Positions 1-64,000 of a stretch of DNA of 64,000 nt are shown here, piece after piece (position 1 is the first letter of the stretch; each line of letters starts with the position of its first letter). The notes beneath the pieces are model-generated. The model saw only the letters and a list, made by a program, of their open reading frames with translations. It had not been told where the DNA came from and did no database searches. Both the position numbers and the translations under genes were made by a program. This DNA comes from Bispira polyomma (taxonomy: Eukaryota): contig OZ287756.1 of assembly GCA_965649765.1 (NCBI GenBank), forward strand, positions 42,346,001-42,410,000, read 5' to 3'.

Positions 1-204
1 AGGAATGTCTCAGATAATGGATTACCCTCCTCCCACCTCACCTCAAGGAAGTCTTCCCTCAAGATACCGCTCCATCGGGACTCCTCACTACCCCAGGGGC
101 TATTACTGCACCATCGACCCTCCCTAATCTTCAGGACTTCCTTCTCTAGAAGGGCCAGCATCACCCCATCATTGAGGAGGCTACAGCTCAGATTTGCTAA
201 AGAG
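1..204 (+). CDS. Partial coding exon of an unidentified host gene (Ser/Arg-rich, ...FSRRASITPSLRRLQLRFAKE), 5' end outside the window
   Basis: Frame 1 is open from base 1 to 204, is GC-richer than the flank, and ends at a consensus donor GAG|GTGAGT (GT at 205-206, phase 0). It contains RRAS/RKSS basic-Ser motifs like the exon near 62.3 kb. Confidence 0.6.
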
Positions 205-1413
205 GTGAGTGAGAGAATTAAGCTGATACTTGTCACTTATAAAATGTGTTCAAGTGAAAGAGTAATAGGGCCACCTATTGTGTTCTGTTTGTTGAGATAA
301 TAACATGACTTGTGGACTTTTTATGTAGTCCTGATACTCTTCTATAGTATTCCCTTAGCTTTCCTAATTGTTAAATAGTAATACATCTTATATCAAAAAT
401 CAGGGTGAACCACTGTTCAGTACACTAATCATATTTATCAAAGTTGCATATACAGAATCATATATTATAATAGGTTTGAACTTATTTGCAGAAAAAAATA
501 ATGCAACATGATCTGGTTAATTGATCCTTTGTCTCGAGTATGCTATTCATTTTTGTAGCAATTAACAATACAGTGGAGGATTACTTGTAAGCAGCGGTCA
601 CTCAAACGTCTGACCTTATCAAGCAAAGATGTAAACTAAAAATGTAAAATCACAGCTCAATTTATATGAGTATACTGAAAAAGAAATAAAGTCATATGGA
701 ACTTTTAACTGTAGTTGGTTTAGGTAAAAAAAATTTGATCAAATGCAAATTCCCAGTACTGTAATTATTTGATCATTAGTGGATTTTGTGTCTCTTACCA
801 ATAGAAAAAAACATGTGCTCTTTACCAGTCCAGTTGTATTGTATGTCACTACTATAGTGTTATTTTAATTAGATTATCACATGAAGCACCCCAAATATTC
901 ATAAATGTTTTTTATGTCATTCATATCTATAGCTCACTTTGCTATCGATTCAGAAAGTTACAATCAAAAATTTCTACTACTTTTCTCAGTTGATAAAAAA
1001 ACCTCGATAAGGCTGATTTGATTGTCTTGGTGCCCAAACAGAGGCCTTCTCTTGTAAGTAAGCACAAACTACAAAAACAATGGCACTCAATTGATATGAA
1101 GCCAAATACCTCTGCTAACATCTACAAATAGTGTAATGTCAATTTGTATATACGAGCTAAGCATTAAAAAAAAGGTCTGAGAAGTGACATGCTCCTAAGT
1201 ACATGTTACAATCGTAAACTCACGCTTTAAGTTAAGTTTCAGAATATTGCAACAAATTCCGTACCAGTAATTCATTCTTTTCAGACTCATCAATTGCTTG
1301 TTTCCTCCTTTTTAATAAAGTAAAGGGCTCCCTAAAATTACATATGCAGTTTTTACTTCGTATGATGTCATTGAATAGTCAGATAATAAGACCACTGTAT
1401 CTTGTGTCTGATG

Positions 1414-1484
1414 TGTGTAGACATCTGCTATGTGTAGACATCTGCTATGTGTAGACATCTGCTATGTGTAGACATCTGCTATGT
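1414..1484. repeat. 17-bp minisatellite (TGTGTAGACATCTGCTA) x4
   Basis: Four perfect tandem copies read directly. Confidence 0.95.
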
Positions 1485-2185
1485 AATACTGGTCATAGTT
1501 TACACTTTAAGGTTGACAATTACACATGGTGCTATATGTTATGAGATGTAGTGAACCAAAAAAAGGACAAAAAATCAGTAATTATCTGGGACGTGAATTG
1601 CATCCACACTGTGATGGATGGTTTTTATAACCCCATTCTCTAAATTTCTCTGCATTTGTTCCACAAAAACCAATTTAACAGACTGCATTGTACATGTAAA
1701 GATTTATACTTGTAATAGGTTATTGTCCTTCGTGTATAGAGTACTTTTAGTGTCACTCTATTGAACTTTATACAAACAATTTAATATACACATCTATAGC
1801 AAATGTGTTATATAAATGAAACTGAAGAAGATGTGTCGGGGAAACAGATGACTATATCATTTTTAGAAATATATTATCAATATAAATATACCTTTTTGTT
1901 TTAAAACCTCCAATGTGGATGTCAAATGCTTTGTCACCAATTTATGTTGTATTTGAATTTGAATTTCAAGGTGTTGCTTCATTACCTTGCAACTTAATAA
2001 TGACCAAATATGAGAAAAGGCGGGAAATTGACTTAACCCTAAGGAATTTGATTGGTAGTGAGGTAAGAGAGGTTCTGGTCTAGGATTGGTGTATCTAGGT
2101 AAACAATTCTTAAGTAAGTAAATAATACAGTAAGGTATTACAATTGCACGACTGACTAGCCATGCTTTGTGAGCAGTGACTACAA

Positions 2186-2285
2186 TTTTAGTAGGTTATA
2201 TTGGGACGGGTAGTTGAAAACGCTGGAGGAAACACTGCATACAGTTGATCAAGGTTCTGCAGAGAAACCAGCGGCCCACAGTAAG
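2186..2285 (-). mobile_element. 3' fragment of tRNA-derived SINE family 1
   Basis: The reverse complement matches the 3' half of the SINEs at 11638, 15005 and 29559 (CTTACTGTGG...GAACCTTGATCAACTGTATGCAGTGTTTCCTCCAGCG...ACTACCCGTCCCAATATAACCTACTAAAA). Confidence 0.85.
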
Positions 2286-3625
2286 TGGCCAATTTATGTT
2301 GTAGTAAAACTACTAAAAGTAGACCAACCATCTGGACCAATTATTATAAGTATATTATTCATATTGCAATCATGTCATCGGCATAATGTTTTAGCACAAA
2401 GTTTCCATGTTCCATCCCATATAGTTTAGTGTTTACTGCGCTGAGAAGCACATCAGAATCCCTGAATTATTGAGAGATGCTGAGATCTCTCCCGGGGGAT
2501 ATTTAGGATGGTATCGAATTGTTGGTCTTACATCCTCCCATTGTTGCCGCGATCTTTCGGCCGTGGACTATTAAATTACGCTAGTAATTTTCCCCAGTAA
2601 TCCAATTGTTCATCCTGACTTTAATGTGGGGCCCCATATGTAGTCAGGGCATTAATATATAGTATACAAGATTAATGACGGAATCCCCTGGCTTTGTTTT
2701 ACTGAGGAGATCTGAACCTGTGGTTTAATATTTAATATAAGTCTGACAGAGATTTGAGGACATAAAATATAATGTATTGTGAACAAAATATATCGGTCAG
2801 ATATATGTTTTCTTGAGTCATAAAAGTTCCTGTTGCAATTGTCAGAGAACTGGCCTAAAATATTCTATATATTTTCTTGCTCTTTGTGTACTGTGAGTGT
2901 GTTCGATTCATAAAAATTAATAAATTAAATAAAAGTTGATAATATATATTAGGAAATATAGAGATTTTATTGATACTATTTTATTTAATAACTAATAATA
3001 ATAATCATTTACTCTAGTCATCAGTGAATAATTCCTATAGATGAGATACCAATGTTTCACACAATAATTGAATGCATCCTAAAATCATATACATGATTTA
3101 AAGGGAAATAAGTTGGTTTGTATTTGTAGTTGTATTTGTATATGAGCAGAATGCAGTGAGATACTCAGCTCACTATAAGACAATAAAAAAATATTATTAC
3201 AAAAATTGAGAATATGTATATATATATATATATGCCATTTGTGATATTACATATTATTCCTAAAGTTCTATTGATTGAGCGTAAATCACTGCTGCCAAGG
3301 GGGTATATTGCTGTGATTGTCTCAATTATGTAACATTAGTGCATCAGTAACCGCTGTAATGGCTGGCAATTATTGCTTGCTAATTGACATCTTTTAATAC
3401 AAGAGACTATAACTGTAGTGTAAAATTGCATTATACTGTCCTGTTGATGATTGGGATGATCATTTCTAGGTATCTGACTTAGAGAGCAGATGTTTATCAG
3501 TTCCCAGGAACCAGGTATGAGCTAGTTATTTATTTACTTATCAACACAGAGAAAGATTGCGGTTCATAATTTTATTAGTACACTACAGGGTTAAAGCTAC
3601 TATGTACAGTTTTTCATTAAGAAGA

Positions 3626-3956
3626 GGGGCATAAGGTAACCTTAAGAAAGCAACAAATTTTAAGGTCACCATAGAATAAGGAATTGTCAAGATGAGGTTA
3701 CCCTAAGTGAGATTTCAAATTGAAGTTAGGGTGACCATAAGTTAAGAACAGAATAAGGTGACCATAAATGGAATTTTAAGTTTAAGTTTGAGAATACTAT
3801 AATTTAAAGTTTAAGTGAATAAATTAAAGTTTTAATGAAATTTTAAATTTTTTCGAAAATTTTGGCAATTCTAAGTGAAATTTAAATTCAAAGATTTTGA
3901 AAGTTAGATGGAGGAGTACATTATGTGCTCCCCGCAGGAGGGTGACCTTATGCCCC
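3626..3956. repeat. 3'-terminal repeat region of the YR element: 16-bp inverted repeat plus six GGTNACC palindromes
   Basis: GGGGCATAAGGTAACC (3626-3641) pairs with GGTGACCTTATGCCCC (3941-3956) with 1 mismatch. GGTNACC occurs at 3635, 3664, 3696, 3730, 3757 and 3941. Confidence 0.85.
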
Positions 3957-4075
3957 AATATAGTGTGATAATTTAATTTTATTTGACATTTATTTTTCAT
4001 GTTTTAAACATGTAGATTTATAAAGTTTTAGGTGAGAGGAAAAATCCAAACCACCAAGCCCAAAAAAAAAATTTT

Positions 4076-5060
4076 TTAGGAGGTACTTCGTAGGGCAGCC
4101 AAAAAAGAGTCAGCCACCTGGGTGCCAACCAAAGCGGAATCAGTAATATAACGCCAAACACAGTCCGACGTCCAGGTGCCATGTCGCTGAATATCCTGTA
4201 GAGGAACATTATTGTTGAACGCAAACGTGGCACCTGAACGCCGGAGAGAATGAAAAGTCAAATTTGAGTGCTGAAGATTCAGCATCTGTAATATATTCTT
4301 TAGATGCCGTCTACCTCGATTATCCGTCATGGGAACCCATGAATCTTTCAATTTATATTGGAATAAAGGAGCATTCTTGCCAGCAGGAGATACAGCCAAC
4401 ACAGCTCTCAGAGCAGCCACCGGACATAACTCTGAATTCGGAAGAACAGGGAGAGACAGTAGCTTAACAGCATCTTTAGTTTGCATTGTCTTGCTCCATT
4501 TTATCACTAACAGTGCATACCCAGGCTTAAAAAACACGTCTCCCCTGGCCAGATGTTTAAGCGGTGAAAATGTAGCCATGGAATGAGGGCACAAATTTGA
4601 GAGACGTAAAAAACTAAAAAAACTGGTAAGATAAATAGCCTTATATATCAGGCCCATGTAAGTCAGATGACACTTTTGTACTACGCTTAACATTAGTGGA
4701 ATATCGAAGACACTTTTCAACTTTACTTGTAAGGGCCTGTTCACTAGCAAAGCCTGTTATAATACGAGATCCTTGGATCAGAAAACGGTTGAACGTCTAA
4801 ATGAAACAGTATACACTTCGCCTTCACAGCTGATAGATAGTTTGCAATCTAAGAGGGAGATACACAGTTAAAGCTCAAAAATTCAAGAAATGCAAGTAAC
4901 TGGAACACATTCACCTGAGCATTAGGCCAAGCCATAAAGATGGTGAAGGCTAAGAAGGTCTTAAACATGCTGCTGTAAGCAGAAGACATGGACGGGGCCA
5001 GAGCTGTATGCATCCTTCTACAGGCAAGGCTGGTCAGCAAACTTTCCACAGAACTGCGAC
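4076..5060 (-). pseudogene. Tyrosine recombinase (YR) ORF of the retrotransposon, disrupted
   Basis: Catalytic residues are recognisable: FLRLSNL (R), KWSKT (K), FHSLRR (H-x-x-R), HGTW, WRY (Y). The N-terminal part reads ...LLAFLEFL...SPS*IANYLSAVK. There is a premature TAG at 4849-4851 and a 1-nt frameshift near 4755 that joins ORF 4076-4750. Confidence 0.9.
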
Positions 5061-6800
5061 CTGAAATTACAAATTTTATGACAAAAGTTTAGATATCCGT
5101 ATTTACATGTAACAAGGCTTCACTAGTGGGAAGCCACACCACTGGGCCCGCCCATTCATGCAGCAATTGTACATTCAATTTTATTCTGTCCCATCTGGAC
5201 AGGAGGTCTGCGACCTTATTCTTAACCCCAAGTATGTGTATGACCTTCACGTCGATATCAAATCGGCTGGCCCACAAGTAAATGTTTCGAGTATAAGTTG
5301 CCAAAATGGGGTCCTGAGTACGACCACTGTTTAACACACTAACCACGGCCTGGTTATCACATTTGAATAGAACCCTCTTTCCTTGCCAGAGTTTAGCCCA
5401 CAATTTTAGTGCCACTAGAATGTTTATCATTTCCAACGAAGCAATATTATGGTCTGCCATTTCTTTTGGAACAGATAACTTATATACCTGGCCAGCGACA
5501 CATAGAAAATCATCGATGTACGCGTGTATATGCCAGCCTTCCTGGAGCATGATATATCTTACGGCGTCGGAAATTCGCTGAAAAATAGTGGATCCGTTCT
5601 GGAACCCGAACGGAAGAGACCTATCCAGATAGTAAGAATTCCATTTTAGACCCAACAAATCAACATCACCCGGATCAATTGGCACGTGCCTGAATGCGCG
5701 ACTTATGTCGACCTTAAATATCTTGCCACCTTTGCCTAGTTTCTTCATTAGTAAGACTATCCACTGACGGATAAGACAGTAAAAATTTTGTGCCAAGATA
5801 CTCAGTGGGAGAAGCCCCTGTATTCACTGATTCGCCAATTGGCCAGCTAAGGTCCACAATGACCCGCCTGTTACTGGAGCTGGATTTATTACGGGTCATC
5901 ATGGGGGAAAAATGCATGTTTTCTATTGGTGGATCCTTAAAAGGGCCCAGGACAGCACCATGTTTGAACTCCTCATTCAAATACGTATCAACGTGCTCTG
6001 GGAATTCTAGAGCCGATTTGTGATTACTGACGTCTGCTTGGCTAATATTTCCGCGCCTCACATCGAGGGGGAAGCCGTATTTGACCAATAAGGGAAGCTG
6101 CCAATCCCAATAAGATTTTAAGTATTGAAACCACTTTTTCGGATTCAGTTGCGACTTTACGGGTAGCTGCAGTCCCTTAAAATTTTGTCTCCCATCCTTT
6201 CTTAATACTTGATGCAATTTTAAAATGTCCGCACTGTAATTTTCGGCACCACTATCCCAAACCCTACAGCACAAGTCGGACAGGGGAGTAAAACCATATT
6301 CAACCCTATTCTGGCTACGCCATTTGCAGTGAGTTAGATTGCCCTTGGCTTTACACAAAAGTTCTTTCTTGTTAAGTTTTTGCTTCAGGGCCAGGGCATA
6401 TTTGTCATTAACCATATGGTCGTCAGTATCCCCACGAGCTACAGTGACACAGTCAGCCTGCCTAATACTACTATGTTCGCTACTATTTGTTTTCCTTTCT
6501 CTCGTTTTTCTCGCATTCACACGTGAGTGCACAACACCTTCATTACCAGAACATGACACCTGCTGTGCAACACCATTCAGACGTACTTCCATCGAGCCAG
6601 GAGCCATAAACACAGCAAATTTGTTCTTTAACTTTATTTGGTTGTCTGTATTGAGACACACTCCTCCATGCCCCTTTGTTGGCTTTATAAGTGAGAGCCC
6701 AGCCTCGCCCTCCCCAGTGCTTTTCCTCCCCCCACTAGTATTGCCCTTGTGGGGGGTGGTACTGCGGGGGTCTGGCCCGGACCCCACCCTAGGGAGGTTA

Positions 6801-7040
6801 TGACTCTTTTGTCTAGTAAAGGTGCGGCTCTTAATGTGTTGAACGAAATTGGCAATTTTACCACAAGTAGGACTAGCCTCAGATGCTTGTCTGCATTCAA
6901 ATCGCTTTACTATGTCACTATGACTTTTTTGTCTAGTAAAGGTGCGACTTTTAACGTTTTGAACGACATTGCCAATTTTACCACAAGTAGGACTCGCCTC
7001 AGATGCTTGTCTGCATTCAGATCGCTTTACTATGTCACTA
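6801..7040. repeat. 120-bp tandem duplication (40 aa) in the pol N-terminal region
   Basis: 6801-6920 and 6921-7040 are near-identical and encode SDIVKRxECRQASEASPTCGKIxNxVQxxKSRTFTRQKSH twice in frame. Confidence 0.95.
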
Positions 7041-7162
7041 TAACTCTGTTTATACTTCATACCACAATAGTGTTGACACATTTGTCTGCCAATTTTGCTG
7101 TCCAACAATTGAAAATCCTGGAAACCCATTTGAAAAACTTGTCTCAAAAAATCTCTACTATC

Positions 7163-7198
7163 GCCCACTGCATTACTGCAGTGGGCTCTCAGTTTTTT
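7163..7198 (-). promoter_or_regulatory. Putative -1 programmed ribosomal frameshift signal (gag to pol)
   Basis: The - strand reads A AAA AAC (7198-7192, in gag phase), spacer UGAGA containing the gag stop, then GCCCACUGCA-GUAA-UGCAGUGGGC (7186-7163). Pol is in the -1 frame. Confidence 0.75.
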
Positions 7199-8259
7199 GA
7201 TTGTTTTTTGGTACAATTAGCACTCCTGTGCGCCCCAGCACACGTTTCGCATACATGTTTAAAGAAGGTATTTCCACTTTTGTGGCTAAACTGAAATTTG
7301 CAGGAACCTTCCTGATAAAATTTGCAATTGGCCGAGCCCTGCCTCCCCATACCTCTGCTTTTACTTCCACCCCTCGTGAAAGTACTGCTGCTACCACTGC
7401 TTGATACATGCCTCTGGGCATGGGCGCGACGCAACCTATCGAATTTTTCGACCTCTGTCCATTTCAATTTGTCCATTTCCATGGTGGTTAACACCACGGC
7501 ATGGCAGGCTTTGGCGACCTCCCAGGAAAAATCCTGGGAGTCCTCCATTAAGCCCGCCATGTAGTCCAACATAATCTCTTTTATTTCCGGATTTTTTTCA
7601 TCTTGGATAATGCGGGTAAACCCACACACCCATTGACTAAGAGAAAGATCGTCATAACTGGGTCGAGTTTTAAAGTTTCCAGACAACACGTGATTCTGGG
7701 GCCATTCGATCACTTTTTTCACTAAAACATCAACGCCACCCCCTCTTTGTGATTTGATCTTACCTTTTTTCAGATTCTCGTTTAGCTCCTTAAGTTCGCT
7801 AAGACGCTGCTCAACCTGACTTTGGATACTGGTGTTTGTTCGCAGAAACTCAATCGTCGGGACCACACTGTCCATACCAACAGCACCGATTTGATCCGTA
7901 TTTCCACTTCCTACAGTTGCGTCAGTGTTTGAGCCACCACCATTCTGATTTTTACCGTTACTTTGAACAGAATTTTGATCTTTCCCATTACAATTCATGG
8001 GTGCATCCTTCACCAAAGCCGCTTCAGTGAGGAGAACATGCTTGTCAAGCCGACTCATCATTTCACCCATGCTCTGTAATTGCAGTAAAATTTGACTGGA
8101 AACCTCAGCCAGACCGCTGGGAGCAACGAAATCCGCCCCATCAACTAACTCATCCTCGGAAATGGACTCCTCATGTATCACACGACTACATCTGGTACCG
8201 ACTGGTCTGGCATGCCTTTCAAGGCATTTAGAACAACCATACACTTTTACTCGTGGCAT
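7189..8259 (-). CDS. Gag-like ORF1 of the YR retrotransposon (356 aa, intact)
   Basis: ATG start and uninterrupted frame. N-terminal C-x2-C-x3-H-x7-C motif, coiled-coil-like segments, a central YDDLSLSQWVCGF...FSWEVAKACHA block, and a C-terminal Cys/His cluster (CKFYQEGSC...H, HVCETCAGAHRSANC). Confidence 0.85.
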   Translation of the reverse strand: MPRVKVYGCSKCLERHARPVGTRCSRVIHEESISEDELVDGADFVAPSGLAEVSSQILLQLQSMGEMMSRLDKHVLLTEAALVKDAPMNCNGKDQNSVQSNGKNQNGGGSNTDATVGSGNTDQIGAVGMDSVVPTIEFLRTNTSIQSQVEQRLSELKELNENLKKGKIKSQRGGGVDVLVKKVIEWPQNHVLSGNFKTRPSYDDLSLSQWVCGFTRIIQDEKNPEIKEIMLDYMAGLMEDSQDFSWEVAKACHAVVLTTMEMDKLKWTEVEKFDRLRRAHAQRHVSSSGSSSTFTRGGSKSRGMGRQGSANCKFYQEGSCKFQFSHKSGNTFFKHVCETCAGAHRSANCTKKQSKN

Positions 8260-8427
8260 TGTGAGAGACAGTTACAGTTACACTAAAATACTAAAACGAA
8301 TGTAAATAAATGTAAACAAGTAAATTAAAAACAAAACCAAGACTCTCTGCCAAAATCTCCAGTATTAATTCAATGTTGTTCCTTTGCTGACGGTTGGTGT
8401 AAAGAAAGAGATTTCAAATTTTATCGA

Positions 8428-8461
8428 TTTATATAGCGAAACGCAATCAAGCGTGACCAAT
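8428..8461 (-). promoter_or_regulatory. Candidate Pol II promoter of the YR element (TATA + CCAAT)
   Basis: TATATAAA on the - strand at 8435-8428, and a CCAAT box at 8457-8461, about 170-200 bp upstream of the gag ATG. Confidence 0.45.
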
Positions 8462-8464
8462 AGA

Positions 8465-8691
8465 GTTAGCAAGCAGTGCGCTTTACAATCACTGGTCTCC
8501 CACCTCTGGGATCAGCTGGCGTGGGTTCGACTCCCGTTGATGCCTATGTGGGAAAGGTAGTAGTTCCTTACTGTGTGCGGCTGGTTTCACTGTAGAACCT
8601 TGACCAACTGTATACACTGTTTCCTCTAGCGTTCCAACTACCCGTCCCAATATAACCTACTAAAAGGTACTAGAATGGATGTTAAACATCA
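8465..8691 (+). mobile_element. tRNA-derived SINE family 1, copy A (lacks the first ~21 nt and the tail)
   Basis: B box GGTTCGACTCC, and near-identical to the copies at 11638 and 15005. Confidence 0.9.
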
Positions 8692-9223
8692 CATGTCACG
8701 AGCAACCCAAGAGGTTAGGAGTGCAGTCTGTAAGTGATAGAGCATTGACGTAGTCATGTGATGCAGTATCGAATGCTGAAGACTCCATCTAATTTGAGTA
8801 TGTGTGTTGCAACTATAAAGAGGGGAGAACATGCCACTGTGTTTACAGATGATGACATAGTTATCTAAGGATGAAATGTCACAACTACAACTAAGTACAT
8901 GTTATATACTGAACAAAGTCCCAGTCATTGAAAAACATTGTGGAATTTGTAACCAACTACACCTTGGTCAGTATTGTCTCAGTTCAATCAATATCAACTT
9001 ATGATCAGCTCAACATAGATAAATGGCTCAGTTGATCTTGAAAATCAAATTGACATTCTCAAACCTAGGATCAGCTGTATTCACAAACATTTTCAGTATG
9101 TTCTTAGGCTCAGCTAATCAGATTTTTTTAAAGATATTTTCATTCAATCAAATTGGTTGAAATAAAAGTTTAAAATAAGAATCTATGTGTACACCAGCCC
9201 TGATGTGTAAACAATATACTCGT

Positions 9224-9229
<6 letters not shown>

Positions 9230-9256
<27 letters not shown>
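9230..9256. repeat. (TG)n microsatellite
   Basis: Read directly. The equivalent position in the second unit is the N gap. Confidence 0.95.
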
Positions 9257-9261
<5 letters not shown>

Positions 9262-10302
9262 AGTTATTACTGGTGTACTAATAATATGCATAATAAACAA
9301 TTACAAGAACAGTCTGAGGAGCAGCATTGAGTTTGATTTCAGTTGTGCGAGGTGATCTAGGCAATCTAAAGCTACCTACAATTTGCACTGGTCGTACACT
9401 GGTCAGATTCGACCCTAGCGACTTCCCCTACTATGAGCAATCTATTGTGATAATTTTATTTAAAAGCAAATTGTCGCACCAGTCATGCAATGTGGGGGCA
9501 CAACAGGGAGCAATGAACAACCACTAGACACAACCTAGGCATTTTTAACTTGTTGGAAACTTGTATAAATATCAGCTTATGTGCACATTAATAACCTCAG
9601 CTTTCGAGCTCTCCCCATTAGCTTAACTGTTGAAAGTGTTGACTTCGAGAGCAGGAGGTCGACGGATAGAAAGCTGCCCAAGGTGTAACTTTCTTTCCAA
9701 CTATACACTTGATCCTGCATTTTGCATCACCTCAGCGTCACATTGAGATCTCAATTTAAAATCACCAAAGTATAACCTAGGCTAAAAACTAACTACTGGG
9801 TCACTGTATCCTTCTCTAAGGAGTGACAATCTCTTAGCTTACCTCTAGGCCATTAATCCACTCGTTATGCTTGATATTATATGCCAGAGTGGAGAGTGGA
9901 TATAAAATATGAGTATGCACATCAATATTTTTACAAAAATGTTAGCTAGACATTTGTATAACCTAAGACAGGAAGATAAAAGGAAACAATGGTTTGATCC
10001 TTGTGGCAGAAGTTTGAGATGTGGAAACAATTTTATCTAATTATTGTGGTTACTAGCCTATAAATATTGTAGAAATATGCCAACAGGGAGTGGGTTTTTA
10101 CCAATGGATACAACAAGTAGAACACTGTCAATGTACTCCACAAAACATCATTCAACACTTAAGTTGAACTTTGGGGGGTAATTTGAATTTCGTGTAATGT
10201 TGAGTGATTGTGTACAGTTGATTAAGCCTTTACCAGTAAATGTGGTAAATATAGCAGCAATACTTACATGCTACATAGACTCGCAGATATATATATATAG
10301 TA

Positions 10303-10545
10303 CATCCCCATTAATAAATAAATTCCAGCTTAAGTCCAGCAGGAGTTGGCAGTATTCTAGACCAAGGGTCCCTGATCTCTATTCAGTCTGTGATACTGAG
10401 AGCTTGTGACGTCAGAACTGTCATTAAAGTCACTGGCAAATCCACAGAGACTGGAGTTTGATGAGGATTTTAGAACACCACAGAGAATCTACAAGTAATG
10501 TCCAAATGGGGTCTTCTGGAAAAAATTAGTGGAGCCTTAAAGTCA
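10303..10545 (+). repeat. Unclassified interspersed repeat, about 245 bp (also at 13669-13912, 18271-18515, partial 24501-24640)
   Basis: Shared core CTGATCTCTATTCAG...GAGCTTGTGACGTCAGAACTGTCATTAAAGTCACTGGCAAATCC. Confidence 0.85.
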
Positions 10546-11637
10546 GCCTTCCAATATCTAGAAACAAACACTTCTCGGGCTAAAACTCAGTTGATCAATA
10601 TGGTTATTGTAATATATAATTCCAGTAACATCAGGCTATCTCAAAGTACATATTTATTTAAGGTCCTTAGTATGTGTCTGTCAAATGAAAGACATATGTT
10701 TAATTTTGACTCCAGTGGTAAACCTAAGACTATCATGCAAAGGATTCTTGAGTAGTCTGTCTTCAGGATTTTGTGGGAATTCAAAACAGACTCCCTGCTG
10801 TGTCAATATACAACACTCTTGATATGTGTTCTCGTGGAACTCAGACAAAGTAGTGAGGTGTTAAGGTGTGACCTATTTACCAGTTCTGATCATCAGTCTA
10901 CAAGTCAAAATATCCCAGCTGGCTCTGTCTCTGAGCTTGTGACCAAGTTCACTTATCATTGATATGATGAATGGTTAAAATATACTTTATAATGAATTCA
11001 ATGATGTATTAACACTTCGAGGTATTTTATTAATATCACACATACAGGTTAAAACATTTAACAACAGTTGTTACTCTATAAAATTAGTCTTGTTATTTAT
11101 TTACAAAAGAGTTCCTAGTTGTTCCTATGTCACCAACTCCGAATATAGCTATGCTTGACCCCGATGTTAATAAAGAAGTTCTATCAACATGTCCATATGT
11201 GTTCCAGTTCATGGTGTTTTTATTTCTATTTTATTTTACAAGCAATTTCTTATTGCCCACAGCACACACTCATCCATCCCTTTTACAAACCATCATAGTG
11301 TTTGCGATTCTTAGGCGAAGATACCAAGACACTGCATGTCACACACAAAATTTAGTAGGTGAAAACATCTAGACTGGCCAAGGTCAGGTGCAGCAGCAAT
11401 GAGGTTCCTCCAAACGTGATTTGGTATGGTAACCTCACAATGCGTACATCAGTTTATCAAAGCATTGTTGAGGTCAGAAAATTTGGTCTACATGGAAGCA
11501 TAGATCTGCTGACGACAAAAAACTTATCTATAGAATCGTCCGACCTAGAGATCAGTGATATGGAAGCTTAGGCTTAATTTCCATAGGTTTGTGGCATCTG
11601 GTACAAATACTGTTGGTTTCCCTCCAAAGATGTTCAT

Positions 11638-11885
11638 GGGGGCCGCGGTGGCCTAGTGGTTAGCAAGCAGTGCGCTTTACAATCACTGGTCTCCCACCTC
11701 TGGGATCGGCTGGCGTGGGTTCGACTCCCGTTGATGCCTATGTGGGAAAGGTAGTAGTTCCCTATTGTGCGCGGCTGGTTTCACTGTAGAACCTTGACCA
11801 ACTGTATACAGTGTTTCCTCTAGCGTTCCAACTACCCGTCCCAATACAACCTACTAAAAGGTACTAAAGTGGATGTTAAACATCA
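11638..11885 (+). mobile_element. tRNA-derived SINE family 1, copy B (duplication junction copy)
   Basis: A box TGGCCTAGTGG (11649-11659) and B box GGTTCGACTCC (11718-11728). It has the left flank of copy C and the right flank of copy A. Confidence 0.9.
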
Positions 11886-12403
11886 CATGTCACGAGCAAC
11901 CCAAGAGGTTAGGAGTGCAGTCTGTAAGTGATAGAGCATTGACGTAGTCATGTGATGCAGTATCGAATGCTGAAGACTCCATCTAATTTGAGTATGTGTG
12001 TTGCAACTATAAAGAGGGGAGAACATGCCACTGTGTTTACAGATGGTGACATAGTTATCTGAGGGGGAAATGTCACAACTACAACTAAGTACATGTTATA
12101 TACTGAACAAAGTCCAAGTCATTGGAAAACAGTCTGGAAGTTGTAACCAACTACACCTTGGTCAGTATTGTCTCAGTTCAATAAATATCAACTTATGATC
12201 AGCTCAACATAGATAAATGGCTCAGTTGATCTTGAAAATCAAATTGACATTCTCAAACCTAGGATCAGCTGTATTCACAAACATTTTCAGTATGTTCTTA
12301 GGCTCAGCTAATCAGATTTTTTTAAAGATATTTTCATTCAATCAAATTGGTTGAAATAAAAGTTTAAAATAAGAATCTATGTGTACACCAGCCCTGATGT
12401 GTA

Positions 12404-12647
12404 NNNNNNNNNNNNNNNNNNNNNNNNNNNNNNNNNNNNNNNNNNNNNNNNNNNNNNNNNNNNNNNNNNNNNNNNNNNNNNNNNNNNNNNNNNNNNNNNN
12501 NNNNNNNNNNNNNNNNNNNNNNNNNNNNNNNNNNNNNNNNNNNNNNNNNNNNNNNNNNNNNNNNNNNNNNNNNNNNNNNNNNNNNNNNNNNNNNNNNNNN
12601 NNNNNNNNNNNNNNNNNNNNNNNNNNNNNNNNNNNNNNNNNNNNNNN
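12404..12647. other. Assembly gap (244 N)
   Basis: Run of N. ORFs called across it are artefacts. Confidence 1.
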
Positions 12648-15004
12648 AATAATATGTATAATAAACAATTACAAGAACAGTCTGAGGAGCAGCATTGAGT
12701 TTAATTTCAGTTGTGCGAGGTGATCTAGGCAATCTAAAGCTACCTACAATTTGCACTGGTCGTACACTGGTCAGACTCGACCCTAGCGACTTCCCCTGCT
12801 ATGACCAATCTATTGTGATAATTTTATTTAAAAGCAAATTGTCGCACCAGTCATGCAATGTGGGGGCACAACAGGGAGCAATGAACAACCACTGGACACA
12901 ACCTAGGCATTTTTAACTTGTTGGAAACTTGTATAAATATCAGCTTATGTGCACATTAATAACCTCAGCTTTCGAGCTCTCCCCATTAGCTTAACTGTTG
13001 AAAGTGTTGACTTCGAGAGCAGGAGGTCGACGGATAGAAAGCTGCCCAAGGTGTAACTTTCTTTCCAACTATACACTTGATCCTGCATTTTGCATCACCT
13101 CAGCGTCACATTGAGATCTCAATTTAAAATCACCAAAGTATAACCTAGGCTAAAAACTAACTACTGGGTCACTGTGTCCTTCTCTAAGGAGTGACAATCT
13201 CTTAGCTTACCTCTAGGCCATTAATCCACTCGTTATGCTTGATATTATATGCCAGAGTGGAGAGTGGATATAAAATATGAGTATGCACATCAATATTTTT
13301 ACAAAAATGTTAGCTAGACATTTGTATAACCTAAGACAGGAAGATAAAAGGAAACAATGGTTTGATCCTTGTGGCAGAAGTTTGAGATGTGGAAACAATT
13401 TTATCTAATTATTGTGGTTACTAGCCTATAAATATTGTAGAAATATGCCAACAGGGAGTGGGTTTTTACCAATGGATACAACAAGTAGAACACTGTCAAT
13501 GTACTCCACAAAACATCATTCAACACTTAAGTTGAACTTTGGGGGGTAATTTGAATTTCGTGTAATGTTGAGTGACTGTGTACAGTTGATTAAGCCTTTA
13601 CCAGTAAATGTGGTAAATATAGCAGCAATACTTACATGCTACATAGACTCGCAGATATATATATAGTACATCCCTATTAATAAATAAATTCCAGCTTAAG
13701 TCCAGCAGGAGTTGGCAGTATTCTAGACCAAGGGTCCCTGATCTCTATTCAGTCTGTGATACTGAGAGCTTGTGACGTCAGAACTGTCATTAAAGTCACT
13801 GGCAAATCCACAGAGACTGGAGTTTGATGAGGATTTTAGAACACCACAGAGAATCTACAAGTAATGTCCAAATGGGGTCTTCTGTAAAAAAAATGGTGGA
13901 GCCTTAAAGTCAGCCTTCCAATATCTAGAAACAAACACTTCTCTGGCTAAAACTCAGTTGATCAATATGGTTATTGTAATATATAATTCCAGTAACATCA
14001 GGCTATCTCAAAGTACATATTTATTTAAGGTCCTTAGTATGTGTCTGTCAAATGAAAGACATATGTTTAATTTTGACTCCAGTGGTAAACCTAAGACTAT
14101 CATGCAAAGGATTCTTGAGTAGTCTGTCTTCAGGATTTTGTGGGAATTCAAAACAGACTCCCTGCTGTGTCAATATACAACACTCTTAATATGTGTTCTC
14201 GTGGAACTCAGACAAAGTAGTGAGGTGTTAAGGTGTGACCTATTTACCAGTTCTGATCATCAGTCTACAAGTCAAAATATCCCAGCTGGCTCTATCTCTG
14301 AGCTTGTGACCAAGTTCACTTATCATTGATATGATGAATAGTTAAAATATACTTTATAATGAATTCAATGATGTATTAACACTTCGAGGCATTTTATTAA
14401 TATCACACATACAGGTTAAAACATTGAACAACAGTTGTGACTCTATAAAATTAGTCTTGTTATTTATTTACAAAAGAGTTCCTAGTTGTTCCTATGTCAC
14501 CAACTCCGAATATAGCTATGCTTCACCCCAATGTTAATAAAGAAGGTCTATCAACATGTCCATATGAGTTCCAGTTCATGGTGTTTTTATATCTATTTTA
14601 TTTTACAAGCAATTTCTTATTGCCTACAGCACACACTCATCCATCCCTTTTACAAACCATCATAGTGTTTGCGATTCTTAGGCGAAGATACCAAGACACT
14701 GCATGTCACACACAAAATTTAGTAGGTGAAAACATCTAGACTGGCCAAGGTCAGATGCAGCAGCAATGAGGTTCCTCCAAACGTGATTTGGTATGGTAAC
14801 CTCACAATGCGTACATCAGTTTATTAAAGCATTGTTGAGGTCAGAAAGTTTGGTCTACATGGAAGCATAGATCTGCTGACGACAAAAAACATATCTATAG
14901 AATCGTCCGACCTAGAGATCAGTGATATGGAAGCTTAGGCTTAATTTCCATAGGTTTGTGGCATCTGGTACAAATACTGTTGGTTTCCCTCCAAAGATGT
15001 TCAT

Positions 15005-15261
15005 GGGGGCCGCGGTGGCCTAGTGGTTAGCAAGCAGTGCGCTTTACAATCACTGGTCTCCCACCTCTGGGATCGGCTGGCGTGGGTTCGACTCCCGTCG
15101 ATGCCTATGTGGGAAAGGTAGTAGTTCCCTATTGTGCGCGGCTGGTTTCAGTGTAGAACCTTGACCAACTGTATACAGTATTTCCTCTAGCGTTCCAACT
15201 ACCCGTCCCAATATAACCTACTAAAAGGTACGAGAGTGGACGTTAAACATCAAACTTCAAA
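15005..15261 (+). mobile_element. Full-length tRNA-derived SINE family 1, copy C, with 15-bp target-site duplication
   Basis: A and B boxes, a short TCAAA-type tail, and TCCAAAGATGTTCAT at both 14990-15004 and 15262-15276. Confidence 0.95.
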
Positions 15262-17223
15262 TCCAAAGATGTTCATAGAGATATAAAATTTAAACAAATT
15301 CAAATCCATCATTGTCAAATTTTTTGTTGATAAAATTTAAAAAAATATATCAATAAAATGAAGGAAAGTAAGAAAGTCTCTTATTTTCTTTGTCATTTTA
15401 AAGCAACATATAATTTTAATCATGTAACACAGCAGATTCCTTTAACCATTGTAGTTTAAAATCTTGACGTGACCTCTGGGGGGCATATAATCACCATACA
15501 GCCTACTGATTTGTGTTTCTACCGTTAGATTACACACCTGGTACTGAGTTATTACATACACATACAGTTCAACATACTGATTTCTTACTTCTATCTAAAA
15601 AAAGGATATGGACCTCCTGACACACACAATACTGATTTAGTGGAATTATTTCATACAATACTACGTTGTCTTAGGGCGGCTCAAACTCACAATAACTCGG
15701 CCACAGAATGTATATAGGAAAGTTAGCAGTAGACTTACAGAAGATGGAAGCTTCACAAAACAGAAATCTAGATCAACTACTCAGTTCTCTGTTCCTCCAC
15801 CAATAAACTGCCTGTCACGGTAGAATATACAGGTTGAAATGGTGAACTCTAAAATAAACCCAGTCTAAACACCACAACTCTGTTTTTGTACAACAGGAAA
15901 AAGTACAATTACACCAAAACACTGTTTTGTGTAACAGGAAAAAGTACAATTACTAAAACTATGGTAGAAATTATTTCATGTTAAACTCCTGTTTGAGTGA
16001 TACCTATTGTTTAAAACAGGTGCTTCTTTTTAAAGAATGTCCTGTCTGCTTTCTAGGCCACATTATTGAATGACCTTGTTTAATAAATTACTCAGTTCAA
16101 GTTTACATTGGTACTTTATATTCCGTAACTTTTAAATATATATTACATTTATGCACTGAAATTATGATATAAAATTATATTTACATAAAATTGTATCGCC
16201 TTACCTTTATTCGGCTCGGACCATTAATTTTAGAGAAACACCTAATTCTTGGCTATTCTCCTACACATAAACAGATGAATAAAATCAGTCCCTTCTCTGT
16301 AATAAAGTTACTCAACTTGTAAATGTTATATTTTGATGCTCAGATGAATTGCTTAACTATGACATTTAGAAGAAACAAATTAAGCTTTTGCTATATTCTT
16401 GAGCTTGAGGAATTCGTGACACCATTACTTGTGAAACTCCTGCGTGTGTATGTGACCTTACTGCACATAAATAGCGTACAAAGGCTGGCATTGTTAGAGC
16501 CACTTACACATAAGTTCAGGCTATTAGACCATGGCACTGGTGTGACAGAATGTGAACCATTTTGAGGTAAAGTTTGTGTTGGTGAAATCAGCGAGATACT
16601 GTATTGCACAGTGTTAGGCATGCCTTGGTGGTTGTAGAGGTAACATGCTTGCCTCCCATACCCTGCAGTCACGATTCTTGGTAGTATCATTTGTATGTGA
16701 CAGTTGGCAGTGAACTTGCTGGAGGGCGGTGGTTTGCAGTGCACAGATTTCTATTCAACCACACTGTATTGCTTTGCTCCACCAATAAACTGTCCATCAC
16801 GATAGATTATTGTTCAAAATGGCATAAAACTGAAAATAATTTTACCAACATAGTACTACTACTTAATGCATGGCATTTTGATGATTATAGTGGTATAATA
16901 AATTCGACTTAAGTCTCTATTATTATCTAAATTCACCCTTGCAGTTAATATTCGAAAAATAAAACTTGCTATCTTTCCTAATATCAAATTCGACTTAATC
17001 CAGTAGAGAAAAATATATGATGAAAACATTGGATGTTAATGATACCTATTCCTGATGCAAAGAGTGCATGTTACCTTATAAATATGTGAACCTTTCAAAC
17101 AAAACTGTTACTATAGCATTCTTTTTGTTCCAAATGTTATACCAGAGTAGCACAAAGCTGGCAATAAGCTTTAGATTTTGCATACTATTTTGAATTTTAG
17201 TGACCATTGCATCAATAATAGCT

Positions 17224-17500
17224 CAACAGGAGCATTCGGTAGAGAGCAAAACCACTGCCATGGGGTAAACAATTGAAAGGGTTTGTGCTGCAGCTGGAAA
17301 CCTATACCCCTGACAGTCGGCCAGATGATAACATAATCAAAGAGTACATGAATAATGTCAAAGTAGCTGTTGATGTGTCATTAAAATTGAATGGTTTGTT
17401 CCTTGGTCCATACCCTTCACAAAATATGCTAAACTATTAGTTCAGTAGTTTTTGGGCGCATTTCTGCTAACAAACTAATCAAACAAAAAAACATAACCTC
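17224..17500 (+). mobile_element. Degenerate non-autonomous Helentron/HINE-like repeat (relatives at about 23900-24062, 39825-39970 on -, 40983-41140, 43637-43965)
   Basis: Shared 5' AAGAGCACTCAGTRGAGCACAAACCTCCGCC-like head, TAGTTTTTGAGTAATCCTGCT...AAACAAAC body, and a 3' ATAACCTC(C/T)TTGGTGGAG hairpin (clearest near 24040). The family assignment is by architecture only. Confidence 0.5.
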
Positions 17501-18909
17501 CATACACAGTGATGAGCTGAGCATCAATACATGCTCCATTAATGAGAACGACTATGTCATTATATGAACTGACTGCCGTGATTGTCAGCGTACAATAACA
17601 GGGGTTTCATTGTTATCAGCTGATTGACTTTGCAAGGCTGCTGTAGCAATTTACAGAAGCTAATGATGTAACTGAGTTAGGGATAGGCGGAGTTCACACG
17701 TTCCCTAGGATAGATACTGTGGCAACATTGCAGTGATTTGTCAATACAATGTTCTAGAATATAACTTAGTGTTAAGACCTGAGCATTTAGGTGAGTGTAT
17801 GTATGGAAAATATTAGGTATTACAAAAGCAATTTTAGGGATAACCCAAAATATTAGTGTCGTTATTTAGATTTGTTGGTTTACATCACGCTCCAAATAAG
17901 CTTTTGGCATAACCATCAGCACTGCATCACTTTCGTTGACATATAACCTAAGATATTGATTAATTATGAAACGGCTAACTGGTCAGTCATCCTGTGTTAA
18001 GTTAATTATATATTTTAATTTCCATATTTTTAGTAGTAATTCTAGATGTAGTTACCGGTTTGTTAATTTAAATCTTTTACACATTGGTTCAGTTTGATGC
18101 CATAAATTTGTACAAAAGCAAATTGTTTGTTGATATTGTAATGTAAATTAACCTTGTTTTTCTTCATTGGTGTTTTACTGGCCCCAATTCACAGATATAC
18201 ATTATTATAATCATTAAATTGTTATTCTTTATGTAGCTTCCTGTGTGGGTTTTTTATGTTTATCTGGATTCATCCCCATTAATAAATAAATACGAGCTTA
18301 AGTCCAGCAGGAGTTGGCAGTATTCTAGACCAAAGGTCCCTGATCTCTATTTAGTCTGTGAAATTGAAAGCTTGTGACGTCAGAATTGTCATTAAAGTCA
18401 CTGGCAAATCCACAAAGACTGGAGTTTGATGAGTATTATGAACAAAACAGATAACATTTGCAAATAATGTTCAAATATGGACTTCTGATAAAAAAAAGGT
18501 GGAGCCTTAAAGTCAACATCTAGAAATAGAAAACTTTTATGTTTACTTGCTTCCTCAAGAATATTAATATCACTATACTAATTCATCATGTCAGTGAACC
18601 ACTGAATGGCCTGAATTACATAATAATCACAGCTACACCTTTTGGTGATATAAAACCTTTCATGTATCACCTTTTTGTCAGGTATTGCATGATGTTGTGT
18701 TTACTCTGATAAGGGCACCACCATGTGGAAACAAATAAGTAATGCTTAGTATTTTAATATACTAATAAGCTACCGACTGGTAATAGTAGCTACTATTTCC
18801 ATTAGATTGTTTAAGGAATAACCATGACAACACTGAGATAATCGCAAATTTTACTACGATTGGAGGCGTGGCAACATGAAAGGGGAAGCCTGAGTGTTTC
18901 TACATGTAC

Positions 18910-19597
18910 ATAACCATATTGCCAAGGCTTGCCTTGCCTGTTACTATCGTATACTCAACTTGCAACGAATTCGTAGATTCCTCAGCGTTGATACTGCAGT
19001 TCTAGTGCAGTTCTAGTGCAGTTCTAGTGGCAAGGTCACTTGGACTAATGTAACTCTTTACTATATGGGGTCAGTAATGCTAATATTGCCAAACTTCAGA
19101 GTCCAAAATGCTCTCTGTCACATTATTTACAGGCTTGACAGATTTAGTTATGTCACCCCCTACCTTCAAAAGCTCCACTGCCTTCCCAATAAATATCACA
19201 TCCTTTTCAAGTACAACCTGCTGGTTTTCAAGTCTATTACCTACTCCCAACCTCCTTATCTATCGTCTTTAATAAAGTCCAACACCCTCACTCGTGGAAA
19301 TAGGCTATCGTTTTCACTTCACACTGAACGTCAAATTGGAAGGCACAGCTTTGCTGTGGCTGCTCCGGTGGAATGGAACAGGTTGCCACAAAATGTCAGA
19401 TCATAGCAGACAATATCGACTTTTCAAAGCTAGCTCAAGACTCACTTGTTTAGACTGGCTTATCCCCACCTTAGTTACTTCCTGGTTGGCGCTCACTGGG
19501 TAATGACCTCTGCTTGATAATGAACAATCCATTTTTGGAACTCATTAGACAATTCTTATCAATTTTGCGCTATATAATTGTTTCTATTATTATTATT
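18910..19597 (+). mobile_element. 3' fragment of an L2/CR1-group LINE (ORF2 C-terminus + 3' UTR + (TAT)n tail), decayed
   Basis: Broken translation LQRIRRFL...CNSLLYG...KLQ-VQNALC...LQKLHCLP...PPYLSSLI...SFAVAAPVEWNRLP...LKTHLF. Ends GCGCTATATAA...TATTATTATT. Confidence 0.85.
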
Positions 19598-20327
19598 GAT
19601 GGGTTATCAGTATTCTAACATGACAAATTAAAAATTTTACCTAAATGTTGCCATATTTTACATTATATAGTTTAACCGTGAGAGCTACTTAACTAGACGT
19701 AAGTTGTGTTATGGAGAAAACAGTCTGGGCCATTACAACGCCATAGTCAAAGATTTTACCATACTCTTGAACCAATCAGAATAGACGATACAAGCTTGTC
19801 ATGTTACAATGTTGTTTTTTTTCTCTATATAATTCCACACTGGGACTAGCAGTGGGGCAACACATTGAGATAAGGAAACAATGAAAAGAACTGTCCAACA
19901 AAAAAAATGTCTAGAATGTTAAACTCAAAATTCATGTCTTGTGCATAATCGACAAATGTTTACCAATTCTGTAGCATTGTTGTTTAGGGTGGGTTTTTGA
20001 TATTTATTGACAAAATGGAGCAGGCCAGCAATGGTGCCAAACATGTTTACAGTTTGGAGTTGGACATTGTATTCTCACATGGGAATATCGTGTGAGATTC
20101 TTTATTGATGTGCGTCAGATACAGGGAAGAAACTTAAAGGTGTCTGTAACAAATAAATATCATGTAATGCACCTCTTATAGTCATACTTAATGTACATTT
20201 ATTTTGTGAGTTGGGACATGATGTTTAAATGTATTTTTGCAATGTCTTGTTTAAATTACCAGTATTTTTATGATCAGAAATCTTGCAAGAATCAAACAAA
20301 TCCACTGTAAGAATAATAATCACTTGT

Positions 20328-22019
20328 GGCATTCTCTCCAAATAATCCCGGGGGGGATTATTTAGTTTTGGGTTGCAATTTAAATAGTCCCCGGGAATTA
20401 TTTGGTTTTGGGTAAAAATATTTTTAAATAGTAATGAAGATGCTTTTTTGTAAATGTTAAATGGTAAAAGATGTTATTATATAGTCCTGTTATATCCCCC
20501 AGGGATTATTTCAGTACTATATATAATCCTGTCATAATCCCTGGGGATTATTTCAGTACTATATATAATCCTGTTATAATCCCCAGGGACTATTTCAGTA
20601 CCATATATAATCCTCTTATAATCCCCGGGGGTTATTACAAACACCCATCATTTTCCATTTACATTTACGAAGAAGCGTGTACGTCATCAATGATCATGTT
20701 TTGGTACTCAACATAGGTTTCACCTAGGGGGCTATATCGAGAGAATGCCCCCTAAATGATTATTACAATTAAAAATCAACATTATAATTGTCATACAATA
20801 TATACAACTAACTGACAACCAAGTAACAAAACATAGACAATACTAATCGAATACGCTTTTTCGTCTGGCATTATGTTTGGTAAAAATACTTTGAAATGGC
20901 ATAACAATTCCTTTTGAAAAAGCAGTAATACTCTATCCTGGTTTGTTTTGTAATCAATTTTGAAGGAGCACTTCATGAATTTGTCATTTATTAAATTAAA
21001 TGCACAAATTAGGAACAAACGTGTATAAGTGCATATTTTACTATTTCCTTGTTACTAGTATTCTTAAAAATGTAGCAAGAAATATGATTTGTGAATATGT
21101 TATTATGAAATATAAACTTCATTATCATTAAATTGCCCATGAAATAACACTTTCCCAATTTTAAATAAACAAAGATTATTTGAATTGCAAAGTTCTTTCA
21201 ATTTTGCAGCCTAAACGAAAAAGCATGTACCCCTCCAATTGTACTTGTTTGGTTATGAAGTTAATACCGTATTAACAAAAAAGGCACTTTTGTGGCCATT
21301 TTTCTGTTTTTTAAAGTTTTTCTCCATTAATAATTTTTGGACCCATTTTTCGCTTAATTTCATTAAATTTTAAGCTGTTTAGGAGTCTAGGTGGGGTTAT
21401 TTAGGATTCAATGTGCCAACTATTCTTTTCTAAAGTGTTAAATTACAGTTACCCCTACGTTAACATAGTGTTAACTTGGATATATTGATTTTTTTTTAAC
21501 CTTCTACTCTTTCCCCCAAAAAATCAAGCCCCTATTTTTTGATATAATGAGCCCCACCAAAGAAACCCTCTTTCCAAAAAAATACCTTTTTTGTGGCAAC
21601 CATCCAGTTAGTTGGAATATGGATAACTTTACATTACATCTTTGATTTATATCATTAATTGTTATATATATAATCTTCATATAACCCCCGGGGGTTATTT
21701 GGAGATTAAACAATCATCCTGTTATAGTCCCCGGGGATTATTTAATTTTAGCATTTTCCTTGGTATTGCCATTTCATTTTTGATGGAATTCCATTCATTT
21801 GGAGGGGACTTTAACATTGTAAGGTTTGATTTTTAAGGTTCAATGAAATTAAAATTTTAAAAACAAATTCTAATAGTCCCCAGGAAACATTTATTACTTT
21901 TTTTATTAATTTTCATTAGTAAAATTAACTTGTTTATGTAATAGTCCCCTGAGATTATTTGGAGATAACATATTCATGGCAAACGTTTTTCCCTCAGGGG
22001 GCTATATCGAGAGAATGCC
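20328..22019. mobile_element. Non-autonomous TIR DNA element with palindromic subterminal repeats
   Basis: GGCATTCTCTC (20328-20338) pairs with GAGAGAATGCC (22009-22019, also 20739-20749). About 10 ATAATCCCCNGGGGATTAT-like palindromes cluster near both ends, and a 42-bp tandem array lies at about 20478-20636. Confidence 0.7.
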
Positions 22020-22991
22020 GATTTCCCTGTGTTAGTCTAAGTCTTGCTAGGACTACGACTCAAGACTTGTTTTGTCACAAACTCTCAGATCAAAACCCTA
22101 AACACCATGTCACCACAACCTTTCAGTCGCAGAGTATATTTGGGAAGACCTCTTTGGGATTCTAAACTCCCAGTTTGTGCATGTTTTTGCACTCGATAGC
22201 TCTTTAAAAAGTAACCAAATAACTTCACCTGACTTACAATGGGCACTATGGCATCCTACTTTTATTTTGTATTTGCACCAATGTAACTTTTTTCTCCTTT
22301 TCTCGCTTGTTCTTTCTTTTTGTACATCATTTGTTACATACGGAAAAGAAAGAAAACATGAGTATTTTTGAAACATCACACAACGTGCATCAAATTTACA
22401 TTATTAACTGGTAGTAGTTGATGCCAAATATAAGATTTTTACTGTCACTTCCACAACTTTTATTTTCCTCCCAAGGACAAAAATTGTCAATTTATAATCT
22501 TCCCATAACAGGAAAAAAATTAATAAAATAAAAACAAAAACTTAAACCTCTTAAAAATAATAAACACAGTACATCTATTGGAAAATATAAAGATGTAAGT
22601 CAAACAAAGGAAATAATGGTTTCCAATGTTTTTCCAAAACATCTTTTCATTCCTTTTTAAAAATAAACAGATTTATTTTCTAAATTATGACCTGCCCCCT
22701 GATCCTGACCCCTTGGACCCGCCTCCTCCGGATTCTAGCTATGTTATGGGACTTCCTTGTATACTTGATAACAAAAAAAAAATTGTTGTAAATAGAATGC
22801 GTTGAAAGGCCTGTGTATGTAATTTGAATGTCCCAACACATTATGTTTCCATTAAACTTGACAAAACATTAGCTTTTAAAACGTTAGACCCTTTTTACAC
22901 TGAAAGTGTCTTGGTGTCAAGGTGATATGAGAAAAAGTGTGTCAAATTGTCAGTAGAATTGTAATACAGCTGATGTTACATGACCAGCAGC

Positions 22992-23310
22992 ACCTTATGT
23001 AGCTTAGTGGGTAACACACTTTGCTACTCAGAGGACCTGGATTCGATCCCCTAACCTGGGGCAATAAAGTATAGATTCATAGTGACCCTGCTCCCCACTT
23101 AAAATAGGGGGTCTCTGTCATTGGGTCCTATCTCCAGTACCAGGCTAAAGAACCTTGGTCATCTTCAAACCCCTAACTCCAGTTAGCAGAATGATATTTA
23201 CTGGTGCTGGTTGGCTGTACTTGGGAAGTCAAGAATATAGTTAATTTGTGCTTTGCATACCAGATGGAGGTAGGTATATGTGCACTAAGTATAATTTGGA
23301 ATGCAATGTG
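22992..23310 (+). mobile_element. Older tRNA-derived SINE family 2 (relatives at about 34600-34770, 55416-55760, 57195-57435)
   Basis: A-box-like TAGCTTAGTGG, B-box-like GATTCGATCC, and a shared body GGCTAAAGAACCTTGG...CTCAA...GGTTAATTAGTGCT...ACCAGAT. Confidence 0.65.
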
Positions 23311-25537
23311 TATATTACATTTTCCATTAAAGAATCCTTCATAAAATATATCAACTTGGTCATGTCATTATGAAGGCATGTCCTGATATTTTTATGACTA
23401 TGTTTATTTTGTGGCAATATTGTTCAGACAAGACTGATCATGTTTATGATCTGGCTCCAGATCAGGTAGATATTTGATTTTGACAAAAAGTTGCACAAAT
23501 AGTTTACAATATGCTTCAGGCCAACTGATGAACTCTTTTGAAGTGAAAATTCAATCACAAAACCCACAAAGTCACTGTTATAGATGATGTAAGACCTCTG
23601 TCTAATACTTAGCAGAGGCACTTCAGCTGTGTTGTGGTTATTGTGTAACATTACTACTGCTTGCATGGCTAACTAGTACAATGAATGTTCTTGTTGTACT
23701 AGTTTAGTAATGATAGCAATCTGTACATTTAGTGTAGCAAACTAACTTATTCAATCATGTGTGGCTTGGAGTTTGCTTTATATCGCCTGTAACATTAGGT
23801 TATACTGATCATTGATTCATCAATTTAGCAACCTTCAAAGAGGCTCATAATAGATTCCTGGTAATATTTTCAAATAAAAAGTAGTAACAAAACATAGATC
23901 TGCCTTCTTGCTGGATCCATTCCAAACTTGAATTCGTCTTTCCTGTCATATACTGACTTACTATAACCATATTTCATGTAAATTGGTTAAGTAGTTTTTG
24001 TGTAATCCTGTCGACAACCTAACCAATGAACACAAATATAACCTCTTTGGTGGAGATAATTAACATTTATGAAATATGTAGGTAACCTCCTTGATGTACA
24101 GTATACTACATCAATATCAAATCATCCACTATAAGTGAACTAGGAAACTCCATGTATATTAAAACTAACTTTTTGTTTAGCTGTACGGAAATCAATAAAA
24201 TCATTGTTGGTGCAGAATATTTATACACATGAATATTCTTTTAACAGATGAATCTTTGAGTTTCATGATCTAACATATAGTTTAAGGTTTAGTTGAGATT
24301 GATTCATTAAAGATCTTAAATTCACCCATTAACTTAAACACCATTGATGAAGATCCACTTATTGATGAGGAACACAAGGTTACAATAATTTTAATAGATC
24401 TTTCATATGCATTCAGATATTAGATATCTTTATTTCACATGAAGATATGCACGGGCATTTGTTGTGAATTTAAGGTTATGACCAATGACAAGTATGGGTG
24501 CTGATCTCTATTCAGCTGTAATGCTGAGAGCTTGTGACATCAGAGCTGTCATTAAAGTCACTGGCAAATCCAGAGATACTGGGTTTTGTGAGGATTTTTG
24601 GAACACCACAAAAAATCTACAAACAATGTCCAAATATAGAGTCTGTTTAAATGGTGTCAACTGCAAAAATACCTTATTTACTGTACAATAAAATGCTAAT
24701 CTTTAAATGTATGCAAGCAAATGCATCAATAATTATTTTTAACCATCCTATGGTATTTGTAGAAGTGTACATATTTTTATGGTACAAGCAAGAGCTATCA
24801 TAGTCTTTGTTTTAAACAAACAGAGAGATATCTCAGTAGACCAGAGGTCAACATAACCTTTCGGGTCATACTTCCGAAGCTTTTAAAGAATGCCCCATGT
24901 ATGAGAATATAATTATGAAAATTGTGAAATGACCCAAGAATGACTTTTGGAATACAATCAAAGATTCTGCATATCAGCATTATTTTTAGCTAAAGCATAT
25001 TTTCCTGTCAAATACATATCAAATTACTTAAATTTATAATGTAATATTGGGAGATCCTTTAGAGATCATTTTTTATTACGACCGGACATATGCATCTGTC
25101 AGGTGAATTTATCTAGAGAGGAAATCTCAGTTATAAAGGCTTTCATTGAGCCTTCAACTGTCATTGCCATGAACATTTATCTGACATGGTAAGTATTTAC
25201 TAATTCACAAACAAGTCAAACAACTTGTTGACTACAGACAAAGAAACAAGGACACACTATAGTAATTGCTGAATTAATTAAGACAATGCCTGTTTTATTG
25301 TAGCTACAGACAGGTGTTATTAAATCTCACATTTTTAGCAACTAGTCTTTCTTGTTGTTCCATTAGTGGTAGTTGGTTTGGCTGTATTTAGTAGTCTCTG
25401 CCATGTACATAATGAACATAGCAATATATAGTTTTTACAGTGATTTGCTGAACATAGCTGGCAGTGTGCATGCATCATTCTGACATAAGTTACACAGAAA
25501 AGACATTTATCTGCTACAATTCTACTAGATGAACTTG

Positions 25538-25761
25538 GAAAATTTTAATTCCGCTAAGGCAAAAATCAGAATTTAAATTTGGTCTTTAATTTAATTTTTA
25601 ATTAGGCGAGATTAAAATTCTGTTAGAAAAACTTAGAAAATTTTAATTCCGATTTGATGAAATAAAAATTGTAATTTGGTCTGGGCGCTTAGGCGAGATT
25701 AAAATTTTAATTTGGCCTGGGCGGATTTAAAATCTGCCTGGATTTTAATTTGGCCTGTGAC
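25538..25761. repeat. Degenerate MITE-like segment with AAAATTTTAATT / TTTAATTTGGCCTG subrepeats, ending CCTGTGACA
   Basis: Short motifs are repeated in both orientations, and only one putative terminus is visible. Confidence 0.45.
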
Positions 25762-25913
25762 ATATGCATACAAATTTATCTGAAATGATAAATATATTGC
25801 GGCTGTTTTAACATGTTTGTAGGCGTCGTGTATTGTACATTTTATAAAAAAAAAGTAATTGTGCAGACATGTTAGAATTTAGATAACCTACTCCTAGGCA
25901 TGCAACCAATAAA

Positions 25914-26400
25914 AAAATAGTGCTTTACACTTTCTGATTTTGGCTCTTCATGCAACTATGACCAGACGTTGCAGCTTGATTCAATGTTAAAGATGTGTAT
26001 TGTTTTACCGTTTGTAGCAAACTAACTTAATACATACTATACATCCATCAACTAAGTTCATGCGTAAGATAGAACAATTAACTATGTTAAGATATACCAT
26101 AGAGCTATTAACTAAGTTATTACATACCATAGAGCCATTTACTAAAATAATACATACCATAGAGCAATAAACTAAGTTCATGCATACAATAGAAGCATTA
26201 ACTATGTTAAGATATACCATAGAGCCATTAACTAAGTTATTACATACATAGAGCCATTAATACCACACAGCCATCAACTAAGTTAATACAAACGATGAAG
26301 CCATTAACAAAGTTAATACATACCACAGAGCCATTAAGGAAGTTCATGCATACCGCAGAAACTGTTATATAACTTCACAATATAATAGATCCATTAAGAA
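25914..26400 (+). repeat. Repeat made of a unique 110-bp head plus a 30-bp minisatellite (AACTAAGTTAATACATACCATAGAGCCATT) x~12
   Basis: 30-bp period from about 26020 to 26380. An inverted homologue lies at 29817-30060. Confidence 0.9.
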
Positions 26401-26839
26401 AGCCTTTGGTAAGACTAGTAGTTCTACTGATTTTTTCCTCATAATGCCAGTGTTTTGACAGATAGTAGTTAGACAACTCACAGTGTCCTTGTAATTGGAC
26501 AAAACATGTTTACAGTGGTGGCTGGTCACTATCCCCTGTTTCTGACTTTCATTAAGGGTTGTAAAAATTTAGATCAGACAAACAAAGTATTAAATGACAA
26601 GTTTGCAGATGATTTTATAACATTGTTTCAGAAAATAGACGCACACATTTGTTTTTAGAAATCATCTGCAGTTACCTTTCCAGACAGTTATCTATAATTT
26701 ATGAAAAACAAAACATGTTTAACAAGACTGCTGACAATCAGTTTTGAAATTCAACTCATGTTCATGGTTATCAAATGTGATGTTTTGCCAATATCCATTA
26801 GTTGGTTGGTTTGTTTTATCGCCAACTGATGATTTGACA

Positions 26840-27320
26840 TGCCTCAACGATTCTAAAGTTAACCCACTGGCTCCCTGTTAGGTGTCGGTGTGCTTTTAAA
26901 ACTGCTACAATAGTATATAACTTTTAAGATTCGAAATAATTTAAAACATGCCTATGTTACTACAAGTGTAATGTTAATACCGGGCGAGCTGCTCCCAAAA
27001 GTAGATTCCTTCTTGTTCCAAAATATAAGTCCAAAGTGCACAGGTCAAAGGTTCACATTGATAAAAGTTTTGCAAATAAATAAATGAAATAGGAGACAGG
27101 GGATCAAATGATGCTCCTATCCTATGAAATAGTTTTCCTCAACACATTAGGACAGCTCCGTCCCTGTATTCCTTCCGGCGCAGTTTTAAGACCTATCTGT
27201 TTAATAATGCATTCCCTACATAGTCTCCATAATATTCATGACGACTTCTTTCTGTCTATCATCAATGATTTTTGGCTCCGGCTATGTTTTTGGGGCCTTA
27301 GAATTTGTTACAACAAAATA
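26840..27320 (+). mobile_element. 3' fragment of a second L2-like LINE family
   Basis: Broken translation HWLPVRCRCAFKTATIVY...LLVPKYKSKVH...NSFPQHIRTAPSLYSFRRSFKTYLF. A homologue lies at 47794-48145. Confidence 0.8.
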
Positions 27321-29325
27321 AGCCTGATATTGTATATTATAGCCTTTTCACACATGTGTATCTTTCTTATCCTATAAAACCACATTGCTTGCCTATTTAA
27401 ACTAGAAGGGTATTTACTTTACATAAAATTTGGTGGATGACTGGACCTTGAGCTATCGAAGCACACATAGATACAAAGAGATTATACAAGATTTTTATTT
27501 TCATTTTTTGCACTGTCATGCGGAAATACGCACCTCATCGAATGCCATGCTTTGCTGTTGGCCATTTTGTACCTAGCAGGTGTGGTCTGTCGCCCATAAG
27601 ATAAACATACCATGGGGGTAGACAATCAACATGAACCTCTAGCTCGCACCTACTTTGCAGTTTATTTCAATATAAAATGGTGGCATTGTAATTTGCCAAA
27701 CTGAGTTACCCAATGATGTTGGTGGGATTTCTCAAGTCAGAGATTTATTGTTTATTGTCTGAATTGTGCAGACAGCCATGAAATTACAGCCCATTTCAGA
27801 GCTAGAAATTTAAGCTTATGAAGAGGACAGTTCTGTTCAACTTTTGCAATTCTGTGTCTGTGAATAATAATCCATTTACCCTGTTTGACTAAGCATAACA
27901 ATACAACTATTTGCTGGTATAGTTTGGATATAAGTGTTAGTTAACTGACCTAAATAGTCATATTTGCATTTCTATAACCCCATGTTTTACCCATTCAGTT
28001 AACATATTTTCCCACTGATTCTATTGCCAAATGGTGACTTTAGCCAGCACAATGTTTGTGCCAATAAGCATAGTTACAAGTACACTGTGACAGGCTGTTT
28101 CAGGTACTGCAAAACATACCACAGAAAAACACTTATAAAGGGGTCTTGGTGGCTTATGGTGGCTTCTGCCAGGTCTAGCTATCGTATGTCGTGATCACCT
28201 GTTCCCTGAATAGCAAGACCATATCAAAGGGTTATTTTGGCAATTTCAGCATTGGGTGGAAACTGGAGTATGTGATACTACCATTGAACTTGTATTCCAG
28301 TATAATACAAGTACAAGAACACATTTGCTAGTAATATATAGCAACATACTCCTGTGTTCTGACTCCAAGGATAACTCCTAGTGACATTCCCAATTTGATC
28401 ACACTCAAAGCAACGGTTGTCTTTGCTCCCTTACTCAGAGTGTTTGTGACCCTGACTAAAGTTCCCCATTGTTATATTGCGAAAGTTTGCCATATTTTGC
28501 GACATAAGCTTACTCTTGATTTTACATTCAAGAGTACCCAACCTGTATGAAATCTCTGTAAATGTTGTTTTCTGACCTTTTGTGATTCTGTTATTTGCCT
28601 AACTTGTGGGCTTCCTTGTCTCAATTATGAACTGCCTGCCAAATGTATATGCTTGAGAGCATCTTTTTTTGTTGGCATCATGCATTCTATTGTATTTACC
28701 ACTTTATCGTAGGTGCTTTGGACTTATAATATAAGCATTTTGACTGGTTATTTTACTATCTATGTGCTCAAGCCTAAAGTACCAGTCAGTAATATTCACA
28801 TCTACCTTCTCATTTATTCCCATCACTAACATTTATGGTTACATCTTCACGTTTCTACCATGCCTGGTCATCAGAATGGTGGTCACAACCCTCTGTTCAG
28901 AACAGTATGTTAGATCTAAACAAATAAAGGGGGGTCTCATAAACCATGAAAAAAATAATTGAACACTACCTTGTCATTTTTGTGTAGAAAACAGCCAATT
29001 GTAATATATTTAGGCCAGATTGCAGCTTGTCTGTTTTAATCTTACCAATTACACATATTACCCATTCCATTATGTTTAAGTGTGATATGGTACTCAGAAG
29101 AACATAAGCTCTATGAAAGTGGAAAACAACTGTATATGTCAGATATGACAGGTGCAAGCAAATTTATACAGTTAATCGGTGTCATAAGTTCTATTAATAA
29201 TATCAGGTATAATATAAATAAAGATATACACCTATCACAAAGGTTGTTATATAAATCTAGTGTGTGAGCTGCACGACTTGTGGCATGGATGTTTAACAAA
29301 TGTGACTGCTGTTAAAAGGTGTATG

Positions 29326-29510
29326 GAAATAAGAATTCTGGAGCAATAAACAAAAAATTCTAATTTATTGTCTGGAACAGACAGTGACTTTAAGAGTAAT
29401 AAAGAGGGATATATTACAAGAAATAAGAATTCTGGAGCAATGAACAAAAATTTTCTAATTCATTATCTGGAACAGACAGTGACATTAAGAGTAATAAAGG
29501 GTGATATTTA
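29326..29510. repeat. Tandem duplication of about 94 bp
   Basis: GAAATAAGAATTCTGGAGCAAT...TCTGGAACAGACAGTGAC..TAAGAGTAATAAAG occurs twice. Confidence 0.9.
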
Positions 29511-29558
29511 AGCTATAAAACAAGTAAAATATTCCTATTTCGTGCTCTTGGGCTTCTT

Positions 29559-30117
29559 GGAGGCCGCGGTGGCCTAGTGGTTAGCAAGCATTGCGCTTCA
29601 CAATCACTGGTCTCTCACCTATGGGCGGCGTGAGTTTGACTCCCGTCGAGGCCTATGTGGGAAAGGTGATAGTTCCTTACTGTGGGCTGCTGGTTTTAGT
29701 GCAGAACCTTGATCAACTGTATGCAGTGTTTCCTCCAGCGTTTCCAACTACCCGTCCCAATATAACCTAAACAGGTACTAGAGTAGACGTTTAATATCCC
29801 AATTCAAATTCAAATTCTATGGTATGTATTAACTTAGTTGATGGCTCTATGGTATGTTATAACTTAGTTAACTGTGGTATATCTTAAAGTAGTTAATGGT
29901 TTTATGGTATGCATGAACTTAGTTGATGGCTGTATAGTATGTATTAACTTGGTTTGCTGCATACGGTAAAACAATACACATCCCTAACATTGAATTAGGG
30001 TGCAACGTCCGGTCATAGTTGCATGAAGATCGTATATCAGAAAGTGTAATTCACTATTTTACAATATAACCTAAACAGGTACTAGAGTGGACATTAAATA
30101 TCCCAATTCAAATTCAA
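29559..30117 (+). mobile_element. Composite insertion: full SINE family 1 copy D (29559-29817), an inverted minisatellite-bearing segment (29817-30060), then a second SINE 3' end (30062-30117)
   Basis: A/B boxes and a (CAAATT)n tail. About 55 bp of the SINE 3' end is repeated. The whole unit is flanked by CTCTTGGGCTT at 29545-29555 and 30118-30128. Confidence 0.85.
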
Positions 30118-32659
30118 CTCTTGGGCTTATTATATTGTTGCTTTTTTCGGGGAAATGGATTCTTTATTTATACCCTATTTTGACCACAGTTGCCATAAAT
30201 TAGAAATTGCAATGTATCCACTATCAGCAATTTTATCCTTGACGTTTGGTTAGCCATAAGCCTCCATTTTGACATTATTAGAATTCTTAATACAACATTG
30301 TGCCACTTTGTCCTGACTTTTTGCCTTTATTGGAAACACCATAGGTCAAAATCTGTATCAGTATTTTATGTTGGCTGTAAGGTGTCTTTGTAACTACAGA
30401 AACATGGCATTAGCACAAAAAGAGGCAGTTTCACCTCAACAGTAAGATATTCTGGGTAACATAAAACATTTATGTATCTCAATGATGTTGGAGCAATGAT
30501 CACACTGTATATACCCTATTAAAGTGGCTAATGCCTACACATAGGTATCAATGAATCCTAAACGTCTTCGTGATGTCCTCATCATATTACAGTAGCAACA
30601 CAAGACACAGCCTCAATATAATGAACACAAATACGGGTCTCAGAAGATCACTTACGCCACAGTCACTTGGGAGTGTTTGGCAAAGGGAGATGTCGTGTTA
30701 ATGTCCAAATAATTAGGAGATATTTGCTCATCAATAAGCATCTTTACACGAAGAGGGATTCACATTATTAAACATGGTATATAATATTCCTTGCATACGC
30801 CATCAGTTTAATTGCTGTAAACCAATACATTTCTAAATAATAATCCAGATGCATGTTAAATTGCAACACTTAAATGGGAAATGGGGTTAGACCTGTTACA
30901 ATAAAATAAGATTTGGTTATGACAATCAAGGACGGAACTTTGGGATTAGGTTAGTAGGAAATAGAAATAAAACACTACAACTGCTAAATATTCTGCCCTT
31001 GTCGATAAGCAACAGTATGGTGTCATAATTGTTTCCAAACAAATCTATTTGAATTTGACGGCTGTTTCAGTTCCGGCTATATGTATGCAAAGGTATAACC
31101 TTTACTGCATACACAAGAGTCATCTATGTTGGTAATATGCTCTATAAAGACAATAATGTTAAGGTTTTTGTAACTTTATTATTTTGATGGTTTTTCTTCA
31201 CATAGAAGTAACACATAACGAAGCATGTCATATTTTTATTGCATTTTCCCAAAGCCCATTAGTATTTGGATAGCCTCCATATGAATCTATCGAGACATTT
31301 TGTTTCCATACTGTAGATTTCTATCATTGCTGAGGATGATCAATTCAGTGACGCCTACAATTGTTTAGCTTTTGATAAGCAATAATTCTAAGAAACTTCA
31401 TATGTGGGATTTAACATCAACCAGCTATTTTGTGTGGAGGAAAAGTTGTATTTAAGCATTTGGTTAAGCTAGTCAATAATACTGTTTCCCCTCATTACAG
31501 CAGTGTTTTCACAGATAGCAAGTGTAGAGTTCACAGTATAATTGGAGAAAACCTGTTTACTGTGATATGACTGGTCACTACCCCCTCTCTCATCAGGCTC
31601 TGTGTAATCTCAGTTAGATCAACAAAGTAGAAAATGTGGGGGGTTGTTAATGACGATCATCTGTATTTGTATTACTTTACATATTTATGCTGACATTTGT
31701 GATTCCTCTCATTGCTATGGCTTGTGGATGTATTTATGAATTTTAGTTTAGGAGAAATGTAAAAGTAATATCTAAAGGACACAGATAACTGATGATGACC
31801 AAAATCTACATTACAATAGTTAAACTATCTTGCATAAATTAAAAAAGGTAGTTTTTGTGTAACGTCTGGAATTAATGTGTTGAACACATTTTAAGTCTAT
31901 TACCTTTAACATTAGACCGAATAATCTGTCCCTATTTTAGAAACTAGCTAAATATGGACAGATTGTTCGGTTTACTTTAACATCAAATAAAGTAGCTGTG
32001 TCAGTGGTCTAAGAAGGCCACAAAACTTTGACAATGCACTTTCCTCACACATAACCTTTTGGCCATTGCTAACTATTAGGGAAAAAACCCTCTTTTCACT
32101 GGGGACAAAAAAGTTGCCCTTTTTGTACCAATAAACTCAATAAAACCTAGTAAGAGTTTTGATTCTGGACTTCACCTAAAAAGTCAACCAGCCAAATCTA
32201 ATCAGACTCAATCTGATAGACATCTTTGGGACATTGGGGTGAAAGGCTCAGTCTGTGGAGATATAAAGTTCTTAGAACCAGACTGGACTCAAATAAGGAC
32301 ACTTAGTTGTTTGGGATGTGAGAAGATTAAATTCAATACGATTTAAGATGTTCTTTTTAATAAATAAATTTTATAAGTAGGCAATATATGTGATTGTTGC
32401 TTTTTTTTTTGTTACACCAACCATCAGAATGTTTTGTGGTTATCAAATATTAATAATACCTCATAATTTTAAGGAAATATGAGTTTACATGAAGAATATC
32501 TGGTTGTTTTTTTATTTCAAGTATTTTATTGTAAATAACTTTGTTATTTTTTTCTGAGAATTTTATGGCTTAAGTAAGTTTAAAGAATTGGCTAGGTGTA
32601 ACACAACCTCTGGGATGTTTTTTAGTTCTAAATAGAAGTCTTCAAACGTGGAAAGGGGA

Positions 32660-32883
32660 AGCAACACACTCACCTCCCACCTCTAAGGTCCCTGTTTGAC
32701 TCTCAGCCGGGCCTTTAAGTGGGAAAGTTGGCAGTTGCTTGCCGATGGTCGCTGGTTTACAGTGTAGAATCTTGATCGACTAGTATACACTGGTTTCCTC
32801 CAGCACTATAACTTTCCGTCGAGATATGACCTATACAATATGTTGAAAGCGACATTAAACCCAAATAAGATCAAATCAAATCA
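32660..32883 (+). mobile_element. Diverged SINE related to family 1
   Basis: CTCCCACCTCT...GTGGGAAAGTTGGCAGTT...GCTGGTTTACAGTGTAGAATCTTGATC...GGTTTCCTCCAGC...TTAAACCCAAAT and an (ATCAA)n tail. Confidence 0.75.
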
Positions 32884-33878
32884 TATGACAACCTGTGCTA
32901 TGCTTTTGCACTATCCTTCTCGGAGAACAAGTACCCCAGATGATGTATTCATTCTGTGTAAAAATAACGGAAATAATTGTTACTTGCCAGAAATATTGAC
33001 TATCAAGACTAAAATCAAGGTATCACAGCTACTTCTGTTTAAATAACAGGGTTAATGTCTTTATGTTTTCTTTTGTAAAAATTAAGAATGCAAAATAAAC
33101 CAATAGACTCTTTTGACGGAGGTGATAAAATACATAAAAAGACTACACATTATATATCCACAGTATTGTGCTATAATTTTTCCATTAAATTATTACATGA
33201 CTTGCCATTCAATTCATTGTTTAAAATGCAATGCTTGCAAATCAGACTCAGAATTCAGGCTGACTTACTGCTACGAATAAACTAAATGTTTGTCATTCAT
33301 TTTTTATGTGTAGGTGAATTTTGTAGTTGGCTAACCTCCTCTGGTATAATTACAAGCCTGATTTCAGTCTGTCTATTATAGCTGATAAATGACAGGCTTC
33401 ATTTGAATTGTCCCTTCCATTACACCTATATATTTTTATGGCACAGAATAAAACAGAATATCTCAATCACAGCAGACACAGTTATTTGTCCCACTGAGTC
33501 AGTGATATAATAAAATACACTTAATTAGTCTTATCAGTCCCATTAAGCATTAATAATATTGGCTATGATTGGGCATAAAAGGCAGATTACTCGAACAAAA
33601 GGTAATTACAACCGTCCCTTTGTACATTTGAGACATCACTAGTTACTAATTATTCAATCCAAAAAAATAATGAGCATGACAACTTTACAGCTTTACCACT
33701 ATGGAAACATCATAGTCGTCTTTTTACAAAGACAAAAATAACAGAAAGAGGAAGTAAATATCTAAAGTCTAAAACAGTGACTAACATAGATAAGCACAGA
33801 GTTTTGCTCTAAATTATTTTTACCCTAACCATTAGTTCCCGAAAGTTTTGACCAAAGCATGTAAAAAGTAATATATAG

Positions 33879-33984
33879 ATAAACACCAAGTGGCACTACA
33901 TTATGTAAACTTAATGGAGTATGAGGTCCTTTAGGCTCGAGTACCCATTAAGTTTACATAATGTAAGTGCCACGAGGTGTTTAT
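33879..33984. repeat. Long imperfect palindrome (arms about 40 bp), probably the core of a palindromic non-autonomous element
   Basis: ATAAACACCAAGTGGCACTACATTATGTAAACTTAATGG ... CCATTAAGTTTACATAATGTAAGTGCCACGAGGTGTTTAT. Confidence 0.85.
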
Positions 33985-35712
33985 TATAAAACCAAACCCA
34001 ACTAAAACAACATTTTAAAATAAAATTAACATTAAATTAAGAATGCATCTTTTAATATTTACTTACTGAAATGGTAGAAAAAATGCTACCACTACATAAT
34101 TTTCTAACACTACATTATTAAAAAATAATGTAGTGACAGTTCAATGGCAATGCATACGGCTTGGGTTTTATAAGCAGATAGTGATAAGAAAGCCCACATG
34201 TAAATTGTGTAAAACTGTGTTCAACACTTATATAAGCTATATGTTAATTACTAGACAATATGTTGTCTGTATCAAATAATATAAGCAGATCAGGGCTTGA
34301 GCCTGTTAAAATGAATATACTGGTTTATAATGTATCCCACCCACTTTTACAATTTATAGTTCCAGTCTGAAGCTTTCTACCCATAACTTTTCACTCTAAT
34401 TTCCAAAAAGGAGCCTCTACCAACAATGTTGCCAAAAGTTGGCATTAAGGCTACCAATAAGTCGTTATGTTATGTACCTTGTCTATTGGTAAAATCTGTA
34501 AGCTGCCACAATGTGTTGCTGCATGGCGTATGTTGATTAAATCAAAATTTCAATCTTTTTAAAGGCAGCTCTATATATAGATATATATAGATATGATATG
34601 AACCTTGGGAACGTTGATAATTAGTGATCCTCAACCCTCTTTCTTGAGTTAGGGAAATGGCAGTTGCTGGTGCTTGTTGGCTGTATTTGGGCAGTCAATA
34701 AATGGTTAATTAGTGCTTTAAATAGGTACATAAATGGAAGGAGCATACATTTCAATGCAAATATACAAGGAGGAGTATAAGTTTTATCACTGTCATGACA
34801 TGCCTCTCTCAGTTTCTCTAAACTACATGTGACATTGCCTTATATATGAGTTAGCTATAGTCGTGAAGACATTGGCCTGTAAACTGCTTCTATGTGACCT
34901 TGCTCATTTAGTGGCTGATAAAGGCTGATTGTGTTAAGGCAAGTAAGCTATTAAAGCACGGCAACTGGTGTGACAATGGGTGAAGCGGCATCTTAGAGAA
35001 AGTTGGTTCCCTGTTACAATACTGCTAATAAAATTACTCACTGCTCTGCATATTTGAATATTTTGTCACAGGAGTTTGCTATAGCTATAATCTGTTGCAC
35101 CTTGTTTTTTTTCACAAGACCTAAGTCTATATGTATATGGTAAGCATTCTAAAAAATAAAAATTATGAAATATTTAAACACAATAAAACCTTAATTTTTA
35201 TGTCAATAAATAAGATTTAGAAAATATTGAATTCTTCAGGTGTGATTTTGTCATAAGTTTAAAGAAAAGATGTCTTAAAATAGAGTCGGACAAAACATGG
35301 TTTTCAGGTTTGTGTTGACAGTTCACCTTTGTTGATATAATTTATGACTTGTTGGAAAACGTATGTAATATTTTTTTAACTAAACCCAGTTCTTGTCTTG
35401 AAGAGTAATAGTAGTTTTACAGACACATATGGTGGATGTCGATGGTACTCGGCACTCTTGCAAAATATAACTAGAAGTTGCTGTTTTTATTTGATTGGAA
35501 CAGGCTACAATGAAACCGGACAGCTGTCTATATTTATATGGTAAGCATTCTAAAATTTTTAAACACAATAGAACCTTAATTGTTCTAACTTCAATTATTC
35601 AAAATTTTTGCTTTTGTTATTTTATCCGCGATTCCGTTGACCATTTTTTTTTTGAGGATAACATTAATCCTTTAACAAAAAATTTGGGGGTACATTTTTA
35701 TTTATTTATTTA

Positions 35713-35727
35713 TTTTTTTTTTTTTTT

Positions 35728-35757
<30 letters not shown>
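35713..35757. repeat. Adjacent homopolymers T25-G20
   Basis: Read directly. Confidence 0.95.
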
Positions 35758-35758
<1 letters not shown>

Positions 35759-38159
35759 CATGCGCAAAATCAAAGTGGTTTGTGCGTAATACATGAAATT
35801 TCTAATGAATTTTGAGTGCACATGCGTGAACAGAATTACTGTTTAGAATGCAATAATGATCCAGCATTTTATGAATATCATAATTTCAGAGGAGATTCTC
35901 ACTCCTTCAATGAAATAGCAGAAAAGAGGTTATCCTGTGCTGATACGGATTAGAAAAGGGGACCTAGTTCATGAGACCTTGACATTTACATACTGTGATG
36001 TCACTGATATCACAGACTACTTGAATTGAATACCAATATTGTCAAAGGCACAATGCAAGAATGTGCTCGAGTTGTTATCAGCTGATAGATTTTCCAAGGC
36101 CGGCCAATCTGTTATACTGAAATTAATGATGTAACCAAAGAAATGGATCAGAACATGGCGAAGGTTGCTAGAAAAATAGATAGCACCACCGAGTGTCACT
36201 GATTTTCTTTTTTATATAACATTTTAAGATCGGTCGGCAATCTTGGTGTCTCATGATCGGTGTCATTTTGAGTTTCCAATATTGGTTAAATAAAAGAAAA
36301 CCACAACTGTTAATGTAAAACATCATGAAATCGTAGTTTGAAGTGTTTATCAGAACAGTTTGCTCAAACTAATAGTTTTTGCTGTTTGTGTACCACATTT
36401 TTATACGACGACAAGCAGCATCCAGTAGAATCCTGGTAAAACGAAATGAGGTGCATTGCAAAATTATGTGCACTTAAAGGACAAAAGTGTATGTATTAAA
36501 TATTTGTTTACTGAATTTCCAAGTGAAATTATAATATATTGAAACTGAAAACTATAATCTATTACATGCAGAGGTCCCCCTGATTGTGTGAGACATTATA
36601 TGTCTGCTAACTTACATATTGTAAATTCCACGCCAACAGACCAGTTGATTCTGTAATGGTTGTTATTTTTTGACAAAAACAAAACTAGCATCCAGATGAA
36701 CTTTCAGCCTCTGAATTCTATACTTTTAACAACTTAAGAAAATGGAACAAACTTCAGTATTTGATATCCTGTTTCACAGTTTTTTTAACATAAATGGTGT
36801 GGCCTGATAGATAGAATAGGTTTATATTGTCTTTCTACATACACTATGAAATGTCATCGACCTACCTAAGTATATTTTTCTACCCTCATTTGTGAGGATT
36901 TAGTGTCAAAATATATAACAATGCAACCAGATAGTTTCTCTTGATAGCAAAAGCTGGAAGTTAATCATTATTATGTTCTAAAATGATCCATTAACTTTTA
37001 GAAAGGCAAAAATCCCTTTCTACGAGTCTGACCTTTTGCAAGTGGGTGTCCATGTTTAGGACTAATATTAGAAAATTACTGGGAGATAGTTATATCAAAT
37101 ATTATCGGATACTTGAAATGGGGCTGAGAAGTCAGATGAGATATTAGACTATAAGCCTACATGTTTATGAAGTAAGAATCTGGAATTCTTTTAACACAGA
37201 AGATGTAGTCAATTAACCTTGCCTTTATCTTCTTGTGGCACATGGCCACATTTGATCACAACAAATATTTGTCTTGCCATATTTTCTTCATTATTTGTTT
37301 GGATCTCACGAGAACAAAACATCAGAACAAAATTGTATTATATATTTGCTACATTTCAAACGAGGTTACATATAACAATTTTAAATGGTTTAAAAAACCT
37401 GTAAATGCCAACTGAATTGATAACCTGAATCAGTTTTTAAAAAGTAGTGCAGAAAGACTGGTTACTTTGTTATTTCGTACATACATCCTACTATTGTTTT
37501 AAAAATTGCTTTAATAATTTTATTGCTAAATATAGTAACATACATATTTGGCTATGCCATATTTGCAACAAGATGTTCCAAATACGTATTGTCTTACTGC
37601 AATTTCTATTCCATTCAAAGCATCTCAAACAAAAAAACCACATGCACTAATGAAAAACCCCCAGAACAAAACGACAACAAATAAAAACTAATAACTTGGC
37701 TTGTTGCACATACGTGACCTTTCTTACCACCAATGAATTAGTTTGTAGTGGGTGTTTTAGAAGTGCAGAGCAAGTGTTAATAATGGCCAATATGACGGCT
37801 TCAAAAGTAACTTAAGTCGCCTTTCCTGTGTAAAAGTGGCAAGGGTGGTACTTAAAAGGAATGTGTGCTTTGTTTGTATGGAGTGAAAAAAACTAAGGAG
37901 GACTTTTATTACAAGGAACTGGGACTCTTTAGCTATTTCTTATCTTTATTAGTATTATGTAGGTCTGGAAAAAATAGTGTTTTACTGGAAAATAAGTATG
38001 GTAATATCATCAAAGAGGTTTCTACTTAGAACTGACAAGATGTACACCCTCATGGCTAAAACTTTGCGTTGATTTAAAAGCATTAAAAAATAATTTAAAA
38101 CATACATATACAATCACAACTACATAAGTATTTAGCATACAACTAAAATTAAACATTCA

Positions 38160-38228
38160 GATTAAACATTTTATTAAACACGTAAAACATTGAATCAAAA
38201 GACTCTACATTGAGATTGAGTCAGATAC
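38160..38228 (+). repeat. Direct repeat of about 70 bp, second copy at about 40150-40218
   Basis: TAAAACATTGAATCAAAAGACTCTACATTGAGATTGAGT is identical in both copies. Confidence 0.85.
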
Positions 38229-40694
38229 AAACCAAGAGTCCTAAATCTTCATCATTCCCCCTTCATATTTTTTCATAATGATTGTCAGTAGTAAATCACT
38301 TCAAATTGCCTCTGAAGTTCTAACACACTGTTTCATAAGCATTACATGTTAAGAAGGGTGCAAAACGATATATATATCCAAAGTCAAGCATTTGGTAACG
38401 ACACATACACTTCAACACAATAGATTGCTGCTCATTATTACCTGTACTCAGTCCTAAACAAATAAGTCAATAAATTCCCATAGAAAACTCGGTCTAGTGA
38501 TGCATCCAGCTTGTAGGATGACCTACCATATAACAAATCACTTAGAAGTGGTTATAACATCTTTGTTTGACAATAGCCAAAAATATAGCTACCAACCACC
38601 AATGGTCTTCCTGGTTGCTGTCATTATTCTAGTTTTGGAATGTTTTCATATGGTCTAATATTTGGACAATGTGCCTTAGAATCTGCTAGCCTTGAGATTA
38701 AGCACTTGGCTACCTTGTTATGTAATGTGCTGCAAGTGATGGTGTTTATTGGCGGAAGAAAAGTAAGTAGCATAGCACAGTGAAGAAGTGAACATCACCG
38801 GACATCAGTTAGTGTCCTGCTAACTTTCTCACACCAGTGACATGACCGAGAGTTGAGGCTACGACTGCAGAGGTGGGAGGCAAGACTATTACCTTTATGC
38901 TAGTGGTGCCCTTTTAGATCAAATTATTTGGTAGAACCCAGGGGATGAAAACTGACGCTATTGAAATGCCTCTGTTAAAGAGGTGATTGTATATCAAGGG
39001 ACCTTACTTAACAAGAAAATCTGATTTACAACTTATGCCAAGGAAATTTCAAGATACTGTACAAGGCTTACTAGAAATAACAAAATAGCAAATTTCTACT
39101 TTGTCTCTTTGACATAAAACAAATACATTGATGTTTTGACGACCAATTAATATTCTGATGCACAGAGCACAAGCCAATGATACTCACAGACGTTCCAAAG
39201 CGGTAAATATCAATGTTGTAAATTGCTCTAAGGGTGGCAGAAGCTGACAGTTTGTTTGTTTGTTAGTTTTTTGACTGACCTGCTTTTTGAAAACATCCGC
39301 AAAGTGACAAGCTTAAAAATTATGGTCACTTGACAAGCCACATGACACAATGACACGAAGTATATTAGCACCTGAGACAGCCAATCACAGTGAAGGACAC
39401 ATCGTGGCTTTGTTTGTCATTAAAACCTCTCCTTGACTGTAATTACAGATATTATTCAGTGGTTAAAAATGGTGCCATTTTAATGAACAGAGTATGTGGA
39501 ATGTTTAATACTATTGTCAATATAATATATTCCATGACGTCACAGCTGCGTCACGTCTTCAGAATATGTAACAGTGTAAGCACATTATACATGATACATT
39601 TAAGTGAACCAAATGTATTCTGATGTAGTGTTTTTTGCCTACTGAAGCCATTGTGTTTCTATCAATAGGCTCCAGATCCTTTGAGTTCAGAACAGCTAAA
39701 TCTTTCTTGCTACCTTTTTACTGGCATAGTTGATTTCCTCATAGTTGCATATAGTTTTTTTATTGATATTATTGTAACTAGGTAAAAATAAATTCTGTGT
39801 CAATTTCTTTTGTTTTTTTTTTTGTTTGTCACCAGGATAACAGAAAACTGCTAAACTATTGTACATAATATTTGGTGGAGAGATTGGCCAAGGGTCAAGA
39901 AATCATCAATTATTGGATCTGCCCTGGGTAGAAAGGTAAATCTAGGAATTGTTTTCACTTTTGACACTGGCGGAATCTAGTGCTTTTTAGGTTTTAAAGT
40001 TTTTTAAAAAATCTCATCAAACATTGTATAGAAAAGACAACTCAGTGTTATCAGCAAAAGGACTTCAGTTTTTGTTTTTGAGCAAAATAAGGGTCAGATT
40101 CTTTTATTATTACTTTAAAAATGCATATACAAATATACAAACATGCAGACTAAACATTTCATTAAAGACTTAAAACATTGAATCAAAAGACTCTACATTG
40201 AGATTGAGTTAGATGCATCAGGGTTACCATACAAAGACTCGTCACGACAAACCATTTTATTCCCTTTTAAAGTATGCCGTTGTTCTCTTTTCTAGTGCTG
40301 ATTGTCAAATTATATTCCTCAGGCAACAAGTAAATCTGTCTCCAGTGGTTCTGTAGCACCATTGAACAGATCTAATGTTTAGTTGCTAAATATAATCACA
40401 CTGCCCTTTTTTCCTTCACAAATTCCAGCAGTGGGTATTGGTGGTGTGTTTTTGTGTCACACTGGGTATATTTAGCATCCACTCGTGTTATGTAAGACTG
40501 TTCTGACGTCACACATTAAGTCTTTCCACTAAACCCTCCACTTTCATCTGAGAAGATTACAAGCTCAGTCCTTGTGAAGTCTTGTGTGAAGTAATAGTTT
40601 TTTTATTGGAGATCCCTTAAATTGGCTGATACCCTGAAAAAATGTCGAATTAGCCCAAATATATCCTTATGGATTGTTTGTAATGAAGTTGAGT

Positions 40695-40910
40695 GGGGCC
40701 TCAGTGTTATAGTGGTAAGCCACTTTTTTCACACCTCTGTTGTCACGGGTTCGAATCTGCTGCAATGCATGCACATGGGAAGGTTGCATGGAAATTTTCT
40801 GAAAGAGGTTTGAAGAACAGAAATCCTTGAGCGAATACCCCGTTTTGACTTGCAGTGATTTGACACAATACATGTTGACGACAATGGTAAACCCAACCCA
40901 AACTAACCTG
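40695..40910 (+). mobile_element. Highly decayed tRNA-headed SINE (other decayed copies at about 38740-38912 on -, 44050-44250 on -, 47610-47730, 57780-57995 on -)
   Basis: GGGGCCTCAGTGTTATAGTGGTAAG head, CACCTCTG motif, B box GGTTCGAATC. Confidence 0.5.
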
Positions 40911-42259
40911 ATGGAGATTACAATATCCACATTACTGATACTTTACTTTAGTCTGTGATGAAAAAATAATTATACATATCTAAAAGGGCACTCAGTAGAA
41001 CACATATCTCTTCCGAGGCCATGTTGTACGAAAACGTCAACAAATTCTTTAACCCACTTTTTAACTCATTGTTATGACGTCAGGTCCCATATCTCCACCA
41101 CGTTTGATGTATTATTGTTTTACCGTATTTTACCTGTTCAGCCTATCAAGCAAACTATAATTAACAATTGTGGTTTCAATTGCTTTGCAGCCTATCGCTT
41201 TACATAATTCAGTTTCAAAATAAACTGATACTGGGTTCACGTGATAAGTCTGCAGACAATCATTTAACCTCTATTTAAGACCACAAACGTGATATGGGCC
41301 GAATATACAAGGTAGGCCAAAAATACCAGGGTTGGCAATAAATCAGTTCAATAGTTCTGGTATTCACAACAATATCAAACTTAAACATTGTCTATCATAA
41401 GTATAGACTTAAATTCATATTTAGGAAAGTTTTTAGTGTTAAAAAGGATCGGATAAAAACTGAATTGAGGTTGACAGAAATGTTTTGAAGGAGCAATGCT
41501 TCCAAAACCAAAACATGCTTAGACACTCTTTTAAAGTAACCAAGTCAACCTACGGAATCCTTTTAACCTCATAAAAATAGGATGTAGTGGGAAATACAAT
41601 AACTTTGTCCCTGTACATAACTAATCCATCAGTTACTACAGTGTCACACACATCAACAGAATGAAATCTATACTATCAGCACTGTTATTTCAAGCAAGCA
41701 CTGATAACACTCGCTGTGACTAGTGCTGATATGACATCATCTACCAAGCACAAAAAAGCCAAATGTCCAGATCTCTGCTAATCCTGCTTTTCTGACGTTG
41801 CTTTGTGTAATACTTCCTTTCCATTTTTTCCATTTCTCATGTATCACCTTTATAGTTCATGTTTAGGCCTTGTGTTAGCTTCTTTAAGGACACAACACGC
41901 CCCCTACAATGTCTGGTAACCCAATTACACCAACTCACCGGCCCAGATCTTTCTGCTTTCTTCAAAGAGAAGTTAAAAACTCTTGATAAACGTGTGTGGG
42001 AGAGGTTGTTGTGACTGGTCAAACTACACTTAACCCCCCCCCCCCCACCCCTCACTCCTTAACCCTACCCCCACATATGGACACGCGGATATCCTGTCTT
42101 GGTGACCTATTTCAAAGCATAGGTACAGCTAATCAATTAAAATGCAAAAATCTCGAACAATATAATTTATTTTTATCCCCAAACAGACCCAATTAGACGA
42201 AAAATCTACACCAGGGTATGGTTCTTTCATTTTGGTACGAAGTTAATCAGTTATGCCAA

Positions 42260-42328
42260 GATGTGGTATCCAATGGTGGTGATGTGGTATCAAATGGTGG
42301 TGATGTGGTATCAAATGGTGGTATCAAA
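42260..42328. repeat. 21-bp minisatellite (GATGTGGTATCAAATGGTGGT) x3
   Basis: Read directly. Confidence 0.9.
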
Positions 42329-45015
42329 TAGTTTAATTCTTAAACAAATTACAGAGTTAATAAGCACAAGTTGCAGTTTGAACTCTACTATAGTAAGGTA
42401 GATCTTTTTATTTGACTCATTTCCAATCTGAAAATATGTTATAGGAACTTAACCAACCCTCTGTGTTTGTGAAAACTGTCACTTTGTATATCAGCTGGAC
42501 ATGACTTTAAAAGTGTTACAATCTAATCTAATCTTAAGGTGTTAGAAGATTCTAAAGGCACAAGACAGGAATACCTGATGTTCCCCAATAATACTACCTT
42601 ATAGTGATAAAACAAGGAGATATCCAGAAATAATACTGGGAGGATAGTCTTTGTCATACAATTGTTCTTTAATACAGGATACAGAAGAGCTTTGGTTTTA
42701 TCATAAGGCAATCATATGGTAACTGCGTGCTCACGTCTTGGTCTACCAGGATTTGAACCAGGAACCCTCTGATCACAGGACTCTTCCCATATCCACCTTA
42801 TAGGACACCAACACATATGTGTAGGTAGTTTTTAAGCTTTTATTCTCAGGTTGCTTTAAAATTCTTTCAAGAATAACAATTATGTCAGGGTTTTTTCTCA
42901 GCTGGTTCCACGACTACATTAGAAAAGAAGGCCACTGATTTCAGTTTAGAGTAATACAATTAAGCCCACTATTTGCTCTTGATTTTTAGTGGGAGAGAGA
43001 GAAAGAGTAAAGCACTTAGAAATGAGGTCACAGTAAATAATTTTAAGAACATGCACTTAAGCTTACATTTTGAAAGATAATCGGGACATTTAATAATGCT
43101 ATGACAGTACAGATGTCCTTTAATAAGAAAAATCAGTTAATTGTAGATTCTATGACCATAAATTATTTTATTATAACCTGTCATTTATAATTTTGGATGG
43201 CTGGTGAATACCTTTCAATTAAATCATTCTAGCCCTAAAATGTATTCTATAGAAAGGTATCTTCATTTTATAATATTGGCTGAGGTATACATTCTTCTTC
43301 AAAACCTACATGTATGTAACAGAACTATTACTGGTTCAATAAAATTTGCAATATCTGTTATTAACATTAATCAATCAGTTAGCTGTTCATAGTACAGCTC
43401 TGGACAGGGCTCATTTAGTAAGTGTCATATTGTCACAAGATCTTATTGATGTTGAAGTAATGGATTTCAGCATAGGATGTGCTTGGACTTCTCCATACTT
43501 CCTAGGGGACAAAAAGCATCCCGTGCTAAAGCTAACTCGCGTGGTATTTTTACCCCCGAGAGGTTCATTGTTTATTGAATTCCTGTTGTCTCCTAGTAGC
43601 CCTGTGATTGATGTCTTATAATGAGAAATAAAAAATACAAGAGCACTCAGTGGAGCACAAACCTCCGCCATGTGGTACAAAACTTAAAAATATATACATA
43701 GACCTAAAAGTCAATCAGTCTGATCAGCATATCAGGCAGTAGATGTTAAAATAACACCCATTGTCATAGTAGTTTTTTGAGGTATCGGGTGCATCTTCAA
43801 AAAATACTCATATTATTATTATTATGCATTTTTAAGGCGCTTTATTCATGCTAGGCATCTTTTAAAGCGCTACACCAGTTTTTTTGCTGATAGCCTAGTT
43901 CTCCACGATGTGTGGTCAAAGTCGGTTTTGTAGTTTTTGAGTAATCCTGCTACAAACAAACCAAAAGAAAATACTATGTTGATATCAATTTGTTACAACT
44001 TATGGCTATTTAAATTCTGGCTGTTTAAATCCTTGGTTTACATTTATTTTTTAGTGGGATTAAACATCACTTTCCACAACTGTGTAATAGATTGTCATGT
44101 GACAGTTTGTTGTTAAAGACTATGAGAGAAGGGTAGTTGGTAAAGACGTCTGAACTGCAATCTACCGGCCATTAGTCTCCTGACAATTTTCCCACATACT
44201 TGTTGTGGCCGAGATTCGAACCTATAACTGCAGAGGTGCGAGCAAAAGCGTATATATAACTAGTTTGAATGACATAATATATACATACGTATTACAGATA
44301 TTAACTGTTGGGTGGAATATAAGTAGGTTAGAATGGTGATCTCTCTTTGAAAATAGAGTAGAATTCCACAGTAAAAGGCCTTACAAATCTCCGACTACAA
44401 TTTAATTGAGAGAAAACCTCGTGTGGTGGCGTATATTGTAAAGCCCTTTACTCCGCCCCTCAAGGTACGGAGCCATAACCCATAGACATGTTTTATAAAT
44501 TTCATTAATGTTCGGTATCAACACCAATTAAACCTAGCACAGATCTTCATAGTCCATTTTCTAAATTTAAGAGCATACTACTACTTCCTCTGCAATATAA
44601 CCTCTACTAATATTTCCACTGTGGGAGTATATATACGGCCATAAGTCTGTTCTATATTTCTAGCCCTAGCCCTGTCCTAAGTGATTTACTACTGACAGTA
44701 CAGCTTTAATTATATACAGGACTACAGTTCATCCAACCCCCGTTGTTTATTGGCCTGTGTGGGAGGGTATTATATATATTTAGCCTTCTCTTTTTTAGTC
44801 TTCTATATGCTAATAATAGAGTACAGTTGTCTCGTATACAATAGTGGGTCAAATGAATAAACAAGTCGGCTTTTATAGAAATCCAGCCAAAACTGCACGT
44901 AGTTAATGGCTGAACCAGTCAGATAGACTGTAGTTATATGTATCTCTAAGCATTCAAATACACATAACTTACTTATTGTATGATGACGTCGCGTACAACA
45001 TCCAAAACATTCCAT

Positions 45016-45205
45016 GGGTGGTCATAATTGTGTCTGGGTCATAATAATCTTTGGTGCCAGTTTGTTTTAAACTTTTTAACAATAAAATGATTGATTTGCG
45101 GTCAAATTAGCATTATAACAGGCAATGCTTTGTGTTCCGATTAAATTATACAATCAATGAAGAAAAATGGACACAATTATGACCCGGACACAATTGTGAC
45201 AACCC
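45016..45205. mobile_element. MITE with 30-bp terminal inverted repeats
   Basis: GGGTGGTCATAATTGTGTCTGGGTCATAAT pairs with ATTATGACCCGGACACAATTGTGACAACCC (3 mismatches in 30). Confidence 0.75.
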
Positions 45206-47793
45206 AACCCGTACACAAGAAAAACAAAACTTCAAAATGATCGCAATTCTTTCTACAATGCCCTCATATTACATGAATCCATGTTTTATGATGAAAATAG
45301 GTATTGTTTGTTCAATTCAATTTGAAGAGAATCTGATTTAAAAGTCTCATTCCTGCACAGTATGCACAGTATTAATGCAAATCATTTCTACCAGACTGGG
45401 AACTGAAAGAGATCAGACTGTGGGTAACACAGGGGACGTTGTAACTCTAATATCAGAAGGCTAACTTAAGGATGCGTACATTATGAGAAAAACAAAATAA
45501 TCATAACGTCCTGCTTGATGTTAAACTAATATATGTTTGAAAAGTATTTGAAAAGTATCTTGTGGTACAATGTTAATGCAGTATTAATATAGGGATTAAG
45601 GACATAATTAAATTCAACAAACAAAAAAGATTGACCATACATCAAACGTGTTGTATATGGTTTCTAAAAATCTACAATATTTACATGTTATAAAACTTGA
45701 TTTTGTAAAGTGGTAAGGGATTTGTTTGCACGTTTATGAAAAGTATTGATGGGGATGAAATATTATAAAATTTCTTTTGCCCAGAGATAACACGGTGAAA
45801 ACACACACACACAAAAAAATAGATAAATAAAAAATAAATATTTTATATACACTATAGTAGAGCATTATGATTTGTATAGGATCGTCCTGAAGTATAAAGT
45901 CATCTATGGAGTACAAGGTGATACACATAAAAAGACTCTCTCTTTTTTTCTTTTTTTTTTTTTGTTAGGTTTAGGTTACAAGTATTTGGACATAAATTGA
46001 GTGATGGGTGAAGATTGATTGGTGCCTAAATTTATTTACATATGTTAATAGTGTTTTAATAAATACTTATAAAGCACTGTACAGTAGTAGTGGTGTATAT
46101 TCTTGGAGTGCAGGAGTATATTTATCAGATCGTTCTCATTTATGTTCAAACAGTAACGACTGTGTGTTGTGATTCAATCGGGTTTTTTTTTACTAAAGAA
46201 AGAAACCTCGTCAAATTCTAAATTTACAGCTAAAATGGGGACACAGGGATCTTACAAGAGAAAATTTCTCCCCCCAAGCCCCATGTAAATTTTTTCTTAA
46301 GTGTTTGTGTGGGTTGTTTTGGAGTGCTAGCTTAGCTTTGAGATTATGTTGATAAATTCAATTTGAGCAATTTCTGTTCATTACTGGAGTGTGACTGAGA
46401 CAAACGTTACTCGACTATATGGTAAAAAAACAGTATATGGAAACAAAATAGATATATAGCTTTTATGTAGAGCTCGATCTCAATGTGGTTTTTGTCTGGT
46501 ACAACCTTTTGAAAATTGACCAAAGTTTGATTGATTTTAGTATTGTATTGACGTTTTATGCTTAGTTGGCGTGTCTACCTTAACCTGTGCTAAGTCCTAA
46601 TTAACCTCTTTGTCTTTACTAATGTTCTTTACACTTTATTCCCATAATTGAAGAGAGGAGGGCTTGAGGATGACTATTTATCAATGTCCACATTCTTATT
46701 TAGCCTGCCACTGGACGGTAAGAGGATCACCATTTTGGTGGTGATTTGGGCCGCTATGTATCTGCTTGGGCCTGGTTGCCCCAGACAGGGATCAAATGTA
46801 GCCCACAGTGGCAGTGTTGATTGTTCAAATTTTTATTATAAATGTATTTTACTTCAAAATTGAAATAGACACAAGTAAATTGTCTATTATTTTGGTGTAC
46901 TTAAAGATGACAGTTTTTTGTTTCCACTATAGCAATATGCAATGGCAGTGTTCATATTTTTTAATTTGTGTTTTGTTTGATGAGTCAAAACTAGTGTAGG
47001 TAATTTTTTGGGTGTCCTTAAATGTGTGAGTTGTTTATATAATAGTAATTGTTGTTGTGATTTTTTTGGTGGTTTTTTGGTTTGTAATATCATATTTGTT
47101 AGTCTTTTAGATGGGTAAAATTGTTGCAATGAATTGCATCATATATATGCAAGGTATCAAAATGTAATCAACAAAATGTGTATATCTAGGATCCTTAGTG
47201 ATGTACACAAGGTTTTATTTTTACTACTACTACCGTCACATTTGTTCTGTGTCTACTATGTTACCTGGTAACAAAACTACAGGTGTGACTATCAATTAGA
47301 TTTTAATTAAACTTGATTCTAAACAAGTTGAATACAATATTGTCAACTACATACTGATTACAGCATATGCCCACAACCTACTAGTAATAGTTTTCCTTGT
47401 GTGTGTAAATTAAAACCTGTGGTTTTTTACCACCAATGTAGTGTATTGTGTTGTAGATATGTAGCTGATGGCTTTGGTTGTCACTAGGCAACTCTCTCCC
47501 AATAAAAAGACACTCATCATGTAATGTCCTTCATAATTTCAACATATGCACATAAATAAATATTAACAATCACACTGAAACATTGCCTAGATTCTTTTTC
47601 TAATGGTACAGGTGTCCTTGTCTTAGTTGTTAGAGGTTTTGTCTGGTAATCAGAAGGTTCCTGCTTCGATTCCCACTTGGAGGTGCTCTGGTGATAGGAA
47701 GGTCGTCCCCCTGCCTCCCATTTGCCTCGTGTAAATTCTACTAGATTCCCTATTTGATTCAGGTTTGCCTCAATACTTTGAACCACACTTGTG

Positions 47794-48145
47794 CTACTAC
47801 AAGTGTAATGTTAATACCAGTCGAGCTGCTCCCAAAAACAGATTCCTTCTTGTTCCAAAATGTAAGTCCGAAGTGCACAGGTGAAAGGTTCACTTTGATA
47901 AAAGTTTTGCAAATTATGCTCCTACCCAATGGAATAGTTTACCTCAACACATTAGAACAGCTCCGTCCCTGCATTCCTTCCGGCGCAGTTTAAAGACCTA
48001 TCTGCTCAATGATGCATTCCCTCCATAGTCTACTTACTGTTCTCAGTCGACGTACTGATGACGACTTCCTTCTGTCCATCACCAATGAATTTTGGCTCTG
48101 GCTGTGGTTTTTTCGTGCCTTAGAATTCATTACAACGAAAATAAG
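47794..48145 (+). mobile_element. 3' fragment of an L2-like LINE (same family as 26840-27320)
   Basis: Colinear nucleotide similarity, and translation ...SFANYAPTQWNSLPQHIRTAPSLHSFRRSLKTYL. Confidence 0.8.
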
Positions 48146-49975
48146 TGCCCGTATTCAAGCTTCGTAACATCCTTTTTTGCAAGGTGATCATATTCCAGGA
48201 GACACCGGAATGAAAATATAAATAAGGAGGGAAAGCTTTGGCAAACAAATTTCCCATAGCTTTAGTGCATTGTAGGACAAATGGATGCAGTCCCTTAAAG
48301 TTCTAAAAGGTATAGGTTAAAGGTCATATGATAGTTATCATTGACCTTCATAAGTTGTGAAAATAATATGATTAATGAAGACTCTGATGCTAGTTTGGGA
48401 TATATTTATTTTCACTCTGCCTCTATATACAACTTTACAATGGATGATGACCCGAGCCATGTTTTAGGACTAACCCTTACAGAGAATAAGAGTCTTACAG
48501 GAAGATATATCAATAGGGTACTGTATAAATGTTTCAATAATAAAATAACAAGTATAGTCTATATAATGAACCATTAAATAGATCCAGCAAGACAATAAAG
48601 CATAAGTGTCACTAAAGGCAGCAATGCCAAACAATGGTATTCACAGGGTTTGGATTTTAAGTGCACATAAGTGGGTGTGGAAACCCTACACTTGTGAGAA
48701 ATCTTAAGAGTTTCAATACTTCTAAGTGGGAAGTGCAAAGTAGGAAGGTTTTCCCCTAATATTTCCTGTTTGTTGTAGTGCAAGTAAAAAATGCCTGGAG
48801 TGCTATTACTTGCGTACGAAGAGACTTACCAAATACAATGGTGAAATTTGGTCATGCTACAAAACCATGCTTTAGTCTATTCCATATGATTACATCGTAA
48901 TTTGGTAGGACTAAAATGTAAACTCAAAAAGATATTAAAAATATGTAAAAAATGTATTACATTACATTAAGCACTGCCATGGACTTAACGATTGGACCAA
49001 TGACTCTGCTGTTGCGCTTAAGAAGATGCCTAGCATCAGTAAAGCGTGTTAAAAATACATAATAATAATTTGAGCGTGGATACAAAGAAGGGTTTGTTTA
49101 GAGTTTGTCAGAAGCACAAAGTCTTACACTGACAAATACACATGTTAAGTAGGCTATGTACATCTTGGTAAGATAACACCAGTGAAGCAGAGATAGCTCC
49201 AAGAGATTGTTGATAGGTCCACTGATACCGACTCTGTTGGAATCTAGACCACACTCTACACATTTTCACGCCACAGAGTCTTCCTTTTCCAATCTAGGTT
49301 GTAGTTGAAATACGGCTTAAATAAAGGTACTACTTCTGGTCCACTGAGGTCTCCCTTAAAGGTCTTCAACTGTTCAAAGGTTCTGCTGTCAGTTTTAATC
49401 ATTTCTGCCCTTACCTGTTTAAAATACAGATTTGATATATTGTTAGAACACACTCCTTTATTTAAAATAAGTCATGCACTACAACTAAATACTGATATGT
49501 TGAGTTCTGTCAGATTAACATGTTATGGGCAGAAGGCTGAGCTATTTCATTTTTTCAGATGTTTAAATACTAATGCAGTAAAATCAATAAACTTCTAATA
49601 TCCGAACAGGTTGGAAAGCAAGCTTCTGTTTGAATAATAGAAGATGTATTTTAGTATAGGACAAAATAGAACATAGATTGGGAGGAGTTAAATAGTAATG
49701 CTAGTTTGGATAATGGAAATTTGTAAAATAGAGGTCCTACTCTACTTGTACACCTATATGTATAACATATAAATCAGATATGATTAATTTTACTTTAAAT
49801 TTACACCAATAATACACTCTAACCTCTATTATCCAAACAGATTGGGATTGCAAATCTTTGTGTCGGTAATAGAAAGTTCATAAAGATGCATGTTGGTACA
49901 AAAGCAAGAGACAAACATAATTTTAAATAGTTGAAAATGACTTATATAATCAAAAATTTGGATAATAGATGCTTG

Positions 49976-50265
49976 TAGAATAGAGTGGACATATCAGCTA
50001 GTCCTTAAGACTGTGGTAAGTATGGAGAATATAGTAGACATATCATCTAGTCCTTAAGACTCTGGTAAGTATGTAGAATAGGGTGGACATAGTATCTAGT
50101 CCTGAAGCCTCTGATAAGTATGTAGAATAGAGTAAACACATCATCTAGTCCTTAAGACTCTGGTAAGTATGTACAATATAGTGAACATATCATCTAGTCC
50201 TGAAGACTCTGGTAAGTATGTAGAATAGAGTAGACATATCATCTCGTTGTTAAGACTCTGGTAAG
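49976..50265. repeat. 49-bp minisatellite x6
   Basis: TAGAATAGAGTAGACATATCATCTAGTCCTTAAGACTCTGGTAAGTATG with a 49-bp period. Confidence 0.95.
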
Positions 50266-53200
50266 CACTGCAGACTTTAAGCAGCATCCCTCTCCCCCCT
50301 TTAGCCGCCCACCTCAGTGTATAGCGCCTGTTAAAGCTCTCTCTCCCTGATGAATGTTAACTACAGTTAATTAGACTGGTTTCCTGTTGCTTGTTATACT
50401 TTTATGATCTACTCTGCCTGGTTTCCTAAATATTTATTATGACTGCTGCCAGGAGTCTGACCCTGCATACTGCTCACATAAAGCTAATTTCCTAGTTCTC
50501 CTTTTATTTGTGGCCTTTTTCCACTTATGTGTCTTACCAGTCATTACAATTTCCAGAGCACAAGAGGTCTTTGCTCTGTACCAGTTTGTAAAAAAAAAAT
50601 ATGTCAGCTGTAAAAAAATCTAAAAATAAAATAATAGCCAGCTACTATCGAAATGTAAAGTATATCTAAGATACATTTCATATGCATTGAAGAATAAATG
50701 GTTAGTAGTAAATTACAGGTATACCATGACATGCAAAGTATTCAATGTTATGACTTTGCCTTACAATGGTTAAGTTTTTACCAATAGCAGTGATTTGTTT
50801 CATTGTTTGATATACTTTATTATTTTGGTGCTATATAAATTTTCCTATAATAATTATAAATCAACAAAGGTCTGCTAGATTTTAAGTTTAATCAAAAAAA
50901 TATATATTCACGTAACATAAGTATATATAATGATCTCATAAAGCTGGAACAAATACAGTTGAACTTCACAGGACCTGGAACAATATCTCTACTTAACAAG
51001 GATTTCCACTTAACAGTGCATCATGTTCAAGAGAATGCTTTTGTTGTACTACAAAGTTAAGCAACAAAAAGTTTAAAGGTGTTTTACCTGTATAAGTATT
51101 TAGACATCTGAGAAAATGGAATAGCTCAGACTTCTTCCTTATAACATTTTAAACGGACAGAGCTCAATGTATCAGTATTTACTTGTAGTCAGTCCTTTAT
51201 ATGGATCTTACCATTTGACACTTTAAAAAAATCAATTACAATTTCACCCAACAAAATTTCCCGTTTCTAAGTGTTAACATCAGGGACTTCTTATGTACAT
51301 ATTAAAAAGACCCCTTACAGTACCAGCATTCAGAAGTATTGGCAGAGTTATTCCTCAATCCCTGACTAATGAGTCATTCGAGATGTTGGTCATGTCACTA
51401 AATAAATGGGTTAATTTGACCCTAGTCAGCCCTCAACAGCCAACGTTTACATCACCAAATGGCTGCAGAGTTGGGGGTTTTTAGTCTCAAACTCTTACAG
51501 TCTTGCAAGCAGTAGCGTGGGATTCAAATGGATCTGTATGTCAAAAGTAAAGCCAAATTATTCAGATGCCACAGTAACCAGAAAAAAAGTAAATTTTACC
51601 ACAACAGCTTTGTGACCATATTCAGAGACATTCTTAGTTTTTAACTAATCAGATTCTCTGAACCAATATTTTCAGCCGATCAAATTAATTTCAAACAAAA
51701 ATTTAAGAATAACAAATCTTGTGAATACCAGCCCAGCTTTAGCTTATGACTGTCTTATGTAAGATACACTAACAAAGACGAAGTCTGTTCAAACTGTTTT
51801 ATCAGAGTACCAGAGTTGTTGTAGAATCCTGTGTTCTTTAACAAAAACTAATGTCTCTTGAATTTGGCCAATAACAGGCAAAGTTGAGTGCATCTTTGTC
51901 AGTTTCAAATTGGTTCAAAGTTGCTATCATACGTTTTACTCTATACGTATTTCGTTGGTGGAATTTTTCACTAACTTGCTGTTCTCTAATGACCTCCAGT
52001 AGCTGAACAACTAATAAACAGCCATTTTAGTTTTGTTAGCTGTAAGAATTCTACAACTTGTACTGTAACACACCACCGCAGCTTTTCAATGTGAAGGAAG
52101 CAAGGGGCACTATAGTAGAGATTAGGTGAATATAATAAATTGAAAAGAATAACATAGACGTGGAAAAAGGCTAGTTGTACATCAGAGATGTCTTTTGGTG
52201 TGAATCCATTTAATATATAACATAATCAGGACAAACAGGCAACTGCTACTTTAATTGCACAGCCTAAGAGTATTTATATTTGGTTGGCACATTAATAGAA
52301 GTACCCTAACTCTTTGATTCCCTCTTAGAACTGTTGGAAAACAAAATCTCTTTTGTTTTGACCTATACCATCAGCAAAAGATTTATGCCAAATGTACTTA
52401 GCTTATATCTTCTGGTAAATTTGTTTAGTCCAGTTTGTGTGTTTACATGGCATTTTATCATCCCATATAATCATGGAACAACAAAGTATGCAGTCTGAAT
52501 AGTTTCAGACAGAAAGAGAGAAATGTGTTTACTTTGATAAAAAGGACCCAGGACAGATACACAGTGGGCGAAGCCAATTGGTACTTTGCTCTCATCGCAT
52601 GTAACTGATAGTCTCCATTTATATGTATGTATTTGTTACAAACCAACTACAACAAAGAGTGGCATCTGACGTTTAAACTTTGGTCATTCTGCGATAGCCA
52701 TGACTAGAATGGCTGATACCAATCGCCTTCAGCCAATGCCTTTGATGATCACTTGCAATGAACAACTGGAACATATCCCCAATAGTAGCTTAAATGTTCA
52801 TCTTTAACTCAACTGTTTCCATCTAATCTAAGCTAGTAGTCTTTATGAGCTCAATCTTGTGGTACACCCAATCTGAATAAAAAGTGGAAAAAAGGACCAA
52901 AATATCGTGCTAATTTGTCCAAATGGCTACTGTACGGAGGAATGTATCATTTCTCTGAGGTAAACTGGTCGGCCAACATTTGTTGTTTTGTAGCTCAGGG
53001 AGTGCATATTAAAGAAAGGATTGTACACCTAACAGATAACCATTGCATTTTCTTTAGGTGGGGACTAATGTGAGCAAAACAAGGGGTCTCAGTAACTATT
53101 CGGCATGTTAGCAAAACAAGAAGCATTATGGGCAGCTCTCACTTTCACGTTGGCCTTGCGATTTTGGTTGTGTACCCCTTGGCATAAAAATGTCTATTCA

Positions 53201-53610
53201 TCGGCAAAGAAATTTACTTTTGAGTTGCGGTCAGCTTTCTTAATATGGTCATACTGTGTATGAGCTAGATTGTAACACAATCATCACATGTTGGATTCAA
53301 AGCTACACAACCCTGCAATTTATGAGTGTGTCTATAAGTATCCTTTGAGGTTTATGTCCCGCTGGGCAACCGAATAAGAGTGCGTATATTGCGAAACGAT
53401 CATTGAGGGTATGCCAGACCTATGTTGTTCGAGCATTGCGAAGCTTGATCATATTAGGCATATATTGTACGTACCTTCTATATGTTAAATCCTATTTGCA
53501 AATCAGAAGGGTTTTGGCCAGGATCTCGACATATCCTGAGATATAGTTGTAGCCCCACATTAGTGAATATTCGGCAATTGGAGTCTAACATCCTATAGGA
53601 AACTAAGTTA

Positions 53611-53803
53611 AGTACTTGTAGCTCAGTACTTAACTGCATGAATATAGGCTTTAGTACTGTAACTGTAGTTCAGTGCTTGACAGCATAGATGTAGGTTTTA
53701 GTACAGTAACTGTAGTTCAGTGCTTGACAGCATAGATGTAGGTTTTAGTACAGTAACTGTAGTTCAGTGCTTAACAGGATAGATATAGGTTTTAGTACAG
53801 TAA
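53611..53803. repeat. 47-bp minisatellite x~4
   Basis: AGTACAGTAACTGTAGTTCAGTGCTTGACAGCATAGATGTAGGTTTT with a 47-bp period. Confidence 0.95.
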
Positions 53804-56800
53804 ATGTTGTCGTCCATGAACAAATCTGGGCCATCCAGACACAAGCTAAAATAGTTAGTGATGCAACATCGAAAAATATTCATACTGATGCTATCTATCT
53901 AGGCCAGACTGTGATGAAGAAATAATAGAGATATCCGTTGTATTACTGAGTTTTTATATTTTAAAAATTCAACCTGAAACAACCACACAATGAACTACCA
54001 CTATATTATCTATCAATAGCATTGTCTTTGTGTAATATCTGTAAATGGTGTTTGCTGCCTTTACCAGGTGTTTAAGCTTTGGCTTTAAGCTTTGGCTAAT
54101 TCACTCATTTTGGAATTCTTTATCTTTACATATTAGATCCTGTCCCTCTGTGACCTCTTTCAGAAAGCACGTCAAAAGTCACAGATTTGCATTAGCCTAC
54201 CCCATTTAACTATTTCCCTGTATTCACAGTTACATCTACCTGAATTACTCACCCGTAAAATGTCCCTCAATTTTCGATATTTGAAGAAGATATTTCTCCT
54301 GTAAAGACTTGGATTTAGATTTTTAACACATGACAGCAGTTTTCTCAGGGTGGTTAAATGTTATGTATTGGGTTAACTTTCTGTATTGATGTTTTATACA
54401 GGTTAAAACAAATACAATAACATTACAAATACCATTACACAAAACAGTATGAAACGTACAGTACAATAATCATTATAACCGAACACATAAAAGTATTAAC
54501 AGCAATTTTTGTATTAGTAGTGCATTACCGGTAGATACTCTGACAATTTTCACCATTTTAAAGTAAAAGAGACAACCCAGTCCATATAGAGTTATCAGTA
54601 TTTATTGCAGTGAAATCCATTTTCAAAACATTTTTTTAAAATTTGTCCATATCTCCCCTTGTATTGCAGAGAACTTCTTTTTAAAATCTTACTACATGTT
54701 ACTTTTGCAAGTAGTTGCAGTTTTTACATTGTTTATATATGATGTAACTGTTTTACAACTGTTTGAGTACTAATATCTATCATCCTCTTAACTCAAGGTC
54801 TTTTAGCAGGTCCTATGTATTGACTTAACTAATATTGATCATGTTTTGCAATTTGTAAATGTCAAACACCATTTTATCTATACATTTAGCCAGTTGTTTG
54901 TGTATTACTAAAATTATTTCATTTGTTCATTCTGAATCTTTGATCTCTTGAAAGGAATTTGTAAAATAGACCTAGTAACAAAACTGAACAACTTACTCCT
55001 AAAAAGTCACTGTTCCCTAAAATATTCAGTACAAATCATACCCCACTAATTATTTTCGGAATTTAAGTTTCATAAGATGCTACTAAGGGTCTACTAATCA
55101 GATAATACAAAATATCTAATGTTCTCAAGTAAGTAAGCCTACGCTTTCATGTTCCAGACATATATTGGCTGACGTCAGCCGACATCGGTCAAGTTTGTTT
55201 ATCCCAATATTTACAGTGTAGCTACTTTTATGTGACAGATGAGATCACATCCTGGCAGAAGCTTTAGATTTGGTCAGGGAGCCAAATCTGGCTAATATTT
55301 TTTAGTGTTTTTGTGCAATTTTCAAAACGTGATTCCAATGAATTGAAGCATAAATTAGCCAATGTTTCACAAAAATCTTCATTATAACATCGGCTGACAT
55401 TGGGATCGTAGAAAGCCTAGGCTTGTGTGGTTAAGGAGTTGGTCTAATCTTGAGAAGGTCTTGGGTTCTATTCCTGGTACCAGCTGCTAGTTTCCTTGGG
55501 AAAGATGTGTACAGACATTTGCCAAGTGTCTCGGATGACCATTTAAAATGGCAAGCCTCTGTCACTGGGTGAAAGGCTAAAGAACCTTGGGGACATTCAT
55601 AAATGGTCATACTCAAGCCTCTTTCTTCATTTGGGGGAATGATAGTAACTGATGCAGTTGACTGTTACAAGTCAGTAAAAGGTTAATTAGTGCTCTGAAT
55701 ACCAGATGAAGGTAGATATATGCGCGGCGTATAAATCTGAATACAAAAACAATACAAATAGGCTTATTGTAGGTATGTGAATCAACAAAGTAATTCAAGC
55801 TCTAATTGCTGATTACTTTAATTTATCTGGTACAACATTGTTTGTTGGGTTTTCAACAAATGGCTTGCTTAGTTATAGTAACTTGTAGTATTTAGCAACA
55901 TTGACATCAGATGGTAGAAATTGCATAACTGTTACTATTCATAGGTTAATTCAGGCATATTCGCTTGTTTCAGTAAGATATGACAATACCTGCTCAAGTT
56001 TGTAAGTTTCCCCTTATCCTATAACTACAAAACAAATTAGTTTAATGTAAAAATACTATGTAATTTCCCTTGAGTTAAGAAAAGTAACGACTCATTCCAG
56101 ACTGATGTCCATCATTTCCTATTATACTAAGGATTCAATGATTCAAATTAGTCTTTGAATAAAACCAATCTTTCTCAGACAAATTACCATAAAAACTGAC
56201 ATGATGATTTTCCAGTTAGTTATCAATGTTATTGGAAGCTTGTGGGCAATTGAAATTTGACCAAACCCAGCCATAAATACTTAAACCTTGTCTTAACAAA
56301 GAATATTTTAGTTCAAATTCATAGAAAACTGACACCAATAAAATAATCTGGTCTATATATGAAGACACATTTTTCTAGGTACATAAATAGAAAAATGGAT
56401 GATGTAATACCCCACAAGTTCAACAAAAAATCTAGGATGAAACTTAGACAAAAACTGATGTCCTTCCTATTGATTACTTGTCAATGTATGTCCCCAATGG
56501 CTTTAGAAACCCACTGAATTGTATATATGCAAAGCTAGCCGAGTTATCTCTGGTGACTAGGAATAAGAAAGTGGGGCTTATTTTTTCTGAGAAAGGGAAA
56601 ACCATAAACACCGATAGATCTTTACGGAAACAGTCCCAAGAACAAGCCGGTCCCAATGAACAGTCACCATAAAAAAGATAAAATAACCTTTCTTGGGCTC
56701 TGTATGAACTGCTTATAGTTTCAATGCTTTTTAACTTTTATACATGCCACATGATACAGCCTCAATTAATCTTTGATGAATTGTATTGTTGGATTGGAAT

Positions 56801-59719
56801 ATTACTGATAATTATACTAGTTTGTAAGTTTGTAAATTAGTTTGAAATACATCAAAATATTTCAACAATAGTGTTTCATTTTAAATATAATGTGTGGTGG
56901 TATTCATTCATTGGGATTAAGAAATTATAAAAAGGTTCAGTTAAAAAAACTCCATTGCTCATTAGTTATCTATAATTACTCCTGTATTCCTGATAATAAT
57001 GCCAAAAATATGCTTAAATTTGGAATTTCTCAATTTCAGATTTATTGCAATTTGAGGTTCATGTTTCTCTTGGTGTTACTTCGAGCCTTGTATAGTGCAT
57101 ATAACTTTTGACTAAGAGTCACTATTCAGCCATAATATCTTTGATTTACAGTGTGGATCCTAGCCTGTGGCGACCAGGTACAGGCCAATACATAGTGGCT
57201 TAGATTAGCACTTCAAAATGCTAATGCTTTTTTACTGGGTCCCAGTCACAGTGGTAGACTAAAGGACTTTGGTCATATCGATAAATTATGTCATCCTCAA
57301 GCATCTCTCTTCAGTTAGGGGAATGACAGTTACTGATGCAGGATGACTGTACTTGTCCAATCAAGAAAAGGTCAATGGCACTTAAGAACACCAGATAATC
57401 ATAGATAAATGCATAGAATATGAAGATACAAACACTGAAAAAAATGTAAATTTAGGATATTGAAAGTTGGATCATGAAGTCAAATATTCAATTATTAAAG
57501 GTTTGAAATATAGAAGCTCTAGTGTTACATAGAATCTACATAAATATTACAGTCTGGCAAAGGCTACCATGCAGTCTGATAAATTCTGTATTGATTTTTC
57601 CACTCCACCCAACTTGGTGGAGCAATGACACTGTCCAAATTGGAGGAAACCAGAAGTAAACTGCCTGATCGATCAGTTGATCCGTCAACCTCACTTCCTA
57701 CATAACCAAACTGAGATCCATCTTCTGTAAAATTCAAAATATGTAAACCAAGTATTTTTAAATCGGTATTTAAAATGGCACTTTTAATAACTACGTCTTA
57801 TATTACGTCAGACAGTTGTCCTAGTTGTGAAGGAAACCAGTTCAGGTTAGTGGGTCAAGATTTTCAAAACTGCAAACCACCTGCTTTCAGCAAGTCATCT
57901 GTCAACTTGTCCCACATACATAAAGGGGTCCATGAATTGGTAGGGGTGGAAGATAGTCGACAAGAGGGTTAGCCCTCTGACCACATAGACCCCTGAAATG
58001 ATGCATGATGCAATACGGTGCATCGCTCTTCACATGTGGTTACATCTTACTGTTCAAACGATACAATGAATTGAAATATATATACATATTTTTGACTAAA
58101 CTCGGGTTATAATATCGAGGTTAATGACATCATTTGGCTCAGGTTTGGATTGTTTTGTTTTTTTGCTTCAATGCTACAGCTCTATATGTGAACATTGTAG
58201 TTTGATTGCTTCATCAGTTTGCAATGGATGCCTACCAATGAATGTCCAGATAGACGACACATGTAGGTGCAGCTTTTAAAACTATATATTAATGCTTACA
58301 TATAGCAACTTCCAGTTTTTATCAGGCTCCGCCTGATATTGTTTTCATTCTCAAAAGGGCATAGCCATTAAAAAGGATGCCGCCAACTTAGAAATAATAT
58401 GTAAGTCCTTCATGGATTGGTTGGAAGTGATCGACAGGTCTAAACTGAGGGATATCAGATTTGCGTATATAGAGTATATAGCGGCCATATCAACATTAGT
58501 GCATTTTACAATGTTTACATGCGTGTTTTTTTATAAGACAACTGTTGTTTGGCCACTCATCGTTTGTCTTGTGAAAAGAACCATTAAGCATTGAGCAGTT
58601 CCTCAGTCATGAAGTGGTACCTTCTTGGTAAATAGAATTTAAAAAAATTAAGTAAACATGGTTTCCAGTGAATTAAGTTTAATTGTTGAGGATATTTTAT
58701 TGTAGCTAAAAGTAAAAAAATAACAATTTTCAAGAATATTTTCATGACATCTCACAGGATTATGACAACCTGTGTACTACTGTATGATTTGTATGTTTGC
58801 AGACAGTTCCAGATGTACACCAAAGTAAATGAACATGTGATTTGAACCCCATGTGAAAATCACATGGAAACAAAATTGATCACGGCAGCTCAAATTGAGT
58901 ACTTACTGCCGATTTGAAACTGATTATGAATCAGAATATTATTTAACAGCAAATTTGCCAAGGTATCAGCGATCACTTGTGGCTTAGTTTAGAGCAGGGG
59001 TTTTACCACTTAGAATTGAAACAGGCAGATTTAACATAAGTAATGACACAGTTTCAGGTAGCCTCAGTCGTTTAAAAGCAGAAAAAATAATATGTCAGTT
59101 ATGTAATTTACAAGCTGTCGAGAATGAATTTTATTTTTTCATGGTATATCCCTTGTATAATGATTTGAGACAAAATCTTTTTAGTATCATATCTTTTACA
59201 TCTACTACATTTGTAAATATGACTGATGATGATCAATTTGAAAACAAATATTCATAATTGTTACAAACAGCTATTAAAATACCTAATTTGTTCTTAGAAA
59301 AAGTGAAAATCGATTCTATTTAATTAATTAGTATCTTGGTATTCCGATTATCAAAGTTATAGCGTTTTGTATTTTGTAGTTGTTGTTTTTTAAATACTGT
59401 TGTCTTTACACTACTTGTGAAATAGTGACATAAAGGCATGTTTGGGACTGGGTACATCTTTGGTTTGAATTTTTAATATATGCTATTACATTTCACTATA
59501 ATAAATATACTATCTATCTATCCACAACGTAGTGACTGACTGTAGTGATAGCCTTATTACAACAATATTGAGTTAGTTGTTGGAACTATATTTATGGGAA
59601 AGAGCAGGGAGAGGTTTTCTTTTCTATTTACAATTTCGTGATTTGTAAAGTTCTCTCTACAAGGTTTCGTATCTCATATAGGATCAACGGAAGTATAGTT
59701 TGTAAAATATCAAGACTAA

Positions 59720-59805
59720 TACAGTCAAACCCCTTCAAGTAGAACTCTGATAAGTGGAATTACCTGTTAAGTACAAGTTATTTGATGTAATAGGGGTTTA
59801 CTGTG
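59720..59805. mobile_element. Small Tc1/mariner(pogo)-type MITE remnant (relatives at about 49575-49745, 49812-49985, 60318-60501)
   Basis: TA-CAGTCAAACCCC ... GGGGTTTACTG termini. The relatives share ATCCGAAC/TTGGATAA subterminal motifs. Confidence 0.45.
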
Positions 59806-62301
59806 TAAACTTTAGTGTCAAGTAAGAGTACACAAAACAAGTGCAGTATAGGTCTACTGTGTAAACTTAAGTGTCAGGTAAAAGGTCACAATAGAAGTGC
59901 AATAAAGGAACAATAGTGTGTGTAATATACAGCATTTTGTTTGCAAAAAGCGCCAACTGCTTCGTAAGAAATATATTTTTAAGATACTATTTTATTACAT
60001 ATATACAGTCGTTAGTAAATAACTAAATACTATAATGTTATTTGGGCTTTACAATGTATTAAGAGGAGACATCGAGGCTTTTGTGGTATTAGTTCTAAAT
60101 TATGTGTAATAGTTACAGTTGACTCAGTGTTAATTAATGATAATTATTTATATGGAACTAATTGGTATTATAAATATTGATGTATCAATAATGTATCAAT
60201 AATCAGATAGAATTAGTGTGAAAGTGGTTAGTTATTGCTGTCAAGAAAACAATTGATCTGGTAAATAACAATTGTTAAGTTTTTCATTATTGTAAGGTAT
60301 CCTATATATAGAACTTAATACAGTGCAACTTTTATTTATCCGAACATGTTGGGAGAGTAAGGTTTGGATAACAGAAGGTTGATAAAACAGAAGAGGTATT
60401 TCAGTACAACACTATAGGTTAACCTAAATATGGGAGATTGAAAATGAGTTCATTAAATTGAATATTAAAAAACACAAGTTTGGATGATAGAGGCTCTCCT
60501 GAAGTCACGCAATGGAAACTCTGCATCACTTGATAGTATTTATTGTACTCCAGTTAATGTGTAACTTCAAATGTAAATTGTCTGTTTAGATTATTAAGAC
60601 TGTTATTAGCCTGCTATAAGCCTATTGAGAGTATTACTACTGTACACAATACCACTGTAGTTAGACTTAACATGAGCAATAACCCTCTTCTTGTTCTCTT
60701 GATTCTCTCAATAAATCCCCTCCTACTACTGAGCCATGAAGTGTATGTGGGGGGGGGGAGTAAATGAGAGGGGGGGAACTCATAGGGGGTGTGAATAAAT
60801 AAATAGTTGTTGACGCTCAGACAACTGACAATAAATCCCCATAGTTTGATTCCTCATCAGTTCTGTAACTTAAGCTGGTACCCTGATAGATCTATAGTTT
60901 GCTATGGTCAAAACAAAAAGCCTTCTTACACACAGACAGTTTGTAGCAACTCTCTCAGTTGGGAAACCAGCCGAAGAATCCAATAGCTTGAACTGCTCAT
61001 CCCTTATTGGTAAATCTCTGGGTGTGGAGATTGCTTGCTGAGTATGTGTATAGCAACACTGGAAGCTACACTCTGTCTCTGGCAAACTACTGCAATAGAT
61101 TGGCTCAAAGAATTTTTTTATTTAAATAAAAAAAGTGTGCTAACAAAATTTTTCGTAAGCTGGTATATTGTCATTTTCTCCTGCAGAAGTGGGATATACC
61201 ATCAGCATAATATACAAGGAATATCTTTTACAGGAGGATATATATAATGTGACTCTGATTATTCAGTGAAATTAATTAAAATGGATAGAAATATTTTCTC
61301 TCTCCACAGAGAGTGGCAGATACATAGAGTGCGTGTAACAATCATGGGATAGACTGTCTCACCATTCAGGATACAGAATTGTTTGCAATGAATATAGAGT
61401 CAGAGGTTTAAAGGAATTTTGTTTCTTTGTGTGAGTTAAGGTCAGTCAAAGGTGTATAATATGTCGGCTGATTGAAGTAATATATAATAGATATAATATA
61501 ATAGATATTATGAAGATGTAATGGATGTTAGAAAATCTTTGTGGTGAGAATATTTTTGTTTGGGTTTTTTTCAAGAAGAAAACAAAGCACTGTTATGCCA
61601 TCTTACAAATGAATAAATTAGTACGGTGAACCTAATTTTAAAATGAGAGAAAAAAATACCTGAAAACGAATAGAATTGAAAAGACATTTACGTCATACTG
61701 CATTGATCATATATTTGTCAAACGAATATTTGCTTCATACACAATATGTATGCATTAAGAGACTGTATATGTGGGACATACACTACTAATGATTGGAAAC
61801 TGCTTTGTAACAATTTTTTTTATTAATATTTACTAGGACATCAATAGAGATTTGATTCCTCCTATTCGACATCTCAAATGACAATCATTAAGTTTACCCA
61901 AGTTGGCTTATTCTCTCTCTATGTGTGTGTGTGGTTTTATATGCAAGGATCTAATTTCCAGTCCAATTTCTGCTATTTTATCAAGGCCCGTCCTTCTATG
62001 TGCAAAGAGGGTAACAAGCCACACAATGAGGACAACATGAAGCAGAGGCTTTTTTTCTTGAATTTACCAATAAACAGGAGCTTTTTTTTCATCCGTTAAG
62101 CAGTGTATATTTGCGGCGGTTTTGTTCCCCTTCTTTCAATGTGTAAAGATTGATTTAATCCGGAGAGTTTGGCAAATACCTGGGCGCCATGTCAGTCAGG
62201 TTAATCATTTAATAATCGGTGGTGCTGCCCCAGTAATGCCAGTACTCATGCTTTTGTGGGGTAACAACACTCCTAGTAGAAGGTCATCATTTCTATCACA
62301 G

Positions 62302-62776
62302 CCCTCTCTTTATGGAAGTAATAGCACACTACATAGCATCTACAATGAACGTACCAGGATGTCCAGTGTGTCGGAATCCGAGAAGGAGTCTCCCACAGTT
62401 GGGCAGCCCAGAACACCGCTACCCCAACAACAGCGTTATCAGCTGCCTAGCAAGCCCAAGTCACGGAGTATGTCTAATGTTGGAGTGGTGCATTGTGGGA
62501 AGAGGAAGTGCAGCGACTGCACTCCCACCTTGTCTCTGAGGTCTCTTCTCTCACCCAAACAGAATGGAGTACGTCGCTACAGCACCGCGGATACTTCCCT
62601 GGGGGGACGGAGTCACAGCACCATTCAGAGACACTCCAGGAAGTCGAGTATCTCCCCGGCAACCACCCCAACCTCACCCAGAACAAGGAACAGCCTCTCC
62701 CCACCCCCCATGGGCTTCTGTGGGAGTCACGTGAGGAGTAGCACTGACTTAGGGCGAGGCCTATGTGTGCCAGCAG
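62302..62776 (+). CDS. Ser/Pro/Arg-rich coding exon of the host gene (could instead start at ATG 62236 or 62248)
   Basis: GC-rich part of ORF 62122-62796. Acceptor TTTCTATCACAG| (AG at 62300-62301, phase 0) and donor GCAG|GTGGGG (GT at 62777, phase 1). Confidence 0.7.
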
Positions 62777-63492
62777 GTGGGGAAAAACACTCATAAACAG
62801 TATTAATCATGTAGTATTGCAGTAAATATCGACATTTTTGTGAATTATTTAGGTTTAAGTCTTCCTTCAAAATAATACCATTCTCTGGTCTTGTGGGGTT
62901 TTTTTTTCTAAAACTCTGAATTTATGTTGAAAATTTTATATCTCATTTTCAAGATTTTATTTTAATTATTAGGAAAGTAGTATATAAGTCATTCTCTGGT
63001 GGTTCTCTGATGCAATATAGCTTTAAGTTAATAAGAAATAAAACAAGTGATCAGTAGAATCATTGGAGTTAATATTTAGATATAACATTCATTCCAAAAG
63101 AAATTAATATCAATTAAAATAATTATTGGAAATAAAAGACACCATTTAATATGACATGAGCCAGGAGCCGGTTATCTAAATTTACCAAATGTTAGTATTT
63201 ATAAGCTGTATGTGCTTGTATAGCATATTTTTGTAAATATGATTTCAGCACAGCAGTGACAAAAATAATAGAACCCTCAATAAACAGGTTAATCGGTAAA
63301 AAAAAAACAATAGAAAAGTTTTACAAGAAGGAAACATGAGATTTGAAAGTAGTTGTTAGTGTTGTAAGTTACTGAAAAGACAGACAACTGGTTATCCATT
63401 AGGTTACTTATAACTCACCACAAGTACTTGTAAAGCTATGTCTTCTATTTACTGCAATACTGTGACTGATTGGTACTCTTTATGCCCAACAG

Positions 63493-64000
63493 ATAACATG
63501 ACTGCCAGTGTCAGTGCGGATATTTTCCCTATGTTTCCCCTTGAACGTTGCAACAACAATGTCAGTAAGAGTTTCCTCTTGTCAAATGGTGACATAAGCA
63601 TTGCCGTACCTGAAATTATTGTGAAGCGCGATAACGAGCACCAACATGACGCAGAGCAGACAAGTGATAATGGTAATAAACCTAGTGATAATAACAGCCA
63701 GAAATTTGCAGTCTCTAGATCTGTCTCAAAACGGGATCTGGCATCTCCGACAGCTGGCCAGTTATTGTTTCCTGCTAATGCAGAGGGACACCAGAGTGAG
63801 TCTGGATACAATACATTAATTACGCCCAAGCAGCAGCAGCAACCGCATCAGTTCCATCATCATCATGGCTCGATGTTCAGTCTGTACGAGGACAAGAGAA
63901 CTGATAACGAGAGGATCGTCCTGCAACACATGACCAGTGATGTGAGCGAGGAAGGCACCGTCCAGGTCAATCACACCAGGAACGAGCCCAGATTACTGAG
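63493..64000 (+). CDS. Next coding exon of the host gene, running off the window (DNMTASVSADIFPMFPLERC...VPEIIVKRD...QQQQPHQFHHHHGSMFSLYEDKR...EPRLL)
   Basis: About 169 codons with no stop. The acceptor CTCTTTATGCCCAACAG| (AG at 63491-63492) is phase 1, in frame with the donor at 62776. It is missing from the ORF track because it has no stop inside the window. Confidence 0.75.

Follow-up and report, generated by a model that had tools for sequence, protein, structure and literature searches.

Retroviruses make Gag and a recoded Gag-Pol from unspliced RNA, and env from a spliced RNA. Between retroviral Env and Gag, a few residues at most are common to both. A different use of splicing has been described for plant Ty1/Copia elements, in which, according to the accessible part of the report, a spliced subgenomic RNA makes Gag alone (PMC5580714). 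Ngaro retrotransposons are presented with overlapping or shifted ORFs in the available sections of several papers (PMC4157794, PMC3783388, PMC9210276, PMC8547959). For their start-less tyrosine recombinase (YR) frame, the view in print, as far as the accessible text of PMC13003380 quotes Poulter and Butler 2015, is that YR is probably made by a frameshift in the overlap with the reverse transcriptase/RNase H (RT/RH) frame.

A full-text literature search found neither a gag-to-YR splice nor a gag-pol recoding signal for Ngaro in the available portions of the papers, which included PMC7192593, PMC2632668, PMC4157794, PMC13003380, PMC9210276, PMC3783388, PMC8547959, PMC3212892, PMC5890265 and PMC8226300; an earlier description may exist in the founding papers, supplements or Repbase. 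DIRS-1 of Dictyostelium, in the part of PMC7192593 available, is likewise a YR retrotransposon with gag, RT/RH and YR, and it differs from the element described here in having a methyltransferase, inverted terminal repeats and an ICR.

A defective Ngaro-like element in Bispira polyomma

On its minus strand, the window (the whole 64,000-nucleotide stretch of B. polyomma DNA that was analysed) contains a Ngaro-type retrotransposon that spans about 8468 to 3500-3530. The frames on this strand are ordered gag, then RT/RNase H, with YR last. The gag ORF (7189..8259, minus strand) encodes 356 aa and has 20 relatives at 35-50% identity. The pol ORF (5089..7216, minus strand) lies in the -1 frame and comprises a long N-terminal region, an RT with a YIDD motif and RNase H, with profile matches to RVT_1 (E 3.9e-8) and the RNase H-like RVT_3 (E 1.1e-7). 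The YR frame (4076..5060, minus strand) is in the same frame as RT/RH and carries the R, K, HxxR and C-terminal H/Y motifs; its match to Phage_integrase (E 1e-4) is below the curated cut-off of that profile. The long N-terminal region of pol is poorly conserved and contains a 120-bp in-frame tandem duplication (6799-7047).

The order of the three frames on one strand and the absence of a methyltransferase are features shared with Ngaro as described in the available sources, and on this basis the element is best filed as Ngaro-like. No methyltransferase was found in the window element, in four whole pol frames of relatives or in the protein P0002. The window element leaves little room for one, as the splice acceptor described below lies only 28 nt past the RNase H stop (5091-5089). 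The inverted terminal repeats and ICR of DIRS1-like elements were not found in the window element either. Unlike a complete Ngaro, in which the promoter region recurs as A2, the window copy does not contain the split direct repeats (A1-ORFs-B1-A2-B2). These may have been lost, or collapsed in assembly. A relative, L003, resembles the described Ngaro arrangement in this respect, with a 211-nt direct repeat that holds the promoter motif before gag and again after YR, as A1 and A2 would. Long repeats are present in L004 and L015, and the full B1-A2-B2 order was seen in none of the relatives. The SGNH hydrolase ORF, optional in Ngaro, is absent from the window copy. In the locus L023, a GDSL/SGNH hydrolase frame (865-1533) adjoins a decayed YR.

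The summed depth of three public runs, which look like DNA, reaches hundreds to thousands over the element and 14-43 in the left flank, which marks the element as a member of a multi-copy family. The sequence at family depth stops somewhere between ~3496 and 3528. The window copy is defective (dead). In pol, the reading frame shifts near 5740 and sequence has been deleted internally near 5495; measured against the protein P0001, ~130 residues after YIDD are missing. The YR frame is interrupted by a stop at 4851 and shifts near 4755. The preliminary description, which had drawn its reading from a single defective copy, was correct that the copy is defective, and the splice and the frameshift are now backed by conservation in relatives.

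The Gag protein consists of an N-terminal Cys/His motif, a long helix (50-85), a second helix (143-163) and C-terminal Cys/His motifs. An AlphaFold model of Gag places a low-confidence linker at 166-175, followed by a confident helical domain at 176-289. A search of solved folds gave no match (best Foldseek E 1.3, best Z 4.8) and so does not support calling Gag 'capsid-like'. Scans for Gag in viral, metagenome and prokaryote contigs gave no hit, and phage records likewise gave nothing.

Predicted splice sites joining gag to YR

A phase-1 donor, AAG/GTAAGA (7758..7766, minus strand), is located after Gag residue 165 (7764/7763), where the predicted linker begins and the AlphaFold model predicts a domain boundary. 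A phase-1 acceptor, TTTCAG/GT (5058..5085, minus strand; cut at 5061/5060), follows the RNase H stop. Between them lies a predicted GT-AG intron of 2703 nt (5061..7763, minus strand), which takes out the C-terminal half of Gag and all of pol. As both sites are phase 1, the joined exon is in frame with YR. The signals for the intron of the preliminary description are present in the window and are kept in relatives.

The signals, their frames and their conservation are established, and a scheme of expression can be predicted from them. It is probable that an intact copy would make three products. The unspliced RNA would be translated into Gag. The same RNA, with -1 slippage at A AAA AAC, would give Gag-Pol. 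An RNA spliced from 7764 to 5060 would encode a GagN-YR fusion of ~490 residues, 165 of them from Gag. The shared N-terminus, with its Cys/His motif and long helix, may carry YR into the Gag particle, just as Gag carries Pol. Fixed donor and acceptor sites give an exact junction that can be checked in host RNA-seq. If the RNA is spliced in this way, it would explain how such elements make the enzyme that inserts them and would hint at the route of this enzyme into the particle.

The acceptor evidence comes mainly from relatives. On the simple ad hoc scales used for splice scores, the window acceptor scores 6.7, below the control mean of 7.7, and the case for it therefore rests on positional homology and not on its own strength. 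Of 17 non-redundant elements, 16 have as their best-scoring AG in the 180 nt before the aligned YR anchor a phase-1 site that lies 18-22 codons from this anchor (p 2.7e-7, with 1/3 expected). In the seventeenth, L004, the homologous site ranks second. Control windows inside YR have a phase-1 best AG in 33/76, so the real null is somewhat above one third. The elements were drawn from a YR-profile scan that gave 27 loci; 19 of these plus the window were used for the acceptor, with 3 near-duplicates dropped from the count, and the other 8, which had lost their YR start or carried a decayed one, were set aside. The loci of the relatives stem from a small number of samples and cannot be counted as independent. 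By eye, unrelated YR clusters have the same run of pyrimidine codons followed by S/T/A/P-G/D/E.

The window donor has the top score among the 79 GTs in gag. A phase-1 WG/GTA is present in a 40-codon linker window in all ten gags with DNA (other phases 0), against a background expectation of 0.14 per linker window; these windows were set after the sites were known, and the site is ~25 codons further on in L013, L015 and L016. Over whole gags, the linker donor ranks first or tied first in 6/10 and falls outside the top four in L010. The donor column of the aligned Gags reads K, R, P or S followed by G in 90/99 rows, and this conserved Gly may be kept for protein reasons. Five relatives (L002, L003, L004, L015, L016) combine both sites with an uninterrupted YR, and in these the YR frame stays open for 320-328 aa past the acceptor.

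The 5060-7764 joint was absent among the 15 joints listed, out of a set with 55 more, in the three DNA-like runs. The donor, acceptor, slip site and hairpin are untouched by 40 listed sequence differences (there are 895 more), an observation of little weight. No protein of GagN-YR length was present among the proteins of relatives, which look like intron-blind ORF calls. Scans for YR in viral and prokaryote contigs gave no hit.

A splice from GagN to Pol was also considered and rejected. There is no consistent acceptor in the first 600 nt of pol, where candidate sites are mixed in phase and position, with 4/10 in phase 1.

Relative to the RNase H stop, the open YR frame may overlap by as much as 55 nt or lie up to 761 nt away, and it occurs in all three frames. 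This variation bears on an alternative, closest to the view in print, that YR is the end of a Gag-Pol-YR polyprotein produced by recoding at the end of RNase H (a frameshift, or TAA readthrough in the window), with the splice-like sites incidental. The arrangement of some elements would suit it: in the window, L012/L013 and L018, the RNase H stop is followed by an in-frame YR, the two frames overlap in L004, L010, L014, L015 and L016, and fungal YR is in frame or shifted according to the available text of PMC3783388. P0001 and P0002 are RT-RH-YR fusions in a single frame; both are single-member clusters and may be lesions or real fusions. In L002, L003, L007/L011, L008 and L009, however, 204-761 nt separate the RNase H stop from YR, and the frame offset varies among relatives, whereas the distance and phase of the acceptor stay fixed. 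Given this variation, neither frameshifting nor readthrough can account for YR in every relative, and a frameshift into YR, as suggested in print, cannot be the general route. A polyprotein of this kind is considered unlikely.

Just as unlikely is the use of the acceptor with another donor, in a 5′ leader or elsewhere, perhaps with Pol spliced too, which would yield a YR without the 165 Gag residues. Each gag holds several phase-1 GT sites that could serve. Splicing from a non-coding leader, though, would leave the YR of most relatives without a start, the linker donor scores best in the window gag, and the mixed acceptors at the start of pol do not suit a spliced Pol. Slightly less likely again is expression of YR from its own internal promoter or by reinitiation at its own ATG, for which the long spacers of some relatives could hold a promoter and an in-frame Met is found 6 codons before the anchor in the window (ATG 5013), L004 and L005 and 20 codons before it in L018, since these are the only 4 of 17 elements with a Met within 22 codons of the anchor, the other 13 have none, and the phase-matched gag donor would be left unexplained.

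Probable Gag-to-Pol recoding and the comparison with retroviruses

The predicted splice from gag to YR is a conserved trait across the relatives, and the route from gag to pol, as read from their sequences, differs among them. In the window, a slippery heptamer A AAA AAC (7192..7198, minus strand) stands in the zero frame directly before the gag TGA (tca aaa aac tga). It is followed, after a 5-nt spacer, by a perfect 10-bp hairpin (7163..7186, minus strand), the predicted stimulator of -1 frameshifting. The hairpin has a stability of -21 kcal/mol (z -6.2) and none of 200 shuffles fold as well. In the -1 frame, pol reads open from 7216 onward, through both the slip site and the hairpin. The features of a -1 signal, namely an X XXY YYZ heptamer in the zero frame, a spacer of 5-9 nt, a stable stem and an open -1 frame, are all found here, as the preliminary description had proposed. 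The predicted -1 frameshift signal is well supported in the window copy, from which the hairpin is known.

At the protein level, 111 Gag-like proteins, many of them near-copies, included 62 Gags with an intact C-terminal knuckle. The C-terminus of 51 of these 62 is K-N or K-N-E, and the residue preceding K-N is A, S, T or P in 51/51, as C-A AAA AAC would require. Ends of the [ASTP]-K-N type were found in 15 of the first 20 Gag cluster representatives. These ends are compatible with frameshifting in the relatives.

A second arrangement is present in all nine metagenome relatives with DNA of both gag and pol (L002, L003, L004, L006, L010, L013, L014, L015, L016), in which the two genes are in one frame and split by a single TGA. 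This TGA is a likely site of UGA readthrough; several of the nine have C as the next nucleotide and some have a stable downstream stem. The co-occurrence of both signals as a rule of the family, raised in the preliminary description, does not hold, as the nine relatives keep the splice sites but have the TGA and no frameshift. The frameshift looks specific to a clade, known here from the protein ends of relatives. A Gag tree of the relatives, of weak resolution, has 2 changes between the frameshift and TGA states. Studies of recoding thereby gain a group with candidates for both -1 frameshifting and UGA readthrough.

The scheme predicted from sequence for the window element resembles that of retroviruses in its use of unspliced RNA for Gag and Gag-Pol and of spliced RNA for the third frame, and in that -1 frameshifting and stop readthrough would both be used among relatives. 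The parallel with retroviral env that was drawn in the preliminary description is apt as an analogy in scheme but not in the product: the spliced product here would be the integration enzyme and would keep ~165 Gag residues. Neither a protease, a DDE integrase, an env nor an LTR pair was seen in the window element. As in plant Ty1/Copia, alternative splicing would set the ratios of retrotransposon proteins, with the difference, as far as PMC5580714 is accessible, that the spliced RNA of the window element would make an enzyme fusion.

Overall, the observations of the preliminary description are partly confirmed and its interpretation is partly supported, with the splice as its strongest and most general part. 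For Ngaro as a whole, the chances are about even that GagN-YR comes from a pol-skipping intron, that GagN loads YR, that -1 frameshifting and UGA readthrough have been swapped, and that a retrovirus-like scheme was reached independently. If this is true, the annotation of Ngaro YR frames would change.

Candidate promoter, termini and flanking sequence

A candidate promoter (8428..8461, minus strand) combines a reverse CCAAT box, ATTGG (8461-8457), with a TATA motif, TATATAAA (8435-8428). This pair, already recorded in the preliminary description, turned up in 0.1% of cases when the 5′ end of the element was shuffled 1000 times. The first ATG downstream of it is that of gag (8259), with none earlier. 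Among 10 loci examined, ATTGGTC..TATAAAT is also present upstream of gag in L001 and L003, with a looser match in L010. A single promoter for all products is plausible, and all of the predicted RNAs would start there. As the window copy has no second (A2) repeat, how the full RNA ends cannot be read from it. In L001, L006, L010 and L013, a same-strand gag lies ~0.3-1.2 kb after YR; these are tandem copies or collapsed repeats.

The 3′ region (3526..4075, minus strand) is AT-rich, 550 nt long and holds no copy of the 5′ region. The proposed poly(A) signal at 3571-3576 is indeed an AATAAA, but it is one of four in this region (starts at 3994, 3983, 3576 and 3534) and the motif is at chance level: shuffles carry 1.6 on average, and 81% of the 300 shuffles have one or more. 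The region also contains six GGTNACC palindromes at 3635-3947, five of them spaced 27-34 nt, where 0.06 would be expected. This array is not kept in relatives, which have at most 2 per locus. The region folds no better than shuffles, and an Rfam search gave nothing meaningful.

The 5′ junction is marked by a 5-nt TAACT (8464..8468, minus strand), and a second TAACT is found at 3528-3524. With some uncertainty, TAACT at both ends may be a recombination core; the flank contig starts at 3525, an inexact fit to such a core.

Three long open frames elsewhere in the window have no Pfam match. Two (62074-62793 and 63414-63998) look like host-gene exons and the third (19017-19403) looks like a LINE fragment.

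The element's 5′ end abuts a tRNA-like SINE that lies outside it in the flank (8465..8691, plus strand) and is without its first ~26 nt. SINE homology ends at 8465, and the element meets the SINE inside the A-box region. This SINE is of very high copy number, with other copies in the window at 11633-11887, 15000-15267, 29554-29814 and 2186-2285. SINE copies also stand at the borders of a ~3.37-kb tandem duplication (8465-15252), which has an N gap (12404-12647) inside it and a depth of ~2x the left flank in the three runs.
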